Shown here: one piece after another, positions 1 through 64,000 of the stretch | How positions within the stretch are numbered: position 1 is the stretch's first letter | Layout of the letters: each line of letters starts with the position of its first letter | Assembly (NCBI RefSeq): GCF_006345805.1 | Contig: NC_043001.1 | Span: 103,168,001-103,232,000, forward strand | Reading direction: 5' to 3' | DNA from: Octopus sinensis | Lineage: Eukaryota | DNA length: 64,000 nucleotides | Position numbers and translations under genes: made by a program | The notes under the pieces: generated by a model | Databases searched by the model: none | What the model saw: only the letters and a program-made list of their open reading frames with translations | Told to the model about the DNA's origin: nothing

Positions 1-129
1 GATCGTCTTTCTGTAGGATTATAAATACTTTCAGTGAACGCCTTGTTCATTTTGTTGAGAAAACACGAAGAAAAAAGCACCAAACGCTAGACAAAACTAG
101 CTTCTGGGAGACCTGAAGTATATATCGAA

Positions 130-345
130 AATACGAATGCGTTAAAGAAAACCGAAAATATGAACAGGAGCCTTGACCTGGTTACGAAATTCTCAAAGGA
201 CATAGGGGTAGAATTTGGTCAGAAAAAAAATTGTTCCTTCTCGATTTTTAAACAAGAAGAATCAACACGTGAAGGCAATAATCTCACAAATAATGGTCTG
301 ACTAAAATGTGTATCACGGAATTGAACCCATCACCCAGAGGATGA
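130..345 (+). pseudogene. Degraded fragment of an R4/Dong-like non-LTR reverse transcriptase
   Basis: Translation LDLVTKFSKDIGVEFGQKK resembles the 'FSxDIGMEFGxxKC' segment after the catalytic DD in this clade; a similar segment occurs near 61840-61885. Confidence 0.55.
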
Positions 346-707
346 TGTCTAAATTCAAATGAAAGAACTTTGTTTCTTGGTTAGAAACCAGCATTTTCAC
401 ACACGAATTACTGACATTCTAATCGATAGTGTTTAAATCCCAATAAAAGAACCTTGTCTTTGTTGGGGATAGAAACCTGTTCTTCTGTATTGGTGAGAAG
501 TTTGAAACATAAAATACGTTAAATCTAAATACCTTCTATTATGATGTTATTTAGGTCAAATCATACAATGCTCTTTTGAAATATGAATATTAAAATGTTT
601 TCCATTGTTTGGTTGGGTTAGTTTACTAATTTCATGCAAAGACCAAGGCCACACCGCAATAGTAAATAGCAATGGGTTTGGCGTCAATGGAAAATACCTG
701 AGACGAA

Positions 708-1156
708 GGTGGCGAGCTGGCAGAAATGTTAGCACGCCGGGCAAAATGCTTTGTGGCATTTCGTCCGCCGCTGCGTTCTGTGTTCAAATTCCGCCGAGGC
801 CGACTTTGCCTTTCATCCTTTCGGGGTCTATAAATTAAGTACCAATTACGCACTGGGGTCGATGAAAACGACTTAATCCCTTTGTCTGTCTTTGTTTGTC
901 CCCTCTATGTTTAGCCCCCTAGTGGGCAATAAAGAAATAAGAAATGTTAGCACGCCGGGCGAAATGCGTAGCCGTATTTCGTTTGCCGTTACGTTCCGAG
1001 TTCAAATTCCGCCGGGGTCGACTTTGCCTTTCATCCTTTCGGGGTCGATTAAATAAGTACCAGTTACGCACTGGGGTCGATGTAATCGACTTAATCCGTT
1101 TGTCTGTCCTTGTTTGTCCTCTCTGTGCATAGCCATTTGTGGGTAGTAAAGAAATA
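708..1156 (+). mobile_element. Two tandem copies of tRNA-derived SINE family A (708-940; 941-1156, 5'-clipped)
   Basis: Head GGCGAGCTGGCAGAAA (A-box-like), GTTCAAATTCC (B-box-like), core GACTTTGCCTTTCATCCTTTCGGGGTC, end AAAGAAATA; more than 20 related copies in the window. Confidence 0.9.
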
Positions 1157-1510
1157 GGAGAATACCTGAGACGCTACAGCTGTGAACCAAAAAACAATAT
1201 AACGTTTCGTTAGTTTGCGATCTAAGTTCGAAACTCGCCTGAGTCGCCTTCACCATTCAACCCCTCAAGTGTTGACGTAATATGAACAGGTCAGCTAATG
1301 GAATAGAAAATATCGATTAGTACTCCGAATGATTATTGGTGGCCTTGTGACAACATAGATCGATATTCTGACAACTATTGATTTAATCGATTTCAAGCTG
1401 CAGCGACATATTTGGGTCATAATAAAATTGTAAACAACTGGCAAGTTACACTGCATCGCTGTTCTACTTTACTGTGAGCAAAAGAAAAGAAGGAAGACAA
1501 AAGAAAGGTT

Positions 1511-1717
1511 TGCACGCCGGGCGAAATGCGTAGCCGTATTCCGTCTGCCGTTACGTTCTGAGTTCAAATTCCGCCGGGGTCGACTTTGCCTTTAATCCTT
1601 TCGGGGTCGATTAAATAAGTACCAGTTACGCACTGGGGTCGATGTAATCGACTTAATCCGTCTGTCTGTCATTGTTTGTCCCCTCTGTGTATAGCCCCTT
1701 GTGGGCAGTAAAGAAAT
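1511..1717 (+). mobile_element. SINE family A copy
   Basis: Near-identical to 941-1156. Confidence 0.9.
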
Positions 1718-2566
1718 GTATGAGCAAAAGAAAGAACCTCGACCTAGCAACAGTTTGCAAGAAATAACAGCCGAATATCTCTCGAAATGGCATACTAACA
1801 TAATTAAAAAAAAACTAGCGAACAATTTATAGCATAATGTCGTCGGACTGTAGAGTCCGTTAGAGTTCTGGGATCCCCTCGTTGATGAGAACAGGCGCAC
1901 TGTGAGAGTATAACATCTGTAGGATCTCTTTTGACTGAGCTGCAGCCCTCAGTAAATCCTAGATTCATGGAATGTTTTCCGGTACTCGGAGCATTCAAAT
2001 AACCACAAAATGCAGCCGGTGGAACGTCTGTTATATCAAACCTTTTTATTATTTCGTTGTTTAGTAAAGCACAAGCGATTACGCAATCTCTTGCTCTCCA
2101 TGAATATATTCGTATCAGTATGTATGGGTGCAGGCATGGCCGAATTACGAACAAATTCCCTTGAGATCATAAGTTCCTGAGAGCTAAGTCATTGCGTAGG
2201 ATTTTGAGCGTCTTCTATCATAATCTCTTTTACTCAATGCAAGCATTTTGAGCGAAATCGAATAACGGGAAATCGTCCGAAAATCCGGAGTGTGAAATTT
2301 ACTCGTAATGTCGAGGATCGGTTTTGTAATACGTGGGTCTCCGTTCAATTTCTGGCTTTGACAGATCCTGACATCAACCGAGTCCACGCAGAGATCCGTG
2401 TTCACAGGGTTTTCCGTGTCAACTTGGTTTTTAGATAAAAAGTAGGTACTGAAGGGGAGTCAATTGAAAACACTGACGACACACACACACACTCAGAGTG
2501 ATATATATGTATGTGTATGTGTATGTGCATATACATACATACATATATACATACACACACACACAC

Positions 2567-2606
<40 letters not shown>

Positions 2607-2669
2607 CTAGCTGAAGGTGACCCGCTCTACGCGCGGGTAAGAGTGTGGTATATATATATAAATGTATAC

Positions 2670-2705
<36 letters not shown>

Positions 2706-3538
2706 CAGATATATGCACTTTGTATATATAAAAATTATTATATATACATATTTATATATAGATACACACACACATATAAATTAACCCAATAAATATCTGA
2801 TTCATAATATTTGTTGTCATGATTGAGTGGTAGTGGTGGCGATGATAATTCTCTCTATGAATGCAGACAGACGTAGAGAGTTAGAGTGTGTGAAAGCGCT
2901 GTGGAAGGCAGGGAGGGGGGATAACGGACGCTGTGAAACGACGTTATAAAGAGAAAGTGAATGTAAGGTAGGTAGACGCTGTGAAACGACGTTATAGATA
3001 GAATGTGAAAGGAAGGGAGAAAAGTGAGTGAGTGATGGAGGAAGACAGATACATAAAAGAATGAGAGTGTTGGATGTTTTGTTTGTTGGAAAGAGGCAAT
3101 GTGTTTGTTTCAAAAATTAAAACATCTGTAATAGTGAATGAAATTAGAATTCACACCCAGCTCAGTTTTGTAGAAAGAGTATCACGATGTGAACTCATGA
3201 GTTGGGAGTTTGACTGAGAGAGTTTATATGGTGACACATGCCAGTCCTTTCGACACCACCTAAACAATGAATAGTGTATAAAATGTAATTAACAACTCAT
3301 TCACTTTATGAATGTCTTATGTTAGCGAAGAAACAATAACTTGACAAAACCGTTTAATGGAGACGTAGAAGGAATCGGAAAATGAGGAATAAAGAGAATG
3401 AGTTGGATCAAATGTTTGCAAACATCTGAACCCAACGTTCTTTATGAACCATGTTCTTTTTAATGTCTTTATTTTCAAGAATGAAGAGATAATGAAGAGG
3501 TGCAAAATAAAAATCAAGCAAAATTTCATGACTTACAA

Positions 3539-5065
3539 TCAGTTTTCTTTTGTCAGAGCCTCCTGATAAACCACGTTCCTTGTGCGCTCATGATTGCCAA
3601 GAATGAAGAGTTTATGCGGATTTCCAACTCGATAACAGGCTACGTACAATTGACCATGACTGAAAACCGGTTGTGACAGGTTAATGCCTACAATGTCCAG
3701 TGATTGTCCCTGTGACCTGTCGATTGTCATCGCGAAGCATAGTTTTATCGGAAATTGAAAGCGTTTAAACTGAATGGGAACATCAGAGGGTGAAATACTC
3801 ATTTTATGTATCATTTTGATTGTTCCTACAAATGGTCCACTCAAAATTTCAGCAGTTATAACATGGCTTTGAATCCTCCTAATAACCATTCGGGTTCCAT
3901 TGCATATTTCAGGCGTTTCCATATTTCTGAGCACCATGATTGGAGCACCAACTTTCAAACACAAATGATGAGGTGGAAGTCCCGGAGGTGTTAGCTTGTT
4001 GAGTAGCTCGGGTGGATATTTGACTGCATCATTCTCATCTTTATTTGTATCGATGGACATGAAAGAAACTATCTCACAAGGATTCATATCAAGTACTTGT
4101 TTATTTGTAGCCTCAGCGGTTGTATTATGAGGCGATAGAATAGCTCTTGCTCTTAGCCAATCGAGATCCTGGAAGTTGGTTTCGACGTCAGGTAAAACGG
4201 CTCTTATAAGTTCTTCTACATTTGGAACGAAATTCCCAAAAGGCAACCGAATATGCTCATCATCAACGAAAGGCAAAACTCCATCACCAAGATCTAATAG
4301 GTGTTTTGCGAAAGCTTCAGACTCCACATCACCATGTAGGTGGACTCTCATGTTTGTTTGAAGATGGCGACTGATAACACTGTGCCACACATAAGAATGC
4401 TTTATATATGCATTAACCTCATCGGCTCTAGTGCCTGCTCGGACAACAGGAAGAGTTTGTCGAAAATCTCCTGCCATGAGAAACGTAGCTCCACCCATTA
4501 TTTTTGTATTGTGACGCAAATCTTGGAGAGTTCCGTCAAGAGCTTCAAACATGGCCTTATTACTCATTGTAGCCTCATCCCAAATAAAAAGACTGCATTC
4601 ACGAAGAAGTCTTGCTCTTGAGGAACTACGATCTATATTACATATAGGATTATCTTTCTTTCCAATGTCCATGGGCAATTTGAATGCACTATGTGCCGTA
4701 CGGCCGCCTTGAAGCAGTGTCGCTGCAATACCACTTGAGGCATATGCAATGGCAATTCGACGTTCAGCGCGCAGCTTTGCGAGAATCAAATTGATAACGA
4801 AAGTTTTACCAGTACCACCTGGAGCATTCAAAAAGAAAAGCTTTCCTTGGTTCAATCTAACGCTGTCAATAATTTCATTATAAATCTCTCTTTGTTCAGG
4901 CAGAAGTCTTGGTTCATCTCGCGTACTTGTTTCCGTCAATTCGGCAATGTTGTAGTTCTTTTCTGACATGTATTCAACATCCAAAGGCGCTTCATGATGG
5001 ACAGGTGTTGGCAGATGGAATTCACTGAAACCGCGTATAACATAGCGTCTGATGTGTCTGTCCAT
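3539..5065 (-). CDS. Helitron PIF1-family helicase domain (C-terminal part of RepHel)
   Basis: Walker A APGGTGKT, G(G)RTAHSAFKLP, IWDEATM, GDFRQTLPV, L(Q)TNMR, QFPIKLCFAMTIDRSQGQSL, FSHGQLYVACYRV. Confidence 0.9.
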   Translation of the reverse strand: MDRHIRRYVIRGFSEFHLPTPVHHEAPLDVEYMSEKNYNIAELTETSTRDEPRLLPEQREIYNEIIDSVRLNQGKLFFLNAPGGTGKTFVINLILAKLRAERRIAIAYASSGIAATLLQGGRTAHSAFKLPMDIGKKDNPICNIDRSSSRARLLRECSLFIWDEATMSNKAMFEALDGTLQDLRHNTKIMGGATFLMAGDFRQTLPVVRAGTRADEVNAYIKHSYVWHSVISRHLQTNMRVHLHGDVESEAFAKHLLDLGDGVLPFVDDEHIRLPFGNFVPNVEELIRAVLPDVETNFQDLDWLRARAILSPHNTTAEATNKQVLDMNPCEIVSFMSIDTNKDENDAVKYPPELLNKLTPPGLPPHHLCLKVGAPIMVLRNMETPEICNGTRMVIRRIQSHVITAEILSGPFVGTIKMIHKMSISPSDVPIQFKRFQFPIKLCFAMTIDRSQGQSLDIVGINLSQPVFSHGQLYVACYRVGNPHKLFILGNHERTRNVVYQEALTKEN

Positions 5066-5183
5066 GTCGATTAATGCCTCATTATAAACATCGCCGTTGC
5101 CATCACGTAGCGCTAAATTAGCCTGTATGTCCTTTGATAGGCTCTGTCTGAACGATTCCCAAAGGTTAAAAGGGTTGCTGGGA

Positions 5184-5940
5184 TTACAGTGGATTAATAT
5201 GCCATGGCAGTTTACAATTTGAGGCCTCTGCTAATGTCCTGTGTAAGTGGTCGTCATTGAGAAGAAGTCCGCACCTCAAACATGCTTCCCTGTAAGTGGC
5301 GCAGATGATACCATCATCCGTGCGAAGATCAGCAAAAGACTTCGGTCCAGTAACTACATGAAGTAGCATTCTCAAAGAGATTTCCTGTTTGGTAGGATGA
5401 ATATTATACACACGCCCAATGACGTTCTTCCTAGAAACACCTGGCCAATTGTCAAGTTCTGTTCCATGTGACCTGCGCTTCCAATTATTATTGTTGTATG
5501 TGTAATATTCCGGTACTTCAGGGTAAATGAGAGTAGCAGCAAACTCATCAACTGAACACAATTTAAAAAATGCTGTAAGCGTAGTCCCTTTTGGATTTTC
5601 AATGACTTGACATGCATTTTTCTCTGTGAAGTAAACCAGCTGTCTCTTCTGTAAATGAACATTCATGGTGAGCTGAGATGAATCTCGTATCCAAAAATGC
5701 GCCACGCTGCATAATTGGAGGATACATACCTACCGAAAACGAATTGTTTAATTTCGTCATGTCTAAGGTCTTCATTACTGAACACAAACACGGCCATATC
5801 ATCGCCCTTATTAATGTACTTGCAGAGGTATTGTATGCATCTCACCGAACTGCAGTACTCAACATTAATGTGTGCATTAAATGTTTTGGAAAGCAGAGTT
5901 GAATGGAACGATCCAGGCATTATCAACATCGAATGTTTTT
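5184..5940 (-). pseudogene. Frameshifted Helitron Rep/linker region
   Basis: DNAWIVPFN, FNAHINVEYCSSVRCIQYLCKYINKG, DEIKQFVFGRYVSS, TTLTAFFKL, YPEVPEYYTY, LRMLLHVVTGPKSFADLRT, TYREAC..GLL spread over several frames. Confidence 0.85.
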
Positions 5941-6772
5941 AGCCGTTGTCTAATTGTAGTTGTGCGGCCACCCAAACCTGGGTCACATATATGAAAGAGA
6001 GGACGGGAAAATGAAATATTTTGCAATGTAAACATGATTTGTTTTAAGAGAAAGATTGTCATGATTGTGTGTTGGTGGTGGCGATGATAATTATCATTAG
6101 GAAAAACATAAGTTGTGGCGATGATAATTCTAGACCCCTTTTCACATTTTGATGAAGAGAACCCTATTTCATTCGGGTCTACTGGGGCCACATATAGGTG
6201 TGTGTGTGTGTGTGTGGTGTGTGTGTGTGTGTGTGTGTGTGCGTGCGCACTGTAGAAATTAAATTAGAGATCAAACCACTAAAAGGGAAATGAAACAGTA
6301 AAAAAAACGCAAACATAAAAATAAAAATATAATATTAGATATATGTATATATGTGTGTGTGTGTGTGTGTGTGTTGACAGGTAGACAATAGAATGCGATG
6401 GCGATGGGGATGGCGATGTAATATTTGTTACCGTCCATGAACGCTGATAGATACATGAGTAAAATGTATAGGAAGGTAAGAGATAAGAGTGAGTGAAAAT
6501 GTTCTTGGAAGAGAGTAAATAGCGACAGAGTGATTTGAGGAAGACTTTACATTAAATAACCGTAGTGGCATTGTCAAATGAAGAGGAGTGAGAGAGTACT
6601 GGAGGAAGTAGGGTGAGGTAGGAAGATGGCCCCTAGCAACCACACCTTTTAAGATTTCTAAGGTAGCCCACGCGCATCGTCACCTCATTCTACATGTCCC
6701 TGTAAATTTTGGAGCGAATCGGACGGGATGTAGTGGCATTGAAAGCGAACCAAGCGGTAAAAACGCATTTCA

Positions 6773-7008
<236 letters not shown>

Positions 7009-7389
7009 AAAACTACAAAATGGGACAAGAACGCAAAACATTGAAATAGACGACACAAAAAACGGACGGGTCATTCGAAGCCTCTAATCTTCAGTCAAGA
7101 ACCGGATCATCCTCGCAATTTTGAGATCGCTCCGATCCGGCCAGCCCCAAGGAAAAACTAAGCTACGAGCATTAGATTTCTTGGAAAAAGGATCGAATGT
7201 ATACGAAACAAGGACAGAAAAACGGACGATGCCACACGAATATAAATACAAAAAACAATAATAGTAATAACAGGACGAAAACAGCGGGTGTCTTACGACT
7301 TTAGACAGTTCAACTTAGCTTATATATTTATTTATACTAGCAGTAATACCCGTCGTTGATCGAGTAATTCCTTTTACCGATTGTCGGCA

Positions 7390-7634
7390 GCCACATGCTC
7401 ATATAGGTTTAAATGATAAACTTCTGGAAAGTTTTATAGATTTTTACAGTTCCAATGACGGATTGAATCTGTAGTCTTCGAATTAGCCTTCTCCTTTCTG
7501 GTTTTGAGAAGCCTAATTTCTCAAGATTGGTATTTAGGGAATGTGTTACTTATCCCAGGGTCCCAATAATTACAGGTATAAACCTGAACTTGTACTCTAG
7601 ATAGAGTAACTGCAGATTTTTCAATAGTTCAGTG
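7390..7634 (-). mobile_element. 3' fragment of an R4/Dong-like non-LTR element, joined to (CATA)n
   Basis: Minus strand reads ELLKNLQLLYLEYKFRFIPVIIGTLG*VTHSLNTNLEKLGFSKPERRRLIRRLQIQSVIGTVKIYKTFQKFII*; IPVIIGxLG is typical of the C-terminus of restriction-like-endonuclease LINEs. Confidence 0.7.
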
Positions 7635-7636
7635 AA

Positions 7637-8105
7637 TGTATGTATGTATGTATGTATGTATGTATGTATGTATGTATGTATGTATGGTATGTATGTATGT
7701 ATGTATGTATGTATGTATGTATGTATGTATGTATGTATGTATGTATGTATGTATGCATGCATGTATGTATGTATGTATGTATGCATGCATGCATGTATGT
7801 TTGTATGTATGCATGTATGTATGTATGTATCTATGTATGTATGTGTGTATGTATGTATGTATGTATGTTTGTATGTATGCATGTATGTATGTATGTATTT
7901 ATATATGTATGTATGTGTATGTATGTATGTATGTGTGTATGTATGTATGTATGTATGTATGTATGTATGTATGTATGTTTGTTTGTATGTATGTATGTAT
8001 GTATGTATGTATGTTTGTTTGTATGTATGCATGTATGTATGTATGTATGCATGTATGCATGTATGTATGTATGTATGCATGCATGTATGTATGTATGTAT
8101 GTATG

Positions 8106-8136
<31 letters not shown>

Positions 8137-8146
8137 TGTATGTATG
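7637..8146. repeat. (TATG)n microsatellite; a second tract at 8316-8428
   Basis: Direct reading. Confidence 0.95.
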
Positions 8147-8315
8147 AAAGTGCAAATTTGTATGTTTTATCTATGTATTCTCATGCATATAGTTACAGAT
8201 AGTTAAGATTGGTATTTAGGCAGTGTATTACATATCCCAGTACCCCAATAATTACAGGTATAGACCTGAACTTGTAATCTGGATAGAGTAACTGCAGATT
8301 TCTCAATAGTTCAGC
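8146..8315 (-). mobile_element. Second, internally deleted copy of the same R4/Dong-like 3' fragment, flanked by (CATA)n on both sides
   Basis: AELLRNLQLLYPDYKFRSIPVIIGVLGYVIHCLNTNL; closely similar to 7525-7634. Confidence 0.7.
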
Positions 8316-8859
8316 GTATGTATGTATGTATGTATGTATGTATGTATGTATGTATGTATGTATGTATGTATGTATGTATGTATGTATGCATGTATGTTTG
8401 TATGTATGTTTGTTTGTATGTATGTATGTTGTCTGATATAATAAGTCGTCATTCAGGCACTTTAAAAGATGTCGATTTTTTCCAGCTAATTCTGTAAAGC
8501 GGACGACCAGCAAAAACCCTTCACATTGGTTAAATAAACCATTACGCTAATAACGCACGAAATATCGCGTACTTCAGTAAAACGAAAATAATTTCGACAT
8601 ACAAAAGCTATAATTCCCAGATTGCAATCTGGGGGCAATAATGAAATGTGATGTGATATTCTGAAATAAGATATGACAAATAAATATGAAATATGAGATA
8701 ATACAATAATGCAAATTGTGAAAGGGTAATGGCTTTTAGCTGTGGTGGTTATTGAAACTGGTAGATAAGAGGTGGAAACATTTTGAAGGAATTTTAAAGA
8801 AACATTATTAAAATAATAATTGGATGGTTAAATATATCTCTTTATCGCGTAACCAGGGC

Positions 8860-9400
8860 AGCCAATTGTAGGAGTGCCATTTGGGACGCTCTAGCGAGAG
8901 GTATTTTCCACTGGCCCCTCTCCTCTGTCGTACACGGAAGTACTGTTGAAACCTATCCAGTCCCTCGTACCAAAATTTTCTTTGCTTGACTTTCTTCGAA
9001 AATGCCTTTCAACAAGGAGTCGTGTCGGAATACATATCAACACGAGGGGAGATTCCGTCGCTCTGCTATGGTAAGGAGTGCTTATATTTGGTGATATTCG
9101 TTCCTACCAACGTAATTGACTTGTATTCTGTGGTCAGGATGCGTATCTGCTTTCTGAAGCACTTATGCTCGAATGCTAGGATTCCGTGTCCCTTATCAAC
9201 CTCCAGGCCTATACAAAATCATCGAAGTCTCGTGGGGCTTTCTTAGTTTGAGCTATTTTTACAAAACTGCTAGAACTGTTTTTCTATTTGCGATTCAGCT
9301 TCTTTATGGCAGATGAGGTAAGACCAAGCCTTTTTGTTTTCTCCTTTATAGAGCTGCAGCCCTCGCTCCAAGAGGATCCATGGTATTTTAAGTTGTCCAT
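8860..9400 (-). pseudogene. Degraded RTE-like LINE 3' region
   Basis: Minus-strand frame ILAFEHKCFRKQIRILTTEYKS resembles the RTE C-terminal motif 'AFExKCLRRILRIxWxxxxxN'. Confidence 0.45.
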
Positions 9401-9899
9401 CTTTTTTAAAGGTTTTGTACTTTCAGCTTTATGCTGCTTACTGCATTGTGGTTAAGGCCATAACTCAGAATTTTATTCTTTTCGGAACTTCCATTCCGTT
9501 TGCCTCTGACTTCTATTCAAGTTTGGCGGTGAGCTTCAGGTGCTCTGTTTCGCTGCTTCCAATTACGACGATATCGACAGCAAAAAACAAAAAAAAAAAG
9601 AAGCTTTTTCAAAATGTCTATCTTTTACGTTGAATGTTATCGCAGTCTAGGATTTCAAAAAATATAGCCAACATGTTAAATCTGTATTTCAAATATGATG
9701 ATTTATACCAGCATTTTATAGCATCCATGTGACTGGTTTGTGTCTCCTCATCAACTGCATGTATATAACTTATCCACTCATATTAAAAGGCTCTTAATTA
9801 ATTTGACTGCACCTTTCTTAACATATATAATATTAGACGGCACTTATCAGTAGGTGCTTACAGACTTCTGTCATTCGGGAGTTATTCTACGTTGGTGTT

Positions 9900-10620
9900 C
9901 TGTAAGTGGGTGAGTGGCTGGCAAGAAAGATGACTTTCTCGGGGAGTCTCTGGGCCTTGACGAGAATCAACTGGCTGATCTGTTCCGGAGAACTTTCCAG
10001 ACGGTGCTACCGGGCTGGTAAAGCATTTCCGGTTAGAAATAAACTTTGCAAGCATCTCAGTGTGCGCAGAACGAGAAAACGGTTCCGTACACACCCTTCA
10101 AGAGTATTGCTGATCTGCTGAATGTTATGTCGAACATCTATTGTGGCACGAACGATGGAGCTGGCCAACAGCTGAATCCATTGTGAAAATCGCCCCGACG
10201 CCTTCCTTTGGCTGGAAATGACAGGCAGTGTTTATCTGCCTGGTGGCCTTAACGAAAGAGGTTGTGTGGTAGACTAAACTGAAAGGGCTGAAGACAGACG
10301 CCTTGCTCTTGGCTTAAGCCTTCGCTTTCCTTTTTAAGTTTCACCTGAAAAGGAAAGGAAGAGTGGTGAAGGAAGCGATGCCTCCCAACAAGACTGAAGG
10401 AAAAAGATGGGCAGAGGCCACGTGCCATAGTGTCCAAGGGGATCGTGGTTATGTGAGGCATCTAGGAGAAGCCCTTGGATGTCTCTTCCTTACAAAGAAT
10501 CCTTTCTTCTTTCACCTTTTTGTTTCTTTGTTTCTGTTATTTTACTCCTCTCACACATTTATGCACCCCCAACCCACGCCACCACATTGTATTGTGTCGT
10601 CCTGTACAGTCCTTGATTTT
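9900..10620 (+). pseudogene. Old, degraded Tx1/L1-like LINE 3' end
   Basis: KAFPVRNKLCKH, KEVVW*TKLKG and FKFHLKRKG parallel EALPVRDKLYRH, KECIWWTRLKG and FKYHLKRKV in the younger copy at 33210-33600. Confidence 0.65.
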
Positions 10621-10780
10621 ATTGAAGATATTAATCAAGAGAATATTATTATTAGCCGAGGTCGACTTTGCCTTTCATCCTTTCTGGATCGATGAAATAA
10701 ATACCAGTGAAGCACTGGGGTCGTTACAATCGACGAGTCCCCTCACCCCAAATTTCAGACCTTGTGCCTTTTGTAGAAAC

Positions 10781-10781
10781 G

Positions 10782-10816
<35 letters not shown>

Positions 10817-10970
10817 GTTGTTGTTGTTATTATTATTATTATTGTTATTATTAATGTTGTTGTTGTTATTATTATTATTATAGTTATTATTGTTGTTATT
10901 ATTATTATAATTATTGTTGTTGTTGTTGTTATTATTATTATTATTATTGTTATTATTGTTATTATTGTTG

Positions 10971-11002
<32 letters not shown>

Positions 11003-11093
11003 GTTATTATTGTTGTTATTATTGTTGTTATTATTGTTGTTATTATTATTATAATTATTATTGTTGTTGTTGTTGTTATTATTATTATTATTA
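10781..11093. repeat. (ATT/GTT)n trinucleotide microsatellite; another at 11483-11618
   Basis: Direct reading. Confidence 0.95.
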
Positions 11094-11482
11094 TGATGGT
11101 AGTCAGTATTCTTCCAACCCTTTTCATTTTACGTTCAATTTCAGACGAGCTTAACTGTGCCTTTCTTCCCTCCAGGGCTGACCGATGAAAAAAAAAAAAG
11201 TAACAGCAAAGTATTGGAATCAATCATACTGACTAATTCCTCCCTTCGAAATTTCGGTCCTTGTACCAACTTCAGCCGAGATTAATAACATTCCTTGTGT
11301 GTGTTTGTGTGTGTGCGTACATTGCTCTTTAAGTTTTGAGTGCAAATGCCGCCGAGCTCAACTTTGCCTGTCGTGCTTCCCTGAGTTGATAAAATAAAGT
11401 ACGAGTCAAGTACTGAAGTTAATAGCATCGATTAATCCCCCTCCCCTCAAAATCATTGATTTTTGTGCCTAAAATGAAAAGC

Positions 11483-11537
<55 letters not shown>

Positions 11538-13453
11538 GTTGTTATTATTATTATTATTGTTATGATTATGATTATGATTATTGTTATTGTTATTATTATT
11601 ATTATTGTTATTATTATTTCGTGAATGCTCTTGAATAGCTGGAAGAGTTTAGGTATTTTACCGTTACCAAGGTGAATGAAATGTTTATTGTTCATTTGAA
11701 TTATACAAAGCAGAACTTTATGGAATATTTTTGAATTTATTTCATCCAAAACAAAACGAAAAAAAAGGTTGATCTTTTAATATTTTTCTTTTTTGTTCGG
11801 TCATTTGTAAATGATGGCGTCTAAAACAACAAAAACGTGTGTCTGCAGTTTGCAGAAGACGGGAAATACGGGAGAAGCAGACGTTTGCCAGAAATAAATT
11901 TCTTTGTCGCAAGAAACAAATGGGAGAAAAATATTGACAAATCAAATTAAAGTTTGGTAACTTTATTTACTATAATGGCAGCAAGCTTCATCGGATGAAG
12001 GTGCCGCATATTCCAATCAGAACCAGTTGGATTATAGAGAAATATGTGGTTTGGGGTAGACATTGTTGTTCTCAGTAGTCTCGGCAACCTTAACTCCCAT
12101 ATTTGAACGTTTTGTTCATCTTCATATAAATGGATGAATAAACACATAAATAAATAAATAAATATACACGCGAATAACAATTGTAACAAAACTCGTTTAT
12201 TTTTCTTTATAAAAATATAAAAGAATTTATTCTGAAGCCATCCGCAAATGTTCAGCTGATTTGGAACAGTCTCCAGTAGCAGCGATCCGGTGACTTTAGT
12301 TCAATATTCTTGTGTGGCCAACACAGCTGGAACAAAATCCACACTCAGGGATATGCTATACCCGAGATCTGGGGAAAAATTGATTCCAAACTTGAGAAAC
12401 ACGACCGTATATAATCAACGAGGGTTTTTAAAATCAGTCTTTTTAGGTAGAACAGGCGCCGGGCAAAAGTCGATGTCTTGATACTTAAGCGTTCGATTCA
12501 CAGTGTTTTCAACGTTTGTATTCTTTCTGAATTCAAGATCTGAAATAGATGAAGAACTTTATGTTAGTGTTGTTTGCATTTTGATATTGACGAGTCCCAG
12601 AACCAAGCGAGACGTTAAAGAATTATTTACGACTTTGGCTTCGCATTGTATTCTATGTCGACTAGATCATCTTGGTGGAATTGGTTATTAGCCTCCAAGA
12701 TGTGTCGAGCAGAATTTTGAATTCAATATTGAGAGTTAAGGAAACAAATTATCTTCTTGTGTCATAGGTTTATATCTATTTATATTGGACATTTGAGAGT
12801 TAAGTATCTTGCCTAAGAACACCATCCAACATAAGTGACGTGATAAGTTTTACCAAAAATTCATGTCTTTTATATAAATAGTTTTTTTTTGTTTTTTTTG
12901 TCTTACTCCTTGAATATCTACCGATTATTTTCAGAAATATGAAATGAAACTCGTTAGAAATTATTTTGGTTGGTGTTTCTGCCACTTTCAAAGGCCATGG
13001 TGGCACTAAGAAAGATCGTGGTCATTGCTGCTCTTCCACCGTCGAGGATTCTCTTTAAAGAATCTGTCAAAGAAGATTCTATTCCTCCTTACTGTACCTT
13101 CCAAACCTATCCTGGTCTTATTTAGCTCCGGGTCAGCCTTAAGTAAACCTATTATCACAGGAACCTCAGCCATGTTCATCTGGAAGGTGGGAGAATGTGG
13201 AGAGGTGGTAAGCCCTGGTACAAGGCCCAATGTGTCCCCCCTTTTTAATTCGGTCGGGTATGATATAAGGGAATTAAAGTACTATTTTTTTTAACAGGTC
13301 AAATAACTGCATCTATAATAGTTTAGATATTTTAAGAATATAGCCATGGCTATCTTGTCTTACATAGAACTGCAGCTAACTATTTCAGTTGTTGCTAATT
13401 CCGTAACAGGTTCGCAACAGAAAGAGGAATATTTAAATGGAAATCTTTAAGAC

Positions 13454-13672
13454 TTACTTGGAATTCGATCGTGCTCTGTTGTTATAATTGTTATTCATGA
13501 GTTTCTGTAAGGTTTTGCGGTTATGGCCATTAGGGTCATGTCTGTTGGTGTGTTCTCTGGCTTCTTTCTTTGATCGACCTTTACCACTATGGCCAACATG
13601 GATGTATTGGTCACGGTACATGCTCATTACGTCGTATTCGTCCATGTAGTTCGCCACAAAGAAATCAGTCAT
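13454..13672 (-). CDS. NUPR1: Nuclear protein 1 (p8/NUPR1 family) stress-induced chromatin protein, 72 aa if unspliced
   Basis: MTDFFVANYMDEYDVMSMYRDQYIHVGHSGKGRSKKEAREHTNRHDPNGHNRKTLQKLMN matches the p8 signature (DEY...GHSGKxRxKxEA..HTNxxDPxGHxRK..xKLxN). Acceptor tgtgttttcag ends at 13714; ATG at 13672 has A at -3. Confidence 0.9.
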   Translation of the reverse strand: MTDFFVANYMDEYDVMSMYRDQYIHVGHSGKGRSKKEAREHTNRHDPNGHNRKTLQKLMNNNYNNRARSNSK

Positions 13673-14062
13673 CTTCAACTTTACCGATTCTTGACGCCGA
13701 TAGAATTAATAGCCTGAAAACACAAAGACAAAGGAGATTATTATTCGTTAAATCCGTTTAAAACGAAATGTGATAGTATTCAACCACTGTAGTAGTTGAA
13801 TGTATTCTTAAGCCCACCATTTTGTCAATCGCAGAAGCTCCCAAGCTTCGCCACTAATTCAGTTCTCAACCAAATTACAAACTGTTAACAGTTTTAAAGA
13901 GGGTACCTCCTCAGCTATATTTTGGTATAAATAGTTTGTGATTTGGCTTAATAGAAAAAAAGTTACATTAAAATGTCTGCGACCTCAAGGGGGGCAGTAA
14001 GGTACCTATTCATCTTCAATTAACATAATTTTTTTTTATTATTTTAAAATAAAAGTATACTT

Positions 14063-14137
14063 TTCTTGACGCCGATAGAATTAATAGCCTGAAAGCACAA
14101 AGACAAAGGGGATTATTATTTGTTAATTTCGTTTAAA
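14063..14137 (-). repeat. 75-bp duplicate of the NUPR1 exon-2 acceptor region (copy of 13688-13762)
   Basis: TTCTTGACGCCGATAGAATTAATAGCCTGAAA.CACAAAGACAAAGG.GATTATTATT.GTTAA repeated at an offset of 375 bp. Confidence 0.9.
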
Positions 14138-14138
14138 C

Positions 14139-14830
14139 CAGGGGTCGCCAAACCCTTTTCGACCATCAACCCCCTTTAGCCACTTTTCCTTCTGCATCAA
14201 CCACCCTCCTCATTTAAAATACCTTAATACCCTACCCTACCGTACCATATCTTAAATGCGTACCGGGTACTGATGCTGGCAATTAAAATGTTAGCTAAAA
14301 TATACAGGTACGACAAATGAAGAACTTCTATTGAAGATGACACACTTTTTACGTTGAAAACTTCGTGTTTGAGTATACAGTATTAAACTTTCGATTCTTA
14401 CGAAATTGTTTTCACGGTTAGAAAATGTGAAAAACGCATCAAATTGCTGGAATATCTTTTATTGAAATTGACAACATCAATGTGAGGGATGAGGATGGTG
14501 ATCCTGAATCAAGGCATTGATATCCGGCTGAATGTTGGTCAGTTTCAGTCTGAAATCGCCTCGTTCCTCCGGCTTCAGTCGATTTCTCTGTTTGCTGAGG
14601 ATTGCGTTTGCATGGCTAAAGCCAGCTTCCACCATGTAAGAGCTAGGAAATGCCAGAAGCAATGGCTCAGCTGCCGCTTCTAACGTGTGGGTACCTTTCA
14701 CTTGTTTTCTTATTGTACCAAAAATCTCTCTGACTTCTGATCTCAAAAAAGGCTTTCGCCACAATATCGACGCTCAAATCATCAAGTTCGGTGATAGAGA
14801 GACAACCGCAGCATGAAGGACGGCGTAGCA
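14139..14830 (-). mobile_element. hAT (Charlie/Buster-type) transposon 3' remnant
   Basis: TIR CAGGGGTCGCCAAAC at 14139. ORF 14477-14764 ends LLLAFPSSYMVEAGFS...KQRNRL...DFRLKLTNIQPDI...HPSH*, the hAT C-terminal dimerisation region. Confidence 0.8.
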
Positions 14831-14863
14831 TTCAAGTGATCAACATTCCCGCTTCACAAATCC

Positions 14864-15045
14864 TATTTCTTTACTACTCACAAGGGGCTAAACACAGAGG
14901 GGACAAACAAGGACAGACAAACGGATTAAGTCGATTACATCGACCCCAGTGCGTAACTGGTACTTATTTAATCGATCCCGAAAGGATGAAAGGCAAAGTC
15001 GATCTCGGCGGAATTTGAACTCAGAACGTAACGGCAGACGAAATA
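14864..15045 (-). mobile_element. SINE family A copy
   Basis: Reverse complement of the family A body. Confidence 0.9.
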
Positions 15046-18000
15046 CCTATTTCTTTACTACTCACAGGAACCAATATTTTGTTGTGATGGTGTAGATTTA
15101 AGTATATCGATCTTAGCATATTATCGATACGTTCCTATTGATCGCAGATCGATGAAAGGCGAAGATTAGTTACCTCAGTGATATTATAGATAATCCCAAA
15201 TTAGTCGACCGGTCATATTGGTGTTTAGTACCAATTTGAGATACGGGATCTCTAAGTGGGGTAGCGAGAAGTCACCTGACATACTAGGGATAATAAGTAA
15301 ATGTCTCGTCAATACGTTGGATGATCACGCCTGGAACGCTTTGATTGAACGGCTCTGAGAAATCGAGCACAACACTACTAACACGATCGTAACACAACCA
15401 TTGTTGAGAAACTGCCTTTCGCTCTTTGAAATATGAGCTCAGTAATTACCCACCTGGATTGTATGAGCATATGGAGGTGAAGAGAGGATGTTTACTTCTT
15501 GAGAGTGATCAGGTAACATAGAGTCGAAGAGTGTGCGTGTGTGTGGGTAGAGAGAGAGAAAGAGAGAGAGAGAGGGGCTGGGAAGGTAGAGCGATGTAAT
15601 GAGGTTGGGGTACGGAATGATGGGGGTGGGGTTGTTAGTTGAAGAACTCTGAAAGTTGTTGGGGAAGTTTACTACTACTACTACTACTGCTACTGCTGCT
15701 GCTGCTACTGCTGCTGTTGCTTCTATAGCAGAAAACTATTTTGTTGTTTATCGTCGCAAAACGTAAACAAATTCTTTCCAAGGATTATATTTCAAAACTG
15801 CTTGTCAACAAACTTTGCTAATTTCATCGAGTGAGCCATAAACCAGAACTAATGTTAATATCACAACTAATATCCATCTGAGATCAAAATCTTGTTTTGC
15901 TTCTCAGTTGAAGTTATGCTGTTACACTTTGTCTTCTCTCAAAATAGTTTTTTTTACCTAATTTAACACTAGCATTTAATACTGGCCATGCCTAGCTCAA
16001 ATATTGTACCCGTTCAAATTTGCCAGATCCAGCCTCTCATACCTACCCTACAAAGTCACTCTAAAAATATACACTCGGATCATTGAAATCTCAAAGCTAT
16101 GAGATAAGGCTTGATTAATTCAATCCAATTTGAAAAAATAAGCATTATGTTTGACAAAGTGACTTGAATGCTAAAGAGTTAAAGAAACCATCACAGTTTA
16201 AAGAAATGTCGGAGAGAAAGTTGAGTTTTGGGAATTATGCTTAAAGTAAATTTTGATTCTCGGTCAGAGAATCAGTTTAGTTCTGTTTCGATTCCCGTTC
16301 GGAATAATTATTTTTTTTATTACATTTTACCTTACTGATGCCCTTAGTAAAAGGGTCATCGATGTCACAAGTCACCATTTCGCGAATACAGACACTATGA
16401 GAGAAATGGTTAGGAATTGATAATGAGACAGAGAGATGGTGCTGATCAACACTGCAAAAGATGCAATGAGCAGTCTAAAGTCTTTCTCCTTTTCTCAAAT
16501 TGTTCTCATTCTTCCTTGTTCATTGCATTAAGATACCAACAAACTTCCAGAATCCTTATAGCTACCTTTTCTTATTCAAAATGCCTTTGCAAGCAGTATT
16601 CTTGCCTATTAATTTCCCATAAATGCCACCCCCTTTGCTTCCACTCTACCGATTCACGACAAAGCAGCCAAAATTCCCTTCCCCCAGAGCCATCTGTTGT
16701 TTAAAAGATTCTATAATATTCTTCATAATTAAATGAGGACGTTAAACGACGACAATGATGAATTGTATAAAAAAAGAAATTGTTAAAATATTTGTGTTGT
16801 TGAAATGTAACCAATTTATGGCCCACAAATTTTAACAACAAAATATAGAGGCCGAAGCGTCACGTGGACCTTGGTTGAGAACCACTGGTCCTTTTATAAT
16901 TCCATACAAGGCACAAGCATGGCTCTTCATTAACAAGTTGACCATAGACATGCTGTGGGGCAGGTGTTAAACAGACCAAGACTGAAGGAAACCCCAATAC
17001 AACATTTACAGGTAAACGCTGATTATACGAAAACAAAAAAGTTGTTTTCTTAAAACGGCAAGTTTATCAACATAGCTGCCAATTAGAGAAAGGTAATTTC
17101 TTTAAAATGAGTCATCTAGTTTACAGTCCGTTTGTGTGCCTCCTTTAGGGTGAAATTTCCTACGACAAATTTTCCCACAGCGAAAATATTTACGGCGAAT
17201 GTTCCGGACACGATAAACGTTATAACCAACTTGCCCACGTTTTTACGCCCCCGCCTTCTCTCTTTAATGGAACTGCAAAGGTCCTTACCTCGCTGTGCTA
17301 TTCCATCCCGATTCACCGACCTCTCCTATTAGCACTCTTATTTCCTCGCCACTCCCTTATTACTGATACCCGCCACACCTATTCCACCCGGCTCTCTCAT
17401 TTCCTCATTGCCATTAAATCTGGTTCCCAAAGCCCCACATCGACCATTTCACCCGATCCTTAATTCTCCTCCATTCGACACTTCCGATTCTGGCCACATA
17501 TTCAAATACTCACAAACACACGCGCATGTGTATGTAGGTGTAAATGTGTTTCTACATATTTATACACATATACAAATATATGTGACTAAATGAAATGTGT
17601 GTGTGTGTGTGTATCTCTCTCTCCACAAACACACTTTTCAAAATATGTAAACACAAACACACATTCACCCGAAGAACCTGAAATAAAAGTGAAATAAAGC
17701 GTACGGGATGTTGCATCTAATGCTAAATATCTTTTATATTTTAATCGAAAAAATCTGGTTTGGAATTTTGAAAAATGAATAAGAAAAAGCCAGCGTAGAC
17801 AAGACAAAGAATTCAAATGAATTTAGAATGAATTCAATAATAACCTAAACGGCTTCTAAATTTGAAAATTATCTTGGATTAGGGGCGCGAATTATCTTTC
17901 TTCAAGTAATGTATAACGACTAATGAATGGCGAAATAAATTGACCGAGTTGCAATTAATTACGATGCAATCAACGCCTGCTTCTCCACAAAATCTTTTAG

Positions 18001-18618
18001 ATTTGTGCCTTGAAAGTAGGAGGATTCATTTCATAATATTTCGAAATAAACGCCAAATCGTGAATGTTTCTCAGTTACCATAGGAACGGTAGAGTACTGC
18101 AGACAGTCGAATAAAGTCCTTTCAATGATTCCTGAAAATTAGGAATTAGGAATCGGTCCTGGAACTCAAAAGAATAAACAGACAGTAAGATGCCGTTACT
18201 TATATTTTGGTGCACACACGCACAAACGTGTGTACAAACATATATACATATATAGGTACACACACACACACACACACATGTATGTATGTATGTAAGTATG
18301 TATGTATGTATGTATGTATGTATGTATGTATATATATTATGTATGTATGTATATATATGTACGTATGTATGTGTGTATGTATGTATGCGTGCGTGTGTGT
18401 GTGTCTGTATTTGTCCTCACATTCGTTTGACAAACGATGTTGGTGTGTATACATCCCCGTAACTTAGCGGTTCGGCAAAAGAATCCAATAAAATAAGTAC
18501 TAGGCTTGCAAAAAATAAGTCCTGGGATCGATTTGCTCGATTAAAGGCGGTGCTCCAGGATGGTCGCAGAAAAACGACAGAAACAAGTAAAGAATAAACG
18601 AATATATATATATATATA

Positions 18619-19029
18619 GGCACAGGAGTGGCTGTGTGGTAAGTAGCTTGCCTACCAACCACATGGTTCTGGGTTCAGTCCCACTGCGTGGCATCTTGGA
18701 CAAGTGTCTTCTGCTATAACCTCGGGCCGACCAATGCCTTGTGAGTGGATTTGGTAGACGGAAACTGAAAGAAGCCTGTCGTATATATGTATATATATGT
18801 ATGTATGTGTATGTATATGTTTGTGTGTCTGTGTTTGTCCCTCTAGCATTGCTTGACAACCGATGCTGGTGTGTTTACGTCCCCGTCACTTAGCGGTTCG
18901 GCAAAAGAGACCGATAGAATAAGTACTGGGCTTACAAAGAATAAGTCCCGGGGTCGATTTGCTCGACTAAAGGCGGTGCTCCAGCATGGCCGCAGTCAAA
19001 TGACTGAAACAAGTAAAAGAGTAAAAGAG
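18619..19029 (+). mobile_element. Full-length tRNA-derived SINE family B (3' half copy at 18395-18600)
   Basis: TGGCTGTGTGG A-box, GGTTCAGTCCC B-box, internal TA/TG tract, tail GCTCCAGCATGGCCGCAGTCAAATGACTGAAACAAGTAAAAGAG. Other copies near 21202-21340, 25045-25410(-), 25640-26020(-), 39770-39860, 42245-42585(-), 45920-46290(-), 58740-58900. Confidence 0.9.
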
Positions 19030-19060
<31 letters not shown>

Positions 19061-19588
19061 ATGAAACCATGGGCACAGGCTTGAGGCTGGCCTTATAGTT
19101 GAGTTAGCTTCGCAACCACGTGGTTTCCTCTTGGTGTGTTTTGACCGAGTGTCGTCTGCTTCAGCCTTCAGCCGACCAATGCGTTCAAAGTGAAAATGTA
19201 TATTCTATTATTCTTTTATTCTTTTACTTATCTCAGTCATTTGACTGTGGCCATGCTGGAGTACCGCCTTTTAACCGCACAAATGGACTAGAAAGACCCT
19301 GGGGCTATAAACAAAAGTAGCAAAGTCCCCTCTGGGTCAGTGACATTTAGGTGGCAAATATACTTCACGATTCCGTGCCTGCTACTTTTTACGTCTCGCT
19401 CAGAGATTTCTTATTGCTTATAATATATATATATATACACACACACACAAACATATATTCACATAAACGTTTATATACACTTCATACTGAAGAAGCGCGG
19501 AGGAACGGTTAGAGAGATATATAAGAATTATTTCTTATAAACCAGCGACGGTGTCAACGAATTCCTGCCTATCAAACTGGAACGTATT

Positions 19589-19627
<39 letters not shown>

Positions 19628-19651
19628 AGAGAAAGCTAGAGACAGAAAGAT

Positions 19652-19699
<48 letters not shown>

Positions 19700-19764
19700 G
19701 GAGAGAGAGAGAAAGATTTGAAGAGAAAGCTAGAGACAGAAAGATAAAGAGAGAGAGAGAGAAG

Positions 19765-19797
<33 letters not shown>

Positions 19798-19870
19798 AGA
19801 ATGAGTCGTAGAAAAACGAATGCGCAGAGGAAAATGAAAAAAAAAAAAAAAAAAAGAAAGAAATACTCAC

Positions 19871-19982
19871 CACAACAAAGAATGAGTGGAAGAAAGTCGT
19901 TTGTTTACGGTTTTGACGGTTTTTACTTTTCGCTGAAAAGCTCGGCGGCAAATCTCTTCTTGTCTGTCAAGTGCTTTCTCTA
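19871..19982 (-). other. NUPR1: Probable non-coding exon 1 of NUPR1
   Basis: Unique sequence about 30 nt downstream of a TATA box, ending at a strong donor GTG|GTGAGT (19870-19865), no ATG inside, same strand as the acceptor at 13714. Confidence 0.6.
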
Positions 19983-20230
19983 ACGTTTGCTCCGCTTTTT
20001 AATATTTATATATATATAGCAATACTTGTTGTAGGTGGGGCTTAGAACGGAGCCACTTGTGTGTGTGTGTGTGTTTAAATAAGTGTTCGTGCCCCGCATC
20101 CATTCTAACACGTGCGCGCACACACGCAAATCTCTCACTGCAACTCTCAGCCACTTGAAGGGGTTGGTGGCTTTTTGTTGATGTCGTAACAGCCACGTGG
20201 ATAGCTGTGACTCATGATAAAGTTGACAGT
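19983..20230 (-). promoter_or_regulatory. Putative NUPR1 core and proximal promoter
   Basis: TATAAATA (20010-20003), E-boxes CACGTG (near 20110 and 20194-20199), AP-1 site TGACTCA (20208-20214), flanked by long GA/CT tracts (19590-19800, 20275-20630). Confidence 0.55.
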
Positions 20231-20393
20231 CAGACACTCATAACATAACACACACACACACACACACACAGACACACTCTCTCTCTCTCTTTTTATCTCT
20301 CTCGGTCTCTTCTCTCTCCTTTTCTCTCGCTCTCTCTTTGCATCTCTCTCTCTCTCTCTTTGCATCTCTCTCTCTCTATCTATCTATCTTTCC

Positions 20394-20469
<76 letters not shown>

Positions 20470-20600
20470 ATCTATCTATCTATCATTCTATCTATCTATC
20501 AGCATTCCTCCCTCTTTCTCTCTCTACCTATTTATCTGTCTGACTGTCTTTTTGTTAGTCTGTTTCTCTCTCCTCCCCCTCTCTTCCTCCTCCCTCTCCC

Positions 20601-20655
<55 letters not shown>

Positions 20656-21716
20656 CATACATAGATACATATAGACATCTGTCTGTCTATCTGTCTATCT
20701 TTCCCTCCTCTCGCTATCCCCCTCTCACTTTCTCATCCTCTCTCTCCCTCTCTTTCCCCTTCTCTCTCTCTGTATGTGTCTGATTGCTGTCTCCGAAAGT
20801 GGCTTCTTGCCATTAATCATTATATTTATTCTCACCTATTTTTAATCTTATCCCCCTCCCCAACCTCACCACCCCACCAACAATTTTTACTTCGTCATTT
20901 AGTTATAATCCTCTAAACCTCAAATATTTCTATTATTATTAACCCAGATATCCACGTCTCGATTTTATTCAAGGTGAAGGTAACCATTTGCAAAATTTTC
21001 TCCTTACAGTTTTAGCCGTAACCCTAGCCTTGACCCTTGTAACATAACTTTCCAACTAACCGCTGCTGCTATCCACCACACCTCCTGAGTAAGCAAACAC
21101 CGTTTTGAATGTGGTTAATAACTCAAGGATTTCTCTGCCTTAGAGTATTCAGAAATATTTAGGTTATTCGATAAAACATCATCTCACATTCTCTATGTAA
21201 AGCGCAGGAATGGCTGTGTGGTAAGAAGCTTGCTTACCAACCACATGATTCTGGGTTCAGTCCCACTGCGTGGCACCTTGGGAATATGTCTTCTACTATA
21301 GTCGCGGGCCAGTGCATCGAATAAGGGAGTAGAAAAGCCTTGAAAACCTGCTCATGAATTTTCAAATGTCTGCCAGGCACCGATTTGATTTCAGTGATGT
21401 GCAGGCGTAGATATGGAACTCCACGACAGTGGGTCATCCAGATCATATCTAGATAGAATGTTTGTGCGGTCAGTGGATAGGAAAAGTGTAGGGTGTCGAC
21501 AGTTGCTGCAGAAGTCAACAAATTTGTAACCTAACTGTTCAACTTAGAGAGGACCCACATACTGGGACTCGGGTCAACTTAGAGAGGACCCAGAGACTGG
21601 GACTCGTGATTACTGAAATTTGATTGTGTAGTTATTGTATGCAAAGACTATAGGGAAGCGAGTTCAGAGAATTATATAAGCAACAATCATCAACAACCGG
21701 CAGAGATGCATCCTGT

Positions 21717-22060
21717 GTGCACGGACAGGATGCCGAATGCACTTTTGCCGAAGGACAAAAAGTTGGATCCAAGAAGCCGAATGGGCACAATGCCGGACGG
21801 ACACACACACAAAAAAAAATCCTGGTTATATAGTTTAATGGCCGTTTTAGTCTGTCAAATGGTCAAATTGTTGGAATAAAATGATTATCATATATTTTAA
21901 TTTTCGTATGTCCGTTCGGCTTTATGTCCGTTCGACATTGTGTTCGTTCGGCTTTATGGCCGTTCGACATTGTGTCCTTTCGGCATTTTGTCCGTTCGGC
22001 TTCTTGGCTTCGGCTTGTTGTCCTTTGACAAAAGTGCATTCGGCATCGCGTCCGTGTACC
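21717..22060. mobile_element. MITE with ~40-bp imperfect TIRs and subterminal short repeats
   Basis: GTGCACGGACAGGATGCCGAATGCACTTTTGCCGAAGGACAA is inverted relative to TTGTCCTTTGACAAAAGTGCATTCGGCATCGCGTCCGTGTAC; repeated TGTCCGTTCGGC units. Confidence 0.7.
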
Positions 22061-22189
22061 GCATCCTGAAGTGGGCAATTAGATCAGAATCAACGTTTAG
22101 CAAAGAGCTAGCGATTGAGGTAGGTGGTGGTGGTGGGGACTAGTTGAAGGGGTGATTAATAAAGGCATAACAAGCAACATGTTTGCGGA

Positions 22190-22970
22190 ACGGTTGGCCT
22201 TTGACTGTTTCTTCAGTACAAATGTCGTGGACTGCGTTGTCAGAACTAAAGCCACTTTTCTAAAATTTGACAAAAGCTGGCAACGAAATCCCAGTCAGAT
22301 CTTTGACAGATCGACAATTCTTGACCAGTGCATGCTACATGATTTCAAACAGATGTGTTCGGTTTTCCGACACCACTTCATGCAACTGTTCGGCGTAGGC
22401 GGTTGGTGGAGGACAAGAACATTAATGCTTACTTCAGTAGCCTGTCACAATTCTCGGAAGAATACGCGAGGTTCTGCGTGAAGCTGACAACTGCAGTTGA
22501 AATACGGAAGGCAATGAACAGTTGCACATGGCACAAAGCGCACGGTTTGGATGTTTTTTTTAATTTTGCGAATTCATGCCAGAGTTGTTTCTTGAACCCG
22601 GGGCAGCAGAACGGGAGAATTTCTAGCGCTGTGAGCCCGGAAAAGACGCCGATAAAGAGTACAGGGAGACGATACATAACTCTGCCAAACACAGATTTTA
22701 AGATTTTAGTCAAGGTGTTAGCAAAAGGGTTGACGGTTATCGTCAGCGATCTGGTTGGGTAAACGCAAACGTTTCACGATCAATGCAGGTCCATTCAACC
22801 TTCACGTAATGCAAACGGTTGAGAACAAAGATGGCTTTGAATGGGTCCTGATCAATTTCGATCAGTCAAAAGCTTTTGATTGAGTCAACCTTGTTTCCAA
22901 GAAACAAGGTTAGCCCAATTGAGTTTGGATCCGCATTCGAACGCGGGATCGCTGCAATGCTCAACGTCAC
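22190..22970 (+). pseudogene. Degraded Tx1/L1-like ORF2 fragment (start of the RT domain)
   Basis: EIRKAMNSCTWHKAHGLD, RYITLPNTDFKILVKVLAKGL, INFDQSKAFD. Confidence 0.75.
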
Positions 22971-23949
22971 CTGCTCTGTAGTTTTGTTATTGTTAAAATG
23001 ATGCATGCTTTTTTATCGGCAAGGGTTTCGATTTTATCTGTTTATTTTCGCGCACTGCTCGTTGTGTATGGTCACTGTTACCATTACAGCCAATGCAACA
23101 TGGTGTCTGTGAATTATGAACTGTTCAAAGTTCCTCGCCGTGCTTTGTGTATGTCCTTAGGCAAATTGTGATGCTGTTTGAGTTATCGTGAAATCAGTCT
23201 TGGCAGTTTCTCCTCTTAGAGTCAACGAACTGAGCTGCTATTTCGTGGAGCGCAGAATTGATACAGATCTACTGCTGTTTCATGGTGTGTACTGATTGTA
23301 AACAAAAATTCAGCAGCTTTAGTTTCTCAGTTAGGCGATGTCAATACTAAATTCTTTTGCTTTTGTGATTACCAGACTGTTGCAGTTCAGTTTCTCCATG
23401 TTGGTCTTTTGCGGTCTCAAAACAATCCGATGCAATTTCATATGGATGACGATCACAATCGTTCGATGTCAGTCCGGTAAATCTCTTAGGCATCTCTCAG
23501 AGCACGGACCATCTTTGATGTCACCCATATCTCACAATAATGAAATCAATGTTATATTAATGTCTAGAGTGAAGATGCATTTCACGAGGTCATATTTTGC
23601 TTCCCATGGAAGAAGGTTTTGCTTATATTAAATAGTCATTGGTAGTTACTGTCAAAATCCTGGCTAAGAGATCGGCATCACCACCGACTTAATATTATCT
23701 AAATCGCTGGGTGAATTTATGAATGATAAGAGCAGATCAGCTACTCGGCAGTTCCAGAAAAATACCATGAACTAAATGAAAGCCTATTGATGGTTTTTTT
23801 TTCAACCTCTTCAGTGCACACATGATTGCTTAAACCCTGCTGTTCTGTGATGTCCTTCTCAAGTCTAGCTGTCTCAATAAATTTCTTGGGGTCTTTCCGT
23901 GGTTATACGATGGAATGACTCCTTCGTTGAATAGAAGATAGAAGTCCGA

Positions 23950-24210
23950 ATTCTCTACTTACAGAGGACAGACGTGGGTATATGATTGCACCAGTCCCCT
24001 TTATCTTATTCCTTACTAAATCTATCCCCCTGTGTGTCACCGGACTTCTCCCCAAAGAAACTGAAGGTGGCATCAACGCAGCTGTAGATTTCAAAGAAGA
24101 TGCGAATCTCTTCAACATCAGAATGCGGATTTTGGAGCTGCAATTTGCAGACGACTACGCACGTATGATCTATATTCAGCAGGATGTTCAGACTGTCATT
24201 GAAATTGCAG
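23950..24210 (+). pseudogene. RTE-like LINE RT fragment
   Basis: GYMIAPVPFILFL...ILELQFADD, degenerate RT motifs B and C. Confidence 0.6.
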
Positions 24211-25256
24211 AGTGAGTGTACAACAGGAGGTGTATGACTAACGACTCCACAACAAAAAGGTGTCACCGTTCTGTCTACTTGCTTTTGCGTGTTTCAATGA
24301 CTGCAGTCATCATATTTAAATTTTGGAGCATTGAACTGTTCCGCTGCCCCCTACGCACCCTGAGAATAACCAGTCATAACATTTACCCCACAATTAAATA
24401 TTTGTAGATATCAAGTGTGGAAACAACGAGGTCATTGAACCCTGAGTATCAGCCGTAATAACTGGGGCAAGTGATAAGGATGCCTCTGTATCAGACGCCT
24501 TGTGGAATAGAATGCTACCAATTACAAAGAACACACAAGCGATATGAAGATAAACAGAAGCTTTGAGGAAGAACAAAATTAAACTAAAGTCCTGAAGGCT
24601 GAGCGGTTACTGCACAGGAATGGAGTTCTTGTGCGAACCAGGAGATATGCAGCCATATTGGTCATGATTACGAGCGACCTGACTGTCACATATACGTGCC
24701 TCACATGTAACGTAGCTTGAAGATCCACGCAGTTTTGCCATTAATGATCTCATCAGTTCAAGAATGAACATCGTCGTCTTTAGGTTTCGGTAAACAATCA
24801 GGAACCAAGGAGCTTATAGAAAAAATCTAGACTTTTGTTTCCATTCCTGGTTAAGAGTCTAGGAAACAATCATCCTCATACATACATACACTCATACATA
24901 CATACACATATACGTACGTACATATATAGATTTATAGATATATACACACATACTCACACATAAATACATACGTACGTACATATATAGATACATAGCTACA
25001 TACATACAAATAAATACACATACATACATACGTACATACATGCATACCTTTTATTTGTTTTAGTCATTAGACTGTGGCCATGCTGGAGCACCACTTTGAA
25101 GACCTTTTAGTCGAACGAATTGGCCCCATTACTTAATCTTTTAAACCCTGGTACTTATTCTATCGGTCTATTTTGCCGAACCGCAAATTTATGCATCCGT
25201 AAACGTAAGCACGAAGGGGATTACACACTCACGCGCGCGTGCACACACACACACAC

Positions 25257-25295
<39 letters not shown>

Positions 25296-25507
25296 GACGG
25301 GCTTCTTTCAGTTTTCTCCAACCAAATCCACTCGCAAGATACTTGCCCAAGCTGTCAGGCAGTGGGATTGAACCCGAGGCCATTCGGCTGGGAAGCAAGC
25401 TTCTTATCCCCCCCCCACGCACTCATGTGTATGCATGTATGTATGTGTGTATGTATGTATGTATGTATGTATGTATGTACGTACGTATGTATGTATGTAT
25501 GTATGTA

Positions 25508-25560
<53 letters not shown>

Positions 25561-25829
25561 GTGTATGTATGTGTGTATGTAGGTGGCTATAGGTGTGGAT
25601 GTGAGTATGTTTGCGTGTTTCTACGTATTTAGATTATTATTCTCTTACTCTTTTGACTGCGGCCATGCTGGAGCACCGCCTTTTGTCGAAGAAACCGATC
25701 CCACGCATTCTTTGTAAGCCTGGTGCTTACATTCTATTGGGCTGTTTTGCCGAACCGCTAATTTACGGGGACGTAAAAACACCCACCTCGGTTGTCAAGC
25801 GATGGTGGGGGGTCAAACAGAGAAGCACG

Positions 25830-25860
<31 letters not shown>

Positions 25861-25875
25861 ACACACACAGACACA

Positions 25876-25919
<44 letters not shown>

Positions 25920-26689
25920 TATATAGATACTCACAAGGCTTTGGTCGGCCCGAGGCTATAGTAGAAGACACTTGCCTAAGGTGCCATGCAGTGGGACTGA
26001 ACCCGGAACCATGTGGTTAGTATGTGTAGATTCTGCGTAGCGTTACGTCTCGGTTACAGTAATTTTAAATGCCTTGGTCACAGACACAACACGGCGCAAT
26101 GAGCCATCAAACTTCTGGTTGTTGTTTAGCGAATCCGCCTCATCTGCACTCCATCCATAACAAATACCATTACACTCTCTGTTACTGCATTAGAACTGTT
26201 ACCATCCTTATACTAACCTCATAATGATACTTATTATGTTTGGAAGTTGGGGAATCGTTCACTGTTTACATTAATTAATGGATAAATTATACAAAAAAAA
26301 ACTGACTAAACCGGGAATCGAAACCGGGCTGCTGGTTCGTCTTATTTCGTATCGAGGAGCCGAGTTACAGTTTATTTAATTGTGTGCACTTTATTTACAT
26401 ATTTACAGTAAACAAAAATAACTGAAATTCCATGAAAGGGGATCAATAATTTATCATTGGGTATCGATTCCTGGAATATGTCATCAGCCGTGGCTTCGCA
26501 ACAGCTGGCTGTTTGAAGGACAAGCAATAACATAACATAACACGGCGACAATTCTACATTGTAAACAACCACGGCCTCTGTGTGTGTGTGTGTGATAGGA
26601 TATGATGAGACAAGGACAATGTCAATGACTCATAATTTAATTTGGTTCAAAAGCATTTCTAACGATAATTGGCACACCTACACAAAACG

Positions 26690-27415
26690 GCCCCCGATCT
26701 TGTTTCCTCATAACTTCCAGAAAACCAAATATTTTCTAATAAAATTTTCTACAAATACTCTCCAGATGATGTAGATTTCAATTGCATCGAAATTTATTAT
26801 GAACACTTCTTCCAGGAGTTGGGAGTGGAGTTTCGGAAAAATCACACGTGTTAGATTTGTTTCCTTGTAACTTTCGGAAAAATACGTGTTTTAATGAAAT
26901 TTTCTCTAAATATCTTTCAGAATGTATAAATTACAATTATTTCGGAGCTTAATATGGAAAAAATTTAGTAGTTTTGCACACATACATAATGATACACACC
27001 ACATTATATATCTACAAAATAAAACTAGAAATTTCGAAAATAAATTGTGATATGTGTCAGTGTGTACATATGTGTTCTCATCATTTTTGCTTTTTCATAT
27101 TATATTCCGATATACGAGGGGGTGCCGAAAAGTTCCCAGCTTTGAGTGAAAGAAAATACACGAAGATCAATTAATTATGATTTTATTCAAAATATTCCTC
27201 TCTCAGATTCACAACTTTATTGCAGAGGTCCTTCAGTTTTTCTAGGCCCAGTAAAATAATTCGGAATATTGGGCCTCTTTCCCGATACCCTTAAAACCAG
27301 GAACCTTTCAGCACTTCCTCGTAATCGTAATCTACATCATTTGAAAGATATTTGTTGAAAATTTTCATTAAAACAAACCCGTTTTTCTGAAAGTTATGAG
27401 GAAACAAATTTGGTG
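26690..27415. mobile_element. Fold-back/MITE with long imperfect inverted repeats, hosting a nested mariner MITE
   Basis: TTGTTTCCTCATAACTTCCAGAAAA...GATGATGTAGATT (26700-26777) is inverted at 27329-27408. Confidence 0.55.
27115..27321. mobile_element. Tc1/mariner-type MITE
   Basis: TA|CGAGGGGGTGCCGAAAAGTTCC ... GGAACCTTTCAGCACTTCCTCG|TA: TIRs with a TA target duplication. Confidence 0.8.
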
Positions 27416-27761
27416 ACAGATGGGCACACTTGTGTAGTTGTATCCTATAATTATGATAAAACTGATTTATAAAATACTACACAGCTGAATGAATATGTTC
27501 ACCTTAACGAAATTTGAATACGAAGTTTAAAGGTTCTAATCAAATGACTTCTCGTTTTTCCCGTCAATCAATTTTGCAATAAAATAATCGTTTCTAACAA
27601 GGGCAAAAAACCTGAAATTTAAAAGAGGACTTATCGATTACATTGGTCTCAGTTCCCAATTGATTCTTTATTTAATCGAAGCATGAAGGATGACAGGGAA
27701 AAGTTGACTTTGACGGGAGTTGAACTTAGAACGTTAAAGAAAAGTAACTGAATATTCCAAG

Positions 27762-28032
27762 CCTGTGATTCTCAACCGGGGTCCCTATTATCCCAGTGGG
27801 TCCGTATGATCCCAGCGGGTCCATTTAAGGTTATGTTTATAAAGTTTTTTGATAAAAAATAGATAAAAACGATGGACAATTAATTAGTTACACTTCTACA
27901 AAACACTAAGTATTTTAACCTTTTTAAAATACAATTTCTATCAATATTTAATTATAAAAATATTATTAAAGGATTTTTTAAACATCGAATGGCTATGGTG
28001 GTCCAATAAAGAGAAAATGGTCGAGAACCACG
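27762..28032. mobile_element. hAT-type MITE (related ends near 16870-16887 and 46830-46844; related body near 45050-45200)
   Basis: CCTGTGATTCTCAACC ... GGTCGAGAACCACGG, a degenerate CAGTGGTTCTCAACC TIR. Confidence 0.65.
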
Positions 28033-28561
28033 GCTCTAAATGAATTCATTCGAAGAACTGTCGATTCCGATATTCAAATAAACGAGGCATTTTTAAGAAT
28101 TAGTTATTCTGAGCAATGTAAGTCGATGTGTGGTGTCAGAGGGTCGATGTGTGATGCAATTATTAACACTACATGAGGTAATTAGCAGTTTATGATATCA
28201 TGAATCAATTTGTGGCATTTCATCATCATGAGTAATGTCGACACGTCAGCTTAGCTTAGCTGTCGACCTCTCTGAATTTTATAAGATTAACGCTGTGTGG
28301 GGTTATAGCGAGTGATCTAAATTTGGCGAAGGCACGTGGCTTCGTGGCAGAGGCATTCAGCTCCCGATCGAAAGGCAGTGGTTTCGGTTCCAGGGAATGC
28401 GCTTTGTCCCTGAGTAAGATATTTTATTTCACATTGCCCGAGTCCACTCAACTGGGAAAAATAAAAAATAAAAATGAGTAGTACTTGTATTTCAAAGGGT
28501 CAGCCTAATCACATTCTGTGTCACGCTGTGGTAAACAGGTTCAAAGAACAGCTACTCTGGA

Positions 28562-28593
<32 letters not shown>

Positions 28594-28760
28594 ATGAAAG
28601 AAATAAAGAAAGGAAAAGAGACCATTTGCCGTGTTATATCTGTATACATTGGCAATGATAATATCGCTGGTCATTCAGTTGTCTCTACATTGTTTCGATA
28701 TCATTAGATGAGAACAAAGGAAACCTTATCGTTGCTTATTTAAAACAATTCACCGAAAGA

Positions 28761-30736
28761 AGGCGGCGAGCAGGCAGAAAGAAACGTTAGCACGCCGGGC
28801 GAAATGCTTAGCCGTATTTCGTCTGCCGCTACGTTCTGAGTTCAAATTCCGGCCTAGGTTGACTTTGCCTTTCATCCTTTCAGGGTCGATAAATTAAGTA
28901 CCAGTTACTGGGGTCGATGTAATCGACTTAATAATCCGTTTGTCTGTCCTTGTTTGTCCTCTCTGTGTTTAGCCCCTTGTGGGTAATAAAGAAATAGGTA
29001 TTTTAAACAATTCACCGAAACGTTTAACAATTTGTTTTTCTTCGGCAAAACAGATCCTCGCTTAACTGAACTTTTTTTTAATCCTAAAAAAGGAATAGCT
29101 CTCATGACGTCATAATATTGCGCTCGTTTACGCAATAACAATGTTTTTGTAATGTCGACAATTTCAATTAATTAAACGTCGCTTGTCTGGTTTCCTTTGC
29201 AGCCATTTTTGTATGAATTTTGGTAATGAAAGAACCTGTTTAAAGCGGGAATATTATTTTGATAATCCATCGCCAGATATTATGACGTCATCAGAAGTAT
29301 TCCTTGTGTGTTTTGTTATTTTTGCTTCTCACCTAAAGTCAAGTATCGATGACTAACATCAACAGACGATCACAAATATTGGTTTCAAATTTTGGCACAA
29401 GGCCAGCAATTTCGGAGCAGTGAGTAAGTCGATTACATCGACCTCGGTACACAGCTGGTACTTATTTTATCGAACCCGAAATGTTGAAAGGCAAAGACGA
29501 CCTCGGCAGAATTTGAACTCAAAACGTAAAGACGGACGAAATGACACCAAGCACTTTGTCCGGCGCGCCAACGATTCTGTCAGTTTCCTGTCTTAAGGAC
29601 CACAAATAATAAGGAAAGGATCAACTGAGTGTAGAAGTATGTGATTGACTGGGGCACATCTCGTGGTCTTGAGGAACTTATGGATGCGGCATTAAATTTT
29701 GTGAATTGACGTAAAGTGATGGTTGTCATTGATTTATTATTAAAATATGGCATAAGGCGGCGAGCTGGCAGAATCGTTAGGACGCCGGGCGAAACGCTTA
29801 GCGGTATTTCGTCTGCCGCTACGTTCTGGGTTCAAATTCCGCCGTGGTCGACTTTGCCTTTCATCCTTTCTACATCGATAAGTTAAGTACCAGTTACGCA
29901 CTGGGGTCGATATAATCGACTCAATCCGTTTGTCTGTCCTTGTTTGTCCCCTCTGTGTGTAGCCCCTTGTGGGGAGTAAAGAAATAGGTATTTCGTCTGT
30001 CTTTACGTTCTGAGTTCAAATTCCGCCGAGGTTGATTTTGCTTTCCATCCTTTCGGGGTTGATAAATTACATACCAGTTGCGTACTGGGGTTGATCTAAT
30101 CGACTGGTTCCCTCCTCCAAAATTCCGGGCCTTGTGCCTAGAATAGAAAAAATATATATAATTATGAGTGCTTTTTATATATCCCGAATTCTTATGAGAA
30201 GTCCTTCTAAGGTAAGTAACGCAGTGTTCTGTGTTGTCACACAACCTCCATGTTAAGTTGGAGGTCGCTTCTGTCGCCATTAATTATCAGATAAAAATGT
30301 ATGTTTTAGTAAAAACCATCATATCTTTTCTCAGGAATCAAACATCTTCGTAATTAACAACATAAAACAAACCACCCAGACACACACACACATATCAACA
30401 GTCACAAACCAGTGTAATTTCTCAACTATTTTCGTCCTCTTTAATTTACGTCAGCGACAAAACAATGATGACAAAAAAAAAAACAACAACAATTTCTTTG
30501 TTGTTGATTCACAAATATTTCCTCTGATTTATTCGTTGCTTGTTCAAAACTTGTGACTGTATTGTTTTATTATTGTGGTAATAAATAAACGTGTTTATTG
30601 GCCTTGCAAAAGCATCAGATGCTTTTAAACCCAACACTTAATTCTACTTGACTGACGCTTTGAAGATTAAACCAGACATTACAATCATCATCATCATCAT
30701 CATCATCATCTTCATCATCATCATCATCATCATCAT

Positions 30737-30778
<42 letters not shown>

Positions 30779-31028
30779 TAGTTGTATTACATTATATTTT
30801 AAAACGGTATTGTGTTGTATTATATTGGCTTCGAATTTTGGTACAAGGGGGTGGGGTGAGTTGGTAACATCGACACCAGTGTTCAACTGGTACATTTTTT
30901 TATCGACTCCCGAAAGGATGAAAAGCAAAGTCGACCTCAGCCGAATTTGAACTCGCAACATGAAGACGGACGAAATGCCGCTAAGCATTTCGCCGGAGCG
31001 GTAACGATTCTGCCATCTCACCGCCTTA
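28761..31028. mobile_element. Cluster of SINE family A copies (28761-28997+, 29378-29595-, 29755-29987+, 29988-30150+, 30825-31028-)
   Basis: Family A head and core in each; two alternative 3' tails (TTTGTCTGTCC... versus GGCCTTGTGCC...). Confidence 0.85.
29100..29295. promoter_or_regulatory. Candidate bZIP enhancer cluster
   Basis: Perfect CRE palindromes ATGACGTCAT at 29104-29113 and 29282-29291, and a C/EBP-type TTACGCAAT at 29128-29136, in non-repeat sequence. Confidence 0.35.
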
Positions 31029-31288
31029 GGGTATATCGTTATGTTATCGACGGTTATTAAGATATAGTGAAAGTGGTTCAAGGGTTTGGTAGACTCTTGA
31101 ACGTTTCACCGGAAAGTCACGTGATGAATTCTAAGCGATAAGATTGTTGAGGATTGAGATGAGATTCTTGTTAGATCTAGGTCAAAGCTGACCTAGATTT
31201 TACTTGTTTCATTGGTTGAAATCAACGAAAAATATCTAATTGTTCTAGATATTTTAGAAATGAATTAGTGCTCTTTTATTTTACAACG

Positions 31289-31331
<43 letters not shown>

Positions 31332-31413
31332 CAGCAGATATACATATATGTATATGTGTATAAGGCGCTGGATTTTCATTGCACTGTTGGCAGGCACGTA
31401 GGCTGACGGTGTG

Positions 31414-31473
<60 letters not shown>

Positions 31474-31474
<1 letters not shown>

Positions 31475-31707
31475 ATTTCTTTACAGCCCACAAGGGGCTA
31501 AACACAGAGAGGACAAACAAGGACAGACAAATGGATTACGTCTATTATATCGACCCCAGTGCGTAACTGGTACTTATTTAATCGACTCCGAAAGGATGAA
31601 AAGCAAAGTCGACCTCGGCAGAATTTAAACTCAGAACGTAACGGCAGACGAATACAGCTACGCATTTCGCCTGGCGTGCTAACGTGTCTGCCAGCATGTC
31701 GCCTTCT

Positions 31708-31744
<37 letters not shown>

Positions 31745-32004
31745 ATCTATCTATCTATCTATCTATCTATCTTATTTCTTTACAGCCCACAAGGGGCTAA
31801 ACACAGAGAGGACAAACAAGGACAGACAAATGGATTACGTCTATTATATCGACCCCAGTGCGTAACTGGTACTTATTTAATCGACTCCGAAAGGATGAAA
31901 AGCAAAGTCGACCTCGGCAGAATTTAAACTCAGAACGTAACGGCAGACGAAATACAGCTACGCATTTCGCCTGGCGTGCTAACGTGTCTGCCAGCATGTC
32001 GCCT

Positions 32005-32006
<2 letters not shown>
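31474..32006 (-). mobile_element. Tandem ~299-bp duplication of one SINE A copy within (TCTA)n
   Basis: Copies 31474-31706 and 31772-32006 share private variants (GGATTACGTCTATTATATCGAC, GACTCCGA, GCCAGCATGTCGCC). Confidence 0.9.
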
Positions 32007-32074
<68 letters not shown>

Positions 32075-34147
32075 GGCAGGCTTCGGTCCCGTCTTCCGCG
32101 GCTGGATAGCCGCTTTGTACAGAGGCATCCGTTCGGTAATTCGTGTGAATGGACATCTATCGAGACCCTTCGACATCGCACGTTCGGTCCGTCAGGGATG
32201 CCCCCTCTCGTCGCTTCTATACGTATTGACTCTCGAGCCATTATTGCGGAAGCTGGCAACTTTGAGGGGCATCCCGCGAGAACTGGGATGCGGGACGAGC
32301 GTGTCTGCATACGCGGACGACGTCACCGTCATAGTGTCTAGCCACGAGCACATCGAGCAGGTCGGCGAGACACTGAAAAACTACGAAGCGGTGACAGGAG
32401 CGAAAATCAACCGGGAAAAGTCAGTGGGCTTGCGACTAGGCACCTGGAGAAGCAAGCCCATGCCGTCCACCAGCGCCTCCGTCGTGGGACGCTGGACCGA
32501 CGGCCCGGTTGAGTTGCTCGGGGTCTGGTTTGGTCCGGACCTCCAAGTAGAGAAGAACTGGAACGAGATAACGAGTAGGGTGGTCACTCTCGCCCGGCAA
32601 TGGGCCGAGAGGAAACTGTCCCTAAAAGGTCGGGCGGAGGTGGCGAACACGTACATCGCGTCTGTCATCTACTACCGCCTGACCGTCGTACCTTGTCCCG
32701 ACCCTACCATCACCAAACTACAACGCATTCTCTTTCGCTTCTTGTGGAAAGGATTCGTCCCGATGGTCAGGCGATCCATTTGCTGTCAACACCCGTTAAA
32801 AGGAGGGCTGGGCATGCCGTGGTTGATGATGCGCAGACACGCGCTGAGACTGCGACATCTCTGGCTCTATGTAGACGACGGTGAACAGGTGTGGTCGCCG
32901 TTTGTGAGGTACGCTTTCCCGTAGCTCGTCTCCATGACCGAACTGCAGTCGTGGATCAAAAAGAGGCCGAGGAAGGGCGATTGGCACCGCGAGTGTCGCG
33001 TTGCTCTCAAGCAACTCTGCCGTCCCGGGTCGACCTTGAGTGACTTCAACACAACCAAAGCATTCTATAGGGGATTAGTGGAGGGGAGGTACGACGACGA
33101 GCTCGGGGCGAACCTGGACGTCGACGAGGAGTACCTGACCCGCCTGTTCAGGACGACTTTCGGGCCAGGGCCCATGGACAACTTCCAGAGATCCCTGGCC
33201 TGGCAGTGCTACCGAGAAGCGCTACCCGTTCGGGATAAGCTCTACAGACACGGCTCGAGAAACACGGGGCCGACCTGCCCGAGATGCGGTCAGACGACGA
33301 AACCGTTCTGCACGCACTCGTGCAGTGTCCAACAATTTCCGACCTGTGGGCTTATGTCGAACAACTGCTGTCACGTGTGGGACGAGTCAGTTTATCAGCT
33401 GAGTCTATCGTCAATATTGTCACGCCTCCTTCCTTCAAACGGGAAGGAAGAGCTATTTTCATCATCCTTGTGGCTATGGCGAAAGAATGTATCTGGTGGA
33501 CGCGTCTGAAAGGATTGGAGACAAACACTTTCCTCTTTGGTCAATCTCTCATCAACTTCTTCAAGTACCACTTGAAAAGGAAAGTGAGAGTAGAGAGGCA
33601 AGTTTTGTCTAGCGAATGTTTTAAAAAAAGATGGGTGAATGTAGCAAGGATGGCACGTATGAATGACGAAGCCACCTTGAGCATAATGCTATGAACCCAG
33701 AAATTGAAAACAGGGTTACCCACTTGCAAACAAATGTGGTAACATATAACAATATTGACCAAGGTTACCGTGGTCTTTTTCGTAGGCTTTTCTTCCCACG
33801 GATAAACCTTACTTGCTTTCCCCTTTACACCATATATCATAACACTGTGATACACGATCCCTATTGATCGTTTTTTTTTCTTCTTCCCCCTTTTTGCCCC
33901 TTTCTTCTTCTTTTTTCATTTCTCTTTCCTTTTGTTCCTTTTCCTTTTCTTTTTTTCCTTTTATTCCTTTTATTTTATTCAAATTTTTTTTTGTTCTTTT
34001 CTTCCCTTTTACGATCCCTCTTGATCGAAAACCTACGCCACCCCTTTTTTTTTCTTTTGTTTTTTGTTCTCTTCATCCCCCAAAAGAAAAGCTCTACCTT
34101 GTAACTTGTCCCATCTGTGTGCAGCCCTGTGTGGCCAATAAAGAAAC

Positions 34148-34150
<3 letters not shown>
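32075..34150 (+). mobile_element. 5'-truncated Tx1/L1-clade LINE embedded in (TCTA)n
   Basis: RT motifs VRQGCPLS and AYADDV, then CPRCGQ...HALVQC zinc knuckle; one in-frame stop (32922-32924) and a frameshift near 33290; T-rich 3'UTR; AATAAA at 34137-34142 followed by (TCTA)n rather than poly(A). Confidence 0.9.
32115..33694 (+). pseudogene. Tx1-like ORF2 C-terminal half (RT and zinc knuckle), disrupted
   Basis: ORFs 32115-32924, 32934-33509 and 33284-33694 join into one L1/Tx1-type ORF2. Confidence 0.85.
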
Positions 34151-34216
<66 letters not shown>

Positions 34217-34268
34217 CATCTATCCATCTATCTATCCATCTATCTATCCATCTATCCATTTATCCATC

Positions 34269-34333
34269 TGTTGTGTGTAGTTTGGGTTCTAATGGGATAG
34301 ACAACCAATTGAAAACCCAAACTACACACAACA
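34269..34333 (+). repeat. 65-nt fold-back cassette in place of the 5' LTR
   Basis: Perfect 20-bp arms TGTTGTGTGTAGTTTGGGTT (34269-34288) and AACCCAAACTACACACAACA (34314-34333); the first 40 nt are the reverse complement of 38816-38855 at 37/40. Confidence 0.95.
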
Positions 34334-34346
34334 TGGTGGCAGCGGT
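34334..34346 (+). promoter_or_regulatory. Primer-binding site, probably tRNA-Leu
   Basis: TGGTGGCAGCGGT is complementary to ...ACCGCUGCCACCA, the 3' end of animal tRNA-Leu isoacceptors. Confidence 0.75.
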
Positions 34347-34456
34347 AAATAATTAATCGAGAACTGTGCCTTTAAAACAAAACAGGAACACAACGAACGA
34401 GGAATTAACAAACAAAACATCGCTTCGTCTTCGGACAATAAACACGACGATCCAAG

Positions 34457-35661
34457 ATGGCGACCCCCGTCGCCGTACAGATGAATCTACATCCGATTAT
34501 GCACTGGGATTCTAGTGATGTCGTAGAAGCATTTAAAAAGTTTAAACAGAAAACTCAACTAGCTTTCAAAAGTTTCCTGAAAGGCACAACTGACGATGAA
34601 AAGGTAAGCTATATCCTTTTATGGTCAGGTAATAAAGGAATAGACCTATACAATAGCTGGGATATGTCAGAATCCGACTGCAATAACCCAGACACACTTC
34701 TTGAGAAATTTGAAAGGCACCTAGATCCCAGGTCGAACCATAGAATTCGCAGATACGAATTCCAGGGCCTGAAACAAGCCCCACAAGAAACAATTGACAA
34801 TTTCCTGTCAAGACTGAAAAATGTTGCAGAGAAATGCAAATTCAAAGACAGAGAGGAGAGAATTGTAGACCAATTAATATGGGGGTGTGCCCAGAAAGAA
34901 GTACAAAAATCACTAATAGGTAAGGACGCTCTCCAGTTGGTAGAAGCAGTAGACACTGCAAGAGCATTCGAAGCCACTACCAAACAAATGGCCTCACTTA
35001 GCTTACAAACAAGCTCACTAGATAGCAGTGTAGATATTGTATCTAGGCACAGGACACATATCCACAAACAAAGAACATGCCAGTACTGTGGTACAGAGCA
35101 TGAATTTAATGTCCTGCATTCGGTACACACTGCAAAGGATGTGGAAAACTTAACCACTGGAAAAAAATGTGTAGGGTAACAAAATCCCAGAGATACAAGC
35201 CCCAATTTTCAAAGAGGAGCAGAAATAGAAGGGATATACATGCACAACAACAGGAACAAAACACCTCAGAGGAGGAATTCTTAGCAATTGGCATAATAAA
35301 TGTGCATGAGATGGGAAAGGACGACCGGAAGAAAGAAGATGAGGCATACACGACAATAAGAATTCAAAAGAAGGTCGGAAGGAAAAGAACAAACATAGAC
35401 TTAAGGCTGAAGATAGACACTGGGGCCCAGAGTGATATCTTGCCTGTCAGTTTATACAAGAAGATGTTCCCAGAAAATATGACAGAAGAGGATAGGGTCA
35501 GGAAAGGAATCCTCACACCAAGTGATGTGGTCCTCACTGCGTACGGAGGTACCAGGATTCCACAACTGGGGAAAACAACGATTGGGGGACACACAAAAGG
35601 AAAACAACCGAGTGTACATTTTATGTCACAAGAACTGGACTCAATACCTGCAAAAAGCTAA
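34457..35661 (+). pseudogene. Gypsy gag and aspartic protease (frameshifted)
   Basis: Gag-like ORF with ETIDNFLSRLKNVAEKCKF...IVDQLIWG; CQYCG...H / CKGCGKLNHW zinc knuckles split by a frameshift near 35110; protease IDTGAQ. Confidence 0.85.
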
Positions 35662-35684
35662 AGATTGTATCAATCAATGCTGAA

Positions 35685-36980
35685 GTGAAAGCAGCTCCAA
35701 GCAGGATTGACAGTGATATGCCTATCAAAGATCGACCACAAATCACAAACAAAGAGGAACTGATAAGCATGTACCCTGAATGCTTTGACGATACAGTCGG
35801 GTGCTTTGTGAAATGTCGATATCATATAACAGTCGACCCCAATATCAAACGAATTGTTCACCCACCTCGCCGCGTCCCTCTAGAACTAAAAGAGAAGCTG
35901 AAGACAGAGTTGGACAAAATGGAAAAAAAGGAAATAATCACCAAAGTGACACGACCAACAGACTGGGTAAATTCAATTGTGATCAAGGAAAAACCCAATG
36001 GTACCCTACGGATATGCCTCGACCCAAGGGACTTGAACAAGGCATTAAAAAGGGAGTACCATCCAATTCCAACCCTTGAAGAAATCACACCATCATTGGC
36101 TGGATCCAAAATATTCAGCAAACTGGATGCCAGCAATGGGTACTGGAATATAAAAATAGACAAAGAGTCATCGATGCTCACTACCTTCAACACACCATTT
36201 GGCAGATATCAGTTCAACCGACTCCCATTTGGATTGAAGGTGAGCCAAGATGTTTTCCAGCGCCAAATAGATGAGACATACAAAGGCTGCAAGGGAGCAA
36301 TTGGAATAGCAGATGACATCCAAGTGCATGGCAAGGATAAGACCACACATGACTTCAATTTACATGAAGCTATGGAGAAAACCCGTCAAGCAGGCATCAA
36401 ACTCAATGCAGAAAAGTGTATAATAAAGGAAAAGGAGTGCAAATTCTTTGGAATTATATACTCTGCAGAGGGAGTTAAGCCAGACCCCGCTAAAGTGGAA
36501 GCCATCAGAGACATTAAAGATCCTAAGGACAGGAAGGAACTCAGGAGCTTCCTGGGACTCATCAACTACATGGGAGCTTTCATACCCAAGCTGGCCGATC
36601 ACACTGCAAATCTCCGAGAACTAAACAGAGATGACGTAGAGTTTGATTGGTGTGTTTCACACACACAGGATTTCAACACAATCAAAAAGCTCATCAGTAA
36701 GGAGACAACTCTGCAATACTATGACAGACGGAAACCAGTAACACTCCAAGTCGATGCTTCTATGAGAGGAGTTGGCACAGCACTGATACAGGAAGGTAAA
36801 CCCATTGCATATGCCTCGAAAGCTCTCTCACCCACAGAGACAAGGTACGCGAATATTGAAAGGGAACTCCTGGCAGTAGTATATGGATGCGAAAAGTTCC
36901 ATACATACCTGTATGGCAGACATTTCAATATAGAAACAGACCATCGCCCGCTAGAACAAATACATAGAAAAACCTCATGA
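35685..36980 (+). CDS. Gypsy reverse transcriptase and RNase H
   Basis: LRICLDPRDLN, FSKLDASNGYW, RLPFGL, IADDI, LRSFLGLINY, VDAS, YANIERELLAVVYG, ETDHRPL. Confidence 0.92.
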   Translation: MKAAPSRIDSDMPIKDRPQITNKEELISMYPECFDDTVGCFVKCRYHITVDPNIKRIVHPPRRVPLELKEKLKTELDKMEKKEIITKVTRPTDWVNSIVIKEKPNGTLRICLDPRDLNKALKREYHPIPTLEEITPSLAGSKIFSKLDASNGYWNIKIDKESSMLTTFNTPFGRYQFNRLPFGLKVSQDVFQRQIDETYKGCKGAIGIADDIQVHGKDKTTHDFNLHEAMEKTRQAGIKLNAEKCIIKEKECKFFGIIYSAEGVKPDPAKVEAIRDIKDPKDRKELRSFLGLINYMGAFIPKLADHTANLRELNRDDVEFDWCVSHTQDFNTIKKLISKETTLQYYDRRKPVTLQVDASMRGVGTALIQEGKPIAYASKALSPTETRYANIERELLAVVYGCEKFHTYLYGRHFNIETDHRPLEQIHRKTS

Positions 36981-38452
36981 AAGCACCAGCCAGACTGCAA
37001 AGATTACTGTTAAGGCTTCAAACATATGACTATGATATCAGGTACAAGCCAGGAAAAGACACGATATTGGCGGATGCTCTTTCCAGACTATCCTCACATG
37101 ATAAACAGGAGATGGAAGGACTGAGCATAAAGGTCCACCACATTGTAAATGTGACAACCACAAAGCTAGCGGAAATCAAAGAGGAGACCAGCAAAGATGA
37201 AGAACTTCAGCTCCTTACTCAGATGGTGATTCAGGGGTGGCCAGAAAAGAGACATCAGGTACAACCCCTGATTCGTGAATATTGGGCCATCCATGATGAT
37301 ATATCAGTGGAGAATGGGATCCTGATGGCTGGATCTCGAATAATTATACCCAAGTCAATGCAAGAAGAGATTCTTGACAAGATCCACCAAGGGCATCTCG
37401 GAATGGAAAAATGCAAGCTCCGAGCCAAGTCAGCAGTATATTGGGTAGGCATGTACAAAGACATAGAAAAGACAGTTTCTACATGCCACATTTGTCAAAA
37501 GTACAGAAACTCACAACAAAAGGAAGAAATGATATCTAGTGACATCCCAAGAAGGCCATGGTAAACTATTGGAGTAGATCTGTTCACAGAGGGCCAAGAA
37601 TGGTATTTGATAATAGCCTGCTACTACTCTAAATTTCCATTTGTGAGAAAAATTAAAGACCTGACAGCCAAAACAATCACTACAGTGGCTCGAGGACTCC
37701 TAGCAGAGCAAGGAATACCAGAGCAGGTCATATGTGACAATGGAACCCAGTTCACATCACAAGAATTCAAAAAGCTAGCCGATGAGTATGGGTTCAATAT
37801 TACAACTTCATCTCCACACTACCCCAAAGGTCATGGGTTTATAGAAAGACAGGTGCAGACAGTGAAGAGAACACTAGTCAAATGCCGAGAGACTAAGGAA
37901 GACCCACACCTGGCACTTCTGTCCCTACGAGCGACACCACTAAGAGCTGATATGAAATCCCCAGCAGAATTGCTGAATGGCAGGAAGTATAAAACTACCC
38001 TGCCAACTAAGATCCAACCTCCTATTGACCAGGAAAAGACAAGGGCAAAGCTAGCATCCACTCAAGAACAATCACAGAGGTATTACAACAAACATGAACA
38101 ATACTTACCTGAGATACTTGGAGGACAACATGTGCATACTCAAGATCCCATAACTAAAACATGGATCCCAGCAAAGGTTGTCAGTAGAGCTGAAACTCCA
38201 AGATCGTATATAATAGAAACGGAATCTGGTAGGCAGCTGAGACGCAACAGGGCCCACATCCGCCCAACACCAGAGCTGTCGAGGAAAACGTGTACAACAC
38301 CTGCTGCATTGGTGACAACACCCACAAAATCATCACCCCAACGGGCACAAACCACATATCAGCAGCCCAACAACACACCTCAGACACCGGTGCGAAGCAC
38401 AAGATCCACCAGATGGAGAAAGAACATTCTGCCACCGGTTCGATACCGTTAA
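36977..38452 (+). pseudogene. Gypsy integrase (HHCC and DDE), one in-frame stop at 37562-37564
   Basis: IHQGHLG...CHIC; GVDLF; CDNGTQF; GFIERQVQTVK; RRNRAHIR. Confidence 0.9.
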
Positions 38453-38637
38453 AGAAAAAAAAAAGGAAATGAAAAGAGAAGTATCTAATTCAGCTAGACT
38501 ACAAAACAGAGGCAGAATAATCTCACGACTTCTGCTGTAGGATTGCCACCTCAGGCTGACAACCCATGGAGCAAGGGAGACTACTCATAGTTGTCTTCAC
38601 TGCCAGAAGACCCCTTTTATTTTTTTTCAAGAAGGGA

Positions 38638-38855
38638 TGTTACACATTCATATCTATGTGTTTGCGTATGCCAAACTACATCCCCACTCTTGGCACTATT
38701 TTGTTAGTGAACAGTACAACTGTGTGTAAAGTATATAATGTATTACTACGCTGAATGTCGTCGTCCGTGTATCATGAATAGTCGATAAACACGTAACAAT
38801 AACAATGGTTTTCTTTTGGTTGTCTATCCCATTAGAACACAAACTACGCATAACA
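38638..38855 (+). repeat. Single 218-bp 3' LTR, preceded by PPT AAGAAGGGA (38629-38637)
   Basis: Begins TGTTA right after a T-run and purine tract; ends TAACA. Confidence 0.8.
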
Positions 38856-38869
38856 CCATCTATCCATCC

Positions 38870-38936
<67 letters not shown>

Positions 38937-38942
38937 CATCTA

Positions 38943-39367
38943 GCCACCTTGAGCATAATCCTATGAACCCAGAAATTGAAAACAGAGGGTTACCCACTTG
39001 CAAACAAATGTGGTAACATAACAATATTGACCGAGGTTACCGTGGTTTTTTTCGTAGGCTTTTCTTCCCACGGATAAACCTTATCTGCTTCCCCCTTTAC
39101 ACCGTACATCATGACACTGTGACACACGATCCCTATTGATCGTTTTTTTCCCTCTTCCCTTTTTTCTTCTTTTTTCCTTTTCTTTTCTCTTGTTTCTTTT
39201 CCTTTTTTTCTTTTTTTTTCTTTTTTCCCTTTTACGATCCCTTTTGATCGAAAACCTACGCCACTTTTTTTTTTTTTATTTTTGTTTTTTTTTCATCCCC
39301 CAAAAGAAAAGCTCTACCTTGTAATTTTTCCCATCTGTGTGCAGCCCTGTGTGGCCAATAAAGAAAC

Positions 39368-39370
<3 letters not shown>
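38943..39370 (+). mobile_element. Second, heavily 5'-truncated copy of the Tx1-like LINE (mostly 3'UTR) in (TCTA)n
   Basis: Aligns to 33671-34150 with the same terminus GCCAATAAAGAAACTTA followed by (TCTA)n. Confidence 0.9.
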
Positions 39371-39425
<55 letters not shown>

Positions 39426-39966
39426 GTGTGTCGATCGATCTCTCAGTCTGTTTGTTTACCTTCCTGCTTGTCTGTCTGTATGTATATTTGTCTGTGTGTT
39501 TTTATGTCTGTGTGTATGAGTGTCTGAGTAAATATACACACAAATAAGCAAATATAGGCATTCCGTGACACACACAGAGACACCTCTTCCCAATCATGTG
39601 ATCCCCCGATTGCGTGCACTCACATCCAGATGTTGTAAACAATGAGATTAGAAATTGTGGATCAGAGATGAATATCATTTGCAAACTTTAGACAGTTCGC
39701 TATCTTGTTTGGAGTGGGTTGGTGGGGTGGGGGTTGAGGGGGGGGGGGGTAGACGGAAAGACACAAAAAAAGGCGTGGCTGTGTGATAAGAAGTTTGCTT
39801 ACCAGCCACATGGCTCCGGGTTCTAGTATAGCCTCGGGCTGACCAAAGACTTGTCAGTGAATTACCTCACGTTGTTTTGCAATCACTTGGACACCTGACG
39901 CGTGACACACCGTACACCTGTTCAGACAACGTCGGTTTGTTGTGGCGGCCCATCTGAGGGGAGCTA

Positions 39967-40025
<59 letters not shown>

Positions 40026-40149
40026 AATGAATCTTGCAGACATGAAGTGGATTCGGTCCACCAGAGCCAAATTTCAAGTAACCATTCAACAGACTGTTCT
40101 CACGGTGGAACAATAGTTTTTCTGTGACAGTTTACATTTGTCAGATGTA

Positions 40150-40343
40150 AACACCCATGTTTTCAGAGGCGAATTATCAAAATCTCAAAGAATTCCTCTC
40201 AACAAACGGCTATGATACTTCCCCACTACTTCTGCTCGTGATCAGAGATGCACATTTCGTCAGCCACTAAGGGACATGCTCAACTGGTTAAGGGCAAACA
40301 ACTGGCAAGCAAATCTGTGGTATTGACCAGAATGTTTGCTGTA
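40150..40343 (-). repeat. Interspersed repeat; another copy on + at about 61092-61290
   Basis: CAGTTGAGCATGTCCCTTAGTGGCTGA.GA.ATGTGCATCTCTGATCACGAGCAG is shared between the two loci in opposite orientation. Confidence 0.8.
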
Positions 40344-41798
40344 CAACCAGAGTTCCTACGCAAACTATTATTATTATTATTATTATTAGCACCTTCTTTC
40401 AATTCTGTTTCCATTTTTTGCCGAGTGTCTTCCTCAACAGAGAGAGTGCCGACGAGGCTCATATGGATGCAAAGATCGACTCCCAATCGATCGCATGACC
40501 CTTGAAAACTCATAACAAACGCAGTTATACACGGATTGATTACAAAAAGGTCTTCGTCAGCATACCTTCCCCCCCTTTATTTTATTTGTTTACATTTCTA
40601 TTTTTTCTTTTTTTCTTTTTTTTTCTCTGTCTCCTCCTTTTTCTCTATCATATGATTCTGTAAATGAACAATCTGGTGTGCTTGTTTTAAGGGTCTACCA
40701 ATGTGTACAGTGCGTTTCTCTGCCCTAGGTGTCAGGAAGACACTCGGCAAGATAAATTAAGTATGAGTGGAACACTGGGGTCGACATCATCGGCTAGTCC
40801 CCACCCCCACAAAATTTCAGGCCCTGTGCCTTTAATAGAAAGGATTATTCTTATAATTATTACTGAGGCAATGACTTGGCAGAATCGTTAGCACGTCGGA
40901 CAAAATGCTTAGCGGCATTTCGTCCGTTCTGGTTTACGTTCTGAGGAGGAGGAGGAGGAGGAGGAGGAGAAGAAGAAGAAGAAGAATTTTTTTTTTTTTA
41001 CTCATTGATCGTTTGAAATTAACTTTAATATTAAACAACATTAATTTTTGACTTCATTCTCTTGAAGGAATCCCAAGATTCCTCCGAGTAAAATAGTGGA
41101 AAATATTTTAAAAAGAATTATTCGTGTGTGTGTGGTGTGTGTGTGTGTGTGTGTGTGTGTTTTGTATTCTTGTTCTTGTTTTTCATTCTTCTGGTATGGT
41201 TAATTTATTCTAATTATATCGAAAGTTAATTGTGCGTTTTCAGTGTTTTTATTTCTCGAGAAATTCTCAGTTTAACATGGCATTATAAAACAGATCAAAT
41301 ATACATTAATAGTCCCATTGTTTGCGGCCACCACCACCACCACCACCACCACCACCACCACCGCCGTCACAACCGCCTCAAAAAATGTAAGCAAAAACAA
41401 AGCCAACAAATGCCATCATCATCATCATCATCAACACCAACAAAATCAATCCAAGTCGACAACCTCAGCATCCGGGAGATTATCATGTACGAGCAGCCGT
41501 TTCCTGTTGACGCCAATGAGACAAACAGAAATACTGAAGTCCATGGGTGGAAAAGCAAAGTTATTTAAGTGGATTAAACTGATTATATTTAATTAAAGTT
41601 AATGAGCGAAATCTTGCCATGGGACATTCCACCTTCTATACTCACCCCCCTCGCCCCCTGTTAATATCCCAGTCTGTTATAGCTTCATGGCAGAGCAGCC
41701 TGCAGCCAACTTCGATTCAAAGTGTTTCAATGATTTGCTTGAGAAGGCTTGGCCTAAATTCTGGCGTGTGTCTAACACGAGATGATTGGCCTAATATT

Positions 41799-42032
41799 TA
41801 TTTCTTTACTACCCACAAGGGGCTAAACATAGAGGGGGACAAACACGGACAGACATAGGTATTAAGTCGACTACATCGACCTCAGTGCGTAACTGGTACT
41901 TAATTTATCGACCCCGAAAGGATGAAAGGCAAAGTCGACCTCGGCGGAATTTGAACTCAGAACGTAACTGCAGACGAAATACGGCTACGCATTTCGCCCG
42001 GCGTGCTAACGTTTCAGCCAGCTCGCCGCCTT
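41799..42032 (-). mobile_element. Full-length SINE family A, followed by three copies of a 21-bp tandem repeat (42032-42094)
   Basis: Complete head to tail; TAATATTGCGTGGGGATTGCC x3. Confidence 0.9.
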
Positions 42033-42789
42033 AATATTGCGTGGGGATTGCCTAATATTGCGTGGGGATTGCCTAATATTGCGTGGGGATTGCCTCCTAC
42101 GCTCAATGCTATTTCGTTTTTTTTAACGATAGGTGGTCGGCCTTAGTATAAGGGGTATGTCTCAACCGTTACCGATCATAGTTTATATTTCCTGATAGTG
42201 AAGTGCTTTCCGCGGAGTTTCCGAACATCAAGCGTGAAACGCAGCTTTTATCTTTTATATTCTTCAGTCATTAGACTACGGCCATGCTGGGGCACCAACT
42301 TGAAGAAGTTTTAGTCGAATGAATCGATTCCAATACTTTTTCTATTAAGTTATTCTATCGGTCTCTATGGCCGAACCACTAAGTTATGGGGACGTAAACA
42401 AACCCATGCCGGTTGTCAATCAGTGATGGACACATACACACATACGATGCGCTTCTTTCAGTTTCCGTTCATAAGGCTTTGGTCGACCGGAGGCTATAGC
42501 AGAAGACTCTTGTCCAAGGTGCCGCGCAATGGGACTGAACCCAGAACCATGTGGTTGGGAAGTAAGCTTCTTGCCACACAGACCTACCTTCGTCCATCTC
42601 TATAATCCTTTGGATAAAACAAGGGTTGGCAAGGTTCGTGAATGCTGTCACTTGCTCTCTGATGAACAAGTTTTTTTAAGAACATCGTGAAAACATTTCT
42701 ATTCTGGTTAGAACTTATTAGAAATCTCACATAACTGTTTGTATTATATCCTTCAAAAGACCTTGTCCATCACATTCAATTAGTTATTA

Positions 42790-43070
42790 TCAATAACTAT
42801 TAATTATGTACATTATTTACATTTGATGGATATTTGTCCTCATCTTTCTTATTGCTAACACAACGTTTTGGCTGATATACCCTCCAGCTTTCGTCAGGTG
42901 TCTTGGGGGAATTTCGAACCTGGGTTCTCGTTCCTAAAGTATTTTTCGATGTTGTTATTATTATTATTATTCAGGTCACTGCCTGGAATCGAACTCGAAA
43001 TCTTGGGGTTAGTAGGCCGCGCTCTTAACCACTGCCCCATATGCCCACGGGCATATGGCGTAGTGGTTAA
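42790..43070 (-). mobile_element. tRNA-headed SINE-like element with hammerhead-bearing tail and 5' fold-back
   Basis: Head GGGCATATGGGGCAGTGGTTAAGAGCGCGGCCTACTAACCCCAAGATTTCGAGTTCGATTCC (43046-42985); inverted head copy at 43049-43070 (20/22); hammerhead-like motif at 42856-42902. Confidence 0.7.
42856..42902 (-). ncRNA. Minimal type-I hammerhead ribozyme motif, decayed (G12 to A)
   Basis: GACAC-CUGACGA-AA-GCUG-gaggguauau-CAGC-C-aAAA-CGUU-GUGUU. Confidence 0.55.
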
Positions 43071-44627
43071 TTACTTACTTAGATACTATAGTACCTGTTC
43101 GGACTAGAAATAATTATCGATGATAAACTAAAATATTCACAAGTGTCTAATCGTTCAGTTGTTTACAAACAAATACATCTTTATCAAAAGTTAAGGGAGT
43201 AAGGCCTATATTTCCTTTGTTGTTGTATTTTCAATGTGGACCTTGAATTCTAAAGATATCAATCATGTTGATCTTGTCCGTACGACATTCGATCTTAAAT
43301 TGAACTATATACCTTTCCTACTGATTCACACCGCGAAATAAAGTCACCAAGGGTGTATATGTCACTGCTAAATATATATCCACTCCATAAGCAAGGCATT
43401 TTCCGGTTAATTTGAGCATTGAACGTAAACCGACTCACTTTTAATTTCTGATAATGAATAATGTCAGATTATCTTGTAATAATATCCATGATGTCCTCTC
43501 ACTATCGTAGCAGTCGGAGGGCGGTTCGCCCCGAGCAGCGCTTTTGAAGTCAGCCATAGGCAATATGAGTTTTTTGTGGGGTCCGGGGACGGCAGATGTA
43601 AGGGCCGCCCCAGGCGGCACACTCTCTAACTACGCTACTGTGTCCTATCCCGGAAGTTCTTTGTCTCTTATGTTCCAAATGCCAACAAATGGAAATAAAA
43701 TATATAAACCCTCAAAAGATTTGTGGGTGTTGTAGTCTTCGAAACTATTTTTTATGAGGAAGATTTTGCAACTACACTGTCCACTAACATGATAAAAGAT
43801 TTGGCAACTTAGGTCTGCTGGACAGTGTGACATGGGTTTAGCCAGAACTTGTACGCGTACACACACGCAGACCCCGATTCACACAGATTCTGTTCCGTCC
43901 GGATGAAGGATATTGTCGATGGATTTGAACCCAGAACAGTGTGGCTGTCAACTGTCCCACCCAAGCACCACCCAGCCATTCTTCTAAAATAATAACAATT
44001 TCTGACATAAAACATATTTGAAAACACGAACATTTTTTCGATAGAATCAACGAAGGCCTTACTGAGTGGGCGTATTTTGTCTCTTCTCGTACAATGGAAG
44101 TTTATTTGCCCCAAACGGAAAAAGACGTGGAACAGCAACGAAATATCTTTAAAAGAAAACGAAGAGACATGTTTGGTTATTGAACTGTAAACGAAATTAT
44201 ATTCTAAAAATTGTCTGAAGTATTCTATCGATTAAAATAAAACATTTTCCTTTTGAAATATGACAACCGAGCGCTGACTTTCAATCGCGACACAGTGTAA
44301 GGGCAATAATTCAAGGTTTCTATATTCAAGATACTTTCCCTTGTTTGATGACTAAAATGAAAGCGGTTATAAATTTCAATTACAAAATAATGACCACAAG
44401 GTTTTTCCTACGTCACTGTCTGCCAAATTGGGTGCCAAATTGGGTGCTGCGAGAGATTCCTGGAGTGCCGCGAGAACTATTTTCGGAATTTTCGGGAAAC
44501 AATGATCCAAGAACATTCGCAAAGCTTGGGCCTAAATATAAATTAATTATATAAATCGTAAAATATGGTAAATATAAATTACGTTACACGACGAACAGCA
44601 CTTTTGCTACAATATATTACGTTTCTA

Positions 44628-45047
44628 GGGCGGTGAGCTGGCAGAAACGTTAGCACGCCGGGCGAAAAACTTAGCGGTATTTCGGCTGCCGTTACGTTCT
44701 GAGTTCAAATTCCGCCGAGGTCGACTTTGCCTTTCATCCTCTCGGGGTCAATAAATTAAGTACCATTTGCGTACTGGAGTCGATCTTATTGACTGGTTCC
44801 CTCCACCAAAATTTTGGGCCGTATGCCTAGAGTAGAAAAGAAACGTTAGCACGCCGGGCGAAATGCTTAGCAGTATTTCGTCTGCCGCTACGTTCTGAGT
44901 TCAAATTACGCTGAGGTCGACTTTGTGCTTCATCCTTTCGGGGTCAATAAATTAAGTACTAGTTACGTACTGGGGTAGATTTAATCGACTGCCCACCCCC
45001 GCAATAATAATAAAAAAATTCGGGCCTTGTGCCTAGAGTAGAAAAGT
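44628..45047 (+). mobile_element. Two tandem SINE family A copies
   Basis: Family A head and core twice, each with the GCC.T.TGCCTAGAGTAGAAAAG tail. Confidence 0.9.
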
Positions 45048-48000
45048 AAAAAATATTTTGGCTATACTTCTATAATATACAAACTATTTTAACACTTTTT
45101 AAAATACATTTCCTAATGAAATTTAATTGTAAAAATATAACAGAATTTTTGAGATAACGAATGGCTATGGGGGTTCACTCGACTGGGTAGGCATCAAAGG
45201 GATCCATAGGTAAAAATGCTTGACAGAATCGGTGAATCCAAAGTCCTTTGTGACATTTGATTCCAACTCTTTATGTTCTGTAGTAAAGGTTGTTTGCCAA
45301 CATTAAATGGCAGTCCTGGTTTAGGACGAATGTTGCTGTAATTTAGCCCAGGAGACATCGTCTCCAGCTGGCTATAAGACACGATCTGTGTCCTTATATT
45401 TTCGAACAAGGGAATTTAGCACCCCCACTCAGCTCAAAATAATGTCCGTGTACCGCGATTTCCGAGTTATTTCTCTACATCTTTATGCTTCGGTTTCAAC
45501 TCTATCCGTCATCCTTTCGAGATCAACAAACTAAGTACCAGTAATACATTAGTATTGATGGTATTGACTAGTAGTCCCTCCAACCCCAACCACCAAATTC
45601 CAGGCATTGCGCTTAAATTTCAAACAATTATTTGGGGCGGCGGATTGATAGAACAGTTAAAGAGTCATTGCGGCATTTTGTTTGAACCGTTTATATTTTG
45701 AGTTCAAATCTCAACCAAGCTTTTGATTCCTCTGGAGTCGATAAAATAAAGTGTCAGTCAAGAACCAGGGTCGATCGACCAACATCCCTTCTAAACGTCA
45801 CGCCTTGTACTTTAATTAAAAACAATTGTTATTATTCGGTCAAGTATCCAAGCCATGCAGGCATTGGTCAATGCAGCAACATGCTGCAATGGCGCATGTC
45901 CCCACATGTGATCTGATTGTCTTTTATCTTTTACTTGTTTCAGTCATTAGACTGCGGCCATGCTGGAGCACCGGCCTGAGGAATTTTTAATCAAACAAAT
46001 CGACCCCAGTACCTTTTTTTTAAAGCTTGGTACTTATTCTATCGGTCGATTTTGCTGAACCGCTAAGCACACCAGCACTGGTTGTCAAGCGGTTGTGGGA
46101 GACAAACACAGACACAAAGAGACTCGTAGATATATGCGACAGGCTTCTTTCAGTTTCCGTCTATCAAATTCACTTGCAAGGCTTTGGTCGACCTGAGGCT
46201 ATTGTAGAAGACACTTGCTCAAGGTGTTACACAGTGGGACTGAACCCAGAACCATGTGATTGGGAAGCAGGCTTCTTACCACACAGCCACGCCAGCGATT
46301 ATTATTGTAAACAAAAGAAAACACCAGCTCACGTGACACGAAAAGTTAGTTTGCTGTTGTTTTGTTCTTTTCAAGTTTTCTATTTAAATCGTATAAACTT
46401 GTCACGATTGTTTGTCGAAGGTGACCTGGTAACTATTGAGACAATTCTCCTAATTTTTGTGAGCGCGGAGCAGTCTGTTATGACCATTCCATGAATGATT
46501 TTCTTTGTATTATTTTGGCTGAAATGGCGAAAACGTAATTAAAGAAAAAAAAATAGGGCTAGAAGAGAAAAATCTATAATTGTTTTGCTTCCCATCTCGT
46601 CCGTGAATATCTATCAGTAATGGATGTGGCCTGGTAACCGCAGACGACAGCTCTAAGCAGACATTAACTGTGTCTCTTTCAACCTACACAATGGAATGTG
46701 TGATAAACAAAATAGGAATTTCGAAAGAAGTATCTATAAAACTAGTTTTTAAACATCGAATGGCCAGCTGGGGTGACTGGATTCCACCAGAATAAAGTTG
46801 TAATCAAAGGAAGCTATAGATAAAAAAAACGGTTGAGAACCAGTGCTTAATATAATATGAATGCTGGAGCAGAATCGTTAGAGGGACGGAAAAAATTCGT
46901 TTGTTTCGTCTCTTATGTCCTGAGTTCGAATTTTGCAGAGGTCAGCTTTGTTTTTTATCCTCTCGGGGATCCGCAAAATAAAGTACCAGTTAAATACTGA
47001 TTGATGGAATGGGACAGCATTTCCTCTTAAAACTGTTGTCCTTGTGTCTAACTGAGAAACCATTGTCATTATTGTCCATTACCGACTAGCCCCTCCCTTC
47101 AAAACTTATGCCTAAATTAAAACAATTGTCTCCAGAGCAGCGCGTTGGCAGAAACGTTAATGTATCAGAAGAAATACCTTCTGTCTCTTTTATTTTTTTG
47201 TGTTCAATCCAACCAAAGTGAATTTTGCCTTTCATCCTCCCTCGGTCAATGAAATAAGGTACCAGTCTTTGAGCCTGAATCAGAAGAAATAATTATTACA
47301 AAGGATAGAAAAAAAAGACAAAATATTCTAGCAGCATTTCTTTATTCTTCTTTCTGAAGTTTAGATGCACCTTTCTGCAAAAACCGTTCAAGGGCCATAA
47401 TGGACGTTGTTATTGATGGATAGTTCAAATACTGCTGATGTCGACTTTGCTGTTAATCCTTTCGAGGTCGTTAAATAAAGTACCAATGGATCACTGAGGT
47501 CGATGTAATAGACAAACCCATTGCTCAAAACTGTTGACCTTGTGGCAAAATGAGAAAAGATTATTAAAGGATAAAGTGCAATTGGTAGAAGTATTAGCGT
47601 TCCAGGCAAAAATTCCTCTTTGGACACAGTTTCCAGTCTTTGAAATTGGATTTAGAATTCTGTGGGAGAAATTTTGCTTCGTGTTCTTTTGAAATCGACC
47701 AAAGAATTACTTGTCACGCACAGGAACAGATCTAAACGATTTTTCTTTCCCATAATTGGTGGATTTCTTTCTATCTATGATAATTACCGTTTTTATTCAT
47801 TATAGGGCCACGAAGGGAACAGATGTAATGACCAAAAAAATTTCAATCCTACATACGCAGGATAACTTATAAAAGGTAAAAAATATGACACTCCCCCACA
47901 CAAACACCAAAAAATAAAATCAACTTTCCATGAAACAAGTATAACTTTACATAATAAATATATAAATCTTTTATAAACTAAAGAAAACAACGGACGAAAG

Positions 48001-49136
48001 AAAAATGGCCTTATATTATAATATGAGGCCTTTATGATTTCCCCTGTTGTAAGAGAAAAAGACGTGTAAAAACTCTTTAAAAATATTAGAAAAATAGCTT
48101 CAAACAAGAATTGAACTTCGTGTGTTCGAAGATAAGACTGGGCAAATCACAAGAATAAAAACCAATGACTTTGAAAAATGTTATGATGATGTTAATGATT
48201 TCTTTTAAAATTATTTGCATCGTAATTAATTCTCTTTTGAAATATAAAATAGTGGCCTAGATTATTCGAACTCAGGATAAATTAATTGATTACACTTCCG
48301 CCGATTAAAATTATTTACCTTTGATTGGTCAGAGTTACCATTCCATTGATGAAATAATCCAGGAGTCATATCTCAACCGGAAACACAGTATTTGTCAAAT
48401 GATCCCTAGAATATTATCAGATATAGTATCGCTATCCCGGATACTAAAGAGATCAATACAATGGTTATTAAATAACAACAAACCATTTGATTCGTTCGTT
48501 CCACCATCTGCAGGTGTGGTATTATTTACCAAGTAACTACATGCGATTCAGATTCCTGAATTTGATATCGGGACTGGTGACCTTTAAACCTAAACAGGAA
48601 TTGACTGCCAGCTGGATGTTATCACTATGGGGATGGCTATATGAAGCATCAGCGTACTCTCTAAGAATATTCCTGTGTTGCAGAGAGCAAACAGGTTTGG
48701 CTGAGTGGCTGGGATGTAATTTCAGATGTCCATGAAATGTTCAGAAGTTGGACTGATTAAAGCTAATTAAACATTAATTTCGAAAAATGCTCTGCTAGCC
48801 CCAGTTATTTAAGATTGGTAGATACATGAATATTTGAATAAATCAATAAATATATACATGAATACATGTACACACACACACACACACACATGCATACATG
48901 TGTGTGTATAGAGAATACTGAATAAATATCTAGCGAGTAACTTGGTTAGATAAATAGATATGTGGATTGATAAATGGAGAGCTAGAAAGATAAACAGACA
49001 ATATATATATATATATATAGTTGGAATTTACAAAAAACAAAACAAAATAAAAGACGAAGGCGGGTGTGTAAACAACAAACAGACGTATGAGTTTAACGCG
49101 CGGGAAATAAGAAAGTCTTTTACATTTCGATATATA

Positions 49137-49169
<33 letters not shown>

Positions 49170-49244
49170 CATACCGGAGTAAACGCATTAATGTGAAACA
49201 AGGTGGAAAAAAGAGTACTCAAATACCAGTGGTAGAGTAATATG

Positions 49245-49358
49245 CTTTATTTAAAGCAGCAGAAAATTCAACAAAACCTGTTACTCTGAGTTTCACGAAC
49301 GGGAATGTGAAACTCAGAGTAACAGGTTTCGTTGAATTTTCTGCTGCTTTAAATAAAG
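49245..49358. repeat. Near-perfect hairpin (52-bp arms, 10-nt loop) between (TA)n tracts
   Basis: 49245-49296 versus 49307-49358 with one mismatch; contains the 3' half of a hammerhead, GAAACTCAGAGTA. Confidence 0.9.
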
Positions 49359-49367
49359 TATATATAT

Positions 49368-50426
<1,059 letters not shown>

Positions 50427-50475
50427 TCATTTCTCCACGTGCGGTCAACACAACCCCACCATTATTGATCTATAT

Positions 50476-50525
<50 letters not shown>

Positions 50526-50652
50526 ATATATATGACAGACATATATGATAGACATGAACGAAATCATGAATAAAAAATAAAATATATTTTAAAACATATA
50601 ACTAGATGACAAAAAGTAGAAAACTGAATAAACAATATATAATAAGTAAAAA

Positions 50653-50754
50653 GACTACGTACGTTTCATGGCTATAATTTAAATTCGAATTACAATTAAA
50701 TTTAAATTTAATCGAAAAACAATTCAATTTAAAAGTATAGTCACTCCTCAGGTC
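50653..50754 (-). ncRNA. Minimal type-I hammerhead motif with long AT-rich loop II
   Basis: GAC-CUGAGGA-GUGACUAUA-(loop)-UAUAGCCAU-GAAA-CGUACG-UA-GUC. Confidence 0.6.
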
Positions 50755-50927
50755 AACAGTAATAACAATAATAGTTAAATAAATAATAAAATAGAATTAA
50801 ACAATATTTCTTAAAGAAATACAATCATGATTGTTTATATATATATTATATATTTATATTGAGAAATTTTATTTAATACTAAATTGAAATTTTTTCTGTA
50901 AGTTTGGAGTTATACTCCTTAAAATTA

Positions 50928-51010
<83 letters not shown>

Positions 51011-51054
51011 GAGACGTCTCGTGTATAATTCTGCAAATTATACTTGCAAAGACG

Positions 51055-51126
51055 ATCACACTGATGAGTTGCGGATGATTACGTAAATGATTACGTAAGC
51101 GTTAACAACGAAATCTGGTTTGTGAT
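51055..51126 (+). ncRNA. Type-I hammerhead ribozyme motif with canonical core
   Basis: AUCACA-CUGAUGA-GUUG-(34 nt)-CAAC-GAAA-UCUGG-UU-UGUGAU; 6-bp stem I, G-C closing pair on stem II. Confidence 0.7.
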
Positions 51127-51322
51127 TAATCTATATTTTGTATCTTTTCATTTGTCTTACTCGCTTACGTTCTGGCGTTTGTTGAATTTTCTTGAGAACA
51201 TTTCTTTCTTAGTGGTAAGACCATAGCGGATCTTCTTCTAGTATAATGGATGTCCTCTTACAGGTCATCATATTGTAAATGTGTATATAGAGCAAGAAAG
51301 TATGCTGGACATAAATGGGTTA

Positions 51323-51978
51323 TGTAAAAGATTATAACGGCCGTATTTTTCAACCGATTTTCTCCAAACTGGGAACATACATTACTTATGGTCCAGGGAT
51401 GGTTTTAGAATCTTAAAATTTTTCACATAATGAGTAACGGCTCCCCTGGGGACAGAAAACACCTCTTTGCGAAGCAACTTTCAGAAATTGACAAATAAAT
51501 AGATAGATAGATAGATAGATAAGATATAGATAGATAGATAGATAGATACAGAGAGATAGATAGATATAGAGATAGAGATGGATAGAGAGATATAGATAGA
51601 GAGATATGGAGAGAAAAAGATAGATAGAGAGAGATAGATAAAGAAATATAAATAGAGAGCTATAGACGTCACTGACGCTAGGAACTCGGAAGTAGATATT
51701 TAAAAACTTTCAAAGACGTGAGTCTAATATAAAAAGCAATATTTTAATTTTTATGACCAATTCATGTAAGGGATACAATCAATTTCTGAAAGTTACTTCG
51801 CAGAGTGTTACCGCCCTTCTCCACGTAGTCTAGGAACGGGTATTTTCTGCCACCAGGGGACCCGTTGCCAATTATTAAAAAATTTTAAGATTCTAAAACC
51901 ATCCCTGGAACATAAGTAATGTATGTTCCCAGTTTGGAGAAAATCAGTTGAAAAATACGGCCGTTATAATCTTTTACA
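51323..51978. mobile_element. Fold-back element/MITE with ~140-bp TIRs and an internal (GATA)n tract
   Basis: TGTAAAAGATTATAACGGCCGTATTTTTCAAC...GGGATGGTTTTAGAATCTTAAAATTTTT is mirrored at about 51838-51978. Confidence 0.85.
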
Positions 51979-53055
51979 GACACACACAGAAACATGCACA
52001 CACGCGCACACACACACACACTCAAAACGGGATTGTTTCGTCTTGTTCTCGCGATTCATCTTACCGTTTTTCATCATAAGAACATTTTTATTTCGCATTG
52101 CATTTTCCCCTTTATCAACTCCGTCTATTGTTTCTTCTTGCCTTCGTTCGTTTTTGGTGCGTGATAGGTAATACTTTCGCTATTCTAATAAGTTGTTGGT
52201 TCAGTTGAAATTATTTTTATGCTGAAATTGTTATGAAATTCAATTGTCAACTGACGAAGGGACCAGACTTGAGCACGTTCGAGTGTACTGTCCTTTCGCT
52301 TTTCCTATGATTTTCTTTGCGCTCATTTTTTCATACATACATACACACAGATACAGACTCACACATACACATACAAATACACACATACACAAACGGACAC
52401 ATATAAACAGACACACACAAATACTCTGGCATATAAAATATTGAAAGCTTAGAAGGCAAAATAAAAAAATAGGAATGAATCATGTAAACAGATATTGCCT
52501 TACTAAGACATTTAATATTGAATGACAATATAGATATTATTATGTTGTATCATTGTTCTCTATAACAAATTCTCAGTTTTAATAAAACCGTAGCAAGCCA
52601 GTGACAATTAGGAGTTTATTGCAATGCTGATCTTCATAGTTTCTCGGTGAATAACAAAGTTAATCTGTTTAATATGCATTGATGTTTTAGGAGAGAAATC
52701 GTAGCCACGTCCATTCTCAAAATAATTCCATCTCTGTTATGTATATTATATATATGCCTATCTTTAGATGTATGCATATCTGTATGTAATATATATATAA
52801 TGTATAATATATATATGCATTTGTGCATGGGTGTATATGAATGGAACGTCTATAGTTATATAGACACGAACACATACGAATACATACTTATATGCGTGTG
52901 CTTACGTATATATATATATATATACATTAAACTTTTTAGTTATGTGTGTGCGTACATATACGTATGTGTGTGTGTGGGGGGAGTGTACATGTATATATAT
53001 AGAGACAGAGAGACACTCGCCCCCCCAAACGCACACACATTACCCCATACACAAG

Positions 53056-53104
<49 letters not shown>

Positions 53105-53911
53105 TTTAATCCTATTATTTTAAAAAATGGTTCCCAGAATATAGATGTTTTGATGTATGTATGATGCATTTCTGCAATTTGAATTTAGTTGAATATAATT
53201 CAAGAATTGAATATTTTTCAGCTACAATATCGTAATGGAAGTTGTCACACCAGCAATGCGGTCTTAGGATAGTAACTGTGCAAGTTTAAACATAACGAAG
53301 CAAATCTATGTTTTGTTTTATTTTTCGTACGATTGGCAAAACCATGACACCAAATATTTGCTGAGTCTTGGAGTAGTGAATCTTACTGGAGTGTTTTTAT
53401 ATTTTTTTCCCATTTCTTCAACATTTTACATATTTGTAACGCTTCGCCCTCGTTTACCTTCAGTCGCCGTCTTCATCCATACGGTCGCAATCAAGCTGCT
53501 CACTCCATCAAAATCTCCTTCGGTGACATCGTTATAATTGGAGGTGTTCCTTTGGCTGACGTCAATATATTAGCTTGTAAAGCCCAACCTATGTATGTGT
53601 TGTCTAGACGAGGAAAACACGGTATCCAGTTGTCTACGTAGAGAATCTTAGAAACCTCCTTGTCAGTGCAGGAGCATAGACACTATAAACATTCCGATTC
53701 CATTCAGAGTTCACCTTGAACGGTATCGTATATAGGAACAAGAAGTGAGACAAGCTTTCTGATAAGAGTGTTCATGATGTACATGATAAAACAGATGGAA
53801 TCCAATTTCGAAATACGTAAGAACATGGTAAAAGGCATTTGGTGGTATGCAAAATGATTATTCAAATTAATTCAAGGGTGGAGTGATAATTTTTTTAAAA
53901 AGGAGTAATAA

Positions 53912-54298
53912 TCTACAATATAAATTGGACATGGGCGATCGTTGTATTCTTTCTTATCTTGAGGTTCACAGCCAAACGGCCGAGTGGATTCACGTGAAAA
54001 ATGACACACATGTGGAGACAGGGGCATACATTGGAATGCAGTTTGTATTTTTTCCTAGCCCCCATACTTACCGAGAAAATCGATGAAATCATTTTCTAAT
54101 GGAATTCCCCTCTTTCTTCTGCCATTAAAACAACCAGTTGCTTAGAAGCTGTTTTCTGATGGGGTGGGGGTCAGGAAATTTTCATACAGCTGGAGGCTCC
54201 AATCGAAACAGGGGACCCGAAATGATAAGGTTGAGAAACGCTCTTATAACCGAAAATGAACACAGCCACGTTCGGGTGAAACCGGGCTTAGCTGCTAG
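53912..54298 (+). mobile_element. Non-autonomous Helitron
   Basis: A|TCTACAATATAAA start; degenerate hairpin TTCGG-GTGAAA-CCGGG then CTAG|T. Confidence 0.6.
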
Positions 54299-54544
54299 TA
54301 TAATATAATAAATATGCGTATAACATATACACTGATCAATGAAAGCCTATAAAATGTAAAGCGGTAAAAAGATTAAAAAAAATTCTTATAAAAAAATTCG
54401 AAAGCGGTAGCCATAAGGAAACAAATCAACTTTAAAATTACAAAATATACGAAAATACATCCATCGTATCCGAAGTCAGAAATTTCGAAGAATGCCTATA
54501 ACAAACAGTTCAATAGTTCAGATGTATGTATGTATGTATGTATG

Positions 54545-54576
<32 letters not shown>

Positions 54577-54666
54577 TGTATGTATGTATGTATGTATGTG
54601 TGCATATACATGTACACGTGTATATACGCGTATATGGTATATCTACAATATATATATATATATATA

Positions 54667-55644
54667 ACATTATATAAAAGGGCTTAGTAAAATAAATTAC
54701 TTTGCCGCATACTGAACTCATTAGAAATAGTAGCTAAAAAACTTTTTTAAAACTATTTCTAATACTTAAAGAAAACCTCTCTCATATAGTGTTTGCTCAA
54801 TTCAACTCACGAAAGTATGGGGGTAAAGACATTAAAAAATCAAATGCAAAGGTTATTTGAGAACGTACGTTTCAAGATTAGTCAACTCGACATTTCTATC
54901 ATCAGCTCAGAACTCCTTGGTTTGGATTTGAAAACACTGAAAGTGGGAGCATACCCTTTCGGCTTCTTATCGCTTCTGAAGATCTGCTCGAAACTAACAG
55001 TGCCAGCAAACTCAAATATGCAAGCGAAGAATTTCTGCTCTCCCCTTTCCACCAGCGTGGGTTAAAATCAGTAAACACTATGCTTTTTCGGTAAAATCCG
55101 AGGCATTAAATAGAGAGAGATGAATTATAATTTCAACAATTGAGGGTAAAATTAATTAATTATTAATCAATTTCACCAAGTATTCAGTATGCAAAGGGAC
55201 CATTTGAGTTTGCTGGCACTGTTAGTTTCGAGCAGATCTTCAGAAGCGATAAGAAGCCGAAAGGGTATGCTCCCACTTTCAGTGTTTTCAAATCCAAACC
55301 AAGGAGTTCTGAGCTGATGATAGAAATGTCGTGTTGACTAATCTTGAAACGTACGTTCTCAAATAACCTTTGCATTTGATTTTTTTATGTCTTTACCCCC
55401 ATACTTTCGTGAGTTGAATTGAGCAAACACTATATGAGAGAGGTTTTCTTTAAGTATTAGAAATAGTTTTAAAAAAGTTTTTTTAGCTACTATTTCTAAT
55501 GAGTTCAGTATGCGGCAAAGTAATTTATTTTACTAAGCCCTTTTATATAATGTAATAATTTGAATTCGCCTTAAATGGTCCCTTTGCATACTGAATACTT
55601 GGTGAAATTGATTAATAATTAATTAATTTTACCCTCAATTGTTG

Positions 55645-55652
<8 letters not shown>
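54667..55652. mobile_element. Double inverted-repeat element carrying a hammerhead (retrozyme/Penelope-like) between (TA)n tracts
   Basis: A (54667-55017) inverts A' (55202-55553); B (55126-55205) inverts B' (55573-55652). Confidence 0.85.
55310..55361 (+). ncRNA. Type-I hammerhead motif (mirror copy at 54858-54909, minus strand)
   Basis: UGAG-CUGAUGA-uAGA..GUC..GAC..UCUu-GAAAC-GUAC-GUU-CUCA; palindromic stem III; U-U closing pair on stem II. Confidence 0.65.
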
Positions 55653-55700
<48 letters not shown>

Positions 55701-56656
55701 TGTGTGTTATTTTACCAGTCTTAATAAAAACTGATATAACAAATATTTCCTTGTGATCGCCCATCCCACCATTTCTTCCTGACGGGTGACATGGCATTAA
55801 TTCCCTTAATTGATGTAGACCTTTCACTAAAATCCTATTTTCGTGTGGTTAATTATCTGCATCGCAGAGTTTATCGTGTGGTTAATTATCTGCATCGCAG
55901 AGTTTATTAATAATAACACATTATTGCTCTTTAATGGTAAACCTCGTTCCAAAGTCTTTATGTTGCTAATTCTTTCTGAAGGAAGCAAAAATGCGGGGAG
56001 CACCATGCAGCAGGATTATCAAACAGTTTAGATTAGTATTAACATGCTTTATTATGATTAATGATTATCGATAATACATATGCCTTTATATACATAGAAA
56101 AACTAATTACAGACACAGTGTAAGACTAAAACTTTTCAAACATCTATATCCGCGACCCTTTAAAGATTTTATATCCGTGATCTTTAAAAAATAAATTATA
56201 ACCATTAATCTGTTACAGAAAATTCAATCTCCTTGTACTCAACGACCTTTACCATATTCTCTGTTTTCTTTTCTTCTCTTTAATTTCGCCACTTTATTGT
56301 GTCTTATTCACTTTCATTTCATTCCATTTCTTTTCATTCCTCCCTCCCTGCCCCTCCTACGAACAACGTTACCGTTCCATCTCACTAAATTTGAAAGGGA
56401 TGAAATCTTAATTCAAAGGTTAAAAGCAAGAAATCGATATTTTTGGATTGTTTATTGGTTTAATACTCTTGTAATTTTTCCCCAGCAAGTTTAGAAAAGT
56501 CCAAATTCATATTGTAACTTCAAAAATGATGTTTTAGAAATTATGAAGTCTCGAATTTGATTAAAATTTCTTCAAATTAACATCCAACGGTCTCAATTTT
56601 CATTTCTTTTATGATAATCTCATAGCAAAACTTAGAATCATTATATATAATATATA

Positions 56657-56799
56657 TTATTTCTACTAAAGGCACAAGGCCTTGAAAATTTTAGGGGGAA
56701 CGGGCCTAGTCGATTATATCGACTCCAGTACGCAACTTGTACTTATTCCATCGACCTCGAAAGGATGAAAGGCAAAGTCGACCTCAACGGATATGTATA

Positions 56800-56834
<35 letters not shown>

Positions 56835-57392
56835 TATTGGTTTTACATTTTGGCACAGGGTCAACAATTTTGGAATGGAGGTAAGTGGACACCAGTGCAT
56901 AACTGGTATTTATTTTCTAGACCCTGAAAGGATGAAAGGTAAAGTCAACCTCAGCGGAATTTGAACTCGGAACATAAAGTGAGAAGGAATGCCGCCAAGC
57001 ATTTTGCCCATCGAGTAAACGGTTCTGCCAGCTCTCGTCGCCTTATAATAAATGTTAAAGAGACATCCTCTGAGGTCGACTTTGCCTTTCAACCTTTCGT
57101 GGGCGATAAAATAAGTGCCAGTTGAGCACTGGGGTCGATCTAATCGACTTCCCCTCCCCCTCAAAACTGCTGGCCTTGTGCTAAAATTTGAACCCAATAT
57201 TCTTTTCTACTCTAGGCACAAGGCTCGAAATCTTTGGGGAGGGGTTCTGTCGATTAGATCGACCCCAGTACGCAACTGGTACTTAATTTATCGAACCCTA
57301 AAGGATGAAAGGTAAGTCGACCTCGGCGGAATTAGAACTCAGAACGTAAAGCAGACGAAATATCGCTAACGTTTCTGCCAGCTCGCCGCCTT
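56657..57392. mobile_element. Cluster of four SINE family A copies in mixed orientation
   Basis: Family A core at about 56657-56790(-), 56835-57045(-), 57068-57195(+), 57200-57392(-). Confidence 0.85.
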
Positions 57393-58914
57393 AATTTGAA
57401 CCCAGTATGAAAGAGACTTTATTCGTGATTGAGAAACCGTCAGCTAGGAAGTATGTCATTGTAAATTATAAATTTGACAATTAGAAATATCAAACAGAAC
57501 CCTATTAAAATTTATTGCAAATTAAATTGTGTTTATTTGATGAATTAATAGGCTATTTGGAGCTGTTAGAAAATATGGATAACCTAAACATGTTCCAAAT
57601 ATTTTCCATGCTTAGAATTCAGAAAAAAAAATGATATTTTTATTAGTCAGATTTGAAACCAAATGTTTTGATGAATCGCAGTCCAATCATTTGTAGAATC
57701 GCATTATTCTTTGAAATATTCACAATATATTAGCACTTAGTCTATGTTATAATGAGATTAATTCCGGTGCTAAAAGAAGGAAATGCAGTCCACAAGGAAC
57801 TTAGATCTCGAATGAATATAATAAAACAAACAGTAAAAAAAAAAGTAGGTAAACGGACAGATGTAATAATTCGTGGATATTGTTCACATTATACGGATAA
57901 GTAATAAAATGGCAGATTTCTCTATAAAATGATGTATTCACTCCGCAACTAATTCATAAATACGTAGACAGCTGATCACTGAATTAGTTATTAGAACACA
58001 AATTGGCTCGCTATTAATAATGATTTCAATTACAAGTTCTTATCATGAACGATAAAGCTGATGTTATAATATTTCTGTATAAGTAGATGAGGAGAAAGTT
58101 GTGAAAATATCAACCAGATTGCTGGCGCGATTACTATAAGCTTCCTACTTGATTGGATATGAGGTGGAATGGCAAAATGTTATTTTGTATTATTTATTAG
58201 ACACGGCAGCGAAGAAAATTAAATTCTTTGACATATCCAGAAATGTCTCCAATGAATTTCCATGAATATCGTTATTAACTATTTTCTTTTCTTTTTAATA
58301 TTTTAATGTTTCTCTTGAACTATTAGAAATCATGGCTGAGATGTTCTGACAAAGAAATTCCCGGAAAACACGAGACCGGCTGACCTTTGGTATGAATGCT
58401 GACAATATAGCGGGCTCCTGCGCCACTCGTTATCTCACACATCGTATTTAGTTATGAAAATAGGGTTGGGTTCCATAGGGAATGCAATAAAAATTATAAA
58501 AACAAGAAGACACCATGATAATAGAATAAGTTCAGAAATCTTATTCAGCTGTCATATTTCTCTTCTTGTTCATTAACGACGAAAAGGCAACGAAATGAAC
58601 GCAGCGCTTTCCTTATTTTGTTTCCCTTGTATGCCATTTGATAAAGAAAACGATGAGGTCACGTTTGTTGTTGCGTCTGAGTTTAGGATGATGTAGTCTA
58701 AACTCAGGTGTAACAACACACATAACCTGATCGCTCTATGCAACTGTGTGGTAAAAAGGTTGCATCCTAACCGCATGGTTCCGGGTTCAGACCCACTACT
58801 GTGTGGCTCCTCGGACAAATGGCTTCTAGTACAGCCTCGGGCCGACCAAAGCCTTATTAGTAGATATGGTAGACGGAAACTGAAAGAAGCCCGTCGTGTA
58901 TATATATATATAAT

Positions 58915-59220
58915 TTAATACAGCCAAACCGGCGCATAATGAGAAAATACTCTGAAAGTAAGGTGCCCCTGAAATGGGAATACAATCGGAGCAAGACAAA
59001 TTTTGCGTAAGTCAGACCACGGGTTCCCGAGATACGCAGCTTTTTCGGGTACCTTTATAAATAGCCAAACCGGCACATAATGGAAAAAATACTCTGAAAG
59101 CAAGGTATCATTGAAATGTGAATACAAACGGAATAAAACAAGTTTCGCGTAAATCGGACAACGGGTTCCCAAGATACGCGTTTTTGTTTTGGAACCTTGA
59201 ACGGATCACGGGTAGTCTAG
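58915..59220 (+). repeat. Two diverged 141-bp tandem units ending in a Helitron-like CTAG|T
   Basis: AGCCAAACCGGC.CATAATG...AAAATACTCTGAAAG.AAGGT...ACGGGTTCCC.AGATACGC at 58922 and 59063; ...CACGGGTAGTCTAG|T at 59220. Confidence 0.6.
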
Positions 59221-59221
59221 T

Positions 59222-59233
59222 AATATATATATG

Positions 59234-59284
<51 letters not shown>

Positions 59285-59314
59285 TATATATATATATGTT
59301 ATATATATATATTG

Positions 59315-59347
<33 letters not shown>

Positions 59348-59617
59348 GTAGATATATATATATGTATATATATATATATGATATATATATATAATGTATA
59401 TATATTATGTATATAATATATATATGTATAATATATGTATATATAGATATATATTATATATTATATATATGTATATATATATGGATGTATATATAATATG
59501 TATATATATAGTATGTATAATATATATATATACATATATTATATATATGTATATATATATGTATGTATAGATATATATATACATGTATATATATATGTAT
59601 ATATGTATATATATATG

Positions 59618-59648
<31 letters not shown>

Positions 59649-59656
59649 GTATATAT

Positions 59657-59704
<48 letters not shown>

Positions 59705-59727
59705 TATATATATATATATAGTATATA

Positions 59728-59759
<32 letters not shown>

Positions 59760-60004
59760 GTATATATATGTATATATATATATGTATTATATGATATATA
59801 TATATATGTATATATTATATATGTATATATATATATATATATATGATATATATATATATAGGTATATATATATATGTATATATGTATATATATATATTGT
59901 ATATATATATATATATATATTATATATATTGTATATATATATATGATATATATATATATATATGTGTATATATATATATATGTGTATATATATATATATA
60001 TGTC

Positions 60005-60037
<33 letters not shown>

Positions 60038-60275
60038 GTATATATATATATGTACGTATATATATATATAGTACATATATATGTATATATAATGTATATA
60101 TATATATGTATGATATATATATATATGTATATATATTGTATGTATATATATATATAATATGTGTATATATATATGTATGTATATAATATATATATATATA
60201 TGTACATATATATGTATATATGTACTATATATATGTATATATATATGTATATATATATGTATGTATATATATATA

Positions 60276-60311
<36 letters not shown>

Positions 60312-60363
60312 TATATGTACATATATATATATGTACATATATATATATATACATATATATATA

Positions 60364-60398
<35 letters not shown>

Positions 60399-60434
60399 CT
60401 ATATATATATATATAATATATATATTATAATATA

Positions 60435-60467
<33 letters not shown>

Positions 60468-60763
60468 TACATATATATATATATATATATTATATAATAT
60501 ATATATATTATATTATATATATATATATATATATATGTACATATATATATATATATATATATATGTACATATATAGTATATATATAATATATATGTACAT
60601 ATATAGTATATATATGTATATATATATATATATGTACATATATATGTATATATGTATTATATATATATATATTGTACATATATATATATATATTGTATAT
60701 ATATATATGTATGTATGTATGTATTATATATATATATATATATATATAATATATTATATATAT

Positions 60764-60764
<1 letters not shown>
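59222..60764. repeat. 1.5-kb degenerate (TA)n microsatellite
   Basis: Direct reading. Confidence 0.95.
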
Positions 60765-60795
<31 letters not shown>

Positions 60796-61379
60796 GGGTA
60801 CTGATGCAAATAAACAAATAAAACCGCTTAGGTTAGATATCTAAAATATACAGACAAAGATACATGTAAGAAGCCAAAGACTGAAAATATTCTGACGATG
60901 AACATTTCTGTATAAATATAAAGATCTTTCTATATTGACAGGAGATCATAACAATATTAAGTAAACAAACATGGGAAGAGGCGGAGAAAAAAACAGGAAA
61001 TTTTTGCAAAAAATTAGAGTAAAAAAATCAGGGTAGTTCTCCCTTTGCAGTTAAAAGCAACAACAATATTTATGAAGATGATGATAAAGATGGGCTACAG
61101 CAAATATTCTGCTCAATACCACAGATTTGCTTGTCAGTTGTTTGACCATAACCAGTTGAGCATGTCCCTTAGTGGCTGATGATATGTGCATCTCTGATCA
61201 CGAGCAGTAGTTGGGATGGATCATAACCCTATGTTGAGAGGAATTCTTTGGGATTTTGACAATTTGCCTCTTGAAGCATGGGTGTTTTGTTCAACATCCT
61301 TAAACAACCTTTATTCAGGGACCTTTTGAGCGGAATGGGCTACTTGACTAGAAAAAAATTCTAACTGGGCCTCACCTGG

Positions 61380-62095
61380 AGGAGATGCAGAGGTACTAAA
61401 GACCAATTATTGACAGACAAAATGGTGACGCAAGATTCTAACGAAGGAGAACAAATTTGGGATTGGCCTGGATTGACTATCGTAAAGTTTATGATATGAT
61501 TCCACATTCGTGGATCATCGAGTGCTTAGATTTGTTAGGAACTGTGAGGAATGTAACGTGTTTTCTGAAGAGAAGTATAGTGGGGTGGAGAACTGAGTTG
61601 ACATCCTACGGAAAAAGCTTGGGCCACTCGAGCATCAGAAGAGGGATTTTCCAAGGCTTATCTCCGTTGCTTTTTGTTCTCTACATGATGCTTCTGACCT
61701 TGGTTCATAGGAAAATGTACCTGGGATGTCAGCTAAAGGGGAAATCTCAAAAACAATCAATCACCTCCTCTTCATGTATGATTGGAAGCTGTGTGGCAAG
61801 GATGAGGCACAGGTGAGATCTTTGGGGAACACGGTCCACTGTTTTCGTGCTGATATTAGAATGGAATCTGGACTCAAGAAGTGTGGTATAATGTATATGG
61901 AAAAGAGGCAAGTTCAACGAAATCATGGAGAAGGAAATGAAAAAACAACTGAGGAAGGAATATTTCCGAAGACTAAGATTGGTGTGCGTTCAAAATTGCC
62001 CGGATGGAATAAAACCCAAGCAGTTAACACATAGGCATTAGCATGACTTCGGTATGGAGCTGGAATCATGAAGTGGCAAAAGAAAGAACTGACAT
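61380..62095 (+). pseudogene. Degraded R4/Dong-like non-LTR RT fragment
   Basis: GTKDQLLTDKMV, LAWIDYRKVYDMIPHSWIIECL, IRRGIFQG.LSPLLFVL, INHLLFMYDWKL, DIRMESGLKKC. Confidence 0.8.
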
Positions 62096-62734
62096 TGAAC
62101 ATTGAAAGAATTTACTGAGGATAACATTTCTCCCTACCATCTCTTCCTTTCAACGATAAACTCGAAAAAGTAGAAGAGAGTTTGGCCGAAGGAGAATGTG
62201 CCGTCTTCAATCCTTTCAACCGCACTACCTCATTCGCCTCAGATAAAAGAAGGCGGCGGGGGCGATTTTCACAATATGCTCGGCTGGCAAACGGATTCGA
62301 CTTACCCATCACGACGACGACGACGACGACGACAACAACAACAACAACAATAAAGAAACGCAGAGGCGTTTAACATTCAGAGAACGCTACTTGACTGAAA
62401 AATATCAGATAACAACAATCAAAAATAACGAACGGACTCTAAGAAATGTCAAAAATACCGAAAATAAATGTGAAAATAACTTATTGATATTTAAATCGCA
62501 TAATTAATTTATTACGAATATCTAAAATAGCTGGCGATCTTATCATGTGCTATCAAACGATCGGCGCACGGTTCATATAAACAACAGACTCTTTTCCTCT
62601 CTCCACTAAAAAATAGCAAATTTTATAAGTAAAAACCGACGATTATTAGTAAGAAAATCCGAAGTCTGAGTACGAACATAAAATGACGAAGTATGGCGTA
62701 TGCAAGTAAACCACAAACCCGACAAAAATATTAA

Positions 62735-63123
62735 TCTTTATATATATAAAGCTGAAGTTGTCTGTTGGCAGGTTTGGTAGCCTTCAATTAACACTATCTC
62801 CTCCAAGACCTTGCGGCGCAAGTTGACCAAAATTGAGAGTATGATAGAAGAAGGCTTGCTCTTCCTTCCGTAGAAGAAAAAATTCAAATCGGACCATGTT
62901 AACATCAAAAATTATTTACATAAAAAAGGTTCTTTTTTTCTATAAAAATCCCTATTTTTTACGATTTTTTGACTACTGTGTCGCTATTTTTCGGTGTATT
63001 TCAACCAGAAAAATGTTCACTTAAAGAGAATAACAAGCTACATAATGCAAACCTTTTACTTTTCAAAAATTCCTATTCTAAAGGGTTGAAACAAACCCGA
63101 GCAACGCCGGGCGATACTGCTAG
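62735..63123 (+). mobile_element. Non-autonomous Helitron (389 bp)
   Basis: A|TCTTTATATATATAAA start; hairpin CCCG-AGCAACGC-CGGG about 10 nt before CTAG|T; inserted at an AT site without TSD. Confidence 0.8.
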
Positions 63124-64000
63124 TTACCTAGTAAAGACAAAGTATATTAAAGATTTACAAAGATATTGTGCCTTACTTTTTGTGTTAGCAGTGCGATGTG
63201 CTCATTTTAGTCTATCATTCTAGATTGTCTACAAAACTCGGTGCTGGCTCTGAATTCTATAGAAAATATGTAGAGATAAATCTAAATGAATAATTATTTA
63301 AATAGGACTGTTTCTTTGGATCATACAGGAAGATGTAAAATCCGGCAAACAGGAAGGTGTAAAAACAAAGCAGAAAAGGCATAATGGGACACTTAAAGCA
63401 TATCTTACTGCCATACTCTTCTAAGACAGGTAAACCAAAAGAATACCAAGAATCAAAATAGAAAACCGTTTCTACAAATAAAAAAACGCAAAATAAACAA
63501 GACAAACAAAAATATAAAACACGTACAAAATGAATAATGAAACAATAAAACGAAATGATTAAATAGTGACCAACAAAAACTGAAAGTGTTAATATGGACA
63601 AGAATATAGATATAAAGAAAGTTGAAGAATTGGAATTTCCAAAGATGATGTTATTCATGAACATGTCAATCTAAATAATTAAGGAATGTTTTCCAAAGAT
63701 GTTTTCCAAAGATAAAACTCAAAATTAAAATGCCTGCAAGCATAAAAGGAACAGTCTGGCCTCCACAGACTGAATACAAAGAAGAACGTCCGTATCCCCG
63801 AGTTAAACGAAATAATGTATGCAGCAGTGACAGTAGTTACAAAGAAATATGGGTCTTCACTTAGATTTGAATACAAAGGATATAAAATATACACACAAAA
63901 ATACACCTATTAAAAACAAACATATAAAAGGAGACCAGAATAAGAAAGAAAAGTGCTTCAAGTCTCAAGAAAATTATAAAAATGGAAAAGAGAAATATGA

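Follow-up and report, generated by a model that had tools for sequence, protein, structure and literature searches.

The window, a 64-kb stretch of DNA, carries at positions 34269-38855 a defective member of an ordinary two-LTR Gypsy family in which a U5 hairpin takes the place of the 5′ LTR (Table 1). The gene order is gag-PR-RT-RNase H-IN as in Ty3/Gypsy, with the protease assigned from its motif; a Pfam search gave no match on the two gag/protease frames. Relative to the sibling copy L063, indels have shifted the gag frame near 35108, the reverse transcriptase (RT) region has frame breaks near 35585-35636 and 36968, and the integrase frame is interrupted by a stop at 37562-37564. When the RT was compared with solved structures, Ty3 Gag-Pol (E 1.3e-45) was among the best matches, and retroviral RTs scored far lower. 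A primer-binding site (PBS) of 13 nt matching tRNA-Leu with its CCA, a polypurine tract (PPT) before 38638 and the short integrase-made target-site duplication (TSD) CCATC are all as in Ty3/Gypsy elements, and the start of gag together with the tRNA-Leu PBS may point to Mag-like elements. Two direct LTRs are absent from this copy but present in the family, where 28 pairs were found. The window copy is an aberrant copy within a Gypsy family and not a canonical Ty3/Gypsy member.

The anatomy proposed in the initial annotation was largely confirmed. Just 65 nt separate the left end at 34269 from the PBS at 34334, segments 34269-34288 and 34314-34333 form a perfect 20-bp hairpin, the PPT and a lone 218-bp LTR (38638-38855) are found at the 3′ end only, and CCATC stands at both flanks (34264-34268 and 38856-38860). 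No further pieces of the element were found when the whole 64-kb window was searched. The inverted U5 arm is indeed the reverse complement of the LTR end, but it covers 49 nt (LTR 170-218) and not 40 nt as first claimed; TTGAA lies inside this arm (34269-34317), and its reading as a non-templated spacer was rejected. The arm is identical to the U5 of L047, a solo LTR elsewhere in the genome. The left end of the element is U5-type and pairs with 38807-38855 as a 49-bp imperfect terminal inverted repeat (TIR), and at the fold-back junction the arms overlap by a 4-nt microhomology, AACC. The PBS that follows is genomic-type, lacking tRNA-derived extra bases. The left flank of the element is a young high-copy repeat.

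Table 1. Features of the window copy (positions in the window)
Feature	Position	Strand	Evidence or remark
Left target-site duplication CCATC	34264..34268	+	in (TATC/CATC)n microsatellite 34149-34268; phase test
Inverted copy of LTR 170-218 (U5 end)	34269..34317	-	49/49 to L047, 44/49 to own 3′ LTR
Microhomology AACC, fold-back junction	34314..34317	+	sequence; loose contig ends at 34314, 34317
Forward U5 end, LTR 199-218, sole remnant of 5′ LTR	34314..34333	+	
Primer-binding site	34334..34346	+	13 nt complementary to host tRNA-Leu 3′ end including CCA
gag, ATG 34457, CCHC knuckle, aspartic protease motif DTGA	34457..35661	+	motifs read from translation
Reverse transcriptase and RNase H	35718..36980	+	PF00078, PF17919, PF17917
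Integrase: H2C2 zinc-binding domain and rve core	36968..38452	+	PF17921, PF00665
Polypurine tract	38629..38637	+	shorter than in most siblings
Normal 3′ LTR, 218 bp, TG...CA, TATA-like at LTR 95	38638..38855	+	
Right target-site duplication CCATC	38856..38860	+	remainder of microsatellite directly after

The two CCATC copies had been read as a sign that this form of the element integrated. In a microsatellite flank the match alone is weak, CCATC accounting for 4/83 of the five-mers to the right and 5/116 to the left, but a true 5-bp duplication fits both the repeat phase and the siblings: the 4-bp phase is restored only if 1, 5 or 9 bases are removed, and of the 28 siblings with two LTRs, 25 are bounded by a perfect 5-bp TSD. 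It is very improbable that the hairpin junction was produced by a chimeric fold-back long read during assembly. The junction, which lies within repeats, was compared with eight public sequence runs (six contig and two raw-read, with at most 45% of words found in any of them) and is unbridged in all eight; no listed contig of the six contig runs spans it and the two raw-read runs gave no aligned reads, but contigs break in repeats and the runs are not shown to come from the assembled individual. Contigs with a normal LTR from other samples have loose ends at exactly 34314 and 34317. The identity of the two 20-nt arms also favours such an artefact, but the inversion ends precisely at the LTR terminus, adjoining a phase-consistent TSD, and the same class is present at ten other loci, several with diverged arms (4/232 sites in the 232-bp arms of L098).

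The initial annotation had left two readings of the hairpin, a one-off aberrant product or a family-wide new architecture and replication route, and a census of the family decides between them. When the 5′ end was searched among the genome copies, the window copy alone aligned full-length out of 40 scored matches. Ordinary junctions make up 26 of 39 exact LTR-PBS junctions, and none is that of the window copy. An inverted LTR piece is nevertheless frequent: it is present at 9/39 exact junctions, and the 54 distinct LTR-PBS contexts examined include 11 such insertions in all, no two of them at the same site. Three of these 11 carry inverted U5, seven have U3 at both ends and one is internal; nine have a perfect 5-bp TSD and one more matches at 4/5 positions. 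Such elements are over-counted among PBS-bearing copies, because without two direct LTRs they do not collapse to a solo LTR. The high frequency of inverted pieces is what a TIR-bounded Gypsy lineage would have in its favour, but no other copy shares the window copy's junction, the inverted copies differ in site and junction, the recurring GGGAT fold-back spans different subfamilies with different TSDs, and young siblings have two direct LTRs. That reading, to which we give practically no credence, is refuted in this assembly. The reading as an aberrant fold-back product held up, and it is supported far more strongly by the sibling loci than by the window on its own. Judged by the sequences of many distinct junctions on both strands, fold-back insertions recur in the family of the window copy.

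Sibling L081 has an inverted U5/R arm of 97 nt that stops at the predicted RNA start, some 30 nt downstream of a TATA-like box; forward U5 follows, and then 58 nt of tRNA-Leu(AAG). The tRNA copy includes CCA, which tRNA genes do not encode, and differs from tRNA-Leu at A58 (T>G) and A34 (T>C). The two changes are those that m1A58 and inosine-34, the modifications expected in the tRNA, would cause. The far end of L081 is an internal PPT look-alike, with TSD CTTAG. As far as its sequence tells, L081 is the same event as the window copy, on the minus strand. At L062, L089, L099 and L114 the fold-back lies exactly at the end of an 18-nt tRNA-type PBS (GGGAT, where most normal copies have AAATA), and the end of the 18-nt tRNA copy is the expected 3′ end of plus strong-stop DNA. 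In L088 the copy-back runs through the PPT itself. In L099 the folded-back strand continues into the internal region and terminates in a normal 3′ LTR with a TSD; a hairpin strand can therefore be rescued by a later transfer. Taken together, the fold-backs at the tRNA-copy end and the tRNA copy in L081 indicate that nascent strands likely self-prime and that the resulting DNA is nevertheless inserted by integrase. L061, which is among the three loci with inverted U5, may have a separate origin: it has a 172-bp duplication in place of a 5-bp TSD, and between its inverted arm and its 3′ LTR there are 15 differing sites as well as indels.

The hairpin end of the window copy very probably arose at the stage of reverse transcription, whatever the precise steps, and we moderately favour a route in which a folded-back minus strand stood in for plus strong-stop DNA. 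A minus strand primed by tRNA-Leu would have halted at a length of 49 nt, roughly midway between its primer and the predicted RNA start, and its 3′ AACC would have paired with its own GGTT. RT would then have extended this end back over 16 nt of U5 and the tRNA primer; the resulting strand, with its terminal PBS, would resemble plus strong-stop DNA. Through this PBS the folded strand would have annealed to a complete minus strand made from the second packaged RNA, and extension of both would have produced linear DNA with U5 ...CA on both sides, which integrase inserted with the usual 5-bp duplication of the family. Both ends of the window copy are exact att termini with a 5-bp TSD, in favour of this route. 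Its arms differ from its own 3′ LTR at 5/49 sites, the median being 1 in 28 sibling pairs, and the arm haplotype, intact in L047, would suit two templates. Two of the 28 normal pairs, however, also differ at five or more of these 49 sites (one via indels), and the haplotype difference is therefore not specific to this route. The genomic-type PBS of the window copy means that the route has to be argued from the siblings. Also against it, the 4-bp stem needed is not favoured, its folding energy being +0.5 kcal/mol while the most stable fold of the 49-nt strand has -2.9, and the arm stops near LTR 170 while the predicted RNA start is near 125. These folding energies leave a preformed hairpin unsupported as the cause of the fold-back. 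Loss of the nucleocapsid domain is equally unsupported as a reason for frequent fold-back, the CCHC knuckle being present. For HIV-1, self-primed products are described in PMC6088434 as dead ends for the first strand transfer and as undetected in endogenous reactions.

The same sequence and the same integrase-made TSD would also result if second strand transfer had been normal and the growing minus strand, having copied 20 nt of U5 from plus strong-stop DNA, had switched at GGTT/AACC to a minus strand with a single-stranded 5′ end, with run-off creating the second U5 end. We regard this late switch as possible but rather unlikely. It dispenses with the premature stop, it agrees with the genomic-type PBS and, if the transfer was intermolecular, it would also account for two U5 haplotypes; it requires, however, U5 of the minus strand to be in single-stranded form 30 nt in front of the fork, and the diagnostic junctions in L081, L062, L089, L099, L114 and L088 point to fold-back of strong-stop strands. 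An event in host replication is improbable. After a normal insertion, about 200 bp of the 5′ LTR would have been replaced by a template switch in which the polymerase departed at AACC, used the opposite strand as template and came back at the short terminal inverted repeat of the LTR (TGTT/AACA). Short template switches in genomes are described as making inversions or inverted repeats with only 2-3 identical bases (PMC5453318), the LTR termini share TGTT, and such a switch would keep the TSD and render the arms identical. It cannot explain the tRNA read-through of L081 with its modification-like changes, the junctions at the tRNA-copy end in four loci, the PPT copy-back in L088 or the U3-U3 minis, and given the fold-back class in the family a separate cause for the window copy is less economical.

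The fold-back insertions are a recurrent class of error in which one step yields TIR-bounded carriers of integrase. They suggest that strong-stop DNA which has primed itself is open to rescue and integration and that the integrase of the family does not need a pair of U3 and U5 ends, and the loci preserve in the genome intermediates of reverse transcription whose study is usually confined to in vitro work. The window copy itself is predicted to be a dead end because its 5′ U3 promoter and R are missing. Bao et al. describe the steps by which an LTR retrotransposon gives rise to a DNA transposon with TIRs as unclear and suggest two separate insertions in opposite orientation (PMC2836005). The fold-back loci indicate that a single copying error can yield the TIR layout, although none has spread. 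A bolder proposal, which we consider doubtful, is that strong-stop self-priming is no dead end but a routine side route in this octopus family, that about 1 in 20 insertions come from folded-back strands, that germ-line integrase takes U5-U5, U3-U3 and cryptic end pairs, and that a single event can place an integrase gene within TIRs of 50-230 bp; if true, a single step would lead from a Gypsy element to a Ginger-like DNA transposon, a path so far missing. In practice, tools that detect two direct LTRs would miss such copies or label them TIR elements. The literature covered, which was thin for subscription work on retroviruses and yeast Ty, did not describe integrated fold-back LTR copies of the U5-U5 or U3-U3 kind.

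Compared with known systems, the window copy shares with Ty3/Gypsy its gene order, tRNA PBS, PPT, TG...CA LTR and 5-bp TSD, with Ty3 nearest among the solved RT structures, but it differs in having no 5′ LTR and U5 at both ends. Self-priming of HIV-1 minus strong-stop DNA, as described in PMC6088434, is similar in that a nascent strand folds back at its 3′ end and is extended by RT along its own U5; there a long cTAR hairpin is used in vitro without nucleocapsid and the product is termed a dead end, whereas in the octopus family microhomologies of 1-8 nt are enough, on both strands and with the CCHC knuckle present, and the products reached completion, were integrated and have been inherited. 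Complex LTR insertions in Triticeae are likewise described as aberrant reverse-transcription products that integrate and persist as genomic fossils, in that case two elements fused around a shared direct LTR through abnormal template switching (PMC1950507); the octopus loci are instead inverted, with U5-U5 or U3-U3 ends. L1 foldback rearrangements are attributed to host double-strand breaks, a different process (10.1101/2024.12.14.628481). DIRS elements, as generally described, are also retroelements with inverted terminal repeats but use a tyrosine recombinase; membership was rejected for the window copy, which has a DDE integrase (PF00665) with rve and H2C2 domains and no recombinase match in the domain search. 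Ginger1 resembles it in carrying a Gypsy-like integrase between TIRs that start with TGT, their length being given as 40-270 bp (PMC2836005) compared with 49 bp, imperfect, in the window copy and 232 bp in L098. Ginger1 is, however, described as a DNA transposon that forms multi-copy families, carries additional C-terminal domains and has TSDs of 4 bp, CCGG/CCGT (PMC2836005). The window copy, unlike Ginger1, has RT/RNase H, a PBS, a PPT and a 5-bp TSD and is single-copy; although it is bounded by TIRs, its CCATC duplication, its RT and its unique junction led to rejection of Ginger1 membership.

Read directly from the sequence, the window copy consists of CCATC, 65 nt, the tRNA primer-binding site (PBS), a gag-pol region, a polypurine tract (PPT), a single 218-bp LTR and again CCATC. 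The hairpin and general structure of the 65-nt fold-back described in the initial annotation were confirmed with the repeat finder, but the arm is 49 nt long and not 40 nt plus a spacer (see table). This inverted arm is the reverse complement of U5 in the solo LTR L047 at 49/49 positions, and mismatches its own 3′ LTR at LTR positions 177, 178, 202, 211 and 214. RT, RNase H and the zinc-binding and core domains of integrase are present in the coding region, for which Ty3 is nearest among solved structures. The region is disrupted by several frameshifts and one stop and diverges by 3.8% from the sibling copy L063.

Features of the window copy and fold-back loci (L numbers) of the same Gypsy family in the O. 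sinensis genome; C numbers are contigs
Feature or locus	Location	Structure	Length	TSD	Remark
Window copy, sole LTR	38638-38855		218 bp		
Window copy, perfect hairpin	34269-34288 / 34314-34333		20 bp		repeat finder
Window copy, inverted repeat	34269-34317 vs 38807-38855		49 nt		repeat finder
Window copy, AACC overlap	34314-34317	inverted and forward arms			
Window copy		inverted U5 at 5′ end			
L081	C2	inverted U5 at 5′ end	476 bp	CTTAG	
L061	C10186	inverted U5 at 5′ end			200-nt inverted arm
L062		short, U3 both ends	278 bp	CCATC	
L085		short, U3 both ends	295 bp	ATAAC	
L087		short, U3 both ends	392 bp	CAGGG/CAGAG	
L088		short, U3 both ends	339 bp	GTGGT	
L089		short, U3 both ends	301 bp	GATGC	
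L114		short, U3 both ends		CAGAA	left end missing first bases
L098		long, U3 both ends	4.6 kb	AATAC	232-bp arms, 4 mismatches
L099		internal fold-back		ATGGG	

CCATC is frequent in the flanking microsatellite (4/83 and 5/116 five-mers), so the match by itself is weak proof of a target-site duplication (TSD). The 4-bp microsatellite phase over the insertion site is recovered only on removal of 1, 5 or 9 bases, and a 5-bp TSD is the family norm (25/28 two-LTR pairs). On these two grounds CCATC is taken as a real TSD, as first proposed, and not as a chance match. The left flank (about 32075-34268) belongs to a young non-LTR retrotransposon present in many copies, of which it is the 3′ portion; it contains RT motifs and a (TATC)n tail, and the window copy is located at the end of this tail. 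Another 39 scored copies of the repeat show 98-99% identity. An older 3′ fragment of this repeat, 83% identical and with its own tail, occupies 38942-39370, and tandem repeats of a 299-bp unit (2.2 copies matching at 98%) with TATC runs lie just upstream of the non-LTR element at 31414-32071.

A genome search with the 5′ 192 nt of the window copy gave full end-to-end alignment in the window copy only, among 40 scored of 258 candidates. The exact LTR-end-plus-PBS motif occurs at 39 sites in the genome, all of which were retrieved and classified: 26 are ordinary junctions (one truncated by a contig end, one with an unaligned 5′ LTR start), nine carry an inverted LTR piece, three a 5′ LTR with an internal deletion (two of these three represent one duplicated locus), and one, L097, an LTR followed by tRNA read-through. 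Since the junction of the window copy is absent from any second copy in these own-genome searches, the family-wide alternative route raised in the initial annotation fails, and a family-wide form of the element has virtually no probability left. The other option, a one-off aberrant product, was borne out: the junction is unique, the family is otherwise ordinary Gypsy, and the window copy is a one-off aberrant insertion of it. To this must be added that fold-back copies recur with varied junctions.

Targeted patterns yielded two extra fold-back loci, which brings the total to 11 in 54 distinct junction contexts; these two were excluded from the rate calculation. Taken alone, the LTR-end motif gives 286 hits and the control 76, leaving about 210 LTR ends, and from these counts total insertions including solo LTRs are very roughly estimated at 180. 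Fold-back copies make up about one quarter of PBS-bearing copies and about 5% of insertions, the latter resting on this rough estimate; they are over-represented among PBS-bearing copies because they cannot collapse to a solo LTR.

Several other rearranged loci were seen. L097 (G000:C8:95804000-95810100) consists of a single LTR that reads through into tRNA-Leu for about 30 nt and then turns back for 7 nt; it has no internal region, and no 5-bp TSD was seen there. The 5′ LTRs of L072, L091, L100 and L103 have direct internal deletions with both termini kept, that of L072 at a 10-nt direct repeat; the last three have common flanks and represent one duplicated locus. RT is lost through one internal deletion (L063 coordinates ~1663-3009) common to many copies, among them L065, L066, L067, L070, L071, L072, L076 and L078; this suggests that a non-autonomous subfamily exists and was itself copied. 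L134 (G000:C1:203793400-203800400, minus strand) has a normal 5′ LTR, ~1.47 kb of internal sequence and TSD ATGTG; at its 3′ end the LTR is reduced to the terminal 51 nt (168-218). This truncation point and the end of the window copy's arm (170) are 2 nt apart, which hints that a short minus-strand product may be preferred; later deletion is also possible. The small unplaced contigs G000:C518, C8813 and C10399 hold dense tRNA-Leu-like arrays and account for 37 of the 57 exact motif hits.

Perfect 5-bp TSDs flank 9/11 fold-back loci; L061 has instead a 172-bp flank duplication with 6 mismatches. The U3-U3 locus L098 is the mirror image of the U5-U5 window copy. In L099 the PBS is followed by a turn-back of about 60 nt, then by the internal region and a normal 3′ LTR. 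In L062, L089, L099 and L114 the turn-round is precisely where the 18-nt tRNA-type PBS ends (GGGAT, where most normal copies have AAATA), the point at which plus strong-stop DNA of LTR elements is expected to have its 3′ end. Copy-back in L088 extends through the PPT. The LTR of the L081 subfamily has a TATA-like box; the inverted arm of L081 stops some 30 nt downstream of the box, at the predicted RNA start, with one unmatched C. Its forward U5 continues into host tRNA-Leu(AAG) sequence for 58 nt, and this stretch has the CCA that the genes are without; 260 nt of inverted internal sequence follow, terminating beside a PPT look-alike. The tRNA stretch has five differences from the gene: one at the base opposite A58, a T>C opposite A34, a deletion and two G>A; the changes opposite A58 and A34 are of the kind that m1A58 and inosine-34 would produce. 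Host DNA repair is unable to supply these features. The window copy is one member of this recurrent fold-back class, which bears clear signatures of reverse transcription.

Self-priming of the nascent minus strand is the probable source of the window copy. A tRNA-primed minus strand would have halted at 49 nt, primed itself via AACC/GGTT and copied U5 and primer; the folded strand would then have taken the role of plus strong-stop DNA, pairing with another minus strand that was complete and giving two U5 ends. Two templates would suit the U5 haplotype difference of 5/49, against a median of 1 for normal pairs, although 2/28 of these reach 5. For the U3-U3 copies, a further round of PPT priming would be the simplest source of the second strand. 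Against self-priming, the AACC/GGTT stem is energetically unfavoured and tRNA-derived extra bases are absent from the window copy. A late template switch during reverse transcription, which yields the identical final sequence, has a modest chance of being the source. A host template switch after insertion is improbable, as host repair is unable to provide the tRNA read-through, tRNA-copy-end junctions and PPT copy-back of the siblings, and it is more improbable still that the junction as seen in the assembly is an artefact.

Integrated LTR copies with U5-U5 or U3-U3 fold-backs were not found described in the literature searched, most subscription journals being outside its coverage. Retroviral work has described aberrant proviruses with large duplications and in vitro integration using like-ended donors, and L1 twin priming is a loose analogue of the fold-back copies. 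For HIV-1 in vitro, one study describes minus strong-stop self-priming as a nucleocapsid-suppressed dead end unseen in endogenous reactions (PMC6088434). Ginger1 transposons, whose integrase is flanked by TGT-starting TIRs, show a likeness to the window copy, which is nevertheless not Ginger1, given the mismatch on TSD, RT and copy structure; their authors regard the path from LTR element to DNA transposon as unclear (PMC2836005). In cereals, abnormal template switching has left integrated products that carry direct LTRs, unlike the inverted ends of the octopus fold-back copies (PMC1950507).
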